DNA of 64,000 nt from Eledone cirrhosa (taxonomy: Eukaryota). The stretch lies in the NCBI GenBank assembly GCA_964016885.1, contig OZ024761.1, forward strand, positions 27,962,001 through 28,026,000, read 5' to 3'. Position numbers and translations under genes: made by a program. Positions 1-64,000 of this stretch are shown in pieces; position 1 is the first letter of the stretch; each line of letters begins with the position of its first letter. The notes under the pieces were generated by a model. It made no database searches, had not been told where the DNA came from, and saw only the letters and a list, made by a program, of their open reading frames with translations.

Positions 1-164
1 TTTATATGTATGTATATATGTGTGTATAGATGTATTCATGTATGTATATGTTTGTAAGTTTGCTCGTATGTATGTATCAATGGGTGTGTATGTTTGCTCG
101 TATGTATGTATCTATCTATGTGTATGTATGTTTCCTCGTATGTATGTATGTATGTATGTATGTT

Positions 165-495
165 TCTCTTTCTCTTAATTTCGAGTATATTTTTTTGACC
201 GGCCACCTTCCTGGTGGCAAGGTTGTAAAAGAAAAGAAATTGTCATCCCTTGAATCGCAAGAAGCTTTTCAAATTTTGAAGGTGCCAGCTATGGCTGTTA
301 TTTGTAATCTATGAATTAGGGAGCTACACTCTTTGTCCACAAATCCAAGCTTAGTTATACTTTGGTCCAAGCGGCTTGGAATGTAACCTGTAGCTCCAAT
401 AATGATAGGTATGAAGCTGAAGGTGTAATTTGGAAACTGGATCTGCAAACTCCTCATCAATGGTCCGTAGATTGTTTTCTTGTGATTTTCTTACA
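165..495 (-). mobile_element. 3' end of an RLE-type non-LTR retrotransposon (R4/Dong-like), ending in (TACA)n
   Basis: Minus strand reads KTIYGPLMRSLQIQFPNYTFSFIPIIIGATGYIP...LQITAIAGTFKI*, resembling the K..Y..L / vPiiiGa.G C-terminal end of restriction-like endonuclease domains. A short 3' UTR then runs into CATA repeats. Confidence 0.6.
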
Positions 496-502
496 ATGTA
501 TG

Positions 503-556
<54 letters not shown>

Positions 557-914
557 TGATTTTAAATTTGTCTTCTGTGGTATAGGTCTGGTGATTGTAG
601 GTTGGTGGCTAGTTTCTGTTTGAGTCCTAGTTTAGTTTTGGATTGATGTAGAATTGTTTACGTTCAGGTTAAAGCAATTGACGACCTTAATTACACATAC
701 ACACACACACTCACACATGTGCACACACTCACACATGTGCATACACACACACACATGTATATACTTTTACAATTATCTTTGCATTATGTATGTTCATATG
801 TATGTTTGGTAGTATGTATGAGCCTATGTACCTCTGGCACACACATTTACGTATCTGAATTTCTCTTCAGGTATATATACGTAGATATATGTGCACACAC
901 GCACACGCACACGC

Positions 915-1004
<90 letters not shown>

Positions 1005-1088
1005 ATATATATATATATATAGTAAGTTATTCCGGGTTGAATCGGAGGTAACCACAGCAGAGTATTATATATATATATATATATATAT

Positions 1089-1480
1089 ATAGGTTATAGA
1101 GGTCAAACATACTTAGAATGACGGTCAAGAAGCCAAAAATACTTGTTGACGAAGTGGCAGCCTTGTTCGATCATTATACCAAAAGCTTAATATGGAAGCA
1201 GGCATTATAATTGATTTAGGTGTTGCAGAAACCCTTTACTGGATTATACCATCAATTCCAGGGTTGCAGGTAAATTCTGTCGTTTGACCTGTTTAGCTTG
1301 CTTCGTTTTTTTTTGGCTTAGGTGGTTGATGGCTTCTTGATCGCCGTTCTCAGTTAGTTTGGCCTCTATAACCTATGTTTATTGCTCTGGGCTTTTTTAG
1401 TCCACGGAGCGCATGCAGCATATGTAGGAAATTGCGTTCCGATTTGTTTTCGACCACTACCGAAATTCGATCTCGCAGAA
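1089..1480 (+). mobile_element. (TA)n-embedded element with ~47-bp imperfect inverted repeats (1089-1135 / 1330-1376) and a 3' extension
   Basis: ataggttatagaggtcaaac...aagaagcca is the approximate reverse complement of tggcttcttg...ggcctctataacctat. Confidence 0.5.
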
Positions 1481-1550
1481 ATTATATTTATATATAAATA
1501 TATATATACAATATTAAATAAATGGAAAACTATATTTATAAAACCATATT

Positions 1551-1616
1551 TATTTCATTATATATATTTCGGGGATATCATATTAACAATATGCTATGCC
1601 TTCATCAGACAAAATA
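1551..1616 (-). ncRNA. Type I hammerhead ribozyme motif (mirror copy)
   Basis: tcatcag at 1602-1608; exact reverse complement of 1771-1836. Confidence 0.65.
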
Positions 1617-1770
1617 CAATATAAACAGTTTTATAGATAAATAGATTCGACATACCGTAATAAACATCGACTTCATTTGAAGAGGTTTACGCTAGCATAA
1701 ACCTCTTCAAATGAAGTCGATGTTTATTACGGTATGTCGAATCTATTTATCTATAAAACTGTTTATATTG

Positions 1771-1836
1771 TATTTTGTCTGATGAAGGCATAGCATATTG
1801 TTAATATGATATCCCCGAAATATATATAATGAAATA
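1771..1836 (+). ncRNA. Type I hammerhead ribozyme motif
   Basis: tattttgt CTGATGA(1779-85) aggcatagcatattgttaatatgatatcccc GAAA(1817-20) tatata TA atgaaata. Helix I tattttgt/atgaaata pairs with GU; helix II catatt/aatatg; palindromic helix III segment. Confidence 0.7.
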
Positions 1837-1969
1837 AATATGGTTTTATAAATATAGTTTTCCATTTATTTAATATTGTAAATATACTCCAAATATTTGT
1901 CGAGTGCTTTTATATCAATTATAAATATTTACTAGTTGTAACCCAACAATTTTAAATATAACTTTACAT

Positions 1970-3090
<1,121 letters not shown>

Positions 3091-3294
3091 GTTTATATGT
3101 TGTATGAGGGTCATTCTGCTAATAAAATAAAACATGCACTGACTGAGACTCAGGTTTTATTGTTAATTACTTAATTAACGCATTAATTGATATACCCGCA
3201 TCCTACTTCGTCTTTTTAATAATTTCTGGCTCCATGTTAGTTTTTACCTTTGATGTTTTGTTGTTTGTATTTAATTTGGTAGAGGTGGCTACAG

Positions 3295-3342
3295 TTGTGT
3301 GTGTGTATGTGTGGATGTGTTTGTGTGCGTGGATGTGTGTGT

Positions 3343-3374
<32 letters not shown>

Positions 3375-4056
3375 GTGTGTGTGTGTGTGTGGATATGTGT
3401 GTGTGTGTTAATGTGTGTGTGTGTGTGTGTATGTTTGTGTGTGGATGTGTGTGCGTGGGTGTGTGTGTGGATGCGTGGGTGTGAATGTGTGTGCGTGTGT
3501 GTGTGTGTTATATGTTTGTGTGTGTGTATGTTTGTGTGAGGATGTGTGTGTGTGTGTGCGTGGGTGTGTGTGTGGATGTGAGTGCGTGGGTGGGTGTGTG
3601 GATGCGTGGGTGTGAATGTGTGTGCGTGTGTGTGTGTGTTATATGTGTGAGGCTGTTTAGTCAGGTGTTTGTGTTATATGTGTGTGTGCGTGGGTGTGTG
3701 TGCGTGGGTGTGTGTGTGGATGTGAGTGCGTGGGTGTGTGTGTGGATGCGTGGGTGTGAATGTGTGTGCGTGTGTGTGTGTGTTATATGTGTGAGGCTGT
3801 TTGGTCAGGTGTTTGTGTTATATGTTTGTGTGTGTGTGTGTGTGTGTGTGTTATATGTGTGAGGCTGTTTGGTCAGGTGTTTGTGTTATATGTTTGTGTG
3901 TGTGTATGTTTGTGTGAGGATGTGTGTGTGTGTGTGCGTGGGTGTGTGTGTGGATGTGTGTGCGTGGGTGGGTGTGTGGATGCGTGGGTGTGAATGTGTG
4001 TGCGTGTGTGTGTGTGTTATATGTGTGAGGCTGTTTGGTCAGGTGTTTGTGTTATA

Positions 4057-4087
<31 letters not shown>

Positions 4088-4755
4088 TATATGTGTGAGG
4101 CTGTTTGGTCAGGTGTTTGTGTTATATGTTTGTGTGTGTGTGTGTGTGTGTTATATGTGTGAGGCTGTTTGGTCAGGTGTTTGTGTTATATGTTTGTGTG
4201 TGTGTATGTTTGTGTGAGGATGTGTGTGTGTGTGCGTGGGTGTGTGTGTGGATGTGTGTGCGTGGGTGGGTGTGTGGATGCGTGGGTGTGAATGTGTGTG
4301 CGTGTGTGTGTGTGTTATATGTGTGAGGCCGTTTGGTCAGGTGTTTGTGTTATATGTTTGTGTGTGTGCGTGTGTGTTATATGTGTGAGGCTGTTTGGTC
4401 AGGTGTTTGTGTTATATGTTTGTGTGTATGTGTGTGTTATATGTGTGAGGCTGTTTGGTCAGGTGTTTGTGTTATATGTTTGTGTGTGTGTGTGTGTTTT
4501 ATGTGTGAGGCTGTTTGGTCAGGTGTTTGTGTTATATGTTTGTGTGTGTGTTTTATGTGTGAGGCTGTTTGGTCAGGTGTTTGTGTTATATGTTTGTGTG
4601 TGTGTGTTATGTATGTGTGGGCTATAGTGTGTTATATGTGTGAGGATGTTTGGGCAGGTGTGTGCGTTTGTGTTATGCGTGTGTGTTTGTGTTATGGGTC
4701 CGTGTGTCTGTGTGTATTCGTGTATCTGTTGGTGTGTGTGGACAGGTGTGCGTTA
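3295..4755. repeat. (TG)n-based minisatellite with recurring unit ttatatgtgtgaggctgtttggtcaggtgtttgtg
   Basis: Unit recurs more than 10 times between variable TG tracts. Confidence 0.9.
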
Positions 4756-4784
4756 GTATATATATATATACATATTTATATATA

Positions 4785-5127
4785 AGAATAATAATTAAAT
4801 GAAAGTTCATTTCTCACTCTTAGTGCGGCTGTTACTTAAATATAAGTATGTATACGTACATACATAAATGTATACAGACGTACAGTAGTATGTATATATA
4901 TATACATACATGCACACACATATATATATGTACGTATGGCTTTACCGAACATTTATTATAATGTTCGGTTTGTTTGTAAACAAACAGCCCGAATTACGCC
5001 GTACAGTGTTCGGCAACCATCGTCGCCCTTTTGTTCAACACTGACACAGGAACGATGTACTAGTATCAAGCTTATTAGCTATCGTCAGCAACGTATACCT
5101 TTCTGTCAAATGATTGAACGTCTGAAT
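4785..5127 (-). mobile_element. HHR-bearing short element, family B (copy 1)
   Basis: Homologous to 42168-42550 and 48962-49490, with a fragment at 33968-34010. TA-flanked. Confidence 0.75.
5053..5093 (-). ncRNA. Minimal type I hammerhead, probably inactivated (GAAA>GATA)
   Basis: Minus strand: cgttg CTGACGA t agct aata agct t GATA ctag TA catcg. Confidence 0.55.
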
Positions 5128-5139
5128 ATATATATATAT

Positions 5140-5331
<192 letters not shown>

Positions 5332-5617
5332 AGTAGGGGATTGTTTTGGGTTGCCTGTATGTGTGTGTGTGTGTTTTTGTAGGCAAAGGCTACAACAACA
5401 ACAACAAGAACTCCGATATAGGCAACAGCTACAAGCGGAAGACGATCATTCTTTCTCAATGTTGACTTCAGCATAAAACAAGATGGATTTCAGGATCAAG
5501 AGTGACAGAGCTTTTAGCTTTAGAATCTTCAATGACAAAACAAACACCCAGTTATACAAATACAAACATACACACATACCCTCTCTCTCTCCTCCTCTCC
5601 CCCCCTCTCTCTCTCTC

Positions 5618-5731
<114 letters not shown>

Positions 5732-5738
5732 TATATAA

Positions 5739-5769
<31 letters not shown>

Positions 5770-5993
5770 GAAATATACTGCAGGTAGCACATGGATAACA
5801 TGTAATAAAATGAGTCCCTCATCAGTGATTTGCCGACGATCATAGATATTTCATTGCATTAAATGTATGTATATATAAATATATATTTATATATATTTAT
5901 ATATATATATGTATGTATATATAAATATATATTTATATATATTTATATATATATATGTATGTATATATAAATATATATTTATATATATTTATA

Positions 5994-6300
5994 GAAACTA
6001 GAAACGTAGTCTATAGCATAAGATGTACAGAGTGTACTTGCAGAAACATGACAACAACATACATAGGCGAGACAGCTCGTGGCATAGGTGAAAGGATAGA
6101 CCAACACTTGGGGAACTAAAAGGACGAAAAAACGGTTCGGTACTATACAAACATGCCAGACAACAACACGACGGTAACATAGACAACATAGAAGTTAGAA
6201 TAATATCTAAACATAGAAATGACCCAGCGGATAGGCAAATCAGAGAGGCCAGTGAAATAGATCTTAGAAGGCCAAGGCTAAACAGAAAAAATGAATGAAA
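5994..6300 (+). pseudogene. Penelope-like element C-terminal GIY-YIG endonuclease, frameshifted
   Basis: ETRNVVYSIRCTECTCRNMTTTYIGETARGIGERIDQHL, frameshift at ~6113, then ELKGRKNGSVLYKHARQQHDG...DRQIREASEIDLRRPRLNRKNE*. Shows VVY...YIG, R...H, CxxC/HxxxxH ligands, conserved E and LN. Confidence 0.85.
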
Positions 6301-6836
6301 TAACAACAACAAACAACACTGACTTAAGAGAACTATAAATAAATTTAATAAATAAATAAATAAATACATACACAAGCACAATAACAACAAACACATAAAT
6401 ACACACTAGTAAACTAAGATAGAATACATTAACCAATACACAGTCACCCAAACAAGAATACACATCAAACAAAGCACTATACACACACGCAAATGCATGC
6501 GCAGAGAAGACCAAAAAATGAACAAATAAATAAATAAATAAACAAACTATATAAAGATGGCGTAGACATACAATGCAACGGGAGGAAACATAATGGCGCC
6601 ACTGACGATGTTGCAGATGTGCGGTGAGGGAACTTTGATAGACTATATATATGTGTTTGTGACTATATTGTATCTGTATTTTTGACCGTTGGTCAGTCAA
6701 TGGTAACATTGAGGACCGAATAAATTAAATTAACCGATATAAAAGACACAGAAGCGAAAACCAACCAAACAGTGAGTGTGTTCTGTTATTAATTCTGGCA
6801 ATATTACACTAATATGACCCTCCCCAAGTATAACAA
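6300..6836 (+). mobile_element. 3' UTR/pLTR of the GIY-YIG Penelope-like element (family C)
   Basis: 6556-6836 is homologous to 41638-41890. CTGACGA at 6602-6608 is followed by a short hairpin. Ends in a TA-rich tract. Confidence 0.7.
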
Positions 6837-6875
6837 TATATGTATACATATATATATATATTGTATATATGAATG

Positions 6876-6906
<31 letters not shown>

Positions 6907-6961
6907 TTATACATATATCTATATATATATTGTATATATGAATGTATATATGAATGTATAT

Positions 6962-7489
6962 ATGATGTGGTTGAGAGGAAGAGCAAAGCCTGGGCGGCGT
7001 GCCACAGCTTGAGATCGGTGTGGAAATCGGACCTTCGTAGAGACCTGAAAGTCCGCCTCTTCATTGCTGTAGTGGAGTCTGTGCTGCTGTACGAGTCTGA
7101 GACTTGGACACTGACCAAGAAACTCACTCAGATGGTGGATGGGTGCTACACGAGAATGCTGAGGATGGCTCTGAACATTAATCAGTATAAACTGAGGATG
7201 AAAAAATCAGAGCTGTATGGGAGCATCCCAAAAGTCAGCTCAAAAGTGACACAGCGGAGACTGAGGTTAGCTGGACATGCTCACTGACATCCAGAGTTGA
7301 CATTGCACTCAGTGCTCCTTTGCGAGCCCCTACATGGACACACTAGAAGAGGAAGACCAAGGTTAACGTATGTTGATGCCCTAAGGACAGACACTGGTCT
7401 GTTGGAGACGCAGGACATGGCAGCGATAATGAGGGACAGAGACCGCTGGAGAGAACTCGTCCATGGATCTCGGGAATTTTACCCGCCTT

Positions 7490-7490
<1 letters not shown>
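6962..7490 (+). mobile_element. RTE-clade LINE 3' fragment (post-RT region, in-frame stop at ~7285)
   Basis: KAWAACHSLRSVWKS...LFIAVVESVLLYESETWTLTK...RMLR...RRLRLAGH...[11 protein letters not shown]...DRDRWR; followed by (TA)n. Confidence 0.85.
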
Positions 7491-7561
<71 letters not shown>

Positions 7562-7570
7562 CATATATGA

Positions 7571-7617
<47 letters not shown>

Positions 7618-7957
7618 ATCTTGCATACATACACATTAACAAAATTCCATAAGTCCAGATCTGGACACACACGCAAACTCACGCACACTCACACACATCT
7701 CCAAACACTTACATACATACATACACACATAGAGTAATAATTGCACACAGAGTAAGTCATAACAGCAGATAATGAGATCTACTGTTTTGGTGTAAGATGT
7801 TAGCTGTTTCATTGTAATAGGTCGTTCATCAGGAACAATCCCAACATGTCAAATACATCTGTTCTGCTATGATAGTATGTTGTTATGAATGAATTCACTT
7901 CGTAGCAATGGCTGACGACTATTACTTTGTTTGGTTATCAAATGCAGCAGACGAATG

Positions 7958-8733
<776 letters not shown>

Positions 8734-8834
8734 AGGGTGTGTGTGTGTGTTTGCTGTGTTTATAAGTATGTGCGAGATGCGTGTATATATACATGTCTAC
8801 ATACATATATGTATACATTATATATACATATAAA

Positions 8835-9088
8835 TGTGTGTGTGGTGTGTGTCTGTGTGTATATAGGTGTGTATGTCCGTGTGTATGTGTGTGTGTGGTG
8901 TGTGTCTGTGTGTATATAGGTGTGTATGTCCGTGTGTCTGTATGTGTGCGGTGTGTGTCTGTGTGAATATAGGTGTGTATGTCCGTGTGTGTGTATGTGT
9001 GTGGTGTGTGTTTGTGTGTATATAGGTGTGTATGTCCGTGTGTCAGTATGTGTGTGGTGTGTGTCTGTGTGTATATAGGTGTGTATGT

Positions 9089-9119
<31 letters not shown>

Positions 9120-9698
9120 GTGTGTATCTGTGTGTATACAGGTGTGTGTGGTGTGTGTCTGTGTGTGTGGTGTGTGTCTGTGTGTATATAGGTATGTATG
9201 TCCGTGTGTGTGTGAGTGTGTGGTGTGTGTCTGTGTGTATATATGTGTGTGTATGTCCGTGTGTATGTAGGTGTGTATGTCGGTGTGTGGTGTGTGTCTA
9301 TGTGTATACAGGTGTGTATGTCCATGTGACTGATTGTGTGTATATAGGTGTGTATGCCCGTGTGTGTGTGTGTGTGTATGTGGTGTGTGTGTGTGTGTGG
9401 TGTGTGTGTGTGTGTGTATATAGGTGTGTATGTCCGTGTGTGGTGTGTGTCTGTGTGTATATAGGTGTGTATGTCCGTGTGTTTGTCTGTGTGTATATAG
9501 GTGTGTATGTCCGTGTGTGTGTGTGTGTGTGGTGTGTGTCTGTGTGTATATAGGTGTGTGTGTCCGTGTGTTTGTCTGTGTGTATATAGGTGTGTATGTC
9601 CGTGTGTGTATATGTGTGTGTATGTCCGTGTGTGTGTGTGGTGTGTATCTGTGTGTATATATGTGTGTATGTCCATGTGTGTGTGTGTGTGTGTGTCT
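8835..9698. repeat. TG-rich minisatellite, unit ~ggtgtgtgtctgtgtgtatataggtgtgtatgtccgtgtg
   Basis: Unit recurs many times. Confidence 0.85.
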
Positions 9699-9833
9699 GC
9701 TTATGAGATGAAAACAAACCCTTATTCCAAAGAACAATGGGTGGTATTGAAATGACGGAAAACATTTGTTAAAACATGAATGGACTGGACAATTGGTGAA
9801 CTTCAATATATTGACAAACACGCACACACTCGT

Positions 9834-9868
<35 letters not shown>

Positions 9869-9873
9869 AGTAA

Positions 9874-9945
<72 letters not shown>

Positions 9946-10162
9946 GCTTGTATATATATATATATATATACTTATATATGTAGGTGAATATATATATATA
10001 CATACACATATATATATGTATGTGAATATATATATGTGTATATATATATATACACATATTTATTTATACATACACATATTGATACCTATAAATATATATA
10101 TATATATGCTTGTATATATATATATATATATATATATATACTTATATATGTAGGTGAATATA

Positions 10163-10194
<32 letters not shown>

Positions 10195-10231
10195 CACATT
10201 TATTTATACATACATATATTGATGCCTATAA

Positions 10232-10319
<88 letters not shown>

Positions 10320-10452
10320 GTGTGTGTGTAGTTTGATTAGCCGTGTGTCTTTGAAAGATGTGATGTATAAGATGTTCTGTACCTCGTTCACTTGTAGTTT
10401 AACCGGTGCTGTCAAGAGGCCGGAAGTAGCGCCAGACTGGAAGATAGCAAGC

Positions 10453-10524
<72 letters not shown>

Positions 10525-10736
10525 TGAGTGATTGGATGACAGGAAAAGGGAGTGAGTGATCTTGTTTTAGAGAGGGAGGGAGGGGACAGAGGAGAAATAG
10601 TAAAGTTGAAATATACACGCAGTTAGAGTAAGGAAAAGTGTTCAATATCTATTGAATATGTCACACGTAGAAAGGAGAAGAGTGATAGGGAAGAGGTAAT
10701 AAATAATAGGGAGAAGTACTAACAACATACTTACAC

Positions 10737-10772
<36 letters not shown>

Positions 10773-10833
10773 GCATATATATATATATATATATAATCAT
10801 GTATATGTATGTATATATATAATCAAGTATATG

Positions 10834-10875
<42 letters not shown>

Positions 10876-10972
10876 ATCATATATATGTATGTGTATATAT
10901 ATATATATACAATCATATATATGTATATATATATATATATATATATAATCATATATATGTATGTATATATAC

Positions 10973-11041
<69 letters not shown>

Positions 11042-11163
11042 TATATATACATACATAAATATACATGATTATATATGTATGTATATATACATATATATAT
11101 ATATATAATCATGTATATGTATGTATGTATATATATATATATATATAATCATGTATATTTATG

Positions 11164-11223
<60 letters not shown>

Positions 11224-11345
11224 CATATATATGTATATATATATATATATATATGTATAATCATATATATCCGGCAGCTTCCAACAGAAATGGTCGCATT
11301 CTTTAAGGGTATGTCAATATTTATTTATAAAACTGATCTATGTTA

Positions 11346-11410
11346 TATTTTATGTGATGAAAGCACACCATAATTTAACTTGGTGTCCTTGAAATATGTA
11401 TAATGAAATA
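11346..11410 (+). ncRNA. Hammerhead motif with C3>G core change
   Basis: tattttat GTGATGA aagc acacca taatttaact tggtgt cctt GAAA tatgta TA atgaaata. Confidence 0.5.
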
Positions 11411-11631
11411 AATATGGTTTTATCTATATAGTTTCCATTTGTTAATATATCGTATTTTTACTCCAATAATTTGTTGAGTGCTTTATATCAGTTATAAAAA
11501 TATTTGCTTGTTGTATCCCAACGATTTAAATAGAACTTCTATATTTAATCATATATATGTATGTATGTATATATATATAATCATATATACATTATATTAA
11601 CAAATGGAAACTATATTTATAAAACCATATT

Positions 11632-11696
11632 TATTTCATTATAAATATTTCAAGGGCAACCAAGCAAACTATGGTGCGCTTTCATCAGATAAAATA
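11632..11696 (-). ncRNA. Type I hammerhead ribozyme motif
   Basis: Minus strand: tattttat CTGATGA aagcgcaccatagtttgcttggttgccctt GAAA tattta TA atgaaata. Confidence 0.6.
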
Positions 11697-12006
11697 GGTT
11701 AGTTTTATAAATAAATATTGACATACCCTGAAAAAAATGCAACAATTCTGGTTGGAATCTCCTGGATAGTGCAGTTATTAGATTTATTGTTGGTTTATTA
11801 TGCAAATTAGTGTCGGAAAGGTTTAAATAACAGTATATTTAAATTAAGCCGTTGGAATAGGAAAAAAAAATTATTTAAATAAATATATATATGTATATAT
11901 ATATATGATTATATTATATATATATACATACATATAATCATATATATGTATGTATATATATATATATACATATATATAATATAATTATATATATATATAC
12001 AAATAT

Positions 12007-12240
12007 ATATTTATTAAAATAACAGATTAAAGTTTAAGCAAATAATCGCTGCTTTCACCCTTAACGGGATCTTCTGAAACTCTGAGTTTCAGAAGATCCC
12101 GTTAAGGGTGAAAGCAGCAATTATTTGCTTAAACTGTAATCTGTTATTTTAATAAATATTTGCTCTACGGTTCTTATATATTTGATATATATTTATCCTT
12201 ATCGAGCCCTCTTTGAATTTTAGTCTTTAAATTTATTATT
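12007..12240 (+). mobile_element. Fold-back element, family D (palindrome 12007-12159, axis 12083) with HHR-like fold
   Basis: Its 3' part recurs at 25640-25750 and 25885-25995; its left-arm part recurs at 27388-27456. Confidence 0.65.
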
Positions 12241-12244
12241 ATTA

Positions 12245-12404
12245 GCATGCCATGCTTTGGCGCATAGAGTTACGGCTGTTGCCATTCTGAGTTCAAATCC
12301 CGTCGAGGTTAACTTTGCCTTTCATCCTTACGGGGTCGATAAAATAAAGTACCATTAATACACTGGGTAATTGCTAGCGTTGTGCCTAAAGTAGAAACAA
12401 TTAT

Positions 12405-12408
<4 letters not shown>
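12245..12408 (+). mobile_element. Octopus-type tRNA-derived SINE (partial)
   Basis: gagttcaaatccc B-box-like motif, conserved gcctttcatccttacggggtcgataaaataaagtacc core, 3' ttgtgcctaaagtagaaac. Confidence 0.8.
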
Positions 12409-12458
<50 letters not shown>

Positions 12459-12461
<3 letters not shown>

Positions 12462-12606
12462 AATGGCTTCTACAGGCCTATGTTGCTTCGAATGAATCAG
12501 TTCTAATCCTGTAGAGGCCATTTCTATATTAAATATTTATACTCTGCTGTGTATTGAGTACCTTACTTACTGTGGTTACGCCGGATTGAACCCGGAATAC
12601 ACCCTT
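12459..12606 (+). mobile_element. Short TA-flanked element with hairpin 12459-12525; 3' end shared with 1021-1066 (-)
   Basis: agaaatggcttctacagg/cctgtagaggccatttct stem; tactctgctgt...ggttac...aacccggaata is shared with 1021-1066. Confidence 0.5.
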
Positions 12607-14451
12607 ATATATATATATATATGTACATGTATATATATATATGTGTGTGTGTGAATGTATGTATACATAGAGGGAGAGATAGAGGGACAACGAGAGAAAT
12701 CGATATATAGATTGTCATATATACATACATATATACTTTCAAAGGCCGAGTAAAAATCGTTTGTTTCTACGCCAAATGCGCATTCTTTTCCATCCTCTTG
12801 GTGATTCTTTCATCACTTTTGTGCCAAATATTATGAAGTGTGTCTTAATTTGAAGAGGTCTAATACTTTTTAAACACGTCATGAGTTGTGTCCCCTCTCT
12901 GGCGAAAGGATCCCAGCCATAACCGTCGTAAATAAACATCAGGTGTAGCACCATGTTAAATTTTCCTCGCAAGCGTATATGAGTATTGCATTATTTTTTT
13001 CTTTCACATACATATATTCAAATTTGTGATCGGTAGCAAGCAATTATTGCATTTGATATGAACAAGGTTTCCTCTCAACGTTCAACCAGACGCAATTATC
13101 ATTACGATTGAGCCTGAAATGAAGAGAATTACGTTTGGTTTAAATAAATAAGAATCTTCAACGTTATTGCTCCTGACTTATTATGTCAGCTTCAATCACT
13201 ATCACGCCGTCGAAATGTTGCCCCTTTTTTTGCCTTTTTCATAAATATTTTCATGAAAATATTCTGATGAGCTTTCCTCCTTGTTGACTCGTCTTTATTA
13301 CTTTAAACGGAACACCAGATTGGTTGCTAGCTCCATTCAATTTACAGTTGAATATCCTAAATGCAATCTCAAATTCTATTCTTATGTTTTCTTCTGTAAC
13401 ACATCTCGCCCATCAAATTCTCTTCCAGGTACTTGTTTTCATGGCCATACATTTTCAAAAATTGAAAAGCTAATTCAATCGTCATCTTCTCTCTCCTAGA
13501 GTTATGTTCTCTATATCTTGACCTCCCTTCTCAATAACCACTTGCATTTCAGTGGCTTTATTGCTATGCTTCGGATGAACAATGAAAACAAAATCGAGGT
13601 AAAGGAAATGAATTATTGTAAGCATATTTTATGCTTTGACAATATTAGAAATGACAGCAATAAAATAGAGCGTAGTTATTGTTTAAAATAAAAAAAAAAC
13701 CTACTTGGTGGAATATCAGTATTGAAAAACCATCGTACTTATGGTGAAATATGTCGCATTCACTAAATTTCAATCATTATGTATGATGAACTGGTGAAAG
13801 TATTTGATGATTTTGAGAATTTACGCAATCAAAGAGACAAATTCTAAATGACGATAAAGAACAGAGATGTTTGGAAACATTTTTCTCATGGTTTGTAAAA
13901 AATGTTGACAGATCTGGTAAAACATTCTTCTACGATTTCTTTCCCAGTTTCTGTTATTAAACTTTAAATCCCAAATGAATTAGTATAGAATGAAGCTGGC
14001 GTGTCTAATAACATCCGAAAAGTTAAGTATTGTTGATTGTAGCGTAATTTGAAAGTATTAGAAGTTAATTCGAGGTATAGCCTGTGAAGTGTGCTTGTTT
14101 TTTCAGCGTAGTACTGTGGATAAATCTTTTAGACAAACAAACAAACAAACACACACAGACATACACACACGTACACATACACACAAACATATATATATAT
14201 ATACATATATACAGTGGAAGATCAATGTATTTAAATAAACATGTCTATTTGTGTGTCGAAGGTTCTATCGTTAATTATACATATAACAGGCATGAATACA
14301 TAGGAAGATGTGTCCTTTCAATTAATGTTTATTTATAACTTAGATCTGTTTGTATATATTATATCTATCTATTGAAATAGAGGGGGGGGGGATAGGGAAA
14401 TAAATTAAAATGTACATATATGCATACATTTAATAACACACGCAAATCACG

Positions 14452-14494
<43 letters not shown>

Positions 14495-14639
14495 ATGTAT
14501 GTGTGTGTGTGTATGTATGTGTGTGTGTATGTGTGTGTGTGTGTATGTATATATGTGTGTATATGTATATATATGTGCGTGTGTGTGTTGCATACATACA
14601 TGTGTATATAATATATTTATGTATGTAATTCCCCTTTCA

Positions 14640-47827: not shown

Positions 47828-47830
<3 letters not shown>
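47719..47830 (-). ncRNA. Degenerate hammerhead with long helix II and full helix III (family G; other copies 35472-35550 and 51981-52117)
   Basis: Minus strand: accc TTGAAAA gttc ggctattt...aaatagcc ccgtc GAAA cggc ttgagctct gccg TC ggggt; two core mismatches to CTGAAGA. Confidence 0.5.
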
Positions 47831-47882
<52 letters not shown>

Positions 47883-47962
47883 GCATGTACATTCACAGAA
47901 ATAGCAATACATACCCCGATAGCTATAAATACCTACATACACACACATAGCCATACATGCAT

Positions 47963-48350
47963 ACATGGTGGCTGCCAACTCATTTTCGAGTACGGCCACT
48001 ACTTTATATCCATGTAGGAGAACTCCTACCGATGCGCTGAACGAGTGTGACTTTTTAGTCCAGCCAGCGACTTGAAAACTCTGGTACAAACACTACACTT
48101 GTGACAATTATTGACACATAGTGCTGGGCCCATGGTAACATGTGACGACAAGTGCAGAGAGATCTCCAGATATAAAGCAATGCCTGTGCCGTGAAGCTTT
48201 TATAGTGAGCCAAGGCACTGCACAAAGCCAGTCCCACTCTCTTAACCAAGATGATATTTACCAAAAAGAAGAACAAGTCAACATCATTGGATACCATCAG
48301 GATTGCAGGTGTTATATCAGAGTTTTCCTTCTCCTAGAATTCTGCCTTGA
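47963..48350 (-). mobile_element. Short RTE-derived element ending in a C2H2 finger and 3' stem-loop
   Basis: HKCSVCTRVFKSLAGLKSHTRSAHR* at 48026-48103; 3' gtggccgtactcgaaaatgagttggcagccac hairpin, then (TATG)-like repeats. Confidence 0.65.
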
Positions 48351-48689
48351 CATACATACATACATAGATACATACATATATACATACACGCACACACAGG
48401 TAGCGATACTTACATACACAGATAGCCATACATACATACATACATACACATATAGCGATACATGCATACATACACAGAAAAAGCCATACATACATACATA
48501 ACGATACCAACATCTTGTCCCTCATCTGTATACAGTCCCTTAGTAAAACCACCATTTATCACTGTATCATATATGCACACACACTCCGACACACACACAC
48601 ACATATATATATATACATAAATATGTATTTATATATATAAAAATATATATCTATAAATATATATATATATATATATTTTGTCTTTATTT

Positions 48690-48898
48690 GTTAATTTTTC
48701 ATTCGCACCGTTTCCTTTCGCTATATGTCTCTCCACCACTCCCCTACACACCTTTTGAACTCTGTTCCCACACACTTCTCACCTGAAGAAGGGCTTATGC
48801 CCGAAACGTCGTCCCCCACCTACCCCCCACTCTCCTGAGCGTGAATTTAATAAACATTTATTGTACTGCCTCTCTGTTCTGTCCCTGTTCAATTTTTC

Positions 48899-48900
<2 letters not shown>
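48690..48900 (+). mobile_element. Penelope-like pLTR fragment (family H) with hammerhead core and AATAAA
   Basis: CTGAAGA a gggc ttat gccc GAAA cgtcg TC at 48783-48813; AATAAA at 48849-54; TA flanks. Helix I is not evident. Confidence 0.65.
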
Positions 48901-48944
<44 letters not shown>

Positions 48945-48961
48945 AATATATATATATATAT

Positions 48962-49490
48962 GTGAAATAGAAAGAAACGAAATTTCATTTCCCACTCTTA
49001 GTACGGCTGTTACTTAAATGTATGTATGTATACGTACATACATATATGTATACAGACGTACAGTAGTATGTATATATATACATACATGCACACATATATA
49101 TATGTACGTATGGATTTACCGAGCATTTATTATAATGCTCGATTTGTTTGTAACCTGTACGTCTGTATACATATATGTATCTACGTATACATACTTACAT
49201 TTAAGTAACTGCGTACTAAGAGTGAGAAATGAAATTTCGTTTCATTCTATTCCATTTATCGTTTTCGGTGCGCCCGGCCGACTAAACTCACTCGATATGC
49301 AAATGAGGCTGCTCAGCTGTTAATATGCATAAGGAAAGTATATACTTTCAGACGTTCAACCATCTGGCAGGAAGGTATACGATGCTGACGATAGCTAATA
49401 AGCTTGAAACGAGTACATCATTTCTGTGTCAGTGTTGATGAAAAAGGTGGTGTGGTTGCCTAAACACTGTACGGCGTAATTCGGGCTGTT
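48962..49490. mobile_element. Family B composite: inverted 3' part (48962-49150), then 3' end-linker-5' part on + (49155-49490)
   Basis: Comparison with 42168-42550. Confidence 0.8.
49380..49420 (+). ncRNA. Minimal type I hammerhead ribozyme, intact core
   Basis: cgatg CTGACGA(49385-91) t agct aata agct t GAAA(49406-09) cgag TA catca. Confidence 0.75.
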
Positions 49491-49521
<31 letters not shown>

Positions 49522-49560
49522 GGCAAGTAAGTATGTTTTGAAACAGTGAGCAGGTTTGAG

Positions 49561-49682
49561 ATTAGAAAATATATAGCTTTCACCGTATTTTTGACTAAAG
49601 GAATTTTAGCCTGATAATGGGCTTATTATCAGGCTAAAGTTCCTTTAGTCAAAAATACGGTGAAGGCTATATATTTTCTAAT
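49561..49682. repeat. Near-perfect palindrome, ~58-bp arms
   Basis: attagaaaatatatagctttcaccg...cctgataat gggctt attatcagg...cggtgaaggctatatattttctaat. Confidence 0.85.
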
Positions 49683-49695
49683 ATATATATATATG

Positions 49696-49769
<74 letters not shown>

Positions 49770-49818
49770 TAAACAAATAATGAATAAACAATTTCTTATA
49801 TTAAACAAAAAAAGTTCA

Positions 49819-49965
49819 TTATTTAACGATCGTTTCTAGGATATATATGTGTTAGAATTGGTATGCATATTCAACAGATCTATGTACAAAATTATACAAA
49901 ATTATACAAATTATCAAGATTAAATATACATACCAAACACATATATACGCCGTCTTCAGAAATAA
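49819..49965 (-). ncRNA. Hammerhead with giant helix II (mirror copy)
   Basis: Reverse complement of 49967-50113. Confidence 0.6.
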
Positions 49966-49966
49966 A

Positions 49967-50113
49967 TTATTTCTGAAGACGGCGTATATATGTGTTTGGT
50001 ATGTATATTTAATCTTGATAATTTGTATAATTTTGTATAATTTTGTACATAGATCTGTTGAATATGCATACCAATTCTAACACATATATATCCTAGAAAC
50101 GATCGTTAAATAA
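49967..50113 (+). ncRNA. Type I hammerhead with ~116-nt helix II region
   Basis: ttattt CTGAAGA(49973-79) ... tatatatgtgtt/aacacatatata and tggtatgtatatt/aatatgcatacca stems ... GAAA(50096-99) cgatcg TT aaataa. Confidence 0.65.
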
Positions 50114-50303
50114 TGAACTTTTTTTGTTTAATATAAGAAATTGTTTATTCATTATTTGTTTAATATTTTATCTTGTACTCTGTATACCGTTTATCTTTCA
50201 CCGAAAGTGGTTTTTCATTACATCTCTTCTTTCCATGATATCCGGAATACATTGAGTTCTTCATACGGATTGGACACTACCGTAAACTCTTGGTAGATTT
50301 ATC

Positions 50304-50354
<51 letters not shown>

Positions 50355-50787
50355 ATGTATATATATGTGTATATATATATATATATATGTATGTATATAT
50401 ATATATATATGTATATATAAATCAGGAAAGAAGGTTTACATGGTTTGCTATACAAAAAAGTTTTTAATCACATAGCTTACATTTGTTCACTGAACTACCT
50501 GGAATACCTACTCCACTACCTGGAATACCATAACTGGACTTCACCTAAGTGGACTGCATTTAACTATTATTTGTTAATCCGTATGTATGTATATATATAT
50601 ATATATATTTTTATATACATACATATATATATACATACATACATATAAATATATGTATGTATATATGTATGTATATATATATTTACATATATATATATAT
50701 ACATACATACATATATATTTGTATGTATATATATATGTATGTATATATATATGAATGTATATATATATGTATGCGTATATATATGTA

Positions 50788-50845
<58 letters not shown>

Positions 50846-51029
50846 TATACATACATATATATATTCATACATATATATATATATATACATACATACGTAA
50901 ATATGTATGTATATATATATGTATGTATATATGTATGTATATATATATTTACATATATATATATATATACATACATACATACATATATATATATGTATAT
51001 ATATATGTATGTATATATATATATCTATG

Positions 51030-51076
<47 letters not shown>

Positions 51077-51093
51077 GTATGTATATATATATG

Positions 51094-51125
<32 letters not shown>

Positions 51126-51126
51126 A

Positions 51127-51172
<46 letters not shown>

Positions 51173-51245
51173 GTATATATATATGTATGTATATATATAT
51201 GTATGTATATATATATGTATATATATATGTATGTATATATATATG

Positions 51246-51343
<98 letters not shown>

Positions 51344-51839
51344 CATACATAACCATACTAACATCATGTCCCTCATCAGTATACAGTCCTGTAGTAAAAC
51401 CACCATTTATCACTGTCCAGTCAATTCCATGCAGTTATTCAATCAGTCATTTCTAAGACTATGAATAGCAATATAGTTGAAACTGGTTTAAACTAGTGTC
51501 AACTGGGTTAAATTAGCTTTAAACTGGGTCAATTCACCTTCCCCATTCTTCTTTTGTAGATTTGAACCTCCTATTTATATATTATCCAATAGATTTCTAT
51601 TATATATATATATGTTTTTCCTCCATTTAAAAAAAAAACCATTTTACTGTCGTATTATGTTTCTTTCTCTTTTAGCTTTTTCGTTTTTTTCTTTTCTATT
51701 TCCGTGTTGCCCCCCCCCCCCCCCCCACACACAACCATCCTTCCTCTGCCAGTCTTTCTTCTCTGCCCTTTATTTCCCTTTCTTTCATGTCACTATCTAT
51801 CTAACTGACACTCTCTCTATATATATATGTGTATATATA

Positions 51840-51882
<43 letters not shown>

Positions 51883-52187
51883 ATATATAATATATATATA
51901 TACATATATATATATTATATATATATATATATAATATATATATACATATATATATATTATATATACATATATATTTATATATAGGAAAAAGTATGACCGC
52001 GACGGCTTGAGCTCTGCCGTCGGGGTCATACTTTTTCCTATTACCCACTCTACTACCCTAAGTATTGAGTAATCTGGTATGTTATGGTCCATCTGGATCC
52101 TTACCACAATTCCTTCGTTATATATATATATATATATAAATAGTTAGTGTGTTAGAATAAATACGTATATATATATAAATACACACA

Positions 52188-52264
<77 letters not shown>

Positions 52265-52544
52265 ACACAGACACACACACACAGACACACACACACACAC
52301 ACGCACACAGACACACACACACACTCACACACACACACACACACACACATACACACACACACACAGACACACACAGACACACACACACATACAGACACAC
52401 ACACACATATATATATATATAATTATTATTCAATTAATGAAAATTAGTTGTTCAGATAATCCGCCGACTTTTATTGTAAACAGACATAAAGAATTGTATT
52501 CTTTAGAATGTTATTGATACGATATTATTGAGAAGTGATACTGT

Positions 52545-53025
52545 TTTATGTGTACATCTTTTGTTAAATATCTTGTTCAGTTATACGTATTTCGAAAACT
52601 GAACAGCAATGTAAACACAACCCTGAACCAGTAGCATATCAAACACGAAAACACCACAAATTTCAATGTATCTGAAGAAAACACGTGAGAAGTTTATTAT
52701 GCAAACACTCTGACGTCTTTGAAATACGTATAACAGAACTATGTTATGAAAATATGTGCACATAAATCCGTCTATCTTCTTAATATTATAACGAACTTTT
52801 TCGTTGGTTAGTTGTTGTTTAGAAAATAACTTATGGACGGTTTTATCTGTACACCTTCTGAGAGCATGTGAGAATCTTATTATGCAACCACTCTGACATA
52901 CGTATAACAGAAATATATATAACAGAACTATGTAATAAACAGATGTGCAGTTACATTCGTCTCTCTCAATATTATAACTGACTCTTTCGTTGTTAAGTTG
53001 TTGTTTAGAAAATAACTTATGAAAG
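52545..53025. repeat. Dispersed repeat with direct duplication (52686-52838 / 52868-53022) and a partial inverted copy; related to 42641-42726
   Basis: gtgagaa..ttattatgcaa.cactctgac...gttgttgtttagaaaataacttatg occurs twice. Confidence 0.7.
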
Positions 53026-53601
53026 GTTCTTATATAAAATTATTGGTATTGATGGAAGGGTTTTAGATAAATACATTCACATTTACCCTACCATTTTCAT
53101 GTTTCTAATGAAGATGTTTAAATAATTTTGAAAATTAGCAGGAAATGGAAATGGTTTAGTAAATAGTAAAACAACTCTCTTTGTTATAATTAAGCTAGTG
53201 TTTGTAACATAACATAACATTACCTAACAAACGATATTTAGATAAATATATTTGAATTCATTTAACATTTGTTAAATAGTAATATATTATTACTATTTGT
53301 TTTATGGTTTTTTTTTGTTGTTGGTTAGAATATTCCTGTTTCTTATATTATATTATATTATAATCTAATTACACTAGAGAAATAACTCACACAGAATGAT
53401 ATATAAATATAAGTTTTGCAGCTTACAACGACTGCAGCAATTTATAGGGAATACAAGAATTATTTCATACAAGTCGTGTCTTTCCCGAGAGAACTGCATT
53501 GTTTAAAGTCTGAAGAAGAATTCGTTTAGCTTCTTGTTTTTAGTTGTTTTTTGTTTTGCTTTTAAAATGAAATTTGAAGTAATGTAGTTTCATTTGTAAT
53601 G

Positions 53602-53724
<123 letters not shown>

Positions 53725-53764
53725 GTCTAAGTATTAATAAAATAGATGTTCTTTTGATCAATTA

Positions 53765-53819
53765 CATTTTCTTATACATATTTCGGATGTACAACAGTAC
53801 GTCCTCATCAGACAAAATA
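53765..53819 (-). ncRNA. Type I hammerhead ribozyme (mirror copy)
   Basis: tcatcag at 53805-11, tttc at 53781-84. Confidence 0.75.
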
Positions 53820-53896
53820 TAATGTATTATATAATATATATAATATATTATATATATATATATATAATATATATATATATAATATATATATGATTA

Positions 53897-53951
53897 TATT
53901 TTGTCTGATGAGGACGTACTGTTGTACATCCGAAATATGTATAATAAAATG
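53897..53951 (+). ncRNA. Type I hammerhead ribozyme, canonical core
   Basis: tattttgt CTGATGA ggacgtac tgtt gtacatcc GAAA tatgta TA ataaaatg; G10.1-C11.1 pair, helix II 7/8 paired, helix I 8 bp with GU. Confidence 0.85.
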
Positions 53952-54130
53952 TAAATGATCAAAAGAACATCTATTTATTAATACTTATATTTTAATATTA
54001 ATAACTCCTGAAAATTATTTCCCGTTGAGTGCTTCCAATCTACTGTAAAACTCATTCTTTGACATAATCATCGAATATTGTTTAACAATTTAATATTTAT
54101 ATATATATATAATATATATATACATATATC

Positions 54131-54203
<73 letters not shown>

Positions 54204-54225
54204 GTAATATAAATATATATATATC

Positions 54226-54268
<43 letters not shown>

Positions 54269-54290
54269 GTAATATAAATATATATATATC

Positions 54291-54337
<47 letters not shown>

Positions 54338-54359
54338 GTAATATAAATATATATATATC

Positions 54360-54424
<65 letters not shown>

Positions 54425-54425
54425 G

Positions 54426-54500
<75 letters not shown>

Positions 54501-54763
54501 ATAGATATATGTATATGTGTATATATATATATGCATATATATATGTGTATATATATTTGTATTTATATCTATATATATATATATATATATATATACTCAC
54601 CTGCATACGTGTGTGTATGTATATATATACATATATATGTGAGTGATACAATAATTATTTCGGTGGGCCTTGTAATATAATTATTTATTTAATTTTTCAA
54701 AATCGACACAAAGTAATCGATCTTCGTTGTGTGAAAGACGACAATATGATACAGCGGGGAGAA

Positions 54764-57700
54764 ACAACAACAACAACAACAACTCCATTACTACTACTAC
54801 TACTAACAACAACAACTCCATTACTACTACTACTAACAACAACAACTCCATTACTACTACTACTACTAACAACAACAACTCCATTACTACTACTACTAAA
54901 AACAACGACTCCATTACTACTACTACTACTAACAACAACAACTCCATTACTACTACTACTAACAACAACAACTCCATTACTACTACTACTATTAACAACA
55001 ACTCCATTACTACTACTACTATTAACAACAACAACTCCATTACTACTACTACTAACAACAACAACTCCATTACTACTACTACTACTAACAACAACAACTC
55101 CATTACTACTACTACTAACAACAACAACTCCATTACTACTACTACTAACAACAACAACTCCATTACTACTACTACTATTAACAACAACAACTCCATTACT
55201 ACTACTACTACTAACAACAACAACTCCATTACTACTACTACTAACAACAACAACTCCATTACTACTACTACTACTAACAACAACAACTCCATTACAACTA
55301 CTACTAACAACAACATCTCCATTACTACTACTACTAACAACAACGACTCCATTACTACTACTGCTACTAACAACAACAACTCCATTACTACTACTACTAA
55401 CAACAACAACTCCATTACTACTACTACTATTAACAACAACAACTCCATTACTACTACTACTAACAACAACAACTCCATTACTACTACTACTACTAACAAC
55501 AACAACTCCATTACTACTACTACTAACAACAACAACTCCATTACTACTACTACTACTAACAACAACAACTCCATTACAACTACTACTAACAACAACATCT
55601 CCATTACTACTACTACTACTACTAACAACAACGACTCCATTACTACTACTGCTACTAACAAAAACAACTCCATTACTACTACTACTAACAACAACAACTC
55701 CATTACTACTACTACTAACAACAACAACTCCATTACTACTACTACTACTAACAACAACAACTCCATTACAACTACTACTAACAACAACATCTCCATTACT
55801 ACTACTACTAACAACAACGACTCCATTACTACTACTGCTACTAACAACAACAACTCCATTACTACTACTACTAACAACAACGACTCCATTACTACTACTA
55901 CTACTAACAACAACAACTCCATTACTACTACTACTAACAACAACAACTCCATTACTACTACTACTAACAACAACAACTCCATTACTACTACTACTACTAA
56001 CAACAACAACTCCATTACTACTACTACTAACAACAACAACTCCATTACTACTACTACTACTAACAACAACAACTCCATTACTACTACTACTACTAACAAC
56101 AACAACTCCATTACTACTACTACTAACAACAACGACCCCATTACTACTACTACTATTAACAACAACAACTCCATTACTACTACTACTAACAACAACAACT
56201 CCATTACTACTACTACTACTAACAACAACAACTCCATTACTACTACTACTAACAACAACAACTCCATTACTACTACTACTACTAACAACAACAACTCCAT
56301 TACTACTACTACTAACAACAACAACTCCATTACTACTACTACTACTAACAACAACAACTCCATTACTACTACTACTAACAACAACGACTCCATTACTACT
56401 ACTACTACTAACAACAACAACTCCATTACTACTACTACTAACAACAACAACTCCATTACTACTACTACTAACAACAACAACTCCATTACTACTACTACTA
56501 CTAACAACAACAACTCCATTACTACTACTACTAAAAACAACGACTCCATTACTACTACTACTACTAACAACAACAACTCCATTACTACTACTACTAACAA
56601 CAACAACTCCATTACTACTACTACTATTAACAACAACTCCATTACTACTACTACTATTAACAACAACAACTCCATTACTACTACTACTAACAACAACAAC
56701 TCCATTACTACTACTACTACTAACAACAACAACTCCATTACTACTACTACTAACAACAACAACTCCATTACTACTACTACTAACAACAACAACTCCATTA
56801 CTACTACTACTATTAACAACAACAACTCCATTACTACTACTACTACTAACAACAACAACTCCATTACTACTACTACTAACAACAACAACTCCATTACTAC
56901 TACTACTACTAACAACAACAACTCCATTACAACTACTACTAACAACAACATCTCCATTACTACTACTACTAACAACAACGACTCCATTACTACTACTGCT
57001 ACTAACAACAACAACTCCATTACTACTACTACTAACAACAACAACTCCATTACTACTACTACTATTAACAACAACAACTCCATTACTACTACTACTAACA
57101 ACAACAACTCCATTACTACTACTACTACTAACAACAACAACTCCATTACTACTACTACTAACAACAACAACTCCATTACTACTACTACTACTAACAACAA
57201 CAACTCCATTACAACTACTACTAACAACAACATCTCCATTACTACTACTACTACTACTAACAACAACGACTCCATTACTACTACTGCTACTAACAAAAAC
57301 AACTCCATTACTACTACTACTAACAACAACAACTCCATTACTACTACTACTAACAACAACAACTCCATTACTACTACTACTACTAACAACAACAACTCCA
57401 TTACAACTACTACTAACAACAACATCTCCATTACTACTACTACTAACAACAACGACTCCATTACTACTACTGCTACTAACAACAACAACTCCATTACTAC
57501 TACTACTAACAACAACGACTCCATTACTACTACTACTACTAACAACAACAACTCCATTACTACTACTACTAACAACAACAACTCCATTACTACTACTACT
57601 AACAACAACAACTCCATTACTACTACTACTACTAACAACAACAACTCCATTACTACTACTACTAACAACAACAACTCCATTACTACTACTACTACTAACA

Positions 57701-60700
57701 ACAACAACTCCATTACTACTACTACTACTAACAACAACAACTCCATTACTACTACTACTAACAACAACGACCCCATTACTACTACTACTATTAACAACAA
57801 CAACTCCATTACTACTACTACTAACAACAACAACTCCATTACTACTACTACTACTAACAACAACAACTCCATTACTACTACTACTAACAACAACAACTCC
57901 ATTACTACTACTACTAACAACAACAACTCCATTACTACTACTACTATTAACAACAACAACTCCATTACTACTACTACTACTAACAACAACAACTCCATTA
58001 CTACTACTACTAACAACAACAACTCCATTACTACTACTACTACTAACAACAACAACTCCATTACAACTACTACTAACAACAACATCTCCATTACTACTAC
58101 TACTAACAACAACGACTCCATTACTACTACTGCTACTAACAACAACAACTCCATTACTACTACTACTAACAACAACAACTCCATTACTACTACTACTATT
58201 AACAACAACAACTCCATTACTACTACTACTAACAACAACAACTCCATTACTACTACTACTACTAACAACAACAACTCCATTACTACTACTACTAACAACA
58301 ACAACTCCATTACTACTACTACTACTAACAACAACAACTCCATTACAACTACTACTAACAACAACATCTCCATTACTACTACTACTACTACTAACAACAA
58401 CGACTCCATTACTACTACTGCTACTAACAAAAACAACTCCATTACTACTACTACTAACAACAACAACTCCATTACTACTACTACTAACAACAACAACTCC
58501 ATTACTACTACTACTACTAACAACAACAACTCCATTACAACTACTACTAACAACAACATCTCCATTACTACTACTACTAACAACAACGACTCCATTACTA
58601 CTACTGCTACTAACAACAACAACTCCATTACTACTACTACTAACAACAACGACTCCATTACTACTACTACTACTAACAACAACAACTCCATTACTACTAC
58701 TACTAACAACAACAACTCCATTACTACTACTACTAACAACAACAACTCCATTACTACTACTACTACTAACAACAACAACTCCATTACTACTACTACTAAC
58801 AACAACAACTCCATTACTACTACTACTACTAACAACAACAACTCCATTACTACTACTACTACTAACAACAACAACTCCATTACTACTACTACTAACAACA
58901 ACGACCCCATTACTACTACTACTATTAACAACAACAACTCCATTACTACTACTACTAACAACAACAACTCCATTACTACTACTACTACTAACAACAACAA
59001 CTCCATTACTACTACTACTAACAACAACAACTCCATTACTACTACTACTACTAACAACAACAACTCCATTACTACTACTACTAACAACAACAACTCCATT
59101 ACTACTACTACTACTAACAACAACAACTCCATTACTACTACTACTAACAACAACGACTCCATTACTACTACTACTACTAACAACAACAACTCCATTACTA
59201 CTACTACTAACAACAACAACTCCATTACTACTACTACTAACAACAACAACTCCATTACTACTACTACTACTAACAACAACAACTCCATTACTACTACTAC
59301 TAAAAACAACGACTCCATTACTACTACTACTACTAACAACAACAACTCCATTACTACTACTACTAACAACAACAACTCCATTACTACTACTACTATTAAC
59401 AACAACTCCATTACTACTACTACTATTAACAACAACAACTCCATTACTACTACTACTAACAACAACAACTCCATTACTACTACTACTACTAACAACAACA
59501 ACTCCATTACTACTACTACTAACAACAACAACTCCATTACTACTACTACTAACAACAACAACTCCATTACTACTACTACTATTAACAACAACAACTCCAT
59601 TACTACTACTACTACTAACAACAACAACTCCATTACTACTACTACTAACAACAACAACTCCATTACTACTACTACTACTAACAACAACAACTCCATTACA
59701 ACTACTACTAACAACAACATCTCCATTACTACTACTACTAACAACAACGACTCCATTACTACTACTGCTACTAACAACAACAACTCCATTACTACTACTA
59801 CTAACAACAACAACTCCATTACTACTACTACTATTAACAACAACAACTCCATTACTACTACTACTAACAACAACAACTCCATTACTACTACTACTACTAA
59901 CAACAACAACTCCATTACTACTACTACTAACAACAACAACTCCATTACTACTACTACTACTAACAACAACAACTCCATTACAACTACTACTAACAACAAC
60001 ATCTCCATTACTACTACTACTACTACTAACAACAACGACTCCATTACTACTACTGCTACTAACAAAAACAACTCCATTACTACTACTACTAACAACAACA
60101 ACTCCATTACTACTACTACTAACAACAACAACTCCATTACTACTACTACTACTAACAACAACAACTCCATTACAACTACTACTAACAACAACATCTCCAT
60201 TACTACTACTACTAACAACAACGACTCCATTACTACTACTGCTACTAACAACAACAACTCCATTACTACTACTACTAACAACAACGACTCCATTACTACT
60301 ACTACTACTAACAACAACAACTCCATTACTACTACTACTAACAACAACAACTCCATTACTACTACTACTAACAACAACAACTCCATTACTACTACTACTA
60401 CTAACAACAACAACTCCATTACTACTACTACTAACAACAACAACTCCATTACTACTACTACTACTAACAACAACAACTCCATTACTACTACTACTACTAA
60501 CAACAACAACTCCATTACTACTACTACTAACAACAACGACCCCATTACTACTACTACTATTAACAACAACAACTCCATTACTACTACTACTAACAACAAC
60601 AACTCCATTACTACTACTACTACTAACAACAACAACTCCATTACTACTACTACTAACAACAACAACTCCATTACTACTACTACTACTAACAACAACAACT

Positions 60701-63292
60701 CCATTACTACTACTACTAACAACAACAACTCCATTACTACTACTACTACTAACAACAACAACTCCATTACTACTACTACTAACAACAACGACTCCATTAC
60801 TACTACTACTACTAACAACAACAACTCCATTACTACTACTACTAACAACAACAACTCCATTACTACTACTACTAACAACAACAACTCCATTACTACTACT
60901 ACTACTAACAACAACAACTCCATTACTACTACTACTAACAACAACAACTCCATTACTACTACTACTACTAACAACAACAACTCCATTACTACTACTACTA
61001 CTAACAACAACAACTCCATTACTACTACTACTAACAACAACAACTCCATTACTACTACTACTACTAACAACAACAACTCCATTACTACTACTACTACTAA
61101 CAACAACAACTCCATTACTACTACTACTAACAACAACGACCCCATTACTACTACTACTACTAACAACAACAACTCCATTACTACTACTACTAACAACAAC
61201 AACTCCATTACTACTACTACTACTAACAACAACAACTCCATTACTACTACTACTAACAACAACAACTCCATTACTACTACTACTATTAACAACAACAACT
61301 CCATTACTACTACTACTAAAAACAACGACTCCATTACTACTACTACTACTAACAACAACAACTCCATTACTACTACTACTAACAACAACAACTCCATTAC
61401 TACTACTACTATTAACAACAACAACTCCATTACTACTACTACTAACAACAACAACTCCATTACTACTACTACTACTAACAACAACAACTCCATTACTACA
61501 ACTACTAACAACAACAACTCCATTACTACTACTACTACTAACAACAACAACTCCATTACAACTACTACTAACAACAACATCTCCATTACTACTACTACTA
61601 ACAACAACGACTCCATTACTACTACTGCTACTAACAAAAACAACCCCATTACTACTACTACTAACAACAACAACTCCATTACTACTACTACTACTAACAA
61701 CAACAACTCCATTACTACTACTACTAACAACAACAACTCCATTACTACTACTACTACTAACAACAACAACTCCATTACTACTACTACTAACAACAACGAC
61801 TCCATTACTACTACTACTACTAACAACAACAACTCCATTACTACTACTACTAACAACAACAACTCCATTACTACTACTACTAACAACAACAACTCCATTA
61901 CTACTACTACTACTAACAACAACAACTCCATTACTACTACTACTACTAACAACAACAACTCCATTACTACTACTACTAACAACAACAACTCCATTACTAC
62001 TACTACTACTAACAACACCAACTCCATTACTACTACTACTACTAACAACAACAACTCCATTACTACTACTACTACTAACAACAACAACTCCATTACTACT
62101 ACTACTAACAACAACAACTCCATTACTACTACTACTAACAACAACGACTCCATTACTACTACTACTACTAACAACAACAACTCCATTACTACTACTACTA
62201 ACAACAACAACTCCATTACTACTACTACTACTACTAACAACAACAACTCCATTACTACTACTACTAACAACAACAACTCCATTACTACTACTACTAACAA
62301 CAACAACTCCATTACTACTACTACTAACAACAATGACTCCATTACTACTACTACTACTACTAACAACAACAACTCCATTACTACTACTACTACTAACAAC
62401 AACAACTCCATTACTACTACTACTAACAACAACAACTCCATTACTACTACTACTAACAACAACGACTCCATTACTACTACTACTACTACTAACAACAACA
62501 ACTCCATTACTACTACTACTAACAACAACAACTCCATTACTACTACTACTAACAACAACAACTCCATTACTACTACTACTACTAACAACAACAACTCCAT
62601 TACTACTACTACTAACAACAACAACTCCATTACTACTACTACTACTAACAACAACAACTCCATTACTACTACTACTACTAACAACAACAACTCCATTACT
62701 ACTACTACTAACAACAACGACTCCATTACTACTACTACTACTAACAACAACAACTCCATTACTACTACTACTAACAACAACAACTCCATTACTACTACTA
62801 CTAACAACAACACCTCCATTACTACTACTACTACTAACAACAACGACTCCATTACTACTACTACTACTAAAAACGACTCCATTACTACTACTACTAACAA
62901 CAACAACTCCATTACTACTACTACTAACAACAACACCTCCATTACTACTACTACTAACAACAACGACTCCATTACTACTACTACTACTACTAACGACGAC
63001 TCCATTACTACTACTACTAACATCAACGACTCCATTACTACTACTACTACTGCTACTACTACTAACAACAATACCTCCATTACTACTACTACTAACAACA
63101 ACGACTCCATTACTACTACTACTACTACTAACGACGACTCCATTACTACTACTACTAACATCAACGACTCCATTACTACTACTACTACTGCTACTACTAC
63201 TAACAACAATACCTCCATTACTACTACTACTAACAACAACGACTCCATTACTACTACTACTAACAACAACGACTCCATTACTACTACTACTA
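54764..63292. repeat. Satellite of 30/33-bp units TCC ATT (ACT)4-6 (AAC)3-4 with 1635-bp higher-order repeat
   Basis: Rare AAC>AAA variants at 55660, 57295, 58429 and 60064 (spacings 1635, 1134, 1635); the gacccc variant shows the same spacings. Confidence 0.95.
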
Positions 63293-63492
63293 NNNNNNNN
63301 NNNNNNNNNNNNNNNNNNNNNNNNNNNNNNNNNNNNNNNNNNNNNNNNNNNNNNNNNNNNNNNNNNNNNNNNNNNNNNNNNNNNNNNNNNNNNNNNNNNN
63401 NNNNNNNNNNNNNNNNNNNNNNNNNNNNNNNNNNNNNNNNNNNNNNNNNNNNNNNNNNNNNNNNNNNNNNNNNNNNNNNNNNNNNNNNNNNN
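63293..63492. other. Assembly gap (200 N)
   Basis: Run of N. Confidence 1.
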
Positions 63493-63577
63493 TGATTGAA
63501 CGATAGATAGAGAGAGAGGAGAGAGAGGGTGTGTGTGTATCTATGTGTGTGAGTAATTAGAAGATAGATAGATAGAT

Positions 63578-63975
63578 GACTTTATTTTTATTTGCCACCA
63601 GGGCGTCAAAGAGAGGGACAAGTACAATGGGGCGGGTTTTACATAAAAAGGCGTCCTCAATAAGGAGGAGGCAATAACAAAATATAAAAATATAAAAATA
63701 TAAAATATAACAAAAATAAATTGAATAACAAAATCCTCAATAGGGAGGAGTCGCCTTGGGGGGTCGCACATACTGCCGAAAAAAGTGTGCAACCCTTCTC
63801 CTCAGGAGCACAGAGAGAGGGCGCTCCCTTGATCTTTCATCTTTCTCACCTACAGTCTGATGTAGAGTGAAGGCCCATTCACACGGGCCATTCTCGCCAC
63901 TTTCACCCATCTTTCATAGAAACGGCTGGGGTGCAGCACCTCTCTCTCCATCCTAATCCTTCTTCCGAAATGATA
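63578..63975 (-). mobile_element. Tx1-like LINE 3' fragment in (GATA)n
   Basis: Reverse complement aligns with ~39290-39649; GATA repeats on both sides. Confidence 0.9.
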
Positions 63976-64000
63976 TCGGTAGATAGGTAGATAGATAGAT

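Follow-up and report, generated by a model that had tools for sequence, protein, structure and literature searches.

A 442-nt hammerhead-bearing repeat of Eledone cirrhosa with insertion ends like those of Penelope-like elements

The locus and its repeat unit

In a window of 64,000 nucleotides from Eledone cirrhosa (the whole stretch of DNA analysed here, positions 27,962,001 to 28,026,000 of contig OZ024761.1), two parts of a repeat are joined head to tail beside a hammerhead motif, and the question raised by this locus is whether such a junction reflects a small circular or tandem RNA of about 440 nt, as in the original prediction. Masked self-BLAST of the window matched 49155-49256 with 42275-42169 (91.6%) and 49319-49490 with 42550-42379 (95.3%), while the 61 nt between them (49258-49318), previously read as a linker, have no second match within the window. 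A stretch of 131 nt across the junction (49215-49345) was matched over its full length, at 98-100%, at all 40 places scored of 2,301 candidates, the locus itself being one of the 40. The junction is real and recurs elsewhere: it is the normal interior sequence of a 442-nt unit, here called family B, and a permuted copy by itself is no demonstration of a circle.

The predicted unit of about 440 nt is borne out by the spacing from hammerhead to hammerhead, which is 442 nt in L023, 440 nt in L025 and 447 nt in L030. Tandems reach 3.45 units, and the unit has no ORF, its longest stop-free frame being 50 aa in sense and 95 aa in antisense. Family B is thus a non-coding, tandem, hammerhead-bearing repeat, as had been proposed. 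Of the two ends assigned to the copy at 42168, the 3' end 'ccattt' stands (39 of 103 ends lie at u286), but 'gttaatatgcat' is no element start; it marks the point at which that copy is 5'-truncated, and the 5' ends of other copies are spread round the unit. Missing from the original description was a second arm, since 48963-49151 matches 42171-42365 on the same strand and is an inverted copy of the 3' half of the element. The locus therefore reads (TA)n, inverted arm, direct arm, (TA)n, with the two arms head-to-head (Table 1); its direct arm passes through the long end site, the promoter-like block and the hammerhead before it stops at a minor site (GTTT/ATAT).

Table 1. Family B features in the window (window coordinates; u1 is the base after the predicted GUA cut)
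Feature	Position	Strand	Basis or content
(TA)n target, left half	48902..48962	.	sequence; TA run after 82/103 arm 3' ends
Inverted arm, u83 to u281 (0.45 unit), ending at distal 'long' site	48963..49153	-	self-BLAST, arm mapping
Direct arm, about u173/177 to u76 (0.77 unit)	49155..49491	+	self-BLAST, arm mapping
Proximal 'short' end site (u~219-229)	49196..49203	+	36/103 3' ends at u205-240
'Tail' between the two end sites	49204..49259	+	49/103 3' ends at u270-300
61-nt stretch first read as a 'linker'	49258..49318	+	ordinary unit sequence; T4 run (49262-49265) and octamer box
Likely U6-type promoter block	49296..49344	+	TATGCAAAT(G/T)AG; octamer 49297-49304, TATATA 49339-49344
Type I hammerhead motif, decayed	49365..49432	+	CUGACGA 49385; predicted cut after GUA 49415
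(TA)n target, right half	49492..49521	.	sequence
Second family B copy, single arm u344 to u286, ending in (TA)n	42166..42552	-	
Third, older family B copy, u366 to about u273	4793..5134	-	

Arms were mapped in 145 sequences (L001-L150 less six duplicates, plus the window), HSPs below 70 bits or 76% identity being dropped. The resulting set holds 106 arms in 67 loci and 78 insertions, three edge arms being left out of the end counts (103); most of the loci were picked by similarity to the locus, so that arm length and cut-site crossing are biased in this set. A random sample of forty 10-kb stretches at round coordinates (400 kb, 28 of the stretches on the four largest contigs) contained nine insertions and 5,571 bases of family B, or 1.4% of the sampled DNA, and extrapolation from these nine gives some 67,000 insertions in the genome (95% range 31,000-128,000). 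Copies in this sample are 77-89% identical to the L023 monomer and the youngest ones deviate from the column majority by 0.3-1%, which argues for activity that is both long-lasting and recent.

In the hammerhead, stem I has 6 bp and continues beyond a bulge, stem II has 4 bp above a U-U mismatch, and the sequence of stem III is a palindrome, which in principle permits dimeric cleavage. Core columns are 0.94-1.0 conserved and stems I-III pair, the stem I pair 409:3 being AT in 70, GT in 14 and TG in 8 cases. Conservation in 20 older arms is 0.97 in the core, 0.99 in the octamer and 0.96 in the tail hairpin, with 0.89 for the unit overall. The Rfam model Hammerhead_HH9 aligns over its full length to a young copy (L005) with 17.6 bits (E 0.038), below its gathering threshold of 52; in the whole-window Rfam search, the 150 matches listed of 494 were all sub-threshold and nearly all came from microRNA models on microsatellites. 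We consider it likely that family B hammerheads cleave themselves. The fold energy of the unit (z=-7.5, 60 shuffles) was rejected as a sign of a circle, since part of it is due to a palindrome rich in TA and the fold of the antisense strand is nearly as stable.

The hammerhead of the locus itself has substitutions in stem I and has lost the stem III palindrome (dimer energy -2.0 versus -6.8). At least two consecutive hammerheads occur only at other loci, and 10 of the 106 arms span at least two cut sites. With its single, altered hammerhead the locus could not release a monomer alone; it is an ordinary decayed copy and a two-armed product.

The surroundings of the locus hold other repeats. Adjoining its left (TA)n, 48763-48900 (+) resembles part of a pLTR, in which AATAAA comes after a hammerhead motif of another kind (CUGAAGA at 48783). 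An almost perfect palindrome of some 400 nt (~49765-50170, centre near 49966) has CTGAAGA on both sides of the centre and (TA)n at its left, and may be a second two-armed insertion with arms truncated at the hammerhead. Other families contribute more hammerhead motifs (CUGAUGA...GAAAUAUAUA type) at 1608(-)/1779(+), 11688(-), 41068(+), 53811(-)/53905(+) and 26861(+), and two of these sets are head-to-head pairs, like family B. The window also contains a frameshifted LINE-type RT frame at 37263-39223 (+) and RTE-like RT fragments at 6793-7287 (+) and 41130-41732 (-), all named from their translations, and a CTA/CAA-rich minisatellite of ~8.6 kb (54690-63300) that ends at an assembly gap.

Insertion ends and Penelope-like elements

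The 3' ends of family B arms concentrate at two sites about 60 nt apart, with 36 of 103 at u205-240 and 49 of 103 at u270-300. Hence 85 of 103 3' ends fall within 15% of the unit (p=7e-52), versus 14 of 103 5' ends in the same windows, and the random sample, which was not chosen by similarity, agrees, with nine of 12 arms ending at these two sites. The proximal short site is the 3' foot of a long TA/CA-rich hairpin and is read through in the direct arm of the locus; the tail beyond it, 57-67 nt in length, comprises a hairpin of 18 nt (49226-49243) and, at CCATTT/AT (49252-49259), the distal long site. A TA run follows 82 of 103 3' ends, versus 25 5' ends preceded by one, and the end sites have TA in common with the (TA)n target.

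Of the 78 insertions, 28 consist of two arms that meet at their 5' ends, in most cases with a slight overlap or gap at the join. In 18 of them both ends lie at main sites, and 17 of these combine one long with one short end, one has two short ends and none has two long ends (p=7e-5); each of the remaining 10, the locus included, has one end at a minor site.

The same asymmetry is found in the coding Penelope-like elements (PLEs) of this genome, for which 70 loci were fetched; the genome has at least 150 GIY-YIG matches (10,596 candidates). Coding elements with RT and GIY-YIG (L136, L140, L148) are two-armed in (TA)n, with long and short ends ~66 nt apart, and a second coding PLE family (L143) has the same two-armed asymmetry with ends ~55 nt apart. 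Since family B insertions bear this end signature, a Penelope-type protein acting in trans very likely copied family B. In the PLE family with the 938-codon open frame (L131, L136, L140, L142, L148), CAGAAGA replaces CUGANGA in a hammerhead-like motif in every copy printed.

The original prediction came with an alternative, in which a coding PLE has family B as its pLTR and the copies are 5'-truncated pLTRs in tandem. Such an origin would account for an insertion footprint identical to that of coding PLEs, and a relation between retrozymes and pLTRs is described for Xenopus (bioRxiv 10.64898/2026.07.22.740005). However, upstream of the family B end sites the 442-nt repeat continues, for as many as 3.45 units, and no ORF is met. 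None of the 106 arms has a same-strand ORF match within 300 nt upstream; within 1,300 nt there are matches for seven, the nearest at 362 nt, and in the one PLE case inspected (L142) the PLE's own pLTR and a (TA)n tract separate it from the family B arm. Among the 70 GIY-YIG loci (150 scored of the 10,596 candidates) there is no pLTR homologous to family B, a result that also counts against a PLE-copied circle, and the family B matches near PLE loci are separate family B insertions, TA-hairpin noise or, in L160, a sister repeat. Family B is thus not attached to a PLE ORF, and the pLTR reading, largely refuted for the present copies, is the least probable of those considered here, though the family may have had an extinct coding ancestor.

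It is also conceivable that family B is a DNA-level repeat (a satellite, MITE or Helitron-like sequence) spread by duplication or fold-back repair, in which the hammerhead would be incidental. Strong hairpins are consistent with this, as are some private variants common to the junction-proximal parts of both arms and the fact that, beyond the long hairpin, A>G changes are not in excess (68 vs 59, p=0.59). However, family B matches the coding PLEs in its 3' ends, which are fixed while its 5' ends are scattered, in its (TA)n targets and in its long/short asymmetry, and the two arms of an insertion start at different unit positions, so that they are not simple fold-backs; we regard spread at the DNA level as very unlikely. 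Scars of A-to-I editing were sought in the same variants and set aside as weak: A>G changes per insertion in the long hairpin number 79 vs 52 (p=0.007, with ambiguous alignment there), the raw excess includes inherited subfamily variants, and variants found in three or fewer insertions give 41 vs 35.

The copied template and its transcription

Arms range from 0.1 to 3.45 units, 51 of 106 being longer than one unit and seven longer than two, and in the random sample 10 of 12 cross the predicted cut site. Only one 3' end and two 5' ends of the 103 lie within 10 nt of that cut. The ends avoid the ribozyme cut, with no pile-up there, which excludes a linear, hammerhead-cut monomer as the template.

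We favour, with moderate confidence, the reading in which family B is a non-LTR retrozyme copied in trans by a PLE protein, probably from self-cut circular RNA; the circular template, taken separately, we are somewhat inclined to accept. A source locus with at least two hammerheads would be transcribed, likely from the internal U6-like block, with read-through of the T4 run. The hammerheads, probably as dimers through their palindromic stem III, would excise the 442-nt monomer, which is predicted to be ligated into a circle. The PLE protein would then cut both strands of a (TA)n tract and prime reverse transcription on each strand at a different one of two internal sites, which lie ~60 nt from each other, a step suggested by the family B ends together with the priming described in PMC11167929. 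The products themselves are visible as genomic structure: arms of 0.1 to 3.45 units extend across the cut site and are joined 5' to 5', or a single arm is joined to host DNA.

The same PLE-mobilised non-coding element could instead be copied from a long uncut transcript, multimeric or read-through, with a slow or late hammerhead and no circle. According to PMC11167929, an anole PLE mainly used uncut RNA as substrate in vitro and its own hammerhead was dispensable, which would also fit a linear template and counts against a circle. The coding PLE with an open frame of 938 codons (L131) likewise spans its own hammerhead, and only one of nine Xenopus retrozyme dimers was cleaved in vitro as described in bioRxiv 10.64898/2026.07.22.740005. 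Against an uncut transcript, 5' ends accumulate neither at a start site nor at the cut, copies of the unit include the promoter block located upstream of its predicted start, and the hammerhead is kept across subfamilies.

Variants within insertions bear on both templates. Successive units in one arm differ by 0.038 versus 0.073 between insertions (39 comparisons, p=3e-6) and have 173 of 255 possible variants in common; the two arms of an insertion differ by 0.043 versus 0.059 (23 pairs, p=0.002) and have 54 of 105 variants in common, versus 13% in controls. Among variants private to one insertion, 17 were seen at least twice in it and 130 once. Whole subfamily variant sets recur in every pass of L141 and L094, against an uncut transcript, whereas in L090, L100 and L025 several variants are present in only some passes of one insertion, in its favour; for a single monomer circle, against which this partial sharing counts, later conversion or template switching would be needed. 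Gene conversion or homogeneous source arrays can also explain the sharing, so that pass-by-pass variants separate neither circle nor multimer. L016, L021 and L006 resemble nests of insertions that differ in age. We consider an uncut transcript a rather unlikely source of the copies.

The octamer/TATA block is a candidate promoter for transcription of the unit. Its box, TATGCAAAT(G/T)AG, is 0.99 conserved in older arms at the octamer. Of 48 U6 loci found in the host, 12 were fetched and five inspected; two of the five have the same box at -76/-77 with a TATA at -30, sharing 12-13 identical bases with the family B box, and the exact octamer is missing in the other three, one having a one-base variant and two no box. 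Octamer-to-TATA spacing is 42 nt in family B versus 46-47 in U6. A start 30 nt after the TATA is predicted near 49366-49369, at the 5' foot of the extended stem I. We lean slightly towards a U6-type promoter function of this block, from its resemblance to the U6 loci. Pol III could terminate at the conserved T4-T5 run that directly follows the long site. A transcript from the predicted start to this run would be without the promoter, yet insertions contain the promoter and show no pile-up at the start; read-through is therefore required, which fits a circle and is no proof of one. The octamer-TATA spacing, the three inspected U6 loci without the exact octamer, the T4-T5 run and the sub-threshold Rfam score all count against the favoured reading.

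Two further observations concern this block. A sister tandem repeat with a 466-nt unit (L160:28-600, -) has the same octamer box, long hairpin and palindromic stem III and keeps the T run after the long site; its stem II is different. A tandem array of more than 30 U6 genes with ~1.8-kb spacing lies at G000:C19:31780605-31840331, and SINE-like sequence takes the place of the upstream box in the two units inspected.

More tentatively, and as a possibility that we rate as doubtful in its full form, family B could be a genome-encoded RNA circle that brings both a U6-type promoter and a start signal for the PLE. One dimeric Penelope protein would load two RTs at two sites and, beginning from the two strands of a (TA)n break, copy the circle round; the partner element would have no sequence in common with family B. 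If so, the insertions would document rolling-circle target-primed reverse transcription over ~1.4% of the genome.

Comparison with retrozymes, Penelope-like elements and satellite 2

Metazoan non-LTR retrozymes are described as tandem units of 150-450 bp with a type I hammerhead and no ORF or LTR (PMC7229834). Family B fits this sequence-level definition as a putative non-LTR retrozyme: it has a type I hammerhead in each unit, a tandem unit within 150-450 bp, no coding capacity and a GC content below 50% (37%), and it shares with the described retrozymes a self-paired fold and coexistence with PLEs. Unlike them as described, most family B copies are dispersed insertions of 0.1-3.5 units, 28 of 78 being two-armed, with fixed internal end sites, (TA)n targets and no homologous pLTR in the 70 GIY-YIG loci. 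In the literature, most subscription journals and supplements aside, we found no description of two-armed retrozyme insertions or of octopus retrozymes.

The route by which animal retrozymes enter new loci has been proposed to be the copying of a circle by a PLE enzyme. We found this demonstrated neither in PMC7229834 nor in bioRxiv 10.64898/2026.07.22.740005, both of which base PLE mobilisation on co-occurrence and on homology to pLTRs, with no use of insertion ends that we found. Family B insertions carry a detailed PLE footprint and name two start sites. With the 938-codon open frame of L131 in the same genome, the copying step is testable in the existing in vitro assay.

Coding PLEs are reported to carry an inverted, 5'-truncated copy and often a tail at one end only (PMC8557442), and their protein to have two internal RT start sites and to cut both strands as a predicted dimer (PMC11167929). 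Family B is like them in its partial tandems, its inverted 5'-truncated copy with the tail at one end, its two putative internal start sites and its AT-rich or (TA)n targets (PMC8557442, PMC11167929), and the cutting of both strands (PMC11167929) is a probable further likeness. The rule of one long and one short end, seen in coding and non-coding elements alike, would explain the PLE 'tail at one end', because the two strands would be primed at two sites. Family B differs in having no RT/GIY-YIG ORF, in its tail of 57-67 nt versus 30-40 in the coding PLEs of those two sources, and in its hammerhead with an extended, bulged stem I; moreover, the anole element is described as starting without target homology (PMC11167929), whereas family B end sites match the TA of the target.

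Closer in content are the non-autonomous PLEs of Chlamys such as MRC1, which are non-coding, form pLTRs and have multicopy head-to-tail insertions attributed to PLEs (PMC8557442); family B is also non-coding, multicopy and head-to-tail. Those elements generally resemble their autonomous partner at the 3' end, whereas no homology to a partner was detected for family B, and most Chlamys PLEs are described as having no hammerhead, which family B has (PMC8557442). Finally, newt satellite 2 (Coats et al. 1994, as cited in PMC2220036) is a hammerhead tandem repeat with an internal snRNA-type promoter, which the citing paper assigns to Pol II. Family B resembles it as a hammerhead tandem repeat with an internal snRNA-type promoter-like block, and differs in that its block resembles, by octamer and TATA, the host U6 promoter.
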